Source: Tetramitus jugosus (lineage: Eukaryota; Protista; Heterolobosea). Taken from it: a stretch of 64,000 nt of DNA. Location of the stretch: NCBI GenBank assembly GCA_937625935.1, contig OW569363.1:310001-374000 (forward strand), read 5' to 3'. Positions 1-64,000 of this stretch are shown one piece after another; the stretch's first letter is position 1; every line of letters starts with the position of its first letter. Below the pieces are notes generated by a model. That model saw only the letters and a list, made by a program, of their open reading frames with translations. It ran no database searches and was not told the origin of the DNA. Position numbers and translations under genes: made by a program.

Positions 1-286
1 CAAAGTTGGATATCATGTGGGATACACATGTGAAGAATATGAAAGATGGTCCATAGAGAATGGAACTGCTGATGATACGTTTGACAATTTCGTTCAATCC
101 AAAAAATTGCAACGATGTAGCAAATGTGAAAGATGGGTTGAGAAGAATACTGGCTGTAACCACATGACCTGTATTTGTTCTCATGAATTCTGTTATGTAT
201 GTGGTGCGGATTATCCGTGTCAAACCGAGCATCCATACAGGGAGGATGAGGATGACGACGAGTCTGATTATGACGATGATTATTAA
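1..286 (+). CDS. RBR (RING-IBR-RING) E3 ligase, C-terminal part (5' truncated by the window)
   Basis: CSKCERWVEKNTGCNHMTCICSHEFCYVC matches the RING2/Rcat motif of RBR ligases; acidic tail; stop at 284-286. Confidence 0.85.
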   Translation, partial: KVGYHVGYTCEEYERWSIENGTADDTFDNFVQSKKLQRCSKCERWVEKNTGCNHMTCICSHEFCYVCGADYPCQTEHPYREDEDDDESDYDDDY

Positions 287-310
287 GGTTGCTGCTTAGG
301 AATAAATCTT

Positions 311-1915
311 TTATTCAGATGGCTTCAAAGTTTTGGTAAGTGCTTCTAAGTCAAATCCGAGCAAATCGGCGACCTTTGCGCCAACATCAATGTTCTCCTG
401 ATTGCCCTTGAATAGTTTTTCTGCATCGCCATAAGCATACAGGTTTATATCAATACCAGTATGGCCGAGTGTACTGAAACCTATATGAGCCCGACGATTG
501 ATGACTTCATCCACACCTAGCATCACGTTATAACTGGTATCCGTCGTTCTATTCGTATTAAAAATTAAGAATTGCTCCTGTTCTGTCAAATCTGAAATAC
601 CAAAACGTTTCATGACGGACACAGCATTTTCATTTCCAGCCTTTTGAATCTCTGAAGCAATTTTCTCCGTAGATCCCTTGATGCCTGAAACAAATTCGTC
701 ATTATACAAGTAAGGACAACTTCTGTCTACACATCTACCCAATGTGACACCTCCTGTCTCATGATCTGCCGTAGAAATGATCAAAGTATTACCATCCTTC
801 TTGGCAAATTCAAGAGCGACCCTCACAGCATCATTGTATGCCTGAACCTCTCTCAATTGAGCAGCAATGTCGTTACTGTGACCTGCATGATCAATTCTAC
901 TACCTTCGACCATTAGAAAGAATCCCCGATCATCTTTTGTGTTCTCCTTGAGCAATTGAAGTGCCTTGCTAGTCATCTCAGCCAAAGTAGGCTCTGGATC
1001 AGCTTCCATACGATCAATGTTAAATTTCATTTCAACATTGGAAAACAAGCCTAACACTGGAAGTTTGGTCAATTTGTCCATCTGATCTCTTGCTTCAGCG
1101 ATATGATAACCATAATCCCTCTGTGCCATTCCATACACGTCCCTCGCATCATCTCTACAACTTTCTCCATTGGTCTTTGGTAAGAAGAAGCATCTTCCAC
1201 CACCAAACATGACATCTACTCCCCACTTGTCCTTCTTGTTCAATTTTGCCATATCAACAATCTGTTGATAGGCAATCTTATTTTCATGGGATCGCTGGAG
1301 TGCATGAGCACTGAATGCAGCAGGAGTGGCATCTGTAATATTTGTCGTAACAACAATACCTGTGCGCATACCACGAGAGATGGCAGCCTCCATCAACGTG
1401 GCACAAGGCTTGCCATTTGGATCGACACCAATAGCTCCATTATAGGTCTTGAGAGCACAGCTGTATGCTGTTGCACCGGCTGCAGAGTCAGTGACATGGC
1501 TATTCGAGGAGTACGTTCTTACTGTTCCTACGAGCAAGCTGTCCAAGATCAGACTGTGATCACCATCCTTGCTGCCTGGAGATGATGACAGAGTAGCGAT
1601 CCGAGCAAATGTTTGACTGGCTGGACCAAAGCCATCTCCAATCATGAATATTATATTGGTTGGCTTGTCCTTCGGATCCTTGTCCGAAAATGGCCAATAT
1701 TCACTGCTCCAGAGCACAAAGCCAACCATGCACAGTGTCACTGCAAACAATAGGAACAACAGACAGCCAATAATCATCTTGTGATGATTGGACAGGAACT
1801 GTAGCACGGGAGAAGAGTTCTTGCTTGTGATGTGGTGGTGGTTGTGGTTAGGAGTCAGATTCAGCATACCAATGTGCTGCTCTGCTTCTTCATCGACTGG
1901 TGGTACTTCACTCAT
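311..1915 (-). CDS. Alkaline phosphatase, membrane-anchored (Pho8-like)
   Basis: NIIFMIGDGFG, VTDSAAGATA (active-site Ser), FFLMVEGSRIDHAGH and TADHETGG motifs; single N-terminal TM helix. Confidence 0.95.
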   Translation of the reverse strand: MSEVPPVDEEAEQHIGMLNLTPNHNHHHITSKNSSPVLQFLSNHHKMIIGCLLFLLFAVTLCMVGFVLWSSEYWPFSDKDPKDKPTNIIFMIGDGFGPASQTFARIATLSSSPGSKDGDHSLILDSLLVGTVRTYSSNSHVTDSAAGATAYSCALKTYNGAIGVDPNGKPCATLMEAAISRGMRTGIVVTTNITDATPAAFSAHALQRSHENKIAYQQIVDMAKLNKKDKWGVDVMFGGGRCFFLPKTNGESCRDDARDVYGMAQRDYGYHIAEARDQMDKLTKLPVLGLFSNVEMKFNIDRMEADPEPTLAEMTSKALQLLKENTKDDRGFFLMVEGSRIDHAGHSNDIAAQLREVQAYNDAVRVALEFAKKDGNTLIISTADHETGGVTLGRCVDRSCPYLYNDEFVSGIKGSTEKIASEIQKAGNENAVSVMKRFGISDLTEQEQFLIFNTNRTTDTSYNVMLGVDEVINRRAHIGFSTLGHTGIDINLYAYGDAEKLFKGNQENIDVGAKVADLLGFDLEALTKTLKPSE

Positions 1916-2247
1916 TTGTTTTGATGATTCAATCTATTGGTGATGGGCCTTTTTGATGATTGTTCGTTGTTGAATGTCTTGGGTTTCTGTTCTCTCTCTG
2001 GAATAGCACGTGTTATCCTTTGTCTGTCTGCTGTGCCCACGTGTAACAAAAAGCAGCGACCAGTCGGGCTGTCCAATTCATTTTGGATGGGCCCTAAATT
2101 TACAGCGAGCTGAAATTTCGCGCTTTTTTGATGGGCTGATGTTCAACGTGAACGTGCATGTTCAATCATAAGAATGGCTCCGACATATTTTTTGCACACA
2201 GACAAAAAACAAATTATCAACACACCGATTGAGAGACGCACACACAC

Positions 2248-3591
2248 ATGGGAAGATATACGGACAAGGACGCTTCATCAACCACAGCAGCAACAAATGC
2301 TGGATCCAACAACACTGCTGACAAACAACCAAAAAAGAAAAAGCAAGGAGTACCAAAAGAAAAGATTGACTCTGTTGCGTCCGTCATTGCTCAAAATCCA
2401 GACTTGCCCAATTGGCTCAAAGTCAACACACCCAATCTCCATGACAACAATAGCGATAACAACAATGATACCACTACTGGCAAGAAGGACAAGCGAAAAA
2501 AACAAAAAAAAGCGACTCATCAAGTCAATCATTCGTTTCAACCGTCGGACAATCCACAGGGACTGGCAGAGAGCTCCAGTTTCACCATTCTTTTCCCTCA
2601 ATACAGAGAGCCTTACTTGAAACAAGTTTGGCCACTCGTGGAAGCTGCACTCGGTCAATCACCCTTTTTCATTGATGCCAATCTTGATTTGAAGAGTGGA
2701 AAAATGATTGTCAGCACCAATGAAAAGACGTTTGATCCATTTATTATCGTAAAGGCAAGAGACGTGTGCTCTCTCATGAGCAGAGGTATCACATTTGAAC
2801 AGGCCAAGCGTGTGCTCGATGATGGAGTATTCTCCGATGTGATCAAAATTGGAAATTTTGTAAAGGATGTGGAACGGTTCAAGAGAAGAAGACAGAGGAT
2901 TCTGGGACCGGATGGCGCGACTCTCAAGGCACTAGAACTATTGACCAACACTTATATTTTCATTCAGGGAAAAACAGTGTCTGTCATTGGTGATGTCAAG
3001 GGCATTAAAACAGTGAGATCAGTGATTGAAGACTGCATGCACAATATCCATCCAGTGTATCACATCAAGGAACTGATGATTCGGAGAGAGTTGGAGAAGA
3101 AGCCTGAGCTCTCCAGTGAAGACTGGAGCAAATATTTGCCACAGTTTAAGAAGAATGTGAAACCAAAGCGCAAACAAAAGAAGCCAAAGGTTGAAAAGAA
3201 GGAAAAGAAACCATATACACCATTCCCTAATCCTATTGAGAAGAGCAAGGTGGATATTATGCTTGAGTCTGGTGAATACTTTTTGAATGAGGCTCAGAAG
3301 AAGGACAAACGAATGAAGGAAGTTAAGGAGAAGCAAAAGGAGAAGGTGCAAGAGAGAGAAAAGGAACGATCTCAAAAGTTTATTGCTCCAGAGGACAGAG
3401 AGTCAAACAACAAGGATAGTGCATCATCGTCTGCTCAGAAGCAACAACCAAGTGCCGTGAGTGAAATGGCACAAAAGTTTGCTGAAAAGCATGACAATCT
3501 GCAAAAGAAGAGAAAGGCTGAAGAGATTGCACAAGGAAAAGGATTCAGTGCCAATGACTTTGTCCAACAAAAGAAGAAGAGGAAGAATTGA
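2248..3591 (+). CDS. KRR1: KRR1 small-subunit processome KH-domain protein
   Basis: ESSSFTILFPQYREPYL, DPFIIVKARD, RRQRILGPDGATLKALELLT, NIHPVYHIKELMI, KKPYTPFP. Confidence 0.95.
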   Translation: MGRYTDKDASSTTAATNAGSNNTADKQPKKKKQGVPKEKIDSVASVIAQNPDLPNWLKVNTPNLHDNNSDNNNDTTTGKKDKRKKQKKATHQVNHSFQPSDNPQGLAESSSFTILFPQYREPYLKQVWPLVEAALGQSPFFIDANLDLKSGKMIVSTNEKTFDPFIIVKARDVCSLMSRGITFEQAKRVLDDGVFSDVIKIGNFVKDVERFKRRRQRILGPDGATLKALELLTNTYIFIQGKTVSVIGDVKGIKTVRSVIEDCMHNIHPVYHIKELMIRRELEKKPELSSEDWSKYLPQFKKNVKPKRKQKKPKVEKKEKKPYTPFPNPIEKSKVDIMLESGEYFLNEAQKKDKRMKEVKEKQKEKVQEREKERSQKFIAPEDRESNNKDSASSSAQKQQPSAVSEMAQKFAEKHDNLQKKRKAEEIAQGKGFSANDFVQQKKKRKN

Positions 3592-3729
3592 GTTGCCACA
3601 CCAATAAAGCAAAACAACAAATTTTTTCCTTGAACCTATGAATAGAACAATCAAGTGAGAACTTCATCCTCGAAAACACAACAACACACAACATAGACAC
3701 CACATCTGACTATCCTGTACTGGTACTCA

Positions 3730-5298
3730 ATGACTTTTTTCAAGAGCAAACGCAAATCATCATCATCCAACAAAAAGAAGAAGAGAGAGTGCATCGAGGA
3801 TGATATTCTGTCATCATCCACTTCATCAGATCAAGAACAATCACCGCAACAACAACAACAACAACAATTGTCATCTCAAATGACTCAACTATCACTGACT
3901 GATGATGATGCTGATGACAATAGTCGTAACAACAACAACAACAACAGTAGTAGTAGTAGTAGTATCAATAATAATAGTGAACCATTGTTTGAATTGTTGA
4001 ATCACAGTGATATTATGATTCAACATGTTCTCACGTGTCTCAATGCTCATGATTTGAGTCAATGTGCCTTCTCATGCAAAGGATTCTATCGGTTAATTCT
4101 AGGCAGTAGTAGTACTGGTAGTAGTAAGAGTAGTAGCAGCACAGATGATGATGATGAGCATGCTGAGAATGACAGTGATGAATCATCCAGTTCTTCCTAT
4201 TTATTTAAACAATTGTTAATCAATGAATTATTGAGAGCAGAGTTGTGTGTCATGTATGCATGTGATTCTGCTGCTGCATCAACCTCAACAACAGCTACAG
4301 CTACAACAAAAACATCAAGTCATGAAACGAACAATGATGACGTTAGTAACACTGGAGACAATAGTGAAGAAAACAATACGGGTTCTTCCTCCTCTGACGA
4401 TCAAAGTGATGATTCTACTACTGCCAAGAATCATCACCGTTCTATCAGTTCTACTACTCACAACACATCGTCATCAAATCATCCGATGATGATTGTTGTG
4501 AGCAAGGAGACACGAGATGCCATCAGAAGAAGGATTGAACAACAATTGATGGATGAATATGTACATACAGATAAGCAGAACAATGTTAGCAACAACAATA
4601 ATAATCATAATAATAGCAGTGGTGGTGGTCATAATCATGATGAAAATGATTTCGAGAATAATAATAGAAAGAGTCAAAATGTCATCAAGTGGTTGCAAGT
4701 GTACAAGGACATTGTACAAATCAAATTCGATGCTCCTTACTCTTTGAACGATTCCGCGTTCTGTCTCAGCTTCGATGACAATGATCGAGTCATGCGGACC
4801 GACTATGGTGAGCATGTGTGGGAGAGCGCATGCTCAACGCAACCAATGACACCAGGTCACATTTATCGATGGAGATTTGTAGTGGAAAAGTACGGTTCAA
4901 CAGGAAATGCGTATGAACTCGTTGTTGGTGCCAGTATTCAAGACAAATCTGTCACAGGATTTAACTCGGATCACGACATTGTACAACTAAGAAACAAGAA
5001 TGCTGGCATTGGATTGAACTTGGGTCTTTGGCAGTGGAGAATTGGTCAGAATCACTATCCTATTGACAATCCACAAGTAATGCATCCGACGTTCACCGAG
5101 CTTCCTTTTACTATTGGATGTGTGTTTGATTATCGAGCTGAAAGACCCATTTTCCATGTATATTACAACAACACAAAGATAGCGGAGAGGGCAGTGTCTA
5201 GTGAATTTTTCGATGCTGTATCCATTCCCAAAGTGTATTATGCTACTGCTTCGCTCTGTCGCGACAAGATTGTTCGTATCACCCCATGGATCAATTGA
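3730..5298 (+). CDS. F-box-like protein with a C-terminal SPRY/B30.2-like domain
   Basis: DIMIQHVLTCLNAHDLSQCAFSCKGFY is F-box-like; GHIYRWRFVV...LVVGA...TIGCVFD...YYN...YYATASL is a SPRY-like pattern; low-complexity S/N tracts. Confidence 0.6.
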   Translation: MTFFKSKRKSSSSNKKKKRECIEDDILSSSTSSDQEQSPQQQQQQQLSSQMTQLSLTDDDADDNSRNNNNNNSSSSSSINNNSEPLFELLNHSDIMIQHVLTCLNAHDLSQCAFSCKGFYRLILGSSSTGSSKSSSSTDDDDEHAENDSDESSSSSYLFKQLLINELLRAELCVMYACDSAAASTSTTATATTKTSSHETNNDDVSNTGDNSEENNTGSSSSDDQSDDSTTAKNHHRSISSTTHNTSSSNHPMMIVVSKETRDAIRRRIEQQLMDEYVHTDKQNNVSNNNNNHNNSSGGGHNHDENDFENNNRKSQNVIKWLQVYKDIVQIKFDAPYSLNDSAFCLSFDDNDRVMRTDYGEHVWESACSTQPMTPGHIYRWRFVVEKYGSTGNAYELVVGASIQDKSVTGFNSDHDIVQLRNKNAGIGLNLGLWQWRIGQNHYPIDNPQVMHPTFTELPFTIGCVFDYRAERPIFHVYYNNTKIAERAVSSEFFDAVSIPKVYYATASLCRDKIVRITPWIN

Positions 5299-5332
5299 AA
5301 TGAAGAGTAATTAATAATTGAAGGATGTGTCT

Positions 5333-8300
5333 TTATAAAGAATCAATCATATCTTTCAATGCGATGCATATGAATTTAAAGTCAAGTCGCAATGCGGCGT
5401 CATGTTGCCAGCATTTATGCATTAAGGTCTGCAAGCGTTTCGTGAGCGTATTGTGACTACTTTCTGAAGAGTTGTCAATAACTGTCAGCGCTGGTCGCAC
5501 GCCAGTATCTTGAATCTGACGCAATAATTCCTTTCGGTTTCTGTAGTAAATCTCCTCGGAGGCATACGGCCGTTTGTTGTTCCACAACTCCCACAATAAA
5601 ATCGAGAATGCAAAGACGTCACTCTTTTGTGTGCCACCAGTTTTTCCCTTGCTCTTCAAGAGTTCCGGTGATTGGTAAGCGGGATGCCGGAAATCGGCAA
5701 CATAACCCTTTTGTATCCACTTTGACAAACCATAGTTTGTCACTTTGGCCTTTAGAGTGCCATTATCTTCTCTCAGTACCTGAACAGCATCACTGGACAG
5801 ATTCAAATGGAATGAATTAATCGAGTGAATATGTTGAATACCAAGAGCCACATCATAAGCAATCTGCATCCTCTCCTTGATGGTGAGTTGCTTTGGACTT
5901 AAATAAAGCATGTATGACAGTGGTACTCCATATTGTTCAGACACGACACATATGTTCTCTGGTGGAGAGAGTGAGTCGGGACAGAACAAGCCATAATAGC
6001 GTGCACAGTTAGGATGTTCAATTTTCGTGAGTGAATTAATGTCGAGCAGAATGGTTTTCATTGTGTCAACCCTTTGTGCCTGCTCGAGTGCCCAAAGAAA
6101 GACACGAATCTCTGTCGGTGTTCGCTCTTGTCCCTTCAAGATTGAATGGAAAGTGAATGGGTGACTATGCGTTGTCACAGAGTTCATAATACGGCGATTG
6201 ATTTGAATTTTTGATTGATCTAGTATCACCTTACTCGTCGTGTTCTTTGTTGGAGGAACTTCGATTTGTTCTTTTGGATTCATTGTCGCTGAGCTGATTC
6301 GCTTATCTGTCATAATTGGATTATTCGCAAAGTTTATCATTCTCAAGCAATCTTCAGGCAAGGCCAATATAATGTCGGCAACTGTTGTATTGATGCTGCT
6401 ATTTGATAGATTTACTCGCAGTTTTCGATTTGAGTTTAACACTTCAATCATTAAGGTGGCCACATCATTTGTGGCTCCACAATTAGACATGTTCAAATAT
6501 CGAAGCTTTTTAAACCATTTCGAAACTTCGACAATTCTCTTACAGCCCTGATCTCTCATCAAGGGATTATTCGATAGATCCAACTGTTCTAACACGAGGT
6601 TCGGCACACCATTGAATAAACCCTTCAAGTGATTGCATCCAATCTCTGATATTTCATTGTTCACAAGCCATAGTTCGCGCAATTGGAAAATGCATTGCAA
6701 CCGGAGACAATTACACAAAATTTCAACTCCCAAATCTCCAATCCATGCATCCTCTAAATTCAAGACAGAAATCATTCCATATGTCCACTTGATTGGTTCA
6801 AATATCGTTTGTATTTGTAATGATCTCGATTTTTGTTTCGTGGCTTGAAACAATGAAAAATTCGCCAAATCCAACTGTAGATTCACATTGGTGTTCAAGA
6901 GTTGGAACTGATTCACGACGGAAGGGCTCGGCATATCCTTCAAAAATACACATTGCTTGGTGTACGTTGTCAACACATCCACCACAGATCCAAACTCGGA
7001 AATTTCTATCATTATCATCATCGTCATATGAACAGATAACATAGAAAGAACAAGAGACACAGAGAAATAGAATGAGAATCAACACACAACAAAATATTCG
7101 AGTCAGCCCCTCATTTCACTCTTGCCACACATGGATTTCCACGCTAAACAAACAGAATCACAACAGAATAACAAGAAAAAAACACAGTCTACGAACCAAT
7201 CATTGCAACCTTGGCTTCAAACACCAAACTAACAATCAAATCCATAAACGAAATATCACTGCTCACTATACTACATGTCCACAGTATTCTCTGCTCCATA
7301 TCAGAATCATTGTCCAAAATCAGAATGGTTTTACTATTTACACAATAGTGCATCTTTTTTGTCGTTGATAATTCAATGCCCATAAAGTTGCTGCTGCTGT
7401 TACTATTGTCCTGCTGCTTGCTATTCTTCGATTTTGAATTGTTATTGTTGCTGCTATTATTGTTGCTACTGTTGCGAATCACAAGATTGGATCTTCTTCT
7501 CGAATAGACAATGGTCACCGGTATGGTTTGACTATTGTCGTTTCGGAGCAAGGCAGAAAAATTCCATTCATCACGCATGAGTGAACTCTGCTGTTGTTGC
7601 GTTGTTGAGTAGGTATTGTTGTTGTTGTTATTCGGCTTCATAATTGTCTTATCATCTGACAATTGTTTGGCAATCATTAGTAAAATTCGCTTGTCCAAAT
7701 CAGTGTCCACCTTGGCTGAACATTCACAGAATAGCATATTGTTCTCTCGTGCAAACTCTTGTCCTTCCTCTGTCGACACCATTCGACCCGAAGATTGATC
7801 AACTGGATTCATGTGTTACATACATGGATGAATTTTCAATGCAAGACATGATGAATGTTAGACATTGAAACAACTATAACAACAATAGAATAAATAACAA
7901 CAACAACAACAACATACTCATATTTCCTACAATTAAAAAGATTTTCCTGTCATTGTTGGACCTATCGTTACAAAATTCCATTGCTGTTTGATACCACTGT
8001 GAAATGTTCAAAAAGGTGGATCTTCTGGTCACATCGTACACAAATATGACAACATGTGCATCCTTGGCATTCATTGTTGAAATGTTGATGAAATGTCTCT
8101 GACCAGAGAAATCCTATTTTGTCATCATCATCGTCATCATCATTGGTTGGTTTAACACAGCAAAAAAAAAATAAATATGAACATTAATTTCTTCTCATGA
8201 GAAGCGAATGCACGCACAACAACATGTACAATTGCACACACACAAAAACAAAGTACGTTTCCACACTTCACACACATACCGTAATCCTAAAATAAAATGG

Positions 8301-8705
8301 CTTCTGAAAGAATTCCACTTCACATGAAAAGACATTCTTTCCAATCGTTTTCTTCTCCAATTTCTGATACGGTTTTCCAACCAATCTCCTGTTGAACGAA
8401 GTTTTTCCCACTTTACTCTCACCAAATATCACAATTTTGTATGGTGCATTGAGTGATGATTGATGAAGGGTGGTTGATGACGGAGTTATATTATTTTCTC
8501 CGCCAATACTGCTTGACGCGTTGGCAGCACCTCCAACAACAAAGTTCATGCTTGTGCTGCGAGACATGGGTGATGTAGATTCAGGTGTGGCCATTCTCTG
8601 TTGTTGTTGTTGTTGTTGACGTTGTTGATTTGTGGGAGAGAGTGAAGAAGCATCTTCCATTGCACCCATGGAGAAGAGTTCATCCCTGCTGGCTGATGTT
8701 CCCAT
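5333..8705 (-). CDS. Spliced Rab-like GTPase + LRR + TKL-type (pseudo)kinase fusion; exons 8705-8280, 8113-7918, 7802-7197, 7005-5333
   Basis: Three phase-compatible GT-AG introns join four ORF pieces and rebuild G1 GESKVGKTS, G3 DFSGQ, G4 GNMID and G5 ECSAK; these are followed by RI-like LRRs and a kinase fold (YQSPE, KSDVFAFSILLWE, CW). Confidence 0.75.
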
Positions 8706-9237
8706 ATGTGTACTTATTATTATGAATCAGTTTGTTTGAAAGGTGCGTTGTTGTTGTTGTTTTTGTTGTTGTTGGTGATTTTTGGTGGTGTCGGGCCTGC
8801 TCTTGCTCTCTGGCTTTTGGTCAAAACACGAAATGGTCCTGCTTTTTTTTACTTGTTTTCAAGCAGCGAACAACTGAGGGATGTTGATTGTGTGTTTGAA
8901 TCACAGCCAACAACTCTGTGCCATAGGTATGCTGTGTGAGGATAATTCCCCTAGGTGCTTGTGAGGAAAAATGAACTGATTTGAAAGATGACACGCTCAG
9001 TGGCACCCTATCAGTTACTCACGCCACTGCCCCGGTGTATTGATACTCTCCACATTTTGATCAGTTCAGATATCTTTCGTCGTTCAATATCGGAGAGATG
9101 ATTCTTAAGCTCACTATTTATGGAATACTTTGGATAACAAAAATACGCTCGTCCCAACCAATACAACTGATCATTCTCGCATATGAGAAACAAACTTCTA
9201 GTATCAAAGAATCAAAACAATAGTAATCATAAGTGAA

Positions 9238-9681
9238 ATGATATCAAGAAATTTGCTAAAGGGTTCCAACATCAGAAAAGGCACAAACCATGAGTTGCTT
9301 GTTCGTTCCTTCTCTACGTCCTCTGTTTTCAGGCAAGAAGATAAGAAACCAATTGCGAATGAATTGAGAGAAGAAGGAAAGAGGGACGAAACAGCCAAGA
9401 AAGAAGGAGTTTGGGCTAAAGCGCAACAAAAGTTACAAGGATTATTCTCCTCGTCCAAAGAAGATCTGCACAGCCCTGATGTTGTGGAGCAAAGTCGAAC
9501 GAGCGGTCTCATTGGAAAGAATAAGGAGATGTGGGCAGCTGAGAAGGAAGTTTTAAGGGCTGTGAGAGACCATGATACCAAAGCTTCTTCCTTTGCCTTC
9601 TCTGACAAGGATGAGAAGGAATACAATGAAGAATTGAAGGATTATGACAGAGAGGGAGTTGGAAGATACTCAAAAATGTGA
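9238..9681 (+). CDS. Hypothetical protein with a mitochondrial-presequence-like N-terminus
   Basis: 147 aa ORF; Arg/Ser-rich start (RSFSTSSVFR); no recognised domain. Confidence 0.55.
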   Translation: MISRNLLKGSNIRKGTNHELLVRSFSTSSVFRQEDKKPIANELREEGKRDETAKKEGVWAKAQQKLQGLFSSSKEDLHSPDVVEQSRTSGLIGKNKEMWAAEKEVLRAVRDHDTKASSFAFSDKDEKEYNEELKDYDREGVGRYSKM

Positions 9682-9857
9682 TCTGCAGGAACAACTCTAC
9701 CTCAAACACGTCTCGTTTGCCAATGTTCAGGAGAAATACAGCCGTATTCCGGAAGATCAAAATTAAAATTTCGAAGAAATAAAAAAAAATCAACAACAAG
9801 ATCCATAGTTTTTCCCATTTGGCTTAGTTGTTTGACACACAAACACAAATTGGAGTC

Positions 9858-11900
9858 ATGTGGAGATCATGTGTTGTCAAGAGCACACGAACCAAAAAGA
9901 AGCAGTTGACTACGAGTGCTGCTACTTTGCTGATTCGGCACAAGTCATCATTGTTGCAACAACATAGCACAATGCACATTCATCAATGTCATTATCACCA
10001 TCATCATCATTATCATCATCACTGTAATTCCTCTTGTCTCTCATCATCGTCGAGAGTGATATCACCAGTATTGGGAAGGAATCTCAACAGGTGCTATCAT
10101 CATCACCATAGTGGTGTACTCATGGTGAACAATGGTTCCACAGCAGGAAAATGGTCTCCTCCTGGCAGTCATAATAATAACGCCACCAATGAATACATCA
10201 GTGATGATGATCATGGTATTGTGAATGAAGCAACAATTGATCCTGAACAGATCAAAATGAAGAGATACCCGTTTTGGTTGGTTACTCTGGGTCAGTGCCT
10301 GTTGTTTGGAGGTGCTGTCGCAGGTATCTTGTACTTGAGAGAGCGATTGTCGTCGAATAACAACAGTAGTGGTGATGTAGCAAATGAGCATCCAATGCTG
10401 TCTCGATTGCTGGGTAATCGGAAGGGTGGAGAAGGTGATGAAGAACAGGAACATAATCACTTATTTATGGAGTTGGGCTACGATAGTGATGAAGCAATGG
10501 AGGAGTTGTTGTCTCTCTTGCACGAACAAGACTTGAAAACGAGTCATCAAGAAGAGAATGTACTCTCTACGATGGTTCGAATGATCAAAATTTCACTCCG
10601 AACTGCACAGTTATCTCTCATTTTCATGCCTTCCTTGTTTCTCTATGTTCTATGTCCGAAACGCTATTATGACTATTGGTGCCGATTTTTTGTTTCATCT
10701 CTAGAGTTTGCTGGTCCATGCTTTATCAAATTGGGGCAGTGGATGGCTACGAGACCAGATTTGTTCAGTGATGAACTATGCTCTCACTTGTCGAATTTAC
10801 ACTCTCAAGCACCCATGCATAGTTTTAGACACACCAAGAGAGTCATTGAATCATCATTCAATGTTTCAATGAATGAATTGTTTGACATGTTTGAGGAGCA
10901 TGCAATTGCATCAGGAGCTATTGCTCAAGTACACAGAGCAAAGTTAAAAGGTAGTAATGATTATGTTGCAGTGAAGGTTCGACATCCAGGTGTTTCTCAG
11001 ACAATTACACGAGATCTCTCTATTATTTATTATTTCTCGCGGTTTATAGATCGAATTGAGACATTTGCTTGGCTCAACTTGCGTGAGAACATTCTCAGCT
11101 TCTCCAGGAATATGAGAGCACAAACAGATTTGGACATTGAAGCCAAGTCATTGAAACAATTTGCGAACAATTTTAAATTCATTCCAATGATCATCTTCCC
11201 GACTCCTATCATGCACAATAGTTCAGTTTTGATTGAGTCATATGAGACTGGCGTTCCTGTTACAGAATACATCAATGGTGATTACAGTGACTCGTTACGA
11301 ACTCGAATTGCCACTCTTGGAACGAACATGTACTTGAAGATGATGTTTGTAGACAATCTAGTTCATAGTGATTTACATCCTGGTAATATCTTGGTGCGAT
11401 TGAATAGTCATAATGTTCCTTCTCTTGTTGTTCTCGATACAGGAATGATGACCAGTTTAGCACCGACTGATAGACAAAACTTTATTGATCTTTTCTCTGC
11501 CATTATTGCTGGCAAGAGTGAAGAGGCTGCAAAATTGATGATTGAGAGAGGAAGAAGTGGTGATATTCTGAACAAGGATCCTGAGCAGGTTCAAAAGTTC
11601 AAGAAAGAGATGGCAGATCTAATCGGTTATGTGATGGATCGTTCTCTGGCAGAATTAGAAGTGGGAAAGATCTTGCAGCAAGCTCTTGCAGTTGGTCGAA
11701 AGTATCAGGTTATTCTGGAGCCCAACTTCACTACATTGGTGATTGGCACAATTATTATTGAGGGATTGGGAAGAAGATTGAATCCGGACTTCAATTTTAT
11801 TGAATCAGCAAAACCCTTCCTTCGTAACGAAAGTTCAATCAAAGAAGCGTACATGACACGTTACCTGAAACGACTAAACAAAGGAAACCTCGTTGCATAA
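9858..11900 (+). CDS. ABC1/UbiB atypical kinase (ADCK2-like)
   Basis: GPCFIKLGQWMATRPDLF, IASGAIAQVHRA, VAVKVRHP, VHSDLHPGNI, LDTG; first ATG at 9858. Confidence 0.9.
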   Translation: MWRSCVVKSTRTKKKQLTTSAATLLIRHKSSLLQQHSTMHIHQCHYHHHHHYHHHCNSSCLSSSSRVISPVLGRNLNRCYHHHHSGVLMVNNGSTAGKWSPPGSHNNNATNEYISDDDHGIVNEATIDPEQIKMKRYPFWLVTLGQCLLFGGAVAGILYLRERLSSNNNSSGDVANEHPMLSRLLGNRKGGEGDEEQEHNHLFMELGYDSDEAMEELLSLLHEQDLKTSHQEENVLSTMVRMIKISLRTAQLSLIFMPSLFLYVLCPKRYYDYWCRFFVSSLEFAGPCFIKLGQWMATRPDLFSDELCSHLSNLHSQAPMHSFRHTKRVIESSFNVSMNELFDMFEEHAIASGAIAQVHRAKLKGSNDYVAVKVRHPGVSQTITRDLSIIYYFSRFIDRIETFAWLNLRENILSFSRNMRAQTDLDIEAKSLKQFANNFKFIPMIIFPTPIMHNSSVLIESYETGVPVTEYINGDYSDSLRTRIATLGTNMYLKMMFVDNLVHSDLHPGNILVRLNSHNVPSLVVLDTGMMTSLAPTDRQNFIDLFSAIIAGKSEEAAKLMIERGRSGDILNKDPEQVQKFKKEMADLIGYVMDRSLAELEVGKILQQALAVGRKYQVILEPNFTTLVIGTIIIEGLGRRLNPDFNFIESAKPFLRNESSIKEAYMTRYLKRLNKGNLVA

Positions 11901-12206
11901 ACTGAAATGTTCAGATTTTGATTTGAGGAATACCCAATGATTCTCTCGAGAGAGCTGGGAAGATTTGATTCATTTTTCACTCCGAATTCTCCTTTTCTTA
12001 TGGGAAGCATTTTGAGATATGGTGAGGTTGACCAAAATTGCCTTGTCAATACCTTCTTGGTCTCGTGAGACCGGAAAATGGGTCCAATTTAGGAGTGCGG
12101 ACACCCAGGTGCAGACGAGACACCTCCTGTTTCATCGTTGCTCTTCACAGACAACACACACCAACTCAACTCAGAAACCTTCTGAAAAAATCATTGAAGT
12201 CCAAAC

Positions 12207-13628
12207 ATGCATTCTTCGCAAACTGTCATCGTTGACGATTATGTGTTCCCCCTCAGTGGCCTCCTATCCCGTAAGTTGTTGATTTGTCTGAGCTACTTGA
12301 AAGATAATTGACTTTCGACTCACCACTCTTTTACGCATGTGCTAACAACAAAACATCTATCCTGTATCACAACAACAACAGGTACTGAGAGTAGAGAGTG
12401 CCTCAGGTCATATCTGATTGCCCAGAAGAATGTTGAGCAATTGGAATTTTTGGAAGCAATAGAGCAACTGGAGGTGCGTTCGAGAGCATCCAGGACAACA
12501 ATTGGATCGATTCGTCCCCATCTCCTATCCATTGTTCGCACATTTTTGGACCATGATTCTGTCAAGGAGGTAAATTTGTCACACAAGGACAAAATTCAAC
12601 TGAAAGCTATGCTTGAAGTGTTGTTGAACTCTCCAGATGATGAACGAGTTACAAAGAGGTCAATCAGAGAAGCATTCAGGAACGTGAGAACGATTATTGA
12701 GACAGAGATGACCAGTGAAGTTATACCAAGATTCCTCCGGTCCAATGAGTGGAACTTTCTGGTTACTAGAATAGGGACATCGTTTATTCGAGAACTGGGC
12801 TGTCCAAAACACAACATGGACTTTTCAGACGAGGACTTTTATGATCCTGTCGTAACTGTGAAGGATATCAATTTTGCAAAGAATATCATTCAAGAGACCA
12901 ACGATTGGAAGCTGTCAGGATTCAATCGAAAACAAAATATACAGTGCTTCAAGTCCAAGAGTATGCCTAGGTTTCTGCGAAATGTTTCCTGGCCCCACGG
13001 TTGCCTCAAATATTCTGGTATCCTTTCAATTCCTTTCGAAGTATGCAACCATTTCATGATGCATGTGTGCTACAGGAAGGAGTTTGATCGAATGGTAAGG
13101 GACGTAACTCTTCTAGAACATTATTCTCATGAAGAATTAGTCGCCATGTATCCAGAGAAGAAACTCTTGGAAGGAACTACATGTTCTGTCATTGACTCTG
13201 ATGTTGACTTTGGGCCAATATTTCTTCGCAGACAATCCATCAATGTTCTTACTGCCATCTGGGATGTGAAAGGAAACCAAGCCCTCATGATAGCCAAGCC
13301 ATGCTATCATCCAAACCTCGGGTCAGATGGAAGATGTGTATATCAAAATTTTTCAATTTGTTCACTGGAGAAACTTGATGACCACAGAACCAAGTATACC
13401 CAGATTCATATCCTTAATTTAGGAAGTTCAGTAGCAAACAAGTCTCTGACCTTCCTTGCATGCCAGAGAGCAAAGAACTTGGAGTATTGGTTGACCAAGT
13501 GTCTTCAAACAAAGGTTTCACATCCAATACCCTCGAACTGCCTACTTGATCCTGTTATGAAATGTTATCATGACTACAAACTGTTCATGGAGCGAAAGGC
13601 TCATGCAACAACAGAAAATCAAAAATAA
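12207..13628 (+). CDS. RGS domain + START-like domain protein; exons 12207-12270, 12382-13628
   Basis: Phase-1 GT-AG intron with a GCTAAC branch site gives LSGLLSRTESRECLRSYL...EQLEFLE...EVNLS...IPRFLRS (RGS); C-terminal half is START-like (RKEFDRMV, LEKLDDHRTKYTQI). Confidence 0.75.
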
Positions 13629-14043
13629 ATAATCATCGCTTTTTATTCTCTCCTAAAGGTTCTTTTTACCCAGTTGGTCAACTATCGGAGAAATAACTTC
13701 CGATAAATCCTATCGTATTCGATCCCGTCCTTGGTTCGCACGCGAACTGTGGCGCTTAAAGGAAGGAGATCTGGTCGTGAAAAAACCAAACAACAAAGAG
13801 ATAATACTAAAGAACACCAAAAATTTTTGAAAGAACAACTTTTGGAGTGACACAGAAACAAACAACCTGTACATACCAACGACAAACCAATCAACCATCA
13901 CTTACGACTTTGAAATCTCCTTTTTTTGAAACTCCGTAACTCAAACCTGACTCCCAGATTTTTTCTCCCGAGAACACACCTGAACCGCAACTCCAACTGC
14001 ACGCAACGTAGACAGCTTACCTTATCCCTACAAATCAGAAACA

Positions 14044-15264
14044 ATGATAAGAAGTCAACAACAAAAGATTGCTTCCCTTTTACACACAATTCACAAGAGC
14101 TCTGCTGTTGCAAGCCGAGCCAGTTGTGCAACAACACTCCCTGAACAAAAACAACGCGTACCTGTACTGGGAATATCACTGTTGAGTGTGAGAAGGTTTT
14201 CGTTCACACACGAGTATGACGATGTGAACAATAACAACAACGAAGAACAAGACCTCTCCCCTAAACAACAACAACAACAACAACAAGGATATCCATCGTC
14301 ATCCCTATTCTCTGCATCGTCGGTAATATCCTCCCGTGGTCATCAAAACCGTGAAGCTCGTTCCATGTCATTGAACGACGTGTCCATTGGTCGATTTTCT
14401 CTGCCTGACCACGCACACACCATTCAACACTTGATTCTTGAGTCAAAGTTTGCTTATGCCAAGGCTCTACTCACCCGAATTCAATACTATTTGGAGTTTG
14501 AGTGGACAGACAATGATAGTAGCGAAGATAACATGACAAACGACAACACTCATCATTATCAACACTCTAAGCTAATGATGATGATGACGATGACGAAAAC
14601 AACAGACAACAGCTACAATGTTGAAAATAGTCAACGTGACTGGTTAGAGTGGTCAGTGTACACTGCGAGACAATTGGCCGGTGTTTGTCATGAGATGGGT
14701 GATGATCAAGAAGCTTTGGAGCAGTGCAACAAGGTGTTTGAACTGGAGCGTCAGTGCAAGAAGATGAACATGTTGGAAGACGTGTTTTGTGAGCTGAATT
14801 TTGTCAGTGCTGTCAAAGCAGAGATCTTGGCCACAAGAGGAGAGATGGACAAAGCTCTCAAGTGGCAGAATTTTCTTGTAGAGAACCGTTTGAGAAAAAA
14901 GTTGCGCTCGCTCAACTTTCATCACTATGATCCTCAATTTAGGAAGTTGTTGAGAAGGACGATGGGATTGGAGTTGGCAACCAGAGGAAAGATTTTGATG
15001 GCCATGGGAAGGATGGACGATTCGCTCAAAGACTTTTCAGAGAGTTTGCAGTTTGAAAGTCAACACGATAGAGATGGACAAACATTGCTTCTCAGATCAA
15101 AGGTGTACTTTATGAAACAGGAGTATCGATTGGCGCTGCTAGATGCACAAAAATGCCTCTTTGATTCCTCCATGAATCAATACACTCAAAATCAAGCTAG
15201 ACTGGTGATGGATGAGTGTTTGAATGCTATGAGAAACTATCAATCTCTTCACCGTGAAGAATAA
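14044..15264 (+). CDS. TPR-repeat protein, probably mitochondrial
   Basis: TPR-like helices (ALEQCNKVFEL; RGKILMAMGRMDDSLKDFSESL; RSKVYFMKQEYRLALLDAQKCL); presequence-like N-terminus. Confidence 0.7.
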   Translation: MIRSQQQKIASLLHTIHKSSAVASRASCATTLPEQKQRVPVLGISLLSVRRFSFTHEYDDVNNNNNEEQDLSPKQQQQQQQGYPSSSLFSASSVISSRGHQNREARSMSLNDVSIGRFSLPDHAHTIQHLILESKFAYAKALLTRIQYYLEFEWTDNDSSEDNMTNDNTHHYQHSKLMMMMTMTKTTDNSYNVENSQRDWLEWSVYTARQLAGVCHEMGDDQEALEQCNKVFELERQCKKMNMLEDVFCELNFVSAVKAEILATRGEMDKALKWQNFLVENRLRKKLRSLNFHHYDPQFRKLLRRTMGLELATRGKILMAMGRMDDSLKDFSESLQFESQHDRDGQTLLLRSKVYFMKQEYRLALLDAQKCLFDSSMNQYTQNQARLVMDECLNAMRNYQSLHREE

Positions 15265-15371
15265 TGGACCGTGGCTCTGTGTATTCATGCAATAATGAAT
15301 GTATATTAAATGTAAATATGTAAATGTGTCAGCACGTGTGATTCTTTTTGCACTTTGACAGGCCGATGATT

Positions 15372-18300
15372 TTATTGACTTCCGTCAAAATCCTTGCTGG
15401 CCAGCTCCAAGCTCATCTCCGAGCCGGCCATGTATTCTTCATAAAATGAAGTTCCAGTGAAGCGAGTGTACGTGTCTGATAAATTGGCAATGCTTGCATC
15501 GTATAGGCCATTCAAAGCCTGGCATACATCGTCCTTGTTGTCAAGAGAGGCTTTCCTGACAGCACTCATCCTCTTTCTTATTCTAGCCGATATATTTACT
15601 TGTCTATCACTGCCATCGGCAATGTACTTTTCATACAAGTCATCTACTATCTTGCGAACCTCCTCTGACTCCATACTACAGATATTTCGTTCTCTAATCT
15701 TTGAAAGCTCAGACCACAAAAGCAGATTTTCAAGAGAATGTTCAGTTTGACAATAATCAAAGAACAATTCATAACCCCTCTTCGATGATATCATGCTCAA
15801 CACGAGATCTTCTCCTTTCTTCTCTAATCTTGTGTATTCATTGTTCATTTTGTGATATCTTGTGTAGTTGTATATTGCACCAACCACCACTAAGCCACCA
15901 AAAGCAAGAATTTCAAGCAACACTAGTGCAATCTCCAACACACTTCTCGCAATCGAAATGGATGAATAAGCAGGTAGATCTTGTACCACTGTTGCTATTC
16001 CTAAACTATGAACAATTATGATCAGGATCGCGCACACTGACACTATGATTGACTGAGAACGAAACAGCAGAGGATCCCACGCGAGAAAACTTGAAATAGT
16101 GAAGCGAACAGATGACTTTCCTTCATGTCTACTCGTTCTTCGAAATCCGAGCAGAATATCAACTGTGAACGCAGTTACTATACCAAAAGATATCACGATC
16201 ATCAAAATGGAGTAACAAACTACTTGACCAATCACAACTTTGTTCCTTTGTGTTTTCCAGAGAGAAATGTTGCTATTGTAGTGAGCAGCTACTCCTACAA
16301 ACACAGCGAATATTGCAGTAACTAGTCCTAGGCAAATCATGGAAGAACTTAAAAATACTCGCCTGGACGAGAAAAGCCTTAAGAATCGTGCCCGCTTCAC
16401 TCGCTTGCTCTCATTTGTTGCCATGATGGAATAAATATTTTGCAACAAGATATATCGAACCTGCTGCCACAAAAATATGTACAAAGCTGTCACTGTCAAC
16501 CCATTGCTGATGATCATGATGAAATAAGAAAATATATCTGACGCACTGAACTTGTTCGCAAGGGACAGAGCATTTCTGATCCATCCTTGCAGTATCGCAT
16601 CGACTAAGCAAGCACCGATTCCAAAATAATGAGAGATGAACCTAGACTTGATGGGTTGTTGATTTCGACCAACAACCAACCCAATAAGAACTAAGCACTC
16701 TAATACAACGAAAAGAGAGTTAAATACAATGTCTACAATCTTTGAGGCTTGACTACTTCTCGAGTTAGGATTGGAACCACTATCAAGAACGAATGCCGAA
16801 AAACTTGTCGTATGGTTGCACCCACATCTGATAATGCCGTCAGAAACTCTGATAAGGGAGCACCCGTCCCCTTTCCATCGGCTCTCTACAGTATTCCAAT
16901 ATCGACATACAATTGTGCCATTAAGTGCTATGTCTTCCTGAAATTTAAAATCAATTAGAATGGGCTCAAACAAGTCTCTTACGACAAGTAATGAATGGTT
17001 CTCTCTCCTGAACTTAATATCAAGCACTGGACCGACTTTAGTGTCGTTGGAAGCCGCGTAAGGAGTCTTATGAAATACTAACAATGTGTAGGAGAGGACT
17101 GAGACATTTAACTCCGAACCAAATTGATTTGACAGAGAGAAACCATTATCAATTGATGGAGCATATATTTTCTCTTTGGATAATCGCTCAGCCAGATCAA
17201 TCCTCGTGCTGAATTCAAAGTTTGTTGTTGATATATTAGTGGCAGGATCTGAGACCCCCTTCTTGATGAGTACAACATCTGACAAACCGCTAGCAACGCT
17301 TAGGACCAGATCACTGGATACTTGACTCCTCGCCTGATCGTCGATCACATTCGAAATAACATTTGCTATTTTTTGGTTATTCTCTGTATTGATAAACTCT
17401 TCAAACGAACCATTCAACTTGACTTGGTTAATAATGTTGAGCAAGCTTGTTAGAGCTAGGTTTTTGTGAGAGGCGCTGAGAATAGTTGAGTTTTTGGTTA
17501 TCAAATCAACCACCAACAACTGCTCTTCAGCAATTTCAACTGTCGGTGCCATTTCAGAAGCGCGCTCTAAAATTTTAGTAATAAGTGTCTGTTTTGTTTG
17601 AACATCTGAACTCGTGGAAACAGACACTTGACTCGCAACCATAACTATATCTGAGAATTGTGTTGAGTTCAACAATTGCTCTACCTGACCTGTTCCATTA
17701 TTAGGCAAAACAGTTACATTCTGTGTGAAAGAACCAGTGTACCCATTATCCAAATTAAGAGCTTCAACCATAAGTAGTAGTTGATAGTTATTAGTCGAAT
17801 CTCCAGGAGGTAGTATCAATGACATTGTTTGATTATTCACTCCTGTTTTCAGCACTTGATATCTTTGTTGCAGGTAGCTGTAATAGGAAAGTGTGAGATA
17901 ATAATTCGCCACAGCTGACTGATCGTTCCCTTGGACTGAGAATTGATCCTGCAAGCTAAGCCCTGAAAGAGGGACAATTGATATCTCTTTGGAGAGTTGG
18001 AAATGGCTTTCATCACTTGTTCGAACAGCAAAGGTTCGAGTAATATTAAATTGTCTTTCTGCTTTGACACTAACTGTGAGTATAATGTTGTAGGTCGTGT
18101 TAGGTAAGATACCAGTAAGAGTATTAGGTTCAATCACGAGAGTTGAGAGATCGGTATCACTTAATATGCGTGAATTCACATCTTCGGGAGCTAAATCATG
18201 ACCCTCTTTTGTAATCTTGTAGCTCCATGAATACGCTAGTTGCCTTGGGGTTACTGAAGTGAAATTTGCTCTGATAATGGTCGCCTTCATGCGATTCAGA

Positions 18301-20057
18301 GTTACAACAGTGCTTGAATTGACCGTGTTTGAAGAAACAAACACATCAAAACAGGTTTTACAGCTATCATCCAATTGTCCTCGAAGACACAATTCTGAAT
18401 CGTAACACTTTGGAAGGGAGCAGTTACTTGTAATGAATCCCTCATAGCACTCACATACACCAGGAGCTATACAAACTCCGTGGCCAGAACAAGTATCATC
18501 GGCAGTTGCTGCCTTCCCGAAACAAACAGGATATGAACAACGACTACCAGACCAATCTGTGTCACAGAAACATGAATCTGGATTGACACACAACCCATGA
18601 CCAGAACATACAGATTCGTTGCTGAACAATACGTTATCACAATAGTATTGAGAGCAATCTAATCCACTATAATTTGTATCGCAGAAGCAGGAGCCAGAAC
18701 CCAAACATGATCCACGAGAGTTACAAGTAAGAATGTTGTCATATCTAATTCTTTGACATTCCCAATGAGAAATAGCAAATAAGCTGAATGCTGATGAGGG
18801 ATAAACAGCAGAAAACTTGGTTTTGAATGCAACAGGCTCATAGATTCTTGTGAGAGAGCTGGATGTTTGAATCAATCCATTTCCAAGTTGTGAATTGCTG
18901 TTATATCCCCATCCATAAAGTGTCCCATTAGAACTGATTGCAAACCCTGAATAAGTGAAAGTTCCAAAATGCACAGATTGTATCACAATTGGTAATGAAA
19001 CCAGTAGAGGGCCAGCAACAGTGCGAGCAGGTGATCCATCACCAAGCTCCCCTTCGTAATTGGATCCCCAGAAAAAGGTTTCTCCTGTGTCCGCTATTGC
19101 CATCATGGTATTGGTCATGGCGGCAATTGTAGTTATCGTTTTGTTTGACATGACCCCCTGAACTCTCGTTAGAGAGGTCACGGTGGACAGTTCACCTATA
19201 CCTACTTGTCCCAGAGTAGAGTCTCCACAGCACCACACTTGTCCATTCGTATACAACACACAGAAATTATTTAGGCCAGACTTTACGTCCTTAATAACGT
19301 TGGATCCAATATCAACTTGTACGGGCACTGAACTGTTTCCACCAATGTATCCTAAACCAAGCTGTCCGTTTCCATTCTCCCCCCAAGAATATAACGCTGA
19401 GGAAGACCATGCCAGTGAATGTCGATCTCCACAAGCTAAATGATCCATACTTGTTAGATTGATCTTTGTTGGAAATGGTCTATCACCAAAGTCTCCAGTG
19501 CCTAACATCCCAGAGTAGCTGATTTGGAATGCTGCCCCCCAAGTATACACAGTACCGTCGGAGTCTAGTGCCATTGTATGGAAACCACAGCAAGCGATTG
19601 ACTTAATTGTCTTGTTGGTCAAATCTCCTGTATTTAATTTGAATGGTGTTGTTCGATCGAAAGATGTACCATCTCCTAGATTCTTGTAAGAATTTGAGCC
19701 CCACATGTAGAGTGAACCATTTACAAGAGCACCTGAATGAGATCGCCCTGAAGAAATCATTTGCACTCCACTGGAAAAGGCTTTGAAGTAAGGAATTTCT
19801 GTGATGTTTTTCAGAACATTGTCAGGACTGGGAACACCTCTCAACGAGGGACTGGCACCCACAGCATAGACATAATTGGAACCAAAGGAATCACTATTAG
19901 CTACAGAGAGTGGACAGTCAGAGGGAGAACATTAGATCAAACCAGAATTTGGTGAATACTGTATGAAGCAAAGAAGCTACTTACCGCTGACACTGCCGAG
20001 CAGTAACCAACTGAAAAGAAATAAACTGGTCAGCACGAACAGGAGAGAGTGTGACAT
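15372..20057 (-). CDS. Adhesion-type 7TM-RGS receptor: signal peptide, RCC1 repeats, EGF repeats, REJ-like region, GAIN/GPS, 7TM, RGS; exons 20057-19985, 19900-15372
   Basis: An 84-nt GT-AG intron adds signal peptide MSHSLLFVLTSLFLFSWLLLGSVS; RCC1 repeats (WGxNxxGQLG), CSGHGxC EGF repeats, GPS motif CRYW...W...GC...CGCNHTTSF, hydrophobic helices, RGS motif FFDYCQTEHSLENLLLW...QVNIS. Confidence 0.85.
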
Positions 20058-20330
20058 GATTGTTTGCTACTAAAAGTTTTGTGCTTAGTCTCAAGTAGGT
20101 GAAATGAAGCCACCCAAAGCGACCACATCAACTGTCGCAGGAAAATTCAAAGGTGACATGTTCGAGTCAGAAATCTGTCTCCTGTCTTTTGGGAAAGCTC
20201 CTCCTGCGTCGCAACCCGCGATGGCATTCTTATGGAAATGTAGAGAATCGAAGAGTCAAACAAATTATATGAAAAGAGCGAACTAGGCAATAGATGTGTA
20301 TCCATTCGGTAAATGGAGGATCATTCATTT

Positions 20331-20864
20331 TTACTTTTTGGATTTTGGTTTCACTGGCTTTGGGGGATCGACAGCACCACCAGCCTATCAATTTTATATG
20401 AACAACAGATAACATGCAGACAGCCAAAGAAGAAGAATTGAAAATATGCTCAGCAAAAATAGTTCACAAATAACAAAAATGGGAATTGAACAACACTTAC
20501 ATCAATGAGAGCAATCTCAAATTCTGGGATTCTTGGTCTGAGATATCTTGCGGGGGTGTCCTTGAAGGATAGAGCTTGGCTACCACTCGATGTCGATGGT
20601 GCAGCGTTGTTGCTTGTAAACTTTTGTGTGCTGCTTGAGGTGAGTGAATGTACATTTGGTGTGGCAACTGTTGCGTATTGCATGCGTATACACCGATCAA
20701 AATTGTAGTCGGACGGTTGTTCCAAATGGCGGGAAAACAAAAAAGCGAGAGATCAGAATGAGAAAATGAGATTCGATCAATCCAATAGCTTTGGAGATAA
20801 TAAGCATACCAGCTGGGAATGGACGCTTTCCGTAACGGAATTGAATCATTGGTACTCTAACCAT
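20331..20864 (-). CDS. KGD4/MRPS36-like 2-oxoglutarate dehydrogenase adaptor; exons 20864-20810, 20667-20501, 20384-20331
   Basis: Two phase-compatible introns give MVRVPMIQFRYGKR...PARYLRPRIPEFEIALIDAGGA, with the N- and C-terminal motifs of the family. Confidence 0.8.
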
Positions 20865-21029
20865 GGTTTCGTTTGTTTTCAATTTTTGTGTTGGGGTGCT
20901 CTAATTTTCCTACTCGCCGCAACAAGTTGTTCCTCCAAGACCGCATCGGGGTATCATTACAAATGATGCATTTTTGCTCCATTTTCTCCTCTCAAACAAA
21001 AAGCAAGCATTATTTTTTCCCATAGTACA

Positions 21030-21500
21030 ATGATAAGAGCTGGTGCAAAGAAACTGACAACAAACGCCTTGCGATCATCGCACACCACAACCGCAACTAC
21101 ACCGACTGTAACTCATAGATGTTATGCCAGAGCCCAGATTGATGAAGAATCTCACTCTGACAAGGGTCTCCTAACAGCAGCCATGAAGGACTACATGAGA
21201 AAGACTAAATTTGCGCATTTGAACACTAGAAAAACACCTCATGACTTCCAAAAGGACAAGGCACTTGCCGATCAATACAGTTTCCAAATTAATTTGCGCA
21301 AAACGAAATTCAGGGCTGAATTGAAGAAGAGAGCTCAGTTGAAGGAGAAGGCACTTCAATCAATGCCATTGGAGTTGAGAACAGAAGCAGTGAAAATCGA
21401 CTACAGTCAATGGCCAGTGTTGTTGCAACCTGTGCACTATGTTTTGCCAGCACAAGAAGGATTCCGATTGCCAGACGAACCTGCAAAGAACGAATTGTAA
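21030..21500 (+). CDS. Mitochondrial ribosomal protein mL40-like
   Basis: Presequence; C-terminal ALQSMPLELRTEAVKIDYSQWP...LPAQEGF resembles the mL40 motif. Confidence 0.65.
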   Translation: MIRAGAKKLTTNALRSSHTTTATTPTVTHRCYARAQIDEESHSDKGLLTAAMKDYMRKTKFAHLNTRKTPHDFQKDKALADQYSFQINLRKTKFRAELKKRAQLKEKALQSMPLELRTEAVKIDYSQWPVLLQPVHYVLPAQEGFRLPDEPAKNEL

Positions 21501-21750
21501 ACTTGCCACCTCCTTCTTTTCAATCAAAACCTCTTTTCACCAACAAACAACAAAAAGAATATTTTTTTTTATTGGCGTGAGTTGTGTGTCTTATTGTCGA
21601 TCAACACAACAGACTCTCAATTTTGTTCGTGTGTGCTCACTCCAGAGAGAGCTTCAAGACTAGAAAAAAAAAGCGAGATCAGCAATGATCATTGTTGCTT
21701 CCTCTCTCCACGGTCTCTTTTCGTGTTTGAATCATAGTGAATCAACGAGC

Positions 21751-22053
21751 TTAGAATCCCAAGCCTCCAGACTCAATCTTCTTTTGGAAAGCAGCAGCTA
21801 CTCTCTGTGAGTGCTTCACGTACTTGAGTCCACATTGCTTGAGGCACGCATGCTCAGTAGTAGAGATCTTGTTTGTTGTCAGATCGGTCACACACTTTTC
21901 AAAACAAGTATAGTTAACCAAATTCAAAATACCAAAAGCTTCCTTCATTTGAAGCTCTTGCATCTGAGCCATTTGTTGTTGTCTTTGGAACTCAGCTTGT
22001 TGTTGCTGTTGTTGCATTGCTTGGAATTGTTGATATCTTTGGTTGCTCTGCAT
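21751..22053 (-). CDS. Small Tim chaperone (Tim9-like)
   Basis: Twin CX3C motif: CFEKC...EHACLKQC, followed by KYVKHSQRV. Confidence 0.85.
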   Translation of the reverse strand: MQSNQRYQQFQAMQQQQQQAEFQRQQQMAQMQELQMKEAFGILNLVNYTCFEKCVTDLTTNKISTTEHACLKQCGLKYVKHSQRVAAAFQKKIESGGLGF

Positions 22054-22466
22054 TTTGTGTTTTTGATTGATGGTACGAGTCTGTCAGTTACTTGTTGTTT
22101 ATTTGTTGTTGTTGTGGGAAGATGTTTTTTGTTGCTATTTGCGCGCTCGTGTGAATTTTCGGGAAAATAAGGATATTTTGCCGGGAAGTACGGTTTTCAT
22201 TTCATGAGGGATTGGATGAAAGATAAGACTTCTAGCGGGTTGCTATAGCTGTGCTTTAAATTACAAGTTCATTTTGCCAGTTCTAGAAAATAGAGCCTTG
22301 GAACAGGATCAATTCACGGATACAACTAAGAGCCAAGGTCGCGTTTACCTCATGACAGTTTCGTCGACAAATATGATTTGGAGGAGTTTATTGAACTGAT
22401 TTCGGAATAAAGATAAAAGTTGGAAGTAGACTAACGATTAGTCTTTCATGAAAACAAAAGAATCGT

Positions 22467-23480
22467 ATGAGTTTACCAACCAAGAAGAAACTTACCCCAG
22501 TTGGAACTCGATTTAACAAAGATCGAGTAATCTTGGGGAAATCTAACATCGATGATGTAGAGTTCAAAGCAACACTTAACAGAGCACAACTATCCAAGAT
22601 CAGTCGTTCCAATCCTCACTTATCACAGACCAATAATGAGTCTTTTGCCACAATAAAGCTGAAACAACCTACATTGGACCTCATTCAAAGCCAAAATCGC
22701 AGGGATATCACACATTCAAAGCTTAGAACAATAGATGATGTATTGACATTTCACAACTTTAAGTGCAAGCCGAAACAGCAACTGCCTTACTTTGATGACT
22801 CCCTGACCAACAAAATCTCGGGTACTGACAGTTTAACTTATCGAATGGATACTATACCTGGAGGAACAGAAAGTTTCTTAACTTCATCTTTGAGCTACCC
22901 TCTCTGGAAACATGATTGGCAAGCAAAGAATGAGAATACCCTATCTATTACATCAAGAGAACTAGAGGGGTACTATTCACGCGATCTCTCTTCAACTTTG
23001 TCAAGCATGAAAAACCTTGATCAAGATACTCTTCATTTCGCTTCATTACCTCAAGAATCTCTTGATGTGTCAAAACTGAGCCATTGGGATAGACTTCCAA
23101 AACCAAAGTTAAGGTACGGACGAACAACCTTCCCTGACACCACCGGCAATACTGAACCAATTCCTGAAGTACATTATTCCGAGTCTGCTCGATTCTTGAG
23201 AAAGACTCTGGATCGATATAATTTTGAGAATGAAGTGTACAAAGAAGACAGAGCTAAAACAATAAGGCTACTAGATTCTCGGCTCAAGAAACGCAGAGAC
23301 GTTCTTGAAAAGGTCGAGGAATCAATTTGGAGGATGGACGATATGGCAAGGACGAGAAATATAGCCCGCGACCGTTCATTGAGGAATCAAGCTGTATCAT
23401 ACGTAGATCGTGTAAACAAAAGAGACAAGTACCGGAAATATAATACTGTAGCAGTGTTGCTCAACTCTCAGATAGAATAA
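22467..23480 (+). CDS. Hypothetical protein
   Basis: 337 aa ORF filling the space between neighbouring genes; no recognised domain. Confidence 0.55.
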   Translation: MSLPTKKKLTPVGTRFNKDRVILGKSNIDDVEFKATLNRAQLSKISRSNPHLSQTNNESFATIKLKQPTLDLIQSQNRRDITHSKLRTIDDVLTFHNFKCKPKQQLPYFDDSLTNKISGTDSLTYRMDTIPGGTESFLTSSLSYPLWKHDWQAKNENTLSITSRELEGYYSRDLSSTLSSMKNLDQDTLHFASLPQESLDVSKLSHWDRLPKPKLRYGRTTFPDTTGNTEPIPEVHYSESARFLRKTLDRYNFENEVYKEDRAKTIRLLDSRLKKRRDVLEKVEESIWRMDDMARTRNIARDRSLRNQAVSYVDRVNKRDKYRKYNTVAVLLNSQIE

Positions 23481-23496
23481 ACCCTTTCCTGAATAT

Positions 23497-25506
23497 TTAT
23501 GATTTGTAAATGATAGGTGCATACTCTGGTGTCCACATTCTGTCACGAACGAACTTACCCAAATCATGCAAATCAGTCTCCTTGACATTTACAGCATTGT
23601 TTTCCTTTACAAGCTTTCGTACGATCTCTGTTGCAACTGCAGCTGTCACCTCTCTGATATTCTCCACTGGAGGATACACTTCACCACGTGCCAACTGTTC
23701 ATCAGTTACGGTGGATGCCAATGCCTTGGATGCAGCATAGAACACGTCGTCAGAAATTGTTTTAGCACCAGCAAGGGAAGCACCTAATCCCACAGCTGGG
23801 AAGATAAACATGTTATTTCCCTGGGAAGGATAAATAATATCGTGACCCAATGTCACAGGTGGGAATGGAGAACCACTTGCAAAAATTGCCTTTCCGTTGG
23901 TCCAAGTAAAGATATCTTGTGCTGAAGCTTCGCTATTGGATGTTGGGTTTGACAATGGGAAGATGATGGGTTTCTCAACATGCTTACACATCTCACGTAT
24001 CAGCTCTTCCTTAAATAGACCACCCATACCGGATATGCCGAGCAAGATATCTGGCTTCACAACCTTCATCGTCTCCATTAACGATAGTCCATCAGCGCTA
24101 TCTGTTCGGGCCTTGGCGAATGGTACTTGTTCTGGTGTTAAGTTCGGTCTGGCTGCAGTCAAAAGCCCATCTCTATCCAGCACATAAAATTGTTTATATG
24201 CATCTGCTTGTGTGGCCCCCTCTTTCACCATCGCAGCTACCAATGCACTGCAGACACCGAGACCAGCACATCCGGCTCCAGCGACCATAATCTTTTGATC
24301 CTTCAAATCTGAGAAGCTCTTTCCAGTTGCTCTCAATGCATTGAGTATGCCACTGACAATCACAGAACCAGTTCCCTGGATATCATCATTAAAACACAAC
24401 ACATTCTTGCGATATTTGTCCAAGACAGTGTTTGCCTTATCGCTCGTAAAATCTTCAAATTGAACAAGCACATTGGGCCAACGAGCAGTCACAGCCTTCA
24501 TAAATTCATCCACAATCTGATAGTACTCTGCTCCAGTTGATCTCTTTTGATTGATACCGAGATAGAATGGATCATCCAACAAATCCGTATTGTTGGTGCC
24601 CACATCGAGCATCACTGGGAGAACACGACCTGGGTTGATACCACCTGCTGCTACATACAGTGCCAACTTTCCAATTGGAATACCCATTCCATTCGCACCC
24701 AAATCTCCCAATCCCAAAATTCTTCCACCATCCGTCACCACAATAATATCAATCTCCTTGATTGGATAATTGTAAACCATGTTGAGCATTTCTCCCTTGT
24801 CCTTGGCAGAAAAGTACATGCCTCTTGGTCTTCTCCACATGGCAGCAAACTGTTGACATGCCTTACCGACAGTAGGTGTATAACTAAATCAAAATGTTTG
24901 TCAGTACAAAAAAACAACAACAACAACAACAACAAGAGATGTTGCCGACATGAACATTGCGACATTGCAACGTGAGACAAACAACAACAAAAATGGTGCA
25001 CCCACCACCACCAACAACAACAAACAACAACATTAGACAAACAATAATAATAACAATAATAACAACACATACACAATAGGTGCCATCTCCTTAATGTACG
25101 TTGTCAGGAAACGATAAAATAAGACTTCATTTCTGTCTTGCAACTGACACAAAAACACATATTTGTCAATATCTGTTCCAATATTCTCAAAACGTCTTCT
25201 CAAACGATCCATCTGAACAATGGGATCCTTGACACCAGGTGGCAACAATCCTCTCAAGAACAAACGATCTCTCTCAGTCTGCGTAAATGCAGTTCCTCTG
25301 TTCAATAGTGGATCCAACAATAGGTCATGACCAATTTGAGAAGTGAAGATGACATCTTTTTGGAAATCACTGTGGTCGAGAGCGTTTGAAAATACGCATT
25401 GATTCGTGTGAAACAGTTGCAATGATGATTGATTTGTTTTGTGGTTGTTGTTGACAGCTGTTCTTTGTATGCCGCTTTTGATGAGTGTGGCTGTTGATCT
25501 GTGCAT
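23497..25506 (-). CDS. Mitochondrial NAD(P)-dependent malic enzyme; exons 25506-25073, 24883-23497
   Basis: Splicing restores MAPIVYTPTVG; VTDGGRILGLGDLG, QFEDF, FNDDIQGT, GAGCAG, PLSNPT, QGNNMFIFP. Confidence 0.95.
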
Positions 25507-25881
25507 TTTTTTTCTTTGTTGCTTTGCTGTAGGTTGGTTGTTTGGTTGTTGGGCAAAGATTTTTTGTGTGTGGTTGATCTTTTTTTCAGTGTCTGTCGTG
25601 TCTTTCGTCAGAACAAAGCTCAAACCTTAAGCTTACCCGATGCAGGCGCGAGAATGATTATCAGATACTCCAATCGGACTCTTCTCGGACTCTCAATCTC
25701 AAGTCTCATGGTTGTAGAACTTTGCCCAGTATCGGAGTAATCACTACTCCCATGTCATCCAGTAATTCCCCTACTATCAGAACACACACTGAACTTCTAC
25801 CCAACAGACACTGAACTCCACTCAAGAACTACAAACACAACAAAACAAACATTTTTGTCAACAGTCGAATCAATCACAACC

Positions 25882-27741
25882 ATGCAAGACATGTTCAACA
25901 GATATAATGATAGTGATAGTGATGATAGTGATATTGATTGGAGTCGTGAGAGCCAACCTCCACTCCAACCTCAACCAGCTGCTTGGTACGGTAATCCACC
26001 ACCACCTCCGCCACCTCCACCAGGTCCATTCACAAATCGCACCTGGCGATCCTCACTAAAAAAATTAGACATGCCAATCGATAAAGAAGAAGAAAAAGAC
26101 GGTTCGAGCATAATAACAGACGATATCGCAATCAGAGAGGCACAAGAAGAAGAATGGAGACGAAAAATGGAGGAGACTCGTGTTGAGAATCCACAGTATT
26201 CGTTTGGTACATTACCAGAGCACGTTCTCGTCGATATCTTTAATTTTTTGAATCCATATCAGTCGTACAGTGGTGCCATTCGTATTCGAAGACTGGACAC
26301 GTATGGCAATCATGGTGACTACACCACAAACCGAGTCAAAAGGAGAGAGAAGACTCAAGTGAAGAAGGAAGACGAAAAACAGAAGAATGACCTTGGTCTC
26401 GTTTGTAGAAATTGGAGAGACGCCGCATGCAACGATTTGCTGTGGAAGAGTCAAGCTGTTTACTTGCACAAGCAACTATGCGTAAAAATTAAGCGCGGCA
26501 AGAATGATATCTTCCAGGGAAAAACTGGGCGTTCTCATTTCACCTACAGTCACACGACTTACCCCGATCGTCCCATTAACCGAAATTGTATCAGTTTGAA
26601 GGATTTGGATTTGAGTCAAATACCGAGAAAGGATTTCAAGGATCATTATTTTGAACTTGTGAAGCAACGTGAGAAATATGTGAATTATCGAGAGAGAAAG
26701 GAGAGAAGAGACACGTTTATAGCAAATGTGTTGAGACGAGCACAGTACTTTTCAGAGCTGTATTTACGTGTGGCTTCATATGGTGTTGTCTATTTCATGC
26801 TATTGATGCAGTTGGCCCTTGTCATTATCCACTGGTTTTTGGACATGGGAGATCACACATATGTCTATTTCTTGTCACCATTGTTGTTTGTGGCAGTATA
26901 TTTGACATTTGGTGTGCCATTTTTCATTTATTTGTTCATAGCGTTGCACAGTCATGAACTGCCCTCGGATGGATTTATCAAGTTGTTGATTGCTGGAGTT
27001 GCTGCTCTCTCATGGTTCGAATGTATGCCATTGGTGCTCATCGTGATGAATCTAGGAATATTGCCCAGATTCCACACACAGCTGTACCATGTGGAATCGA
27101 TACCTTGGCCTGCAGTGTTCGCGCCATGGTTCCTAACTCTATTTGTTCTGGCCGCTGCTGTCGTTGTGGCCAATATTTTATCTATTGCATCATCAGTCAG
27201 AAGTGGAGTGTACACTCTTTCAGATAAGTTATTTGGCGAACATGAGAGCAAGACGTTCAGATGGTCAATGCTTGGTGCCTACGCTCTGTTCTCATTCGGC
27301 TTGTTCTTTGTATTACTGGGATTCACTCTCGAATTCTACAATCACTTTTTCATTCCATTGGCATTCATTCCAATGCTGCTGATGCAGGTGATTGCCCAGG
27401 GTCCTCTCGGTTATTGGGGGTGGTACGAAAAGAAATCGACGTACTCCTCAAAGAAGGACAAATTTCTCACCTGGAACATTTTGATATTTCCTTCGGTGCT
27501 CACAATCTGTGAAATTCCTTGTTGCTTTGCTCAATTCATTGGTCCTTTCTGTTTCATCGGACCAATGATTGTTCTGACCCAGGTATACAACATGGCCAAC
27601 ATTCTCGTAGCAAGTTCATCAAAGACCTACTCATGGATGAACGATGGAGGCAAAAAGTATACACTCAGAGAGGTTCTGCTCTGCGAAGAGAATATTACTG
27701 ACCAAAACAATAATGTCCGACAGTATCATTTTGGCCGATAA
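25882..27741 (+). CDS. F-box protein with a multi-pass transmembrane C-terminal half
   Basis: LPEHVLVDIFNFL...LGLVCRNWRDAACNDLLWK (F-box split by an insertion), then about 7-8 hydrophobic helices including IPWPAVFAPW. Confidence 0.7.
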   Translation: MQDMFNRYNDSDSDDSDIDWSRESQPPLQPQPAAWYGNPPPPPPPPPGPFTNRTWRSSLKKLDMPIDKEEEKDGSSIITDDIAIREAQEEEWRRKMEETRVENPQYSFGTLPEHVLVDIFNFLNPYQSYSGAIRIRRLDTYGNHGDYTTNRVKRREKTQVKKEDEKQKNDLGLVCRNWRDAACNDLLWKSQAVYLHKQLCVKIKRGKNDIFQGKTGRSHFTYSHTTYPDRPINRNCISLKDLDLSQIPRKDFKDHYFELVKQREKYVNYRERKERRDTFIANVLRRAQYFSELYLRVASYGVVYFMLLMQLALVIIHWFLDMGDHTYVYFLSPLLFVAVYLTFGVPFFIYLFIALHSHELPSDGFIKLLIAGVAALSWFECMPLVLIVMNLGILPRFHTQLYHVESIPWPAVFAPWFLTLFVLAAAVVVANILSIASSVRSGVYTLSDKLFGEHESKTFRWSMLGAYALFSFGLFFVLLGFTLEFYNHFFIPLAFIPMLLMQVIAQGPLGYWGWYEKKSTYSSKKDKFLTWNILIFPSVLTICEIPCCFAQFIGPFCFIGPMIVLTQVYNMANILVASSSKTYSWMNDGGKKYTLREVLLCEENITDQNNNVRQYHFGR

Positions 27742-28220
27742 TTTCCTTGTCATTCTTCCTGTGCGCGTTCAGAACACCTTTTGGCAGTGCGGGTCATGAA
27801 ATAAAGCGTTGGAATAACCAACTTCCGTAAGGGTTGTGGAAATTGACAGAATATTCGCACCGATTCTGGCACGTTTAAGGTTCATCGGTTGCAAGGGTAT
27901 AATATTATTTGTTCAAGTTTGTCGCTGGTGCCCATTCGGAGCAAATCTCCTGTCGGCTTTTGATGCTCCTCGCCCGCATTCTTTCCGTGCGATCTGACTG
28001 TTGAGCAAAAAACACGTCGCGTCTGAAACAAAGCGCACTGGAGAATTCTTCAGAATGCGGAAACAGATTACCGGCTCTCCCACGGAATAAGCAACAGACA
28101 GGCGATAGCTCCTTGCTGATTCATAAGCTTTCTGAATTTCAACCAACTAAAATCCAGCAACAACAAAACCAAACAACCAAACCCCCCCAAACCAAAACTA
28201 CAAGTTTCTAAGCAAGAAGG

Positions 28221-29135
28221 ATGAATTACATTGGACACCATACCCCTCATCACCATCACCATTATCCATACTATAACCATCACATGCCGTCAACAAAGAG
28301 TATGACGACAGTGTCTTCCTATCCACAGGAGTCAATGGTTATCTCCCATCCATCATCATCAGCACCACATCAACACCACCACCAAAAGCTGCACCACAAC
28401 AACTCTTACTACTACCCTAACCCAGTGTCGTTATCCAAGAGTTCAATGGCGACGACGACGAGTACAGCTCCAACTAAGAAGAAGAAGTCCACCAACAATT
28501 GTTCCTCTGTCTCCTCCATTACACTGGTCAACAATGGCAACCAATCCACCAATGGTATCAAGAAAAAGAAGAGAAAGACCAAGAAGAACAAGATTATCAT
28601 ACCAATGAGAGATATGATTCGACTGTTTTCCATGCCTCAACAAGTTGCCGCCAGAAAGCTCAATGTTTCCATCTCGACTCTCAAGAGGCGATTCTATGAG
28701 TTGGACTTGCCAAAATGGCCAGCCAACCACACTCTCCAAGAGTTTTGTCTAGGTGAAATGAACAGTGAAGCTGTCAAGTGTACATACCACTCATCCAACA
28801 ACAACAACAGTAGCAACACGAGGAGCAACAGTCCAGTGAACAGTGGCATGTCAACCACGAATCACAACACGTTGTCAAGCTCTGACAACTCGCTTCACTT
28901 GAAGCAAAATGCTAGTTATTATTCCTTGTACAGAGAGCCAACAGATGAAGAAAAGAAGAGCCTAGGAACAATTCTGAACATGTATGATACAATGGATGAA
29001 AAGTACATTGATCCAATGACCATGACGATATTGAAGGAGGCCTTCTTGGAGAACACTGAAGCTGCAAACAATAGGGATGGATGTGGCAACAGCACATCGA
29101 GTGACAGTGAGGAAGAAGCCGCACCAAAGAAATAA
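28221..29135 (+). CDS. RWP-RK-like transcription factor
   Basis: IPMRDMIRLFSMPQQVAARKLNVSISTLKRRFYELDLPKWP follows the RWP-RK consensus; basic NLS-like stretch upstream. Confidence 0.8.
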   Translation: MNYIGHHTPHHHHHYPYYNHHMPSTKSMTTVSSYPQESMVISHPSSSAPHQHHHQKLHHNNSYYYPNPVSLSKSSMATTTSTAPTKKKKSTNNCSSVSSITLVNNGNQSTNGIKKKKRKTKKNKIIIPMRDMIRLFSMPQQVAARKLNVSISTLKRRFYELDLPKWPANHTLQEFCLGEMNSEAVKCTYHSSNNNNSSNTRSNSPVNSGMSTTNHNTLSSSDNSLHLKQNASYYSLYREPTDEEKKSLGTILNMYDTMDEKYIDPMTMTILKEAFLENTEAANNRDGCGNSTSSDSEEEAAPKK

Positions 29136-29496
29136 ACAATTACCCTCTAACATCATCACCTTTCATTTCTCTTCACAGACTGTAAACTTCCACGTCGGCC
29201 AAGCGAATTTCGTCATCCGCGCTCGTCTCTTTCTATGGATTCGTATTCGGAACGCTTTAAAATCTCCATTGCGGAAGCGGGAGGGAGGAAAAGAAACGAT
29301 TAGGTGACGCTTTGAGGTCCGACGTTTACGACGCGTTCTGAAAGGAAAGCGGCTTTTTACTTGAATACAATGTCTTGTTTGGGTTCGGATCCTTTCGACA
29401 CTTTTGGTCAAATTAAAAAGTGAAACGGTCGGGTATGTTTGCCGCCATTTTCTCGCGCCAAAACACAACAAAAAAAAGCAAACCAATACTGGAAAA

Positions 29497-30720
29497 ATGT
29501 CGAACGACGAACAAGTTGTGGTGGAAAAGTCTCCAGCTCGCGCTGATGCAACCATGTGGGTAGAAAAGTACCGTCCAAACAATTTGGATGAGCTCATTGC
29601 CCATGAACAAATTATCAGCACAAGTATGTTGATCATTCTCTGCTCACAACAACAAAACAACTCACAATCTTTGTTTCTCAACAACATCTAGTTAAAAAAC
29701 TTTTGGCTGCCAACAAGCTGCCTCATTTGTTGCTCTATGGACCTCCGGGCACAGGAAAGGTTTGTTTGTCACACGAAACAACTTTTTTTTTTGGGACTTT
29801 GTCGCCATTCACAATACTGACTCTCACATCGATGGTTCTCACATATTGACCACTAAAAGACGAGTACCATTCTTGCTGTTGCCAAGCAAATGTTTGGTGC
29901 TCATTATCACAATTTTGTCATGGAGCTCAACGCATCAGATGATCGTGGTATCGAAGTCATCAGACAACAAATCAAGGAATTTGCCAGTACAAAAAAAATT
30001 TTTGCTCAGGGATTCAAGTTGATCATTTTGGATGAAGCAGATCACATGACAAAGGATGCTCAGGCCGCATTGAGACGAGTGATGGAAAAGTACACTAAAA
30101 ATGTTCGATTCTGCCTCGTTTGTAACTACGTAAACAATATTATTCCTGCATTGCAGTCGAGATGCATGAGATTTAGATTTGCACCATTGAAGAAGCCTCA
30201 GATTGCTGCTAGAATCAACGAAATTGCAAAGAAGGAGAATGTGACTATTGATTCTTCTGGTATGGACGCAATTTATAAGCTGTCTAATGGTGATATGAGA
30301 AAGTGCTTGATGATGCTACAGAGCACATACATGGCATCTGGAGTCGTGAATGAGGATTCAGTTTATATGTCGACAGGTAATCCATTGCCGTCAGATGTAC
30401 GGAAAATGCTTGACTTGATGGTGAATCAAACGTTTGAGAAGGCCTTCTCAGAAGTGACATCGATAAAGACTGTCAAGGGACTGGCTCTGAGTGATATCCT
30501 GAGAGAAATACATCCATATATTCTGCGTTTGGGCATGTCTGATGACTGCAAAATGTTTTTGCTCGAAAAGTTGGCTGATATCGAGTATAATTTATCGTTT
30601 GGTGCATCTGAAAAGCTTCAAACTGCTGCTGTGGTTGGTTGCTTCCAGATTGCAAAAGAAGCAATTGCTCAAAAGAATGTGACCGTGCAACAATTGATGA
30701 AACATGCTACAGTCGAGTAG
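29497..30720 (+). CDS. RFC5: Replication factor C small subunit (RFC5 / yeast Rfc3); exons 29497-29623, 29692-29759, 29860-30720
   Basis: WVEKYRP, LPHLLLYGPPGTGKTST, ELNASDDRGI, ILDEAD, IIPALQSRC; two GT-AG introns. Confidence 0.92.
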
Positions 30721-30891
30721 ACTTTGTGGATGGATCCAAACACAGCACCAATAAACCGGAACAAACAACACACGCTTATCATATTGCAAGAGAACCTCGC
30801 TCTTGTTCATCGAACTCATTGAACCTCGCACAAAAAAATGAACAAGTGAAAAAAACACAGCAAAACGAACAATTGCAACAGCTAACTAAAG

Positions 30892-31773
30892 ATGACATCG
30901 AATCCGATCGTGACGAGCACCAGTCTTTCCTCCATGATTCACAATGATGAGATTGACTCAGTGAGACCTATTTTCCCTTCTGTCAACAACAGACCCTCTC
31001 ACTTTATTGACACTGAAACAGGAAAGCGAACAATGGATGGCAGAACAGTGGACGAATTTAGAAAAATGTTTATGAAATGTGGTGTGATTCAAAAAGCCAG
31101 AGGTTCCGCCTACATTGAGCTCAATCGGACAAAAGTCATTTGTTCCGTCTATGGTCCGCGCCAATCTTCTGTACAGTCGGAGTTTTCTGAGACGGGCACA
31201 TTGCACTGTGAAATTTCATTTGCACCGTTTGCGCATCAAAAGCAGAGCAATCGAACATCGAGAAGAAGCAATGTATCTGAGATGAGACAACAGACACACG
31301 AGTACTCTACGTACATGAGAGAAGCTCTTCAAACATCGATTCGATTAGACACTTTTCCAAAGAGCACACTTGATGTGTATGCTCTAGTGTTGGAGGATGA
31401 TGGATCCGTGTTGAGTGCTGCCATCACATGTGCTTCATTGGCCATTGCTGATGCAGGCATTGAGATGTATGATCTCGTAAGTGCTTGCTCAGCAGCTCAA
31501 GTCGAAGATCACGTGTTGGTGGACCCTGTCACCATGGAGCACAAGTTTGCAACAGGTGGTGTCGTCTGTGCATACATGTCATCCTTGCATGAGTTGACTC
31601 AGTTGACACAGGTGGGAGACATGCAGTATCAACGAGTGTTGGAAGCCATTGATTTGTGTGTGGATGGATGTAACAAGATTCATCAATTGATGGTCAATTG
31701 TTTGATGCAGAGTACATTGCAGAAGGAAAAGCAGATTGCATCTTCGTCGTCTGATGCTCAGATCACAAAATAA
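30892..31773 (+). CDS. EXOSC6: Exosome RNase PH-like subunit Mtr3/EXOSC6
   Basis: GSAYIE..TKVICSVYGPR, FPKSTLDVYALVLEDDGS, AIADAGIEMYDLV. Confidence 0.8.
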   Translation: MTSNPIVTSTSLSSMIHNDEIDSVRPIFPSVNNRPSHFIDTETGKRTMDGRTVDEFRKMFMKCGVIQKARGSAYIELNRTKVICSVYGPRQSSVQSEFSETGTLHCEISFAPFAHQKQSNRTSRRSNVSEMRQQTHEYSTYMREALQTSIRLDTFPKSTLDVYALVLEDDGSVLSAAITCASLAIADAGIEMYDLVSACSAAQVEDHVLVDPVTMEHKFATGGVVCAYMSSLHELTQLTQVGDMQYQRVLEAIDLCVDGCNKIHQLMVNCLMQSTLQKEKQIASSSSDAQITK

Positions 31774-31853
31774 GATAAATAACTTGCCATTTGTCCACCA
31801 AGTTTCTCATTTTCTGCCACTTTACAGTTGGCTTCTCAGTAATATAGGCTTTT

Positions 31854-32137
31854 GCACTCCTTTTCTTGTTGTCATTGAGTTGTGGACTCTGAATCTCCTT
31901 TTCGGAGTCATCCTCCACATCCACAATGACTGGTTCGTCCTCAGTCAAACCATACCTTTTGCGTGCACTGGCTAGTGCCAATGCAGCAATTTCCTTTTTC
32001 GCTCTGGCGAACACTGGAATTCACTTGCTCCAGAATTTGCCGGTTCTCCGCACTGAGCTGCACAACAGGCACTGATGGCAGTGGTGTTGCTACAGTCCTT
32101 GATTCCGTTTTTTTCTGCGTTTCGGAAGAAATTAGTG
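31854..32137 (-). mobile_element. Internally deleted, frameshifted second copy of the adjacent retroelement-like unit
   Basis: 31854-32090 aligns by eye with 32437-32681, with substitutions and an 8-nt deletion; 32101-32137 repeats the 5' leader at 33431-33471. Confidence 0.8.
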
Positions 32138-33471
32138 TTTTTTTTTTTTTGTTTTTTTTTTTGTTCCATACAACCAAGTGTGCGCAAGCACACGATTGCT
32201 CATTTATTGACTTGTTTTGTGAGTGACGACCCGTAGGGCGTCGCTCACTCTTCTTCTCTTGTTGTCCCCGACGGTGCACCTACAGGTTGGAAGAATCACT
32301 CTGGTGAGTGTTTTGATTGATGCCCTTCATCAAAGAGCGTAACCTTGTAGTAGGACCGCCGATGGACACAGAGCCATCTGTTGTTGTTTTCTTGTTTTGG
32401 GCCTTGTTGCTCCTCAGATCACCCAGTGTGATCCTAGCACTCCTCTTCTTGTTGTCATTGAGTTGTGGACTTTGAATCTCCTTTTCGGAGTCGTCGTCCA
32501 CATCCACAATGACTGGTTCGTCCTCAGTCAAACCATACCTTTTGCGTGCACTGGCTAGTGCCAATGCAGCAATTTCCTTCTTCGCTCTGGCAAACACTGG
32601 AGAAGTGGCATTCACTTGCTCCAGGATTTGCTGATTTTCAGCGCTGAGCTGTGCAACAGGCACTGTTGGCAGTGGTGTTGCACTCCTTTGTTCTTCTGTC
32701 TCCATCAGACCAGGAGCAGTTCTTTGTGCAACTTCTTGTTCCGGTATCGGAACCGGTTTGTTGCCCTCTTGGTCCTTTGTCTTTGCCAATTCCTTGGTGA
32801 GTTCTGTGACCTGTCGACGCAGTCCGTCAACCACCGTCAGCAGCTCCTCATACATCTTTGTCAACCTCTTGTTGACGGCCTTGAGAGGATCATGTGGTCT
32901 CTCGACGTATCGAGTGACCGTGGCCTTTACCTTGTTCGCTCCGGTGAGCACTGCTTGTGCATAGGTTTCATCACCCATGACCACGAAAGCAGTGTCACGC
33001 TTCTTGAGCACACTGGCGACCTTTTCACGTCCCAGTAGCTTCTTGATATCGTCCACTGACATGCTCTTCATGCCATGGACGACCACCTTTCTTGTGCAAT
33101 CAACACTGCGCTTGGGTGCAGCAGTGCTGTTGCCAATCCTCCTTTGCTTGTTGAACAAATCAACAAAGTCATAGATGCGGTCACCCTTGACCGTCACCCA
33201 TGCAACAAAGCGTTGCTGGCCTTTCCTCTTGATGACTTGGACTCGGTTGAGCCAGTCACCAAACTCCTCTCCAATCTTTCTTGCCAAAGATGACTGAGAG
33301 ACGCCATTACCGTTGCCAGTAATGACGACCTCTCTGTCACTTGGCCTCGTGCCTTTCCGTGCAGTGGTCCACACTGCATAACGGCTGTTGCCGTATTCCT
33401 TCACCAAATTTGTTGAATCACCAGACATGTGATTCCGTTTTTTTCTGCGTTTTTTTTGGAAGAAATTAGTG
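32138..33471 (-). mobile_element. Putative non-autonomous non-LTR retroelement (ORF1-only, A-tailed) upstream of a tRNA gene
   Basis: Leader duplicated locally; single intronless, GC-richer ORF; 3' hairpins; AATAAA; A-rich tail at 32162-32138; 5' end 29 bp from the tRNA. Confidence 0.6.
32280..33428 (-). CDS. ORF1-like protein: two RRM-like domains + coiled coil
   Basis: REVVITG...FVAWVTV and RKVVVHGM...TAFVVM show RRM-like beta-strand patterns; heptad region LLTVVDGLRRQVTELTKEL; basic composition. Confidence 0.55.
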   Translation of the reverse strand: MSGDSTNLVKEYGNSRYAVWTTARKGTRPSDREVVITGNGNGVSQSSLARKIGEEFGDWLNRVQVIKRKGQQRFVAWVTVKGDRIYDFVDLFNKQRRIGNSTAAPKRSVDCTRKVVVHGMKSMSVDDIKKLLGREKVASVLKKRDTAFVVMGDETYAQAVLTGANKVKATVTRYVERPHDPLKAVNKRLTKMYEELLTVVDGLRRQVTELTKELAKTKDQEGNKPVPIPEQEVAQRTAPGLMETEEQRSATPLPTVPVAQLSAENQQILEQVNATSPVFARAKKEIAALALASARKRYGLTEDEPVIVDVDDDSEKEIQSPQLNDNKKRSARITLGDLRSNKAQNKKTTTDGSVSIGGPTTRLRSLMKGINQNTHQSDSSNL

Positions 33472-33500
33472 AAATTGTCTGGAGGAAAATGAAATATGAC

Positions 33501-33571
33501 TCTCCTATGGTCTAGTGGTATGATAGCGGACTCTGAATCCGTTGACGGTGGTTCGATTCCACCTAGGAGAA
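33501..33571 (+). tRNA. tRNA-Gln(CUG)
   Basis: Cloverleaf: acceptor TCTCCTA/TAGGAGA, D arm containing TAGTGG, anticodon arm GCGGA-CTCTGAA-TCCGT, T arm GGTGG-TTCGATT-CCACC; TTTT terminator follows. Confidence 0.95.
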
Positions 33572-33621
33572 CATTTTGGTTTTCCCTTTATCCTGAAGGC
33601 TGCAAAAAGACTTAATCAAAA

Positions 33622-33740
33622 GCCTACATTACTGAGGGTTCTCGAGTAGTCTCCTATCTCAATACTAACTCAGCCAGATGGTGCTTAACTTCTCTATTCG
33701 AAATGGGAAGAGGTGGTTCCACCATTGTATGAACGTAGAC
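33622..33740 (-). rRNA. 5S rRNA
   Basis: 119 nt; terminal helix GTCTAC/GTAGGC; CATAC, CCCATTTCGAA, GAAGTTAAGC (box A), GTTAGTA and GAGAAC motifs; TTTT terminator. Confidence 0.92.
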
Positions 33741-34081
33741 AACAATTCTTGTTTTTCGCATAGTTTGCCCGCCAGGGCCAGAAAAAGATTAGGAGAGTAA
33801 TCTACAAGAGGTAGTAAGTACAGGCACCATACAACTATGTAGCGGAGGAGGAGTGAAGCACTACTCTTCCGTGGAGAATGAGGGAACGATTGCTCACATG
33901 CTGGTTGATAGGCTGAATGATCCGCTACTCTTCACCGTACATCATTTCAAAGCAGACGGAAAAGTCGTTTGGTGGCAGAAGTGGGGCAAGCCAGTGAAGG
34001 TCTTGCCGATCACTCAAAGACTCGAACTCAAACAGCATCACTCACAACAAAACAATTGAATAACCTTGTCCGAGAATATAA

Positions 34082-34498
34082 ATGTCTTCCTCCTCATCTG
34101 GATACTCCCTTCCTTGCTCTGCCCCAGAGGTCGTTGGTGGATTTGCTGTCGAGCCTAAAAGAAACTGTCCTCATGTTCTCCTGCCTGATAAGCACATTGC
34201 TGCCATCTCCACTGTAAATGAAGATGAACTAAAAAGATTGTACTTGGTCGCTGCACAATCCAAGTGTCAGCATCCCCATTGTGATGAACAGGATGAAAAT
34301 TGGCTCTGTTTACAATGTGGTGTACTTCTCTGCTCCAGATACAAGAATGCTCACATGGCTGATCACTGTGATCAAGATCAAGATGAATCTGCTAAGGATC
34401 ACTGTATAGCTGTCAGTATGAGTGATTTGAGCTTTTGGTGCTACAAGTGTGAATCCTATATTCAATCTCCAGTGTTGCAGTTTAAGCACAAGCGGTAA
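34082..34498 (+). CDS. Stand-alone ZnF-UBP (HDAC6-type ubiquitin-binding zinc finger) protein
   Basis: CPH...CQHPHC...ENWLCLQCGVLLCSRYKNAHMADH...HCIAVSMSDLSFWCYKCESYI. Confidence 0.85.
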   Translation: MSSSSSGYSLPCSAPEVVGGFAVEPKRNCPHVLLPDKHIAAISTVNEDELKRLYLVAAQSKCQHPHCDEQDENWLCLQCGVLLCSRYKNAHMADHCDQDQDESAKDHCIAVSMSDLSFWCYKCESYIQSPVLQFKHKR

Positions 34499-34581
34499 AA
34501 CAAGTGACCAGACCCAAAGAAGTACCGAAGAAAATGGTCAAGCTGTTCTGAGAAGTTTTGTTTCTTGTGGGGAGTGCAAGT

Positions 34582-36012
34582 TTATTGGATCGAACAATTG
34601 TTGTTCTTCTCTCTCTTTCTAGATTCAGACACTCGCCGATTAAATGCTTGTGGATCCTCTCTTTTCTGTTGCTCCTCTCTCTGTCTGCGTTGTGCATTGA
34701 GTTCAGATAGCTGCTCTGCCTGACCCATGTATCGATTGTTTCCCGAGGATTTGGGTGTTGTTGGTTTCATCATTTCTCTCTGTTGTCGAATCGTGGGTAA
34801 GGTACCGTGAGGTACCGAACTTGTATTCAAATCGACCATTGTTTGTCCATTGTTTGCACTCGGCACACTTCTGGTGGGTTGCTGTTGTGGATGGGCAGAA
34901 CTGGTGGAAGATGATCCGTTCAGTTGTCTCTGCTGTTCATTCTGCACAGCTGCTTGCTCCTGTCTCTGAAGCTGCATGGCCAATTCAAAATCCATCTGCT
35001 CTTCCTTTTCTTTCTGCAACCTTCTCTCCTCACTCATCTGTATCTGATTCATCACATCCTCGTGTCTCACCGTGTTCTGAAACAGTGAAAAATCACCGCG
35101 ACAATAAATGTTGTCTCCTGAAATGTCATCGATACGCTCCCACACCACATCCTCCTGATCTGCAAATCCCTCATCCGTGCACAACAAGTGCACTCGTCCA
35201 TTATATTTACAAATCGTAGCAAAGTGATTGTTTCGGAACAGAACAGCCAAATTGTGATCACCCAACACTTCGTGCAGTGCCAATAACCCCACTTCTGTCA
35301 TTTGACTCAGACTCGAATCCAAAAACTCTGATATCAACAATCCGTCTCTCTTAATCTTTTCTCTCTGCTCTACTGTATACTCCTCGAGTAGTGTTCGATT
35401 GTCCAATGAGCCATTCTCAGCAGCCATCACATCTCTCATCAAAAACACTTTTTCAACTGCTTGCGTATACGTGAGATCACCAATGGCTTGACTCAGTGCT
35501 TCATCCTGAGCATCGACAATCCATCCGTGAACAAGCTTTGTTTTCATGAGAGAAAAGATGCGAATTTCAGGTGTTTCTTCAAATTGGGTGCATCCATTGA
35601 AACGAACATTGACATTTAATCCGTCTTTAATCTCTGGTAATATGCCCAGTGCTTGTGAAATGTCCAACGTTGTCTCCTCAACATTCTTATTACTATTGTT
35701 CGTAATTTCTCCGTCATGAGCAGAGTTTTGTTGTTGTTGTTGTTTCTGTTGTTGTTGCTGTTGTTGTTGGGTAGAGTAGTCCAATAGATAGGAACCTAGG
35801 ATGTCAACGAGATGACTACTCGATACATATTGCTTGTTTGTGTTAATTCTCATATCTGTGCCTCTCAGTGTCAATGTGTTGACAATGGCCAACAGTGGAC
35901 ATGGACCATTTTTCGATTGGAGAATAATGGGGCAGCGACGAGTACCTAATTTGATCATTTTGATCAAGTATTGTTGTTCGATTGGTTGTTGTTGTTGTTG
36001 TTCCGCACTCAT
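34582..36012 (-). CDS. MINDY1/2-family deubiquitinase
   Basis: IILQSKNGPCPLLAI (catalytic Cys), LVHGWIVD, LFRNNHF (catalytic His), MIU-like DFELAMQLQ, C-terminal CaaX CSIQ. Confidence 0.92.
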   Translation of the reverse strand: MSAEQQQQQPIEQQYLIKMIKLGTRRCPIILQSKNGPCPLLAIVNTLTLRGTDMRINTNKQYVSSSHLVDILGSYLLDYSTQQQQQQQQKQQQQQNSAHDGEITNNSNKNVEETTLDISQALGILPEIKDGLNVNVRFNGCTQFEETPEIRIFSLMKTKLVHGWIVDAQDEALSQAIGDLTYTQAVEKVFLMRDVMAAENGSLDNRTLLEEYTVEQREKIKRDGLLISEFLDSSLSQMTEVGLLALHEVLGDHNLAVLFRNNHFATICKYNGRVHLLCTDEGFADQEDVVWERIDDISGDNIYCRGDFSLFQNTVRHEDVMNQIQMSEERRLQKEKEEQMDFELAMQLQRQEQAAVQNEQQRQLNGSSSTSSAHPQQQPTRSVPSANNGQTMVDLNTSSVPHGTLPTIRQQREMMKPTTPKSSGNNRYMGQAEQLSELNAQRRQREEQQKREDPQAFNRRVSESRKREKNNNCSIQ

Positions 36013-36261
36013 TTTGTTATTGTTGTTGTTGTTATTGTTACTGTTGTTGTTGCTGGTTTGATGATTGTGTGGTTTTTGTGCACAACAAAGGACTAGTTTC
36101 AGGAGCTTTTCGGGACTAAATTTAGCAGATGGACTCCAACATCGGGGAGAACTTACGAGTCAAAGGTGGAGATGTGGAAATGGAAGGGAATCTACAAAGG
36201 AATAAAGAGGATAAGAACACCTTCATGAACAGGCAACTTCACATAAATCTGAACCGAAATT

Positions 36262-36939
36262 TTACTTGTCAATGGTTGACCATGGGATTCGGCAGATGAT
36301 TAGACAACTCAACCAAAAGTAGAATGAGAAAAAGAATCCCAAGATCCACCGTACGATATCATAGCCCTTGCCGATGCCCAATGGCAGGTTGTGAAGCATA
36401 TCTGCAAAACTCCACATTTCTTCTAGGTCCAGGATATGAAAATGTGTACCATCGTCATTCATCTTGAAACTGTACACTAGCTGGGTTCTCAACGGATAAC
36501 TGTAACCTCTAAAAAACTTCAATTGATTCAAGTTCATGACTCCGTCCACAAAGCATCTTCCTTTGCTTGGATCCTTTGAATCCATGGCCACATTCAACTG
36601 ATAAATATCAAAGTTGAAGTAGAAGGAACAATGAAAACCCTTCGCTCCAACCTTGAACATCCGGATGCCCTTTGTAGTTTGCCATGGATCTCTGAAAGTG
36701 ATAGACTCATCCAAGTATGGCCAAACCTCCTTTCGCAACACACCTAATTTCACATCAGTGTCATACAGCCAATGAGTGAGTTTTGTGAAGATAGTGTCCA
36801 ACTCTTGAGTACTCATCGACTCACCATGAGGGGAGAATTGTCTATCTTTCAATAGAGGTTTCTTCTTCTCCTGGCTTTGAGACTTCTTCAGTTGTATTCT
36901 GTCCATCATTTTACCGATAGTCGTTTCACTCTGCTTCAT
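36262..36939 (-). CDS. NTF2/SnoaL-like fold protein with a C-terminal hydrophobic segment
   Basis: PYLDESITFRDPWQTTKG...ILDLEEMWS pattern; first ATG at 36939. Confidence 0.65.
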   Translation of the reverse strand: MKQSETTIGKMMDRIQLKKSQSQEKKKPLLKDRQFSPHGESMSTQELDTIFTKLTHWLYDTDVKLGVLRKEVWPYLDESITFRDPWQTTKGIRMFKVGAKGFHCSFYFNFDIYQLNVAMDSKDPSKGRCFVDGVMNLNQLKFFRGYSYPLRTQLVYSFKMNDDGTHFHILDLEEMWSFADMLHNLPLGIGKGYDIVRWILGFFFSFYFWLSCLIICRIPWSTIDK

Positions 36940-37105
36940 GGTTTCTTGAAGAATATTTCGTTTCAAAAAGCCCACACAAGCTCCCAGTAAAAGCTAAAAC
37001 TTATGAAGATGATTTCGTCATCTGGCTTGCAAACCTCAATAGGCGAGCGTTGAGGAGTTTACAGAGGAGCCAAAAATAGAAAAACAAAATTTTACAAGCT
37101 TTCAA

Positions 37106-37609
37106 TTAATTACAAAGAAACGATATCGATGCCTTGTACAATGTCGATTTGTACCGTTCCAAATGCTCTCCTCTGGATTCCAGTTTCCTAGTAGTTAGTG
37201 AATCCTTATCATTCACTATCTTGTTCTTATTCAACGTTGAGTCAATCTTTTCGATGTTGGGGGAGTTCGTCACCAATGTATGCTTGAACGTTGGGAACGA
37301 ATGTCTCTCTCTCTTTGGCCTAGTGTATGGGTAATGAACAAAATTGAGAACACCAGTTCTTGGCTTCGAAGACCGCTTTGGTTTAGTCATGCCAGAAGAA
37401 GGTGTATAAGTATCATCATTTGAAGGTTTTCTTGGAGGTGGTGACAGAGGGACGACCAATATTTTAAATGGTTGCGCCGGACAAGGTTTTTCTTTCGGAG
37501 TGTACATGTGATACAAGGTTTGAAATTCTTCGTGCATTGAACCATCTGGACCGTAATGCGAAAACCTCCATATTCTCTCTTGCTGTGATAGAGTGCTAGA
37601 AGTAGTCAT
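37106..37609 (-). CDS. Hypothetical low-complexity protein ending in an ISFLCN motif
   Basis: 167 aa ORF with an A/C-rich leader and a TTTTAAAA box upstream; no recognised domain. Confidence 0.55.
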   Translation of the reverse strand: MTTSSTLSQQERIWRFSHYGPDGSMHEEFQTLYHMYTPKEKPCPAQPFKILVVPLSPPPRKPSNDDTYTPSSGMTKPKRSSKPRTGVLNFVHYPYTRPKRERHSFPTFKHTLVTNSPNIEKIDSTLNKNKIVNDKDSLTTRKLESRGEHLERYKSTLYKASISFLCN

Positions 37610-38911
37610 TGTTGTTTGTTGTGTGGGTGTTAGATTGATTTGAATTGGGATGGTTTGGTAGAGAACAGACAGTGTTACACAGCCCTTTTAAAACAGCATG
37701 ACATGCTTGAGTGACTTGAGCTTGTCTACCCCTGCCTTCTTCTAAAAAGGAAAAGCCATTACAAATTCAATGGTAGCTACTTTCCTCCTCACAGAGAAAC
37801 AATCATCCACTATCACCAAAAAAGTAGGAATGCGGTAGATCCTCCTCGCCTCCGAAGACATCTTGGCTCACTTTCAGTACTCACTTTTCATTTTCTCTTT
37901 CTTCTGTGGGAAACGGAAACAATTGGACCGACGATCAGTGCTGCCGATATCAGACAGATCCAGACAAAGAGATGCATCCAAGCAATTTGGACCTTCCATT
38001 CTTTGCGACATGTTGAAGGCTACCAACCATAACAGAGAACAACAGCTATCAACAATACATGTTTGGAGAATTAGATTTTCTTCCAGCGCTGACAGCAAAT
38101 CAAACATCAACTTTCCACCCTAAAACGAGGAACAGTTGGGATGATTAAAGGATCCTCTCTTGTCATTACCTCAACGGGATTGGTACTTGACGATGAAAGA
38201 AGGATGATATGTGTAATTAAGGAATTTGTCTGTTGCCATCACTTACCTTCCCGAAATGACTTGTTTGGGAACGTACATGGCGTAGTGAATGACTGTGTTG
38301 TTGGTCATTTGTGGAGATTGAACTGAACAAGATTGTTGTCGTTGTTAGGATAAGAAGAATGGTGATCATTCGAGCTCGAATTTTGGTAGGCATCTGTTCA
38401 CGATTGCTTACTCAACTTTGAACAGTTGCTGATTATCGGTTTATCACTTCCTCAGTTGTTAGGCCACGGATTTTTAGGACTTACAGTTCAACCAGTTCCT
38501 TGGCGCCAGAAGAGATACTTTGGCAACTGATTTTCTTGTTCTTGTATGACTTTCTCAGGGATCAGCTCCATGTTTAAATCAAAAAGAGCCTTAAGCGACG
38601 TACTTCGAAGCTTGCTCGATCACAATGATCACACTAGATCTTCTAGTGAGATGGATATTATACTTTTCTCAAGAGCATTTGGCTTTCTCTGTACCGAATC
38701 ATGAAATAGTTTCAAAGAACGGAGATCACCCATTTCGCTTTGCGCTTTACAATTTCAATACTCCGAAAATGACGGGCTGGATAGAATATCCGATTTCTGT
38801 GAGTCACACAGCGACTTTTCCACGCGTGTTTCTGCTCTTCACACGCGTTGTTCTGTGAGTGAGAAAAATCACACACAACGCACGTGAAAACAAAATCGCT
38901 TCCACAAACAA

Positions 38912-40360
38912 ATGGCTTTGAGACAACTTGGTAGATTTGCCGTCAAGCAACAACAAACTAAACATATCAATGCTCTCCCATTGATCTCCATGAGACACAA
39001 GTCAACTGAACACAAGTTTGATATTGATGCTGTAAGTAGACATTTGACTTTTTTTTCTATCGTCTATGTTGTGAATGATGAGATGGACCAATGAGTCCAT
39101 TTGATTTTTTCAGTGATCACATCCACAACATTTTTTCCACAATGTCCACCACAACACGAAAGCTAAACCCTGATTTTTTTTTGTTGTTTTTTGATTGAAC
39201 CTCTCTACACATGGACAACCGAAAACACAAATTCACCATTCCCAAAGACAACTGCCTTCCAAATCCATAGACCACAAAATGAGCTTGGTGAGGCTTTCAC
39301 TGGCCCAAACAACTACACAACTGCAACCAAGGAAGAATTGTTGCAAATGTACAAATTGATGGCATTGATCAGAAGATTTGAACTTGCTTCCGATTTGCAA
39401 TACAAGGAGAGAAAGATTAGAGGTTTCTGCCACTTGTACTCTGGTCAAGAAGCTGTTTGCACAGGTATTGAATTTGCAATCACAAAAGAAGACGCAATCA
39501 TTACTGCCTACAGAGATCACGGATATCAATTGGTTCGTGGTGACACTGCTGACAGAACCATGGCTGAATTGTTTGGTAAGTATGGTGGATGCTCCAAGGG
39601 TAAGGGTGGCTCTATGCACATGTACCTCAAGGAAAAGAACTTTTATGGTGGAAATGGTATTGTTGGTGCTCAAGTGCCAGTCGGTGCCGGTCTAGCCATG
39701 GGTCTCCAATACAAGCACAAGTTGGCCAACAAGGACAGCACAAAGAATAGCACCAATGTTGCTTTTGCCATGTATGGTGATGGTGCATCCAACCAAGGTC
39801 AAGTCTTTGAAGCATTCAACATGGCCAAGTTGTGGAAGCTCCCAGTCATCTTTGTCTGTGAGAACAACAAGTATGGTATGGGTACATCTGTTCAGAGATC
39901 ATCTGGATCTACTGAGTATTACAAGAGAGGTGACTACATTCCTGGTATTCGTGTCGACGGTATGGATATCTTTGCTGTCAAGGAAGCCACCAGATATGCC
40001 AAGGAGTATGCAACCACTCACGGTCCTCTTGTCATGGAAATGGAAACCTACAGATACTATGGTCACAGTATGTCCGATCCTGGTATCACATACAGAAGTC
40101 GTGATGAGATCCAAGAGGTCAGAAAGCACAGAGACCCAATTGTCAGAATGAAGAACAGAATCATTGAAGCTGGTATTGTCACTGAGGAAGAATTGAAGGA
40201 GATTGACAAACAAATTAAGCAAGAAGTTGACGCTTCTGTCAAATTCTCTGAGGAGTCCCCACTCCCACCTGCTCACGAATTGGTCACCGATATTTATGTT
40301 GACAAGCAATACACTGTCAAGGGTAGACACGCCCAAGAGATTTTCAATGTGAGCCAATAA
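38912..40360 (+). CDS. PDHA1: Pyruvate dehydrogenase E1 alpha, mitochondrial; exons 38912-39031, 39248-40360
   Basis: [45 protein letters not shown]; phase-0 intron; presequence. Confidence 0.97.
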
Positions 40361-40785
40361 GCACTCAAGCGCTCAACTGTACCGTGGTGATGAGATGGTA
40401 AAGTACACAATGTCCTATCGTAATATCCATAGCATAAACGGCAAAGTTTTTTGTTTTAATTTCTGGCCAGCAGTTGCTTGGTTCTAGCTTGCACATCCAG
40501 CACTAATAATAATAGCAAATCGATGATTGTTCAATCCAATAGCTTCACCTTTCACGCTTGCGCATCACAGTGGGCAACCAAGGATGCCAGCAAGTCTGTT
40601 GATGCTCAGGCCTTGGAGGTGCTATTTTTGTTTTTCCCATCATCCGGCGGGCTTTGCTGACGTTCTGGCAAGAGCAAAAGGCCAAGCTTTTTATTTTTGA
40701 ATTCTCTTTTCAACACAAAAAAAACCAACACACGACCAAGCATTAACACAAACATACACACAAATCGTTGTCCAAAACACACAAT

Positions 40786-42208
40786 ATGCGAAGTACGTCA
40801 TTGAATTTGCTCCAAAGAGTCTCCGTGAAGCGGAATGTGATGAACTATAGCTGGACCAATCATTTTCAAACTGTAAACAAGAAACCAAGACGACCTTCTG
40901 AAGAGCAGTTACACCATGCCTTTTCAACTCTTCACGGTTATCATCAACAACAACAGTTGATTGTTCCACCAAACGTGCTCAACTCTGCTTATGCCGCTTC
41001 TCCATTAGCGTCTCACTTACCAAAAACGGCCAAGATTATTGAGGTTGGACCACGTGATGGTCTTCAAAATGAAAAGAAGCTCGTACCAACTGACGTCAAA
41101 ATTGAATTGATTAATCGTTTGAGCGAGACTGGTCTCAAGGTGATTGAAGCCACATCATTCGTCTCCCCCAAGTGGGTGCCACAGGTAAGCTTTTTTTTTC
41201 AGCGGTTCATTTTCCTGGTGGGGGTTTGCTCACACGGGCGTAGTCCCCTCGGGGTAATTTTTTTGTTGATTTTGATTGGGGATTTTTGTGGCTCACCTTT
41301 TTTTTTTCGCGCACTTTTTTGTTGCATCGTAGATGGGTGACAATGCGGATGTATATCAAGGTATTGACAGAAGATCAGGAGTGTCTTATCCTGTGCTCAC
41401 ACCAAATATCAAAGGACTAGAGAAGGCACTAGAGTGTGGTGTCGAAGAGATTGCCATCTTTTTGGCTGCTAGTAACAGCTTTTCGTTGAAGAATATTAAC
41501 TGTACAATTGAAGAGAGTGTTCAACGGTATAAGGAAGTGGCTGATTTTGCTCATCAGAACAAACTGAGAGTCAGAGGTTATGTCAGCTGTGTCGGTGGAT
41601 GTCCCTATGAAGGATACATTCCCCCTGAGCAAGTAGAGCTCGTTTCCAGACACTTGATTGAAGATATGGGATGTTATGAGGTGAGTTTGGGAGATACGAT
41701 TGGTACTGCTACTCCTGGAACTACACTTGTCGTTCTTCAACAAGTCATGAAGACGATACCGGCAGACAAGATTGCAGTTCATTTCCACAATACCTATGGT
41801 CAAGCATTGGCCAATATTGCTCTCGCTCTGCAAATGGGTGTGTCTGCAATTGACAGCAGTGTTGCTGGATTGGGTGGATGCCCCTATGCCAAGGGTGCTA
41901 GTGGAAACATTGCTACTGAAGATGTTGTTTACATGCTGCATGGTATGGGCATTAGCACTGGTGTTGATTTGGACAAATTGATTGATGCAGGTAACTATAT
42001 CAGCACGTTCTTGAACCGTCAGAACAACTCCAAGGTGGCCATTGCTGTTCTCGCAAAGAGAGAAGAGGCAATGAAGAGACAACAAAATCAAGATGATCAA
42101 CAGCAACAACAACAGCAGCAACAAAAGAGGAGAGATCCGTTTGTTGAAGCTGTGTTGCAGAATGGATCATCGGCGACTCAGTCATCAAGGCTCTCCGCCT
42201 GTGTTTGA
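40786..42208 (+). CDS. HMGCL: HMG-CoA lyase; exons 40786-41184, 41333-42208
   Basis: [20 protein letters not shown]|[36 protein letters not shown]. Confidence 0.96.
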
Positions 42209-42713
42209 GTTCGCTACAGCCGAATAACACGTTTCGAATAATTGGAACTTCTGGATAAACAGAACAGAGCGCGTGGGCTATCGTGTCTTTCGGACACATT
42301 GCATCCAAAACAAAATGCACAATGCATAAGCTCCGCAATAGCTCCAAGGAGAACCTATCAATGAATATGCTCTGGTTAAGAGCGATTCTTTTCAAATACT
42401 GTAAAATATAACAATTTTCTCATGTAAACAACCGATTTCAAATATTTTTTGCATCACCTCATGTCAACCCACATTGCAATTCTTTCGCAAGGAGATAACT
42501 GTGTGAAAATATACCGGTCTCACAAGAGCATCTTTATTCTCAAATCACTTCCGATCTCGAATCGGTCATACCACACTCATTGAGAAATATGGGTGATTCG
42601 AATAGGAAAGGAACATAGCTAAAGTGGCATTAAAACAGTCCTGAGAGGTAGAAGATACTCACTGCCTACTCAGATTCAAAACGTGTCAGATATACATTCA
42701 TAATTTTCGTGTT

Positions 42714-43589
42714 TTATTGCTCTGGTTCCACATTAGGACTCCCACGCCATAGTTCTTTAATGATCTTGTGCTCTCGCATGTGCTCTTCCACCAGTCGTTT
42801 CGCATCTAGCTCATTCACATTTCCATACCAATCACCTCTCACCTGTCCAGATTGAGCATTCATCTGATAGATGATCACATTGGCAGCAAACTTGTGCCCT
42901 CCAACATGTGTTACTTTTCGAATGGTTGCTTTGAGGGGTTCAGAGCTCTTAATTGCATCCGATAAGGCATCTATCACCTTGGGTCCACATACTCCACACC
43001 TCATATCTCTCTTTGAGTGAGCACACACAAAGATTTGTGCTTCATCACTTGGAATATTCTCCTTTTTGAGCACGGTGGTTGAGCTTGTTCCTTCGTTGTT
43101 CAAGCTACAAACATCTTGAACCAACAAGTCAATATCACTCTCCTTCAGACCAGTGTACCGTACCATCTCAGGCAACACCAGAACTGTATACTCAGATTCA
43201 GATGATGCATCACCAAGATCTGATGGCGCCATTTCAGCATAGGAAACAATCGATAACATTTGCTTCTGCTTCTTCAGACTCAGTTTCAACGAGTGAGCAA
43301 ACCCTTCATTCTCAAACATCTTTGACCATTCAGATGACTTTTCCTTAGTGAGAACAAACAAGTGTTGTTTGTGAACTTGCATAGCAGCTAATGGATCTTG
43401 CTTGAAATCCGGCCTCGAGAATCCATATTGGCATTCGCATGCGTTGAACTCCTCATTGCTCTTGGTGTTGGATTGACCATGGAACAGAGAACTATGAAAG
43501 AATCTCTTGTTTGAAGTTGTTGCAACAGAGGCAATATGAAACAGTGGTCTACGACGAGCAGTCAGCAGTGCACACATTTTACTTTGCAT
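42714..43589 (-). CDS. Thioredoxin-like [2Fe-2S] ferredoxin (Apd1/Aim32 family)
   Basis: FVCAHSKRDMRCGVCG, HVGGHKFAANVIIY, WYG; start uncertain (43589 or 43577). Confidence 0.9.
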   Translation of the reverse strand: MQSKMCALLTARRRPLFHIASVATTSNKRFFHSSLFHGQSNTKSNEEFNACECQYGFSRPDFKQDPLAAMQVHKQHLFVLTKEKSSEWSKMFENEGFAHSLKLSLKKQKQMLSIVSYAEMAPSDLGDASSESEYTVLVLPEMVRYTGLKESDIDLLVQDVCSLNNEGTSSTTVLKKENIPSDEAQIFVCAHSKRDMRCGVCGPKVIDALSDAIKSSEPLKATIRKVTHVGGHKFAANVIIYQMNAQSGQVRGDWYGNVNELDAKRLVEEHMREHKIIKELWRGSPNVEPEQ

Positions 43590-43704
43590 GATTGGTGAGC
43601 TTTCGTTTTCCCTCGCAATACCCCGACAGAGCGGAAGAACTCCCCTGTGAGATCCCAAGCAATCGACATTCAGAAAAAAAAAACACAAAACACAAAACAC
43701 CATA

Positions 43705-44850
43705 ATGAATCGTCAACACTTGACTCACATTCTGACAAAGGCTGTCAAGAAGCCAATCGCCAACAACAATGGAATTAACACCTTGTTGAACCAATCTCGT
43801 AGTATGACCCATCAACCTTCAAACACCTCATCATCAATCCTCTTGCCAAAGAGTGTTGGTGTGATTGGTGCTGGTCAAATGGGATCTGGTATTGCCTACG
43901 TTAGTGCAGTCAATGCAAAGATTCCTGTTTTGATTATGGATCCAAATGAGACTCAATTGAACGCTGCTCTCAAGAATATCAGTATGTGTTGTTTCGAAGC
44001 TCTGCTCACACATGCGAGTAGTCGCTGTCGTTGTTTTTGAGATTTCGCTTTAGAATTTATGGCGCTCAGTTTTGGCGCCAAAAAACAAGTTGTATGCATG
44101 CTTACAATTTTAATGATATTTTTAATAGGGGATATCTTGGACAAGAAGGTGAAGAAGAACCAGATCACTGAACAAGAAAAGGACGAAGCTTTGAGCACTC
44201 GTATCAAGACTACTACTAAATTGTCTGATTTCTGTGATACTCCATTTGTGATTGAGGCTGCTACTGAGAACACTGTGCTAAAGCAAGACATTTTCAAGCA
44301 ATTGAGCTTGGTGACTGATCCAGCAAACACCATTCTTGCCACAAACACCAGCAGCATCTCCATTACTCTGCTCGGTGGTCAAACTCAAAATCCAGCCAAC
44401 GTTATTGGAATGCACTTTATGAACCCTGTTCCTGTGATGAAGCTCGTTGAAGTTATCAACGGATTGGCTACAAGCAATGAAACTTTTGAGATTACACTTG
44501 CTCTTGCAAAGTCAATGGGAAAGGTGACCACCGTGAGCAAGGACAGCCCAGGATTCATTGCCAACCGTATCCTGATGCCATACATTAATGAAGCTATCCA
44601 GTGCAGACACGAGGGTATTGCTTCTGTTGAGGATATTGATGAGACCATGAGAGGAGGCACAAATGTTCCTATGGGTCCATTGACTCTGGCTGATTTCATT
44701 GGTCTTGACACCTGTTTGGCCATCATGAGAGTTTTGCACACCGAATTCGGTGACAGCAAGTACAGACCAAGTCCATTGCTGGTTAAGATGGTTGAAGCTG
44801 GTTGGTTGGGCAAGAAGACTGGCAAGGGATTCTATACTTATGACAAATAA
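43705..44850 (+). CDS. 3-hydroxybutyryl-CoA / 3-hydroxyacyl-CoA dehydrogenase; exons 43705-43981, 44129-44850
   Basis: GVIGAGQMGSGIA, IEAATE, LATNTSSISIT, GMHFMNPVPVMKLVE, DSPGFIANRIL, PMGPLTLADFIGLD. Confidence 0.95.
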
Positions 44851-44993
44851 AGCAGTGCTCAGCAGTCCTGTCATTCACAGTCCCTTCTCTAAAGGAGAGC
44901 CCAAATTCCACTACAGTCGTTCATCGATGTGTCGGATAATGTAATAATACTACGACTACCTTCTAATCGTTCGGTATTGCTCTCAGGAACTCG

Positions 44994-46001
44994 ATGTCAA
45001 CAGCCCGACAAGAGAGTGGTAGAAGAAAAGCTATGAGTAACAGCAACATCAACAGCGGCGTGAGTGGTTTACCAAGGAAGAGCTCGATAAATCCCAGTGC
45101 GTTCATAATCAAGGTGAAACTAGGAACCAAACTGGCAAATCTCACCATTGATCAAACCAAGCCTCTCAGTTCCTTTGCAATCTCATTTGCTCTCAAGTTT
45201 ACAGCGGAACAACGATTGTTTCTCAAGGTGAATGCCCTAAAATTGATTGAGAGTGGAGAGATCAATATTACTGAAGGAGAAGTGATCCCTATGTGTGATG
45301 ATCTAGAAATACAGAACAATGATGGACCTACAATAGTAGCTCTAAGAGATATGAAGAGATTAGTGAAAGGTGGAGTGTATGAACTGGTGATTTCAGATAA
45401 GCGTGAAGAGTATTCATCACAGCTAACAGAGCAAGAGTTATCCGATATTAAGAGTCATTTTAATTCGATGGATTTGGATCAGAATGGAGTGTTGACAACA
45501 GATGAAGGTTCGTTTATAATATTGTTTTGACTTGTACTACACAGAGGATTAATTGTTGATTGACATACAATTGCTCCATCCATAGTTGTCGAGTATTATA
45601 GGAAGGAGATGGAGAAGAATGTTACAATGACAAAGAAGATAACAGACAGAAAAATACAGTTAGATCCCATGCGAAGAGAGAAGTACTTGAGCGATTTCAA
45701 TGCTCGACAGAGCTTTTATAAGAACATGTTGGATCAGAATGTCAAATTCTTCATGCAGATCGATTCTGACGCTTCAGGAAGTATCAGTTGGCAAGAATTC
45801 TTGGCTCACGCAGCAAGGTAAGTACTATTGAACAACAACAGAAGGTCTCAAACACATTTTAACTTGTTGTTGAACCATCGTAGACAAAAGATTAGAGAGA
45901 GGAGTCAAGGAAATCGAGAAAAAGATATAAACAACGATATTGCTCGAGAGTTGGAGAAGGAGAGAGCTCGAACAAATAGAGCGAACAAATTGAAGCGATA
46001 G
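44994..46001 (+). CDS. EF-hand protein; exons 44994-45507, 45586-45817, 45884-46001
   Basis: DLDQNGVLTTDE and DSDASGSISWQE EF-hand loops; two phase-compatible GT-AG introns. Confidence 0.75.
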
Positions 46002-46015
46002 AAATAAATATTGGT

Positions 46016-48952
46016 TTAGAATGTTTCATATTCATCGTACTCCGAATTACTGGCGCTTGGTTCAGATGAGGCAGATGGATAGGGTTTTGGTCCTCCCAAA
46101 ATATCGTCATCCCCTGGGACAAAGTTGGAGAATGGATCAGCACTGGATAAAGCGGATTTGCCCTTGGTTTTTTTCGTCTTCTTTGAGGTTGAAGCTTCGT
46201 CTGCACCCTTCTTCTTTTTCTTCTTCTTAGCTCCATCGTCGCTTGCTGAAGCCTGCTTGGACTTCTTCTTTGTCACCTTTTCTTCGCCATCCTTCTTCTT
46301 TTGGGACTTCTTACCCTTCTTGGACGAAGCGAATTCATCGTCAACTTCTGGCTCTTCGTCTTGTTGTACAGGCTCGACCATTTGTTTCTTCTTTTTGACA
46401 GCTGCGAAATCATCGTCCTCATCATCTGATCGTACAACCTCGGGTTGCTCAGCGTAAATCTGTTGCATTCTTTCTTCGAGCATTAAATCCTCGTCAACCT
46501 CACGATTAATGTCTTGGCTCACTTCTTCATCATCATGATCCGAGTGTTGCTCTTCAGCGGCTGTATGGTCTTCCTGATTGACAGCTGGTTGTTCAATATG
46601 ATCGTCATCTGCATAAAAATCATCCATATTGTCATCAACAATGTCAACATGTTCGTTTACAGGCTCGACAGGAGCCACTTCATCTTCTGCGATCTCCATA
46701 GCTGATTGATCAACAGTTTCTGGTTCAGTAATGTGATCATGGCTTTCACCTTCTTCATCAATGGAGTCAATTGGGGCAATGGTGTGATGTTCCTCAACCT
46801 CTTCTTTCTCCTCATCTTCCTCTTCATACTTTATGGACTCATCGTTCTCTTCTTTGTTTTCAGACTTTTCCTGTTCGAGTTGTTCAGATTGTTCGGGTTG
46901 CTCTAGCTCTTCAGGTTGTTCCTTTTTTGGTGATACTGGAGTAGTGATCGTTTTTGGACTCGCTGGCTTTGCAGGTACTGATTTTGGTTTGATAATAAAA
47001 TCAACATCAACATCCTCTTCCTCTGCAAAGTCTGCACGTTTGAAGTCATCATCATTGGATGCTTCATCATCTTCATCATCACTCTCATTCTTTTGATTCA
47101 ATTTATGTTGATTGACCTCTTCGTCATCACTGTCATCTCCATAAAAATCACCTTCATCCTCAATTTCAAAGGTGGAGATGGCGGATTGTTTAGGTTGTGA
47201 TTGCTGGACAGGTGCAGGTGTTGGTTTTGGTTCCTCCTTTGGAGAAGGAGCTCTCACAACAGGTGCAACCTTTTCTTGCTTCACTGGTTGGGTGCGAGCA
47301 GGTTCAACATACTTCTTTGGTGTTTCGATTGCCTTCTTGTTCGCAAGTGATTTCTTGACTGGAGTTTTGGCTGCACTCTTCTTAGGAATGTACAAATCAT
47401 CATCATCATCAAGATCTGCGTCCATCATTGGTCTCTCTCCGAAATCGTCATCTGATTCAGAGTCAGATGACTCACCTTGGTTGACAGTTCTGGTATATGT
47501 GGTCACGGCAGTTGATGCTTGAGTATCAACATCGTCCTCCTCATCTCTCAGGAATGAGTCGTCGAGTTCAACAGCAAAAGCGTCAACTCCCTTTGCAGGA
47601 GTCTTGAGTTGCTTTGATGCTTGTGGCAACGGCTTTTGAGCAGCTTGATTTTTAGCTTGTTGTTGTTGTTGAGCAGTTGCTTTTGTTGGCGCTGGTGGTT
47701 GCTGTTGCTGTTGTTGTGGAGGGGGTTGGTTTCTCTGTTGTTGTTGTTGCTGCTGCTGTTGTTGTTCTTGAGGGTGAGCTAGTGCAGTGACAGGTGCAGT
47801 ATTGGATCTCTTGAGCGTGGATTGAGCCGGTCTGTTCACTAATTCCTCCGTAAACAAATTGTTCTGCTGTGGCCTTCTCTTTGTCTCCTTCATAAACTTC
47901 TTGAAGAGCTCATAATTCTGATTCATAATATTAAAATCGACTTCTTGCTCATTGCAATCCAGTTCCTCATTCAATATACGAATCTGTTGTTCCAGCGTTT
48001 GAATCTTGAATCTCAAGAAGGGCAAATTCAAATAAGTATACAATTCCTTCACACCGTAGCAATCCTTGGTCGAACACTCGATACAGTGCAATTTTCTGTC
48101 CTTGACCGAATGAATGTACTCTTGAATCATTGACTTTGTCACTACACGTTTATCATCACCCAGATCAACACAGTTCGCAACCATAACAATAGAAATGTTC
48201 ATTGGTACTCTTGGCACACTTCTCTGCACATAATCAAACGTCCACTTTTTCGTGATATCAAACACAAAAATAACTGCATTCGTATGCTTGTACACATCAA
48301 TGATATTCGCTCCCAGTGCATGAAGATGGTAACTGCCTTGTTGAACAATGTGAGAGGCCACTGTTGGGTCCATTCCCGAATGAATCAACTCTTGCTGTTT
48401 TTGCAATTGTTGTTGCGTCAGTGCGGCATTTCGATTCATAATTTTCTTTTGAATTCTGTCTGCCTTGTTGCTTCTCTTTCCAAAGTCATCACCACCATCT
48501 TCATCATCATCGTCTTCTTCTTCTTCATCATCATCATAAAAGCCTTCTTCATCGATACGACTTTCATCAAATGCACCGCGATGACTCAGAGACAATCCAC
48601 TACCTCCACTAGCACCCTGGTTGGAGTCTTTTCCTTCATCAACAACATCCCACACTTCCAAAACAACAGTATCATCCGTTGCCTTGTAATTCCAGTGAAC
48701 ATGAGCAGTTGTGATTTGAGTACTGGGTGCATAACCTTCATCAAATGGCTTCCCCTGTAACCGGTTGAGCAAAGATGTTTTTCCAGTGTTCCTATCACCT
48801 CGAATCACAACTTTCATATTGTATTGAACGCCCCTGCCCATTTTACGCCTCATGACTTGATCGAGGCGTTGAATCTCTCGATTCTTGAGCTCTTGGGGCG
48901 TTAGTTTTGGCTGATCAGAGCCAGAAAATATGTCTTTAAGTTTGGCAAACAA
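46016..48952 (-). CDS. RABL6: Rab-like protein 6 (RABL6/PARF), probable TTG start
   Basis: GVQYNMKVVIRGDRNTGKT, HWNYKATDD.V..EVWDVVD, IIDVYK, YLNLPFL; long acidic tail ending YDEYETF. Confidence 0.9.
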   Translation of the reverse strand: MFAKLKDIFSGSDQPKLTPQELKNREIQRLDQVMRRKMGRGVQYNMKVVIRGDRNTGKTSLLNRLQGKPFDEGYAPSTQITTAHVHWNYKATDDTVVLEVWDVVDEGKDSNQGASGGSGLSLSHRGAFDESRIDEEGFYDDDEEEEDDDDEDGGDDFGKRSNKADRIQKKIMNRNAALTQQQLQKQQELIHSGMDPTVASHIVQQGSYHLHALGANIIDVYKHTNAVIFVFDITKKWTFDYVQRSVPRVPMNISIVMVANCVDLGDDKRVVTKSMIQEYIHSVKDRKLHCIECSTKDCYGVKELYTYLNLPFLRFKIQTLEQQIRILNEELDCNEQEVDFNIMNQNYELFKKFMKETKRRPQQNNLFTEELVNRPAQSTLKRSNTAPVTALAHPQEQQQQQQQQQQRNQPPPQQQQQQPPAPTKATAQQQQQAKNQAAQKPLPQASKQLKTPAKGVDAFAVELDDSFLRDEEDDVDTQASTAVTTYTRTVNQGESSDSESDDDFGERPMMDADLDDDDDLYIPKKSAAKTPVKKSLANKKAIETPKKYVEPARTQPVKQEKVAPVVRAPSPKEEPKPTPAPVQQSQPKQSAISTFEIEDEGDFYGDDSDDEEVNQHKLNQKNESDDEDDEASNDDDFKRADFAEEEDVDVDFIIKPKSVPAKPASPKTITTPVSPKKEQPEELEQPEQSEQLEQEKSENKEENDESIKYEEEDEEKEEVEEHHTIAPIDSIDEEGESHDHITEPETVDQSAMEIAEDEVAPVEPVNEHVDIVDDNMDDFYADDDHIEQPAVNQEDHTAAEEQHSDHDDEEVSQDINREVDEDLMLEERMQQIYAEQPEVVRSDDEDDDFAAVKKKKQMVEPVQQDEEPEVDDEFASSKKGKKSQKKKDGEEKVTKKKSKQASASDDGAKKKKKKKGADEASTSKKTKKTKGKSALSSADPFSNFVPGDDDILGGPKPYPSASSEPSASNSEYDEYETF

Positions 48953-49132
48953 TTTTGTGCGTGTTTGTGGACTACTTTGGCGGTATGATGGTTGATTATC
49001 ACACACACAAGCAGTACGTAGGTTATTCAAAAAAACTTGTTTTTTTTTCTTTTTTGTTTCGCGTTTGTTTTTTTTTGGACTCGGAAGTCTTTGGCGGGTG
49101 AATCGCTTATTGGAGGCGTTATTCCGGTTTGG

Positions 49133-50152
49133 TCACTCGACTTGTTCAGTAATTTGATAGGGGAATGTATCTTGAAGAACCTGAGGTAGTTGAGCAATGA
49201 GATCAGGAGCTGTAGTGGATCTGTAACTCTTTTTGAATGCCTCCTTGGCACATTTTCTTGTCAGTGTGCAAGCGGCATAACATGCGTATACAATCGAGTC
49301 CTCAAGACCTTTTGGCTGAGTGTTCTTGTCCTTTTGATCCTCCTTGTTCTTCTTTGATCGCTCCTGTGACCAGTGAGCCCAATGAACAAATGTTCCTGTG
49401 ATGCCAGACAACACGTCTCCTTGTCCTCCAGATCTCCTCAACGATCCTTCCTCTTCGCACTTTAATGTTAACTTACCGTTGCTAATGAGATCAACAGATC
49501 CCTTCTTAACAATGGTTACATTACCCAGTTCATTGCACAATTGCTCCAACATTTTGGTATCGGCATCTTTGCTCTCATCATCACTGTTTGCTTTGTCTGG
49601 AAACACTGATTCATAGATACGCTTGTACTCTACAGGATTAGGCAATAACACTGTGTGTTTATAGCCCTTGATCAAACTTGGGTTTTGACTCACTAGATAC
49701 AAACCATCTCCATCAATCACCAAAGGCACTTCTTTCTCCTTGGCCTTTTGAATGACTCGTGATGCCACTTGGAGTACACTTCGATTCCTACCCATTCCTG
49801 GACCAATAATCAAGGAGTGCAATCTTGGGAATATCTCTTGAATCTTGCTCACAGAACGACTGACAAGCTTTTCGGTTTCGTCACTACTGCTTTCCTCACC
49901 ATCGTACAAGAATGGATAGACGATAATTTCAGGTGAGTAGCTCTTGATGGGCACAGAGGCATCCTTTGTACAGAACACAAACGATAGATCGCAACCGGAT
50001 CTCAATGAACTCTCCGATGCATAGAATGGTGCACCAGTGTACTCTTCACATCCTCCCAGAACAGCAATACGCCCGGCTTCTCCCTTGTGAAATGAATTGC
50101 TCAAAGGTGGAACAATGTGGCGTTGGATCAATTGTATGATGTTGGCTGACAT
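49133..50152 (-). CDS. NAXD: ATP-dependent NAD(P)HX dehydratase
   Basis: HKGEAGRIAVLGGCEEYTGAPF, IKSYSPE, IGPGMGR, VIDGDGL, RRSGGQGDVLSG. Confidence 0.95.
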   Translation of the reverse strand: MSANIIQLIQRHIVPPLSNSFHKGEAGRIAVLGGCEEYTGAPFYASESSLRSGCDLSFVFCTKDASVPIKSYSPEIIVYPFLYDGEESSSDETEKLVSRSVSKIQEIFPRLHSLIIGPGMGRNRSVLQVASRVIQKAKEKEVPLVIDGDGLYLVSQNPSLIKGYKHTVLLPNPVEYKRIYESVFPDKANSDDESKDADTKMLEQLCNELGNVTIVKKGSVDLISNGKLTLKCEEEGSLRRSGGQGDVLSGITGTFVHWAHWSQERSKKNKEDQKDKNTQPKGLEDSIVYACYAACTLTRKCAKEAFKKSYRSTTAPDLIAQLPQVLQDTFPYQITEQVE

Positions 50153-50373
50153 GGTGGTCTTTTTTCAAGATGCTATACTCCTTGATCTCAAATTGAGCTG
50201 TTTTTTGATCAAAAATTCTTCTTGTGCACAAATTTATTCGATTAAGGTCATTGATCTTGTGATCCTGCAAGCATTGATTATGTCATCAATGCTTTTTGAA
50301 ACCTCAAACGAATCTCAAGTAGATTCTCCTGGAGGAAATGAAACCGGTGGGAGATCTCCTCGAACCCTTGATC

Positions 50374-51774
50374 TCATCGATTGAGGCTGTTACCATTGGC
50401 ATTAAGGGAGTAGGGAGGACTCTGATACGAAAAATATTCTTCATTAATTCTTCTGGATTGGTCATCAATGATAAGACTGAAGGGATGTTGCTGAATACTA
50501 CCTCCACCACCTGAAGTTATCGAAGATCGTCCACTTAAGAAAGAGTCACTTCGCTTGCGCGAATCAATGACTCGAGGTGGAGAGCCCATATGCCGCGAGA
50601 AAATGATTAGGTTGTCATGCTCCGAATCAGACTCAGAGTAATCGGAAAACTCGTCAATCTGCTGTATTCTAGTCTTCAACGAAGGCGTCAAATAGATGAC
50701 GACAATGATGACAGGGAAACAATCACACACGATATCTACAATTGACACGAACACGTAGTAAGTGTCAATACATAGACTGTTATCCGTCGAAGTGAGAATA
50801 AGTAATGCCAAACTCCAAACGAACTTCAATGTAATGATAATGGACACAACTGTCATTGCCAGCTTCATTCGCTTTGTTTCTCGATAATTGAAATTCGATA
50901 TGATATCAAATCCAGCCCACATTTTGGACCTCGCGTAAAAGTGCCATAGAATCATGAAGCTAACGAATCCAATAATGATCATGCAATGCCATGAAAGGTA
51001 TATGATTGATAGTATCGAATATACATTTGCTTTCGAAATGGATGCTCGTTGATATACGGAACAAAGCACCATTGATAAAATGAGAAAGATCCATTCAATC
51101 GCATGGATCACTAGATTGACAATAGCGATACCAATCTTTGATTTGCGCAGCGTTCGTTTGATAATCACAATCCCGAGTCCATAGGTGTACAGGAGGTGCT
51201 GAGACCAATCAATACACAACATTGTAAATGCACTATAGTAACACAAGCTCGCATAATGATAAATCAAATATCCAATCATAAACACCAATGGATAAGTCAC
51301 ATAACCGTCATCCTTATTCAACACTGCATCATGCATTGTCATTTGCTCGTTATAACCACCAAATATGATCCTCAACAAGAAGAAAACTGCTCTTCCAAGC
51401 GCATACACAATCAACAAGGCATAAAATGAGCTCCTCGAAATACCAAATTTCCAATTTTTCCTCCCATGAGACAACATTCTCACTCGAACCAGCGAGATCA
51501 GTGCCCAAATCAACAATGACACAAACACCAACACCATGACACAACAAATGAACAATGGCAGTGCAAAAGCAGCATGTTCATGCCATTTACCAAACTGAAA
51601 CAGATCATGACAGAGAGGCATTTTGGCACGTGTTGCATTACCCTGAACAAAGTATGGGTTGTAGTGACCTAGTGCACTAGTTGTCGTGTGGTTGTGGTCA
51701 TACGAGGAGGGGAGGATTGCAGCTTTCAATAGTTGTTGAAGTTCTTGCCACCACCACAAGAATAGTTGTGTCAT
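50374..51774 (-). CDS. Seven-TM membrane protein (GPCR-like / THH1-TOM1-like)
   Basis: About 7 hydrophobic helices followed by a Ser-rich cytoplasmic tail. Confidence 0.6.
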   Translation of the reverse strand: MTQLFLWWWQELQQLLKAAILPSSYDHNHTTTSALGHYNPYFVQGNATRAKMPLCHDLFQFGKWHEHAAFALPLFICCVMVLVFVSLLIWALISLVRVRMLSHGRKNWKFGISRSSFYALLIVYALGRAVFFLLRIIFGGYNEQMTMHDAVLNKDDGYVTYPLVFMIGYLIYHYASLCYYSAFTMLCIDWSQHLLYTYGLGIVIIKRTLRKSKIGIAIVNLVIHAIEWIFLILSMVLCSVYQRASISKANVYSILSIIYLSWHCMIIIGFVSFMILWHFYARSKMWAGFDIISNFNYRETKRMKLAMTVVSIIITLKFVWSLALLILTSTDNSLCIDTYYVFVSIVDIVCDCFPVIIVVIYLTPSLKTRIQQIDEFSDYSESDSEHDNLIIFSRHMGSPPRVIDSRKRSDSFLSGRSSITSGGGGSIQQHPFSLIIDDQSRRINEEYFSYQSPPYSLNANGNSLNR

Positions 51775-51977
51775 TTATCTAATAGTGTACTCGACTGCAA
51801 TTAAAATCAACAATACATGGACACTCGTTCTCTGCGAGTGCACAAAACCAACAACAAGCTTCTTCTTTTCTGACCTAAAACTTCTCTTTCTGAATTCAAA
51901 TTCGGAGTTTTGTTTTGTGTGTTAAAAGCGATCACTTTTCCCGCCATTTCATTTTCTCCTTCCACCACAACAAAAAA

Positions 51978-53894
51978 ATGCAGTCAAGAAGAGTAACATT
52001 ATCGTTGGTCAAAAAACAATATTCTCTGTCCAACAGAGTTTTGTTTTGCAACAACAATCCACCTTCATTATTTGCTCTCCACAATCACCAACAACCCATT
52101 ACCCTCAATCATCAGACAATCAGAACGCAAGCAACAACAACTACCACAAACGCACATCATGATGCTGAAGAATCATCTCATCCTTCCTCCTCCCATCATC
52201 ACTCCAAACCCATCCTCAAACAAAAGAAAATGTCAAGCTACAATAGCAGAGCAAAGCTACCAGATGACATGCAAAACGTGTTTGAGATGATGTCGGAAAA
52301 ACAAATGGCACAATTGGAGTCACAATTACCACCTCCCACCATTACCTATAGTGAACCAACAACATTAATAACAGAAGAAGAAGAAGACATATCATCATCA
52401 TCATTTAATGAGAAGGAAATGATCAAAGTGTTTGCAGAACAAATGAACAACATTATTCAAAAAATCAATCCAAGTATCAGCAGTGAAATTAAGATTGGAT
52501 TGGCAGTGAGTGGAGGCATAGACAGCATGTCACTCTCCATTCTGATGTACAAGTGGAAAATGTCATTGCCATTGGCCGTTCAACACAAGGTTTCCATTGT
52601 TGCCATTACAGTGAATCATGCAAAACGTGAGGAGAGTCAATTGGAAGTCGTACAAGTCAAGCAATGGATGAAACAAAAGTATCAGTTCGACACACTCATC
52701 TACAATGTCAAGTGGCAGAATGAGAAGATCAATCAGGAAACATGCAGAGAAAAGAGATTGTCTTGCTTGGCTGATGCGAAGGCACGGTGTGATTTGAGTG
52801 TGATTCTATTGGGACAGCACCTTGATGATCAAGTCGAAGTGTTCTTGTATCGAATGGCGTTGGGCAGTGGCTTGCAGGGACTTTCAGGTGTTCCTGATGT
52901 GACTCATTTGATTGGATGCGATTTCGCAAGGCCTCTGCAGTTGTTTAGAAAGCAGCAATTGACGCAACTATGTATTGAAAACAATCAGCCTTGGTTGAGT
53001 GATCCGACAAACTTTGATCAGCACGAATTCCGAGGCAGTGTGCGCGCATGTTTGCCAAAGTGGGAGAATTATAATATTTCGCACGAGGAAATCATCCATG
53101 CAATGCATTCGATTCGAAACTTGGTACAAGTCATGAATCATACGATTGGAAACTTTATACAGACAAATGTTAAATTTGATCGCAATCTCGGCTGTGTTGC
53201 AATCAACTTGAATGGACTCTTGACGTTACTTCCAAAAACCCATGCTCTCACATTGATTGGAGCTCTATCACAATATGTGTCGAACAAGAAGTATGTGCCT
53301 AGAACTGCGTCTCTCGAAACTGTGTACAACTTTTTTAAGAAGGCACAAAACAATCGCGAACTCGAGAATACAGTTACTTGTGGCCTGTGTTTATTCGTTG
53401 TAAAGAGTAACACAATCTATGTTGCTCGAGAGCCAACACCGACCAAAAAGTCATCCACTGTGTCATTCAATTTTGAAGAAACAGTTCTGTTCGATAATCG
53501 GTACAAGATCACACTATCCCATCAGCACAAGTGGAACTCACGTGTCGATCGAGGTGCTCAGTTCGATTTTTGGCAAAATGGTGATTCTGTAGGCTACGAA
53601 GAAGATGCACATAGCTCAAGGGAACAAAACTATCATCAAAGAGCAAATACCTCAAACTCGTCACTCAGAGTGAGAGGATTTAAGGATAAAGATTGGCAAG
53701 TCGTCGCGCGCTCAATCTGGAACAAGACTAGGTACAACACTCCTTGGTTCTTGCGCTATGGAATACCTGTAATTGAAGATTCACAAGGTATTCTCGCGAT
53801 CCCTCTGCTTGGGTACAAGAGAAATAGAGATATTTATTGGAAGTGTGAATTCATATCAGACACCAATGTCATTCAAAAGTTTGTAAACAAGTGA
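51978..53894 (+). CDS. tilS: tRNA(Ile)-lysidine synthase, organelle-targeted
   Basis: PP-loop AVSGGIDS, VNH, GQHLDDQVE, GSGLQGLSG, RPL, DPTN; long N-terminal presequence-like extension; ATG at 51978 in AAAAATG context. Confidence 0.88.
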   Translation: MQSRRVTLSLVKKQYSLSNRVLFCNNNPPSLFALHNHQQPITLNHQTIRTQATTTTTNAHHDAEESSHPSSSHHHSKPILKQKKMSSYNSRAKLPDDMQNVFEMMSEKQMAQLESQLPPPTITYSEPTTLITEEEEDISSSSFNEKEMIKVFAEQMNNIIQKINPSISSEIKIGLAVSGGIDSMSLSILMYKWKMSLPLAVQHKVSIVAITVNHAKREESQLEVVQVKQWMKQKYQFDTLIYNVKWQNEKINQETCREKRLSCLADAKARCDLSVILLGQHLDDQVEVFLYRMALGSGLQGLSGVPDVTHLIGCDFARPLQLFRKQQLTQLCIENNQPWLSDPTNFDQHEFRGSVRACLPKWENYNISHEEIIHAMHSIRNLVQVMNHTIGNFIQTNVKFDRNLGCVAINLNGLLTLLPKTHALTLIGALSQYVSNKKYVPRTASLETVYNFFKKAQNNRELENTVTCGLCLFVVKSNTIYVAREPTPTKKSSTVSFNFEETVLFDNRYKITLSHQHKWNSRVDRGAQFDFWQNGDSVGYEEDAHSSREQNYHQRANTSNSSLRVRGFKDKDWQVVARSIWNKTRYNTPWFLRYGIPVIEDSQGILAIPLLGYKRNRDIYWKCEFISDTNVIQKFVNK

Positions 53895-54209
53895 AAACCA
53901 CCACCGCGATGTCGAGAAAAGTCTTCATTTCCCTTTCGAACTGATGTGGGTATTATTTCTGTAGATGGCTGATCTGTGTTTTTTGGTCTTGATGACATCC
54001 CATCAACTGTGTTTGCGGATTTGTTCCTCTTATTTAGGGAAAACTCCTTGCGAAAACTTGCTGCCAACCTTTCTATTGGTGACCTTACAATTAACAATTA
54101 CAATTCGCGGACAAACAACTCCCCCTTTGCTTTAAGAAGCGAACAGTTGTTGCTGCCAGCTTTTGCCGCAACATCCAAAAACATCCAAACACACCTATTC
54201 CCAACAACA

Positions 54210-55478
54210 ATGAGAGTTAACACCATTTTGTCAGTAGCACTCGTTTTGCTATTCTGCGTTTTGTCAGTCTACGCAAAGAGAGTTAGCGTTGATGACGTTA
54301 TGACCAAGGCTGAATTCTACAAGCAACACTGGGGAAAGTACCAAAAGGACTTTAAGGAGGCTGCTGCCATCTTGAAGACTATCTCTAGCTCTGATGCTGA
54401 CAAGAACATCTTCAAGAAGATCAAGGTCGACAAGATTTTGGGAGGCTTGAACAAGGTTAGCCAAGCTGCTGGTCACATCCAAAGCATCAAGGGTTTGTTC
54501 ATGGCTGATTCCGAAGCTGACAAGAAGTTCTGGAAGAAGATCAAGATTGACAAGATTTTGGGTGGTTTGGGAAAGGTCAGCGAAGCTGCTGGTCACTTGC
54601 AAACTATCAAGGGTGTCTTCATGGAAGATGTCGCAGCTGACAAGATTAACATTGGCAAGATTTTGTCTGGTGTTGAAAAGGCTTCTCAAGTTGCTGGTCA
54701 CTTGCAAACCATCAAGGGATTGTTCTCCATGAGCGATGCTGAGAAGATTAACTTCAACAAGATCTTGAACGGTTTGGGCAAGGCTTCCCAAGCTGCTGGA
54801 CACATCAACAACATCAAGGGTTTGTTCATGTCAGATGCTGAAAAGATCAGATGGAACAAGGTCTTGGGTGGTTTGGGCAAGGCTGCTCAAGTTGCTGGCC
54901 AAATCAACACCATTAAGGGCGTTTTCATGTCTGATGCTGAGAAGATTAACTTTAACAAAATCTTGAACGGTTTGGGCAAGGCATCTCAAGCTGCTGGACA
55001 CATCAACAACATCAAGGGTTTGTTTATGTCCGATGCCGAAGCTGAAGCTGAGAAGAAATTCTGGAAGAAGATCAAGTGGGACAAGATCTCCAACGGTTTG
55101 GGCAAGGTCTCCGAAGCTGCTGGACACATCCAAACTATTAAGGGATTGTTCCTGGCTGATGCTGCTGCTGAAGCTGAGAAGAAGTTCTGGAAGAAGATCA
55201 AGGTCGACAAGATCTTGAGCGGCTTGGGAAAGGCTTCTGAAGCTGCTGGTCATATCTCCACCATCAAGGGTTTGTTCATGTCCGATGCTGAAAAGATCAG
55301 ATGGAACAAGGTCTTGGGCGGTTTGGGAAAGGCTGCTCAAGTTGCTGGCCAAATCAACACCATTAAGGGCGTTTTCATGTCTGATGCTGAAAAGATTAAC
55401 TTCAACAAGATCTTGAACGGTTTGGGAAAGGCTTCCCAAGCTGCTGGACACATTAACACTATCAAGGGATTGTTCTAA
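54210..55478 (+). CDS. Secreted multi-peptide precursor (422 aa): signal peptide, pro-region, 10 cationic amphipathic peptide repeats
   Basis: ATG in ACAACAATG context; signal MRVNTILSVALVLLFCVLSVYA; ten units ending IKG(L/V)F separated by acidic spacers; strongly biased codon usage like PDHA1. Confidence 0.9.
   Translation: MRVNTILSVALVLLFCVLSVYAKRVSVDDVMTKAEFYKQHWGKYQKDFKEAAAILKTISSSDADKNIFKKIKVDKILGGLNKVSQAAGHIQSIKGLFMADSEADKKFWKKIKIDKILGGLGKVSEAAGHLQTIKGVFMEDVAADKINIGKILSGVEKASQVAGHLQTIKGLFSMSDAEKINFNKILNGLGKASQAAGHINNIKGLFMSDAEKIRWNKVLGGLGKAAQVAGQINTIKGVFMSDAEKINFNKILNGLGKASQAAGHINNIKGLFMSDAEAEAEKKFWKKIKWDKISNGLGKVSEAAGHIQTIKGLFLADAAAEAEKKFWKKIKVDKILSGLGKASEAAGHISTIKGLFMSDAEKIRWNKVLGGLGKAAQVAGQINTIKGVFMSDAEKINFNKILNGLGKASQAAGHINTIKGLF
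54402..55475 (+). repeat. Coding tandem array of about 99-126 bp units (10 copies)
   Basis: Recurrent GCTGCTGG.CAC...ATCAAGGG.TTGTTCATG..GATGCTGA.AAG; units 5+6 recur as units 9+10. Confidence 0.95.
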
Positions 55479-55702
55479 ATGAATCACATTTTTTGATACA
55501 GCATTACCTTCCTCGTTTCTTGTACACGTGCTATACTCGGGCCCTGTAATTCTCCCCGTTTAAGCGGAGATTCACACACCAAAAAAACTAGCTGTTGGAA
55601 GGAACAGAACTTCGCAACACACAAACACTGGCGAACAATTGTGTAAACAGAGGCGTGTGTTATGCTAGAAGACGACCAGCGAGCAGTTTGACCAACCACA
55701 AC

Positions 55703-57226
55703 ATGTATCCTCTTTCTGCCAACCATTCGTCATCGCAACAACAAGCTACTACCTCCTCCAGTGAAGAATTTGATCTTCTTCCTAACTTGTCCATCACAAC
55801 CAAGCCATCATCTACAACTATTGACAATGACCCAACTGTTGAGCTCAAACAAGAGAACATCAATGTAAAGAGTCCACTATTAAACTTGCCACTTCTTCCA
55901 CCGACTACCATTGGCAATAATAATATGAATGGTGATCATCCTCATCAATTGACTGAAAATGAACAAGAAGGAGCTTTCAAGCATTTGTTACAGTTGAGTG
56001 GCAATGAAATGTGTGCAGATTGTGGACAATTGAATCCTACATGGGCCTCAACCAATCTCGGTGTCTTTATTTGCATTACATGCAGTGGGTGTCATCGTCA
56101 AATGGGCACTCACATATCAAAAGTGAAGAGCATATCGTTGGATCGATGGAACAGTGTAGAGCTAAGACAAATGGACAAATTTGGAAACAAGAATGTGAAT
56201 GATAGAGTCTCAATACTGATGAGAGGAAGAGGATTGATTGAATCGATTGAACCGAATTGCACGAGAGAAGAACGAATGAATTTTATTGTGCAAAAGTATC
56301 ATTGCTATCATTCCTATTTGAGTAGTCAGAGTACGAATACGAATGGTGATAATAAGAGTGAGAGCGCGAATGATTCAGAGAGTGCGAATAATATGCTCCA
56401 CCATACTACATCTCCTCGAATTACAGTTTCAAAAACACCGAATCGACGACCACAAACAAATCGGAGTGACAATAACATTTCCATGGATTCTCTTGTAAAT
56501 AGTGATTTTGATTCGTCGTTTGTAACAGATAGTAGTAGCCAATTTGTTGATGTAGAAGGTGTTGAGGAGGTAATGCTGAATGATTCATTGGATAGTACAC
56601 TCTCTCCTGCACCCAGTTCTAATATACTTATGAGTCCAAACTCCATCTCGAAGAGAAAAGAGAGAGGTTTGATTAGTAGAGCCAAGTCATTTGTAGAGCG
56701 GAGGCGTGGAAAGCATCGGAGAAGTCAATCGAGTACTGAGATTGGTATGGTTGAGTTTCAGGGCATACTTGTTATCAACCTGAAGAGGGGGTACGATCTG
56801 TCCGCTCGAGATCCTTATTGCAAAATTTGGACGGGTCCTAATCCCGACAATCCATCAGACCTTTTCCATGGACAACTCATGAAATCAAAGGTGGTGAAGA
56901 AGTGCTCAAACCCAGAATGGAATGAAACCTTGACATGCTGTGTGTGTAATATTGAAACTGATGCCCTCTTCATCAAGTGTAAGGATGCAGACAGAGTTGC
57001 GATCAAAAATGGTATGTATTGGCTTATGATTCCTCCTTTGTTCTATGCCGAAAGTGATTGACTCACCTTCTTCTTATCATGTAAAGAACATGTGAGAGGT
57101 ACCAAAAGTATTCCTCTCGTTTTTCTCTCTAAATCGAGTGACCCGGTCCACAATATTAGGGTATCACTCGATGGTGTGAAGAGGGGAGAAATTGAACTGG
57201 AGATATCCTATCAAAAACTATTGTAA
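55703..57226 (+). CDS. ArfGAP + C2 domain protein (one intron starting near 57012)
   Basis: CADCGQLNPTWASTNLGVFICITCSGCHR ArfGAP zinc finger; C2 domain (GILVINLKRG...DPYCKI...NPEWNETL...GEIELEISY after splicing). Confidence 0.88.
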
Positions 57227-57353
57227 ATAACCGATTCGGAAAAAATTGAAATATATCAACGCTTAACCTAATTTAAATAAATTTTCCAAAAAAGGAACAA
57301 GACAACAAACTACGATTATCCCACCACACAACTTCTGATTTTAATATTTCTTT

Positions 57354-58894
57354 CTAGAAAATGGTTGCATATTCAAAAGGTCTGAAGCATGTGTATCTTG
57401 AAACACAGCTCATGTCTTGACCAGAAAACTTCTCCTTGATGGCACTCAAGTTGGAGCCACCAACATCTTGGAAGACGCGCAATACTTGAGCAATACAATG
57501 CTTTAGTTCGTGCACCGAGACACCAGCAACTTGCTTCAATGCCAGTGGCCAATGATGGGAGTTCATCACGAATAGAGCCACAACAACACAGGAAGCAGCA
57601 ACTACAGATGGTAAGAAACCAAGCATGTTGTATTTTTGAAGAGTAAGTTCAGACAAGAAATTAGCCATATCAGAAACAATCTTGTTGGCTCCTACTACCT
57701 TCAAAAAACGTTCAAGAAAGTCATAAGTAGTAACTACAGTGACATCGAATGAAAGTGCATTGAGAATCATGATTTCCATTCTTGGAATTTCCTCCCTGGT
57801 GTAGGTGTTGTCAGTGATGTAAACCAAATCATCCACTGAAGGGCAATCCATTTCAAAGTATTTACTATCAATAGAAAAAAAAGTGAGTGATGTTGTTCAA
57901 ATTACTATCTTAACAAGATACGAGTGAAAAGTGTACATACGCAGCAATCAATAAAGAGGTCACTCCAACTAATTGCAATCTACCTCGAGTGATTACCACT
58001 CTAGTCAAGTATCTATCAAGGATGTTCACTGCCAAGTAGAGTGTTTCTGGGCGCAAGGAGAACTCGCGAGCAACCTCAAAGAGCCAATCAACTAAAATTG
58101 CTCTCATGACATGGCTAATATCAGTTTGTATTCTTTCCATGTAATCAGAGTTTGGCTTGAGCTGACCTTCAGTGTCTTTCAAATGAGCAAAGATTTCAGC
58201 GGCAACACTTTCTTGAGCACTCATTGGTGGGGAGTGATCCATGAATTCATTCTCTTCTTCCTCTTCCTCCTCATCGTCAAAGTCATAGTCTGAATAGACT
58301 TCATCCTCGTCCAAATCTTCATCTTCTTCAGACAAAGTATCATTGCCCACTGGATGAGAGAAGGCTGGAGCAAGTTGAAGTCGTTGTTGGTCAAACAGTG
58401 CTTGAGGAGTGGTTGTTGAGCTAACAGAGGACACATGGCTTGATTGGGTTCCTTGAGCAGGGACAGATTGTTGTTGAGGGATTGGACCCTAATTGATTGT
58501 AAAAAAATTGTAAAGTTCAAAAAAAAAGCTACAAGTCAGAAAAATGGTCAACCAATCAAAAAAAATACAAGCAAAGACAAACCTTTGTAAAGAAAGAGAA
58601 GCGACTTTGCTCAGGTTGAGTCGTTCTCATGTTGTAGTGCAAGTTCGTGACATCATTCAATGCCCTTGCTTGTTGTTGTTGTTGTGTCACTTGTCCTGAA
58701 GCACAAAAACCTCCTAGGTTTTGAAAAGGGACATTCACACAACTAGGTTGTTGTACATGGTATACTGATGGACCATTCATACCAACACCATTCTTGTATT
58801 GGACTGGACGATGAATAGCATGAATATTGTTCTCGTTTTGGACTTGGTTTGGTTGAGCAAATGGGAACATTGCTCCATTAAAGTTAGGGTTCAT
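57354..58894 (-). CDS. A-type cyclin; exons 58894-58583, 58488-57941, 57864-57354
   Basis: MRAILVDWLFEV, ETLYLAVNILDRYL, LQLVGVTSLLIAAKY, YITDNTYT; D-box-like RALNDVTN. Confidence 0.92.
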
Positions 58895-59588
58895 TTTTTT
58901 GGGTCTTTTTTGTTAGGGATATCGACTTATCGATAATGTTTCTTATATATAGCTTATGGGGTTTTAAGCTTTTTTTCTTGTCACTGAGAGATATAGAGAG
59001 ATAGATAGGGTCTGTTTTTAAGTAAATAATAGGATGAGGAGAACACCACCTTTAAAGTTCCTGTTTGTGAAAAAGCCTTTGATAGAGAGATGCGATGACT
59101 TTTCTTGATGCAGCAAGACTTGAGAATCAGCTTGGGGAGCTCAGAAAAAAAAAGCACAGAAAGACCTTCAGAGAGGGAATATGTGAGAGAAAAATCCAAC
59201 AAAATGTACGTGTGAAGACACAGAATGTGGATTGATCACAGGAGGTGTGAATTAAGTTAATTGAAAAGGGGTAGGTTGTTAAGGGTGTGTTAGCTTTGGT
59301 GTTGTACTTGAGAGTAGTGAGAAGATGAATGCTTTTTTATGGGGCAGTGTGGAGAGGGATCGCTGGCTGGGAAGCTTGGTTGGAATGTTCGCTCCGCCCT
59401 TGGAAAAATGCACACGAGCGCTGAAAATTTTGCAATGGGAGGAGGAGAAATGATTTGTTTTGGGACTTTCTATTCATAGTGAATTGGGAGCGTCTTGTCA
59501 AAGAGTGTTCCCTGACAAGTCGATGGCATTGTTCTCCCTGTTTGGTCTCCCATGGGATTACATCCATTATCTCCACATTGTTTTGTAC

Positions 59589-60248
59589 CTAATCCTCATC
59601 GTCGTAGCTGGGCAACTGATCCATACTATAACCACTATCAGGTGAAAACACAATGTGGTAAATGATGAAAACAGAGTAAGCTCCTGGACAGAGCAACACT
59701 CCTCCTGCAACAAACCAACCAATTGCAAACTTTGGATCCTTGCATCTATTGACACACAGTAGGCCACAGACGGAAAAAAAGAGCCCCATGATAAACATGA
59801 CAAGTGAAGCAATCGTAGTTTTTCTTGGTAGAGAATGAACTCTGTCCCAAGCAGTCGCTGCAATCTTGTTAGCAAGGGCCTTCCGTCTTGGCAGCCGGTC
59901 TTTCTGCGTCGCAATTTTTCGGATTGAAATCTCTTTCTGGCAATTTGGGGGATGTTGTCTTCTGACATTCGTAGCCTGGTCAGATAGAAGGGGAGTTCTA
60001 GTTGGATCTTTTACGATAACACGATTCAGTTCTTCCTCGTAGTTCTCTTCACATTCATCTTCCAGGTCACTCATCATTTCATCCGATTCAGAAGAACCAA
60101 GAAGATCACTGTCATACGCTTCATCGTCTGTGTTTGTTGATCTCTGAGATTGTGCACTGGGGGAAGTATGCTTTCTGAGACGACTGCCAAAAGTTTGTTC
60201 TTGAGCGAGCAATGGCCGAATGGAAAAGTGGTCCTCTTCTTCTCGCAT
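59589..60248 (-). CDS. TMEM230/TMEM134-like two-TM protein
   Basis: Two C-terminal TM helices with LLCPGAYSVFIIY...GYSMDQLPSYD. Confidence 0.7.
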   Translation of the reverse strand: MREEEDHFSIRPLLAQEQTFGSRLRKHTSPSAQSQRSTNTDDEAYDSDLLGSSESDEMMSDLEDECEENYEEELNRVIVKDPTRTPLLSDQATNVRRQHPPNCQKEISIRKIATQKDRLPRRKALANKIAATAWDRVHSLPRKTTIASLVMFIMGLFFSVCGLLCVNRCKDPKFAIGWFVAGGVLLCPGAYSVFIIYHIVFSPDSGYSMDQLPSYDDED

Positions 60249-60317
60249 TATTTTCTTCTGTGGGTTCGTTTGTTGTGGTTCTGATCTGGTTGTGATTGTG
60301 TTTGGAGAATGAATTTT

Positions 60318-61031
60318 TTATAGCAATTTAAAGTTTTGGAAGAGTTGTTGATTGTTGGTATCGATCTTCTTTTTCTTGGAGTGATTGGGTGTGCTGTACG
60401 GCACGAGTTCTTTGAGTCCACTGCTTCTCTTCTTCCTGGAGATCTCTTGTTCGGGATTACAAACAACAAATGTCAAGGAGTTTTGTTGACTTGTATTGTG
60501 TGGCAAAGGAGCGTCTATAGTTGGTTGACCAGTTCGGACACTGACTAAAGGATGCCGAATGGAAATTGAGGACACCATATTTCCAGTCTGATCATGGTTA
60601 CTTTTGATGGCAGGAGGTTGCATCACGGAAGTCGAGTGGACAGGAATCATCTCAGGTGAGACAACATCCACGTGGACCTGCGAGCTCACCAGATAATGCA
60701 TAGGATGAGAGTTAGCAGAGATTGACTGATGATGGATTTTTATCTTTGTCAGGATGGGAAGAAAATGAACTTCTTCTGTGATTGGCAGCTGTGTTGTGCT
60801 CGTGCTATGTGTCATTGTATCATTGTGAAGTAAATGTTCGATGTCACTGCTACTCGAAAGGTCTTCCTGATCATCAGAGTTATAGTCTCCAAGACTGTCC
60901 AAATGCCGAAGATAGGCCAACCGCTTGAGGTGATCCTCAACTTGTTGAATCATTTGGTCGTCTATATCTAGTTTGAGATTAAGTGGCAGATATGTTGTAT
61001 TGGAGGGACAGACGAAATCACTATTTTCCAT
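60318..61031 (-). CDS. Hypothetical protein
   Basis: 237 aa ORF with a C-terminal NLS-like SKKKK; no recognised domain. Confidence 0.55.
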   Translation of the reverse strand: MENSDFVCPSNTTYLPLNLKLDIDDQMIQQVEDHLKRLAYLRHLDSLGDYNSDDQEDLSSSSDIEHLLHNDTMTHSTSTTQLPITEEVHFLPILTKIKIHHQSISANSHPMHYLVSSQVHVDVVSPEMIPVHSTSVMQPPAIKSNHDQTGNMVSSISIRHPLVSVRTGQPTIDAPLPHNTSQQNSLTFVVCNPEQEISRKKRSSGLKELVPYSTPNHSKKKKIDTNNQQLFQNFKLL

Positions 61032-61906
61032 CTGTTTCTTTTATTCAAATGAGAATGAGAAGGACAACAGTTATGTGATTATCAAGGTAATTGATAGTTG
61101 GTGTTGTATGGTGTGCGGTTGTTGGTGTGTTTGGTTTGTGGCTGTTGACCCACCTACCATTATCCCATTTGCGGACAAGTACTTCCTGATTTCGAAGAGG
61201 TCGTGGATGTATATCCTCTATTTGGAAACATTGATTTGTTATTTGTCTCTGTTGAATATTCGAAAAGTCGCGATCTCGCTTTGAGATGGAACAGAGGTTG
61301 CGGTCATGATTTATGTCAATACCCATTTCTTTTCCAATCAGATCAAAGATTGATTCATGGTTCGAATTCGCGACTACTTCTGTGTTTCTCCCCAATCCAT
61401 CATGATTTACTCTGACTATTGGAAACTCACTATTGTCTTCGGCAGTTAGACATCTCGCGGTTAAGATACGGTCCGTATATTATCGATGTAGATTATCAAT
61501 TTTTGGGCTCCTGAGATTGAATTCTTCCGTCAATTCTTGTCCTACAACTATTCAGACGCAGGCGAGAGGCGAACCTCGCTTCGTGTAAATCGAGCGAGAC
61601 AAGATTCTGGTAACTTGGTGTAACATTTTTACTTCCTATGGTTGAGTTCTTGTTTTTCGAGACCTTAACCACTGTTGCTTTCCAGTGAGATCTGCCTTTG
61701 ACTGCGAGTGCTGCTGTTTATGCTTTGTTAACGATTGCTTAATTGTCCATATCATTTGGAGCATAAATCAAGACCGCAATAAACCAAACCAGCGCTTTCA
61801 ATTGACTTGAATTTCTCCATTCCACAAATAAAACCAATCTTCCCATTTTGTTCAAACGAAGGAATGATGAACTTCACACAAACTCGAACAACTACCACGT
61901 AAAAAA

Positions 61907-62677
61907 ATGAACGCACGCCTGGAAGATTATGAGTGTGCTCTGTGTCTCAAATTACTTGTGAACCCTGTGGGTACTTCATGCGGGCACACATTTTGTCAAT
62001 TTTGCTTACAGCAGAGTATCGACGCTGCCATTAGAGACAGAGCATCAATTTTACAGTGTCCACTGTGTCGAACGCCTGTACTTGAACAATTGGATGAAAG
62101 TGCGGCCAATGTATTAAAACCAAATGTCGTACTTTCTCAATTGTTATCCAGCGTGTTTCCACAAGAGTATCAACAAAGAATTGAAGAAGTGAAGCAAGAT
62201 GCCGAAGAGTACAATCAAACTCAAATTATAGGTGAGAGTTTGTACATTGGAAATAGACATTCACTCCGGGCGAGAAGAGGAGATGAATCGGACAATGTTC
62301 ATGAGTGGACCTGCTTTGTTCGCATGGATACCAGCGAAAAGACTGAAAAGTATATTGACAAGGTGATTGTGGATTTACATCCAACATTTTCACCCAGTAG
62401 GATTACATTAAGTCGTCCACCGTTTGAGGTGAGAAGATTGGGTTGGGGAATTTTCCAGATCCACGTACAAGTGTTCTGGAAATCTTGCTATCAAAAACCG
62501 CCAGAGAAATTCTCTTGGCTGTTGTCATTTGACGGTGTCGGCGATTTCACCTCTCACGATGTTCAATTTGTAACAAGGAAAATTCCAGGTGCAATACAAC
62601 AACCTCAAGACAGTGACGAAACGGTTCAACCTCTAGATGATGTCGATGAAGATATGAGCGACTCTGATGGCGAATAA
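61907..62677 (+). CDS. RING (C3HC4) + YEATS domain protein
   Basis: CALC...CGHTFCQFC...CPLCR; HEWTCFVR...IDKVIVDLHPTF...PPFEVRRLGWGIFQI. Confidence 0.9.
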   Translation: MNARLEDYECALCLKLLVNPVGTSCGHTFCQFCLQQSIDAAIRDRASILQCPLCRTPVLEQLDESAANVLKPNVVLSQLLSSVFPQEYQQRIEEVKQDAEEYNQTQIIGESLYIGNRHSLRARRGDESDNVHEWTCFVRMDTSEKTEKYIDKVIVDLHPTFSPSRITLSRPPFEVRRLGWGIFQIHVQVFWKSCYQKPPEKFSWLLSFDGVGDFTSHDVQFVTRKIPGAIQQPQDSDETVQPLDDVDEDMSDSDGE

Positions 62678-62810
62678 TTTGGTTATTCGTTCGAAATTAG
62701 CTCAATGAGATATCTGTATCGTGGACGCTATTTATAGATGAGGCCTTGAGCTTGAAATAAAAGGTCAACCGAGTTGCGTAATACTTTGATCAACCAACAA
62801 ACAGAGCAAC

Positions 62811-64000
62811 ATGAAAACAGATAGTCAAAGCATAGAGACTGATAGACATCAGCAATCCCATTCCTCTCAAGGCAAATCAAAAGTTCACCAAAATTTTCAT
62901 ATTGAAGAAGTGTTGGATCATGAGAACCAACCTGAACCTTCTCGGACCAATCTCGTTCATCAGGTTCACATGAGTAAAGGAGCGAAGAACATTGATGGTA
63001 AAGGTCATCATCATGATAAGAGAGCCTTACAACATAGAATGGCAAAGAAACAGTTGGATGTCACTCCATATCGACAATTGTTTGAAGAGATGGGTGCAGT
63101 TCAGGTACCGTATGATACTTCTATGAAAGCCATAGTCAGATACTTTTGCAAAGAAGCAACATCAATTGATCCATTCTACATTGTGGATTTGTCTCATTTT
63201 GCACGACAATATCTGCAATGGGAGAAGTTTCTGCCTCGGGTGATACCGTTCTATGCAGTGAAAAGTAACCCAAGTGAACACGTTCTAAAAGTTATGTCTG
63301 AACTTGGTGGATGCTTTGATTGTGCTTCTCCAAATGAGCTTGATCTGGTCATGAAACATAGGGTAGATCCAGCAAAGAATATCGTGTATTCTCATCCTTG
63401 CAAACAAATAGAGCATATCAAGTATTTTAAAGAGAAAGGCGCTGAACTCACTGTTATCGACAATGAAGATGAGTTGTTGAAACTAAAGGAACATTGGCCT
63501 GAAGCACGTATTCTGATTAGAGTAAGAACAGACGACTCTCATTCTGAATCGCCATTCAGTACCAAGTTTGGTGCGAGTGAAAAAGTGGCAGAGATCTTGA
63601 TCAAGAGAGGAAGAGAGCTTGGATTGAATATCGTGGGTACATCTTTCCATGTTGGTAGTAGTTGTACCGATGCTGCAGTGTATGTGAAATCTATCCATTC
63701 TGCTCGTTGTGTTTGGGACATTGCTGAAACGAATGGATATCAATTTACTGTTTTGGATATTGGAGGTGGTTTCTCAGGACATGACTATGATAATCCAAGT
63801 TTCGCAGAGGTTGCCCAAGAAATTCACGGTTTACTGGATCAAAAATTTTCTGCAAATGTTAGGATTATCGGTGAACCTGGCAGGTACTTTAGTGCAGCCA
63901 GTACCGTTCTCGTCACGAACATTGTTGCAAGGAGAGTCCAAACATCTGAATATCGACAATCTTACACCGGATTAGATCAAGCAAGTGACACGAAACAGCT
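62811..64000 (+). CDS. ODC1: Ornithine decarboxylase (3' end beyond the window; missing from the ORF track)
   Basis: Manual translation from ATG 62811: PFYIVDL, PFYAVKSN (PLP Lys), FDCAS, HPCK, KFGA, SFHVGS, LDIGGGF, EPGRYF. Confidence 0.95.
   Translation, partial: MKTDSQSIETDRHQQSHSSQGKSKVHQNFHIEEVLDHENQPEPSRTNLVHQVHMSKGAKNIDGKGHHHDKRALQHRMAKKQLDVTPYRQLFEEMGAVQVPYDTSMKAIVRYFCKEATSIDPFYIVDLSHFARQYLQWEKFLPRVIPFYAVKSNPSEHVLKVMSELGGCFDCASPNELDLVMKHRVDPAKNIVYSHPCKQIEHIKYFKEKGAELTVIDNEDELLKLKEHWPEARILIRVRTDDSHSESPFSTKFGASEKVAEILIKRGRELGLNIVGTSFHVGSSCTDAAVYVKSIHSARCVWDIAETNGYQFTVLDIGGGFSGHDYDNPSFAEVAQEIHGLLDQKFSANVRIIGEPGRYFSAASTVLVTNIVARRVQTSEYRQSYTGLDQASDTKQ

Follow-up and report, generated by a model that had tools for sequence, protein, structure and literature searches.

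A candidate antibacterial peptide polyprotein and its cassette family in the amoeba Tetramitus jugosus

Introduction

Killing of ingested bacteria by free-living amoebae is known mostly via saposin-like proteins and lysozymes. According to PMC5890168, which cites Herbst et al. 2004, naegleriapores, amoebapores and Dictyostelium Apl are amoeba multi-domain precursors that give rise to several antimicrobial pore-forming peptides and are routed to lysosome-like compartments. These proteins have disulfide-bonded saposin folds (six Cys), whereas the Tetramitus jugosus units described here are ~30 aa long and have no Cys.

Multi-peptide precursors of antimicrobial peptides (AMPs) as such are already known. 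In melittin the acidic pro-parts are removed by dipeptide trimming, and such trimming of melittin and cecropin pro-peptides parallels the spacer removal predicted below. Fungal KEX2 repeat proteins (alpha-factor, Ece1/candidalysin) are likewise secreted chains of repeated peptides, and alpha-factor also has Glu-Ala dipeptide spacers; these proteins are, however, defined by KR sites, which the T. jugosus precursor lacks between its units. The insect apidaecin prepro-polyprotein resembles this precursor in its signal peptide, its many near-identical isoforms and its short acidic spacers that serve as processing signals (PMC11549390). The apidaecin spacers hold RR and Pro (RREAEPEAEP; PMC11549390) and the peptides are Pro-rich ribosome inhibitors, whereas the T. 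jugosus units are putatively helical, come from a protist, have no Pro, no dibasic site and no sequence similarity to apidaecin. Frog prepro-magainin, dermaseptins and ranid AMPs share a signal peptide, an acidic spacer and linear Gly/Lys-rich cationic helices of similar length. Ranid precursors place a KR site ahead of a single peptide (PMC13128954); unlike the frog precursors, the T. jugosus protein has no KR before its peptides, no amidation Gly, no detected homology and no continuous amphipathic face in its units. Protists can also turn bacterial-type enzymes against bacteria, as Trichomonas vaginalis does with NlpC/P60 enzymes that break down peptidoglycan and keep bacteria in check (PMC6299479). 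Sister genes of the T. jugosus precursor end in such a domain, but the Trichomonas enzymes are not reported as polyproteins with cationic cassettes and the precursor itself carries no enzyme domain.

Here we describe a T. jugosus gene that, with a probability of about three in four, encodes a precursor of membrane-active antibacterial peptides in this bacteria-eating amoeba. Judged from its sequence, the precursor would work like the insect and frog multi-peptide precursors and appears to belong to neither, as homology and dibasic sites are both absent. What is notable is the host lineage, the spacer code and the fusion of peptide cassettes with wall hydrolases.

Gene structure and genomic setting

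The window analysed is a 64,000-nucleotide stretch of the T. jugosus genome; coordinates without a contig name are positions within it, and every feature of the gene lies on the + strand. Positions 54210-55478 form an intronless open reading frame whose product (422 aa, 45.5 kDa) runs from a signal peptide through a 42-aa pro-segment to ten units joined by acidic spacers. The initial annotation of this DNA had proposed the reading frame, a 22-aa signal peptide, a ~42-aa pro-region and ten Cys-free units of 28 or 33 aa with their charges, separated by acidic spacers and ending at the stop codon; all are as it described.

The signal peptide (54210-54275; ~22 aa, cleavage site inferred) was recognised by hydropathy, with a Kyte-Doolittle 11-residue mean of up to 3.1, and a like N-terminus is found in all family members. 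Hydropathy gives no later transmembrane-like stretch in the precursor (maximum 19-residue mean 0.58). The whole precursor has one Cys, located in the signal peptide, and no saposin Pfam match, in agreement with the earlier view that it is not a saposin-like amoeba pore-former. The pro-segment (54276-54401) terminates in an acidic spacer and contains a +3 amphipathic 23-mer (54315-54383; moment 0.47), which may be an eleventh, different peptide. Similarity between the pro-segment and the second module type of the paralogs is not significant (p 0.19).

Four units are 33 aa long with a net charge of +6: unit 1 (54402-54500; aa 65-97), unit 2 (54522-54620; aa 105-137), unit 7 (55053-55151; aa 282-314) and unit 8 (55179-55277; aa 324-356). 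The remaining six have 28 aa, namely unit 3 (54642-54725; aa 145-172; +3), unit 4 (54744-54827; aa 179-206; +4), unit 5 (54843-54926; aa 212-239; +5), unit 6 (54942-55025; aa 245-272; +4), unit 9 (55293-55376; aa 362-389; +5) and unit 10 (55392-55478; aa 395-422; +4), which directly abuts the TAA stop. Nine acidic spacers of 5-9 aa lie between units (54501-55391). The array encodes eight distinct peptides: unit 6 has the protein sequence of unit 4 (5 synonymous differences) and unit 9 that of unit 5 (2 synonymous differences). Cys and Pro are absent from all ten units and His is present in eight. Length, charge (+3 to +6) and lack of Cys fit the size class of linear cationic helical AMPs (12-50 aa, positive, no disulfides). 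Tandem Repeats Finder gave 332-568 for the unit array, against 50-70 for all other arrays in the window.

The neighbours are ordinary eukaryotic genes (a TilS-like PP-loop protein upstream, ArfGAP-C2 downstream, NAD(P)H-hydrate dehydratase and a Rab-like GTPase), so the gene is neither a contaminant nor a member of a cluster. The upstream neighbour (51978-53894, +) is a nuclear gene for a TilS-like PP-loop protein; this protein has a long N-terminal extension and is probably mitochondrial. A compact RING-YEATS fusion is encoded at 61907-62677 (+).

Transcription, codon use and selection

Contigs from RNA runs of four studies cover 54192-55480 with no splice joints, which sets a minimum for the unspliced transcript, whose true ends may lie beyond. 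The contigs start at 54192-54219 and leave 53988-54161 without any cover; an upstream GTG start (53976) was rejected on this ground, favouring the ATG at 54210. Contigs of the poly(A) run X1 agree with the array to at least 99%, which excludes an assembly artefact.

In three soil metatranscriptomes contig depth on the unique 5' part of the gene is 813-1918 versus at most 11 on flanking genes, and in run X1 it is 39 versus 8 (a ratio of only ~5); contig depth is a poor measure of expression, and the runs had been picked by presence of the peptide gene. The soil depths hint at very high expression without measuring it. Flanking-gene contigs in the soil runs are 98-99% alike, which indicates the same kind of organism. 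The initial annotation had likened the codon bias to that of PDHA1. In fact preferred-codon use is 0.95 in the precursor reading frame, top of the 32 in the window and well above the 0.68 of PDHA1.

The apparent difference in contig depth between soil and culture could mean competition or stress. This would suit a reading in which the chain is processed alike but eukaryotes (fungi, rival protists, small animals) are the main targets of the peptides, or the peptides serve as inter-amoeba signals. Cationic helical peptides are often cytolytic, and fungal repeat precursors, which offer a parallel, give pheromones and toxins. We nevertheless consider this reading unlikely: eight variants per gene and a very marked codon bias are more in keeping with a bulk effector than with a receptor ligand, the low mean hydrophobicity of the units (0.32-0.42) suggests a preference for anionic membranes, and the enzymes co-encoded in sister genes are of peptidoglycan-directed types (NlpC/P60, LAS/M15 fold, SH3b).

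An allele on JGI contig L069 has 11 units, one of them new and each carrying its spacer, in a short-read assembly of a repeat whose unit count may be off. It differs from the window gene by 9 synonymous changes and 1 non-synonymous change over 323 alignable codons. All of the nine single-base strain differences checked in the soil runs are synonymous, and unit pairs within the precursor give pS 0.41 and pN 0.18. On these comparisons the peptide sequences evolve under purifying selection, while entire cassettes come and go.

Shape of the units

The hydrophobic moment of whole units at 100 degrees is 0.13-0.18, not above that of shuffles (p 0.44-0.66). The best single period is 110-112 degrees, with p 0.03-0.12 when any angle is allowed, which indicates modest whole-unit amphipathicity. 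The best 11-mer, in the N-terminal half of the 28-residue core, has a moment of 0.65-0.78, and the C-terminal 11-mer a moderate 0.45-0.52. The hydrophobic faces of these two segments are 211-233 degrees apart and hence out of phase. The amphipathic helix first proposed for the units needs correcting: the moments show a strong N-terminal segment and an out-of-phase C-terminal one, not a single continuous magainin-like helix. They would be better matched by a helix that is bent, or split into two segments, at the Gly/Ala/His middle, as in helix-hinge-helix peptides.

The 33-42 aa periods of the chain resemble helical solenoids. Were the chain to stay intact as a helical repeat protein (lipid-binding, LEA/apolipoprotein-like, surfactant or cyst-wall), this resemblance, one weak match to a TPR protein (P0003, E 0.01) and the absence of dibasic sites would be expected. 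Several observations make this quite improbable. Spacer length changes by two residues at a time over the range 5-9 aa, and in other genes the units occur singly or dispersed among unrelated modules. No meaningful family was found in Pfam, PDB or Atlas; Pfam gave no LEA, apolipoprotein or TPR-like match, so the confident match to a non-processed family for which the initial annotation had allowed did not appear. AlphaFold did not arrive at a confident fold for units 4-7 (pLDDT 37.6, pTM 0.30), which is weak evidence given the shallow alignment.

Spacers and processing

The precursor has the layout of a polyprotein precursor, with a signal peptide, repeated cores and a conserved processing motif. 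Its spacers consist of one Met/Leu followed by 4, 6 or 8 residues that alternate small and acidic, then Lys. Across the precursor, the paralog C33 and four proteins of GCA_037189345.1, spacer length is even in 26 of 27 spacers, and an acidic residue stands at P1 in 25, at P3 in 25 and at P2 or P4 in none; the 27 are related repeats of ~10 independent types, not independent cases. As background, the spacer motif falls in even register in 13 of 28 occurrences in other window proteins. No KR or RR lies between units, and the sole KR (aa 23-24) immediately follows the signal peptide. The KEX2-processed layout suggested at first therefore does not fit, and the likeness drawn to frog precursors does not extend to the KR site that ranid precursors have before the peptide.

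Mammalian cathepsin C cuts off Gly-Glu, Ser-Glu and Ala-Glu activation pairs. The simplest reading of the spacers is that an endopeptidase cuts behind the hydrophobic residue and that cathepsin C then takes off the Ser/Ala-Asp/Glu pairs. This enzyme trims dipeptides up to a stop, and Lys/Arg is disfavoured at S2 (PMC11337848). The T. jugosus genome has ~4 cathepsin C-like genes, legumain-like genes and 2 genes of the DPP-IV family, but these enzyme types are common in eukaryotes generally, which counts against the processing reading. The same alternation also fits a register of X-Ala pairs (DPP-IV type), shifted by one residue, which would leave Asp/Glu on the N-terminus; alternatively, the cut may fall after Asp/Glu, giving other exact peptide ends. 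The stop codon had been taken to mark the mature C-terminus. For internal units it leaves the C-terminus unfixed, as the motif shared by the family is hydrophobic-[SA]-[DE] and the Met/Leu may be retained.

A family of polyproteins with exchanged cassettes

Two paralogs carry the units in other settings. C33 (L002:700-2250, +; 516 aa) has eleven +8/+9 units of related type and further near-neutral helical modules behind like spacers. C40 (L003:1111-2013, -; 300 aa) combines a Cys-rich peptide and a further helix with a single unit and, at its end, a domain of 132 aa. This single unit is nearly the same as units 7 and 8 (27 of 36 residues identical to the unit 8 region), has unit 7 as its closest counterpart in the precursor, and sits between unrelated modules directly before the hydrolase-like end domain. 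C40 is the one gene in which the exact unit type is joined to such a domain.

The C40 end domain has at least 77 homologs in bacteria, rotifers, fungi and protists. In 71 of them H70, H77 and D84 are invariant and H126 nearly so, with an H-x6-D pattern and a near-invariant HWD motif, as expected of the zinc ligands (H-x6-D...H) of this fold. Pfam gave no match. The model of the domain is confident (pLDDT 96.6). Among its structural matches are Hedgehog-N, MepA, LdcB, Zn DD-peptidase, VanX and phage endolysins; the top 15 all belong to the Hedgehog/DD-peptidase superfamily, at Z 4-7.4, below the tool's safe level of 8. It is probably a LAS/M15-type peptidoglycan peptidase, judged from this model. 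The domain is common to Deinococcus, actinomycetes, bdelloid rotifers and fungi, no Pfam model of it exists, and it may have moved between kingdoms several times.

Other genes show similar fusions. In C5, Cys peptides and a helix are joined to an NlpC/P60 domain; in C37, C7 and C35, SH3b is joined to an NlpC/P60 or M15-like enzyme behind a similar motif. Secreted NlpC/P60 and SH3b proteins of T. jugosus comprise C5 (L045), C35 (L044), C37 (L041), C7 (L042), C41 (L043) and C5 (L046). C37 and C7 are near-identical copies; in L046 the C-terminus carries a hydrophobic segment and the usual catalytic Cys motif is missing.

In four proteins of another eukaryote (GCA_037189345.1) the unit type alternates with unrelated Pro-rich peptides behind like spacers, and one of the four ends in a Gly-rich domain. 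Proteins of JGI sample 3300062347 and two further JGI contigs have 3-9 helical units before an enzyme domain, which is NlpC/P60 with intact catalytic motifs in P0009, P0094, P0095 and P0097 and M15-like in P0093 and P0096. The C33-type related unit (E 5e-14) lies upstream of NlpC/P60 in P0009, P0094 and P0095, with Cys/His motifs intact, and upstream of the M15-like domain in P0093 and P0096. The contigs of this sample are gene-dense and eukaryotic, and a divergent beta-tubulin (L047:761-2134) is at best 64% identical to that of T. jugosus; the source is possibly another heterolobosean.

Pro/Arg-rich and Gly/Trp-rich polyproteins of T. jugosus share the build of the precursor. In C43 (L083:1075-1749 and L089:1042-1842, +) and C42 (L091:805-1830, +) a signal peptide precedes Pro/Arg-rich peptides that close with aromatic/Leu-Ser-Asp, and the C-terminal domain is a Gly-rich repeat that recalls attacin/hymenoptaecin and has no Pfam match. 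C43 (L090:874-2136, -) and C4 (L092:1261-2247, +) have ~9 or 10 Gly/Trp-rich units of 22 aa with strongly acidic spacers after a small Cys-rich module, and give a weak summed match to Gram-negative porin.

Taken together, the units appear to be swappable cassettes in a polyprotein family rather than a structural repeat. They move between genes, adjoin unrelated peptides, vary in number together with their spacers and end at a stop codon, and so behave as released products. Their repeated position beside peptidoglycan-directed domains points to bacteria as the target, and the family is probably antibacterial.

The fixed co-delivery with hydrolase domains in sister genes, together with the broken amphipathic face, also suits peptides that bind, clump or sensitise bacteria, for example as outer-membrane permeabilisers that admit hydrolases, and do not kill alone. 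We regard this as very improbable, since the precursor gene and C33 carry 10-11 copies of peptides only, with no enzyme, and charge and length are within the usual range of directly lytic peptides.

Model for precursor function

We propose that the ten, or perhaps eleven, peptides of each chain are antibacterial and membrane-active. Gene structure, presence in RNA assemblies and the cassette family are observed, and every step after translation is inferred. The signal peptide would send the chain along a secretory/lysosomal route, with the acidic spacers and pro-segment partly masking the cationic units during transit. An endopeptidase would cleave at the hydrophobic-[SA]-[DE] motif, and a dipeptidyl aminopeptidase, most simply cathepsin C, would strip Ser/Ala-Asp/Glu pairs and stall at the first Lys of the unit. 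The released peptides would bind anionic bacterial membranes via the strongly amphipathic N-terminal helix and, bent near the Gly/Ala/His middle, permeabilise them. Sister polyproteins would supply cell-wall hydrolases, together with Pro-rich or Gly-rich peptides, at the same site. For the place of action, the digestive vacuole is somewhat favoured over release outside the cell, given the lysosomal type of the trimming enzyme and the His in most units.

Some observations count against this model: no AMP family is matched, whole-unit amphipathicity is modest, the C40 enzyme activity is read from a fold match below Z 8, and the NlpC/P60 fusions with intact motifs carry a related unit type. The original proposal, a multi-peptide precursor that is processed and probably antibacterial, is strengthened by cassette exchange, fusion to domains of cell-wall-hydrolase type, the dipeptide register of the spacers, expression and purifying selection; KEX2-type processing and the straight magainin-like helix drop out of it.

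A wider proposal, to which we give even odds, is that heteroloboseans possess a modular arsenal against bacteria that has so far gone undescribed. A single spacer code, free of dibasic sites and trimmed in dipeptides, would release peptides of the helical cationic, Pro-rich, Gly-rich and Cys-rich kinds along with cell-wall hydrolases of bacterial type. Such an arsenal would parallel the main AMP classes of insects in a lineage only distantly related to animals, and the precursor gene would encode one of the arsenal's most abundant effectors in soil. If true, a linear-peptide polyprotein family with built-in wall hydrolases would add a mechanism, bear on whether animal-style AMP precursors originated more than once and offer new natural antibacterial leads. 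Tetramitus is a common soil grazer and the transcript occurs in soil RNA of several studies, so the peptides may matter for prey selection in soil.

Searches for relatives

The initial annotation did not recognise the precursor as a described family. The literature search likewise found no description of a linear-peptide polyprotein family in heteroloboseans, most subscription papers lying outside its coverage, and no AMP family was matched in Pfam, PDB or Atlas. Cecropin, magainin, dermaseptin, moricin and piscidin gave no Pfam match (precursor at E up to 1, single units at E up to 10), and the unit profile matched no AMP chain in PDB. Pfam matches to the precursor were rejected as repeat-summed noise that lacks coherent stretches.

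Neither the viral contigs nor, with a unit-specific DNA pattern, the prokaryote genomes yielded a bacterial, archaeal or viral relative of the unit; two matches in the prokaryote genomes were both unrelated. The same pattern gave six matches in metagenomes, of which two are real (L067, L069); three of the others lie in phage tape-measure-like genes and one outside a readable frame. Protein searches covered set length windows and a capped number of candidates, and speak neither way on Naegleria or other protists. The TPR/PilF match P0003, as well as P0005-P0008, P0011, P0012, P0014 and P0015, was set aside as compositional or an unrelated repeat. P0004, from a marine metagenome (ERR1712159), has helical units that open with an aromatic pair and are joined by other spacers; at 37% alike, it may be a relative or a convergent case.
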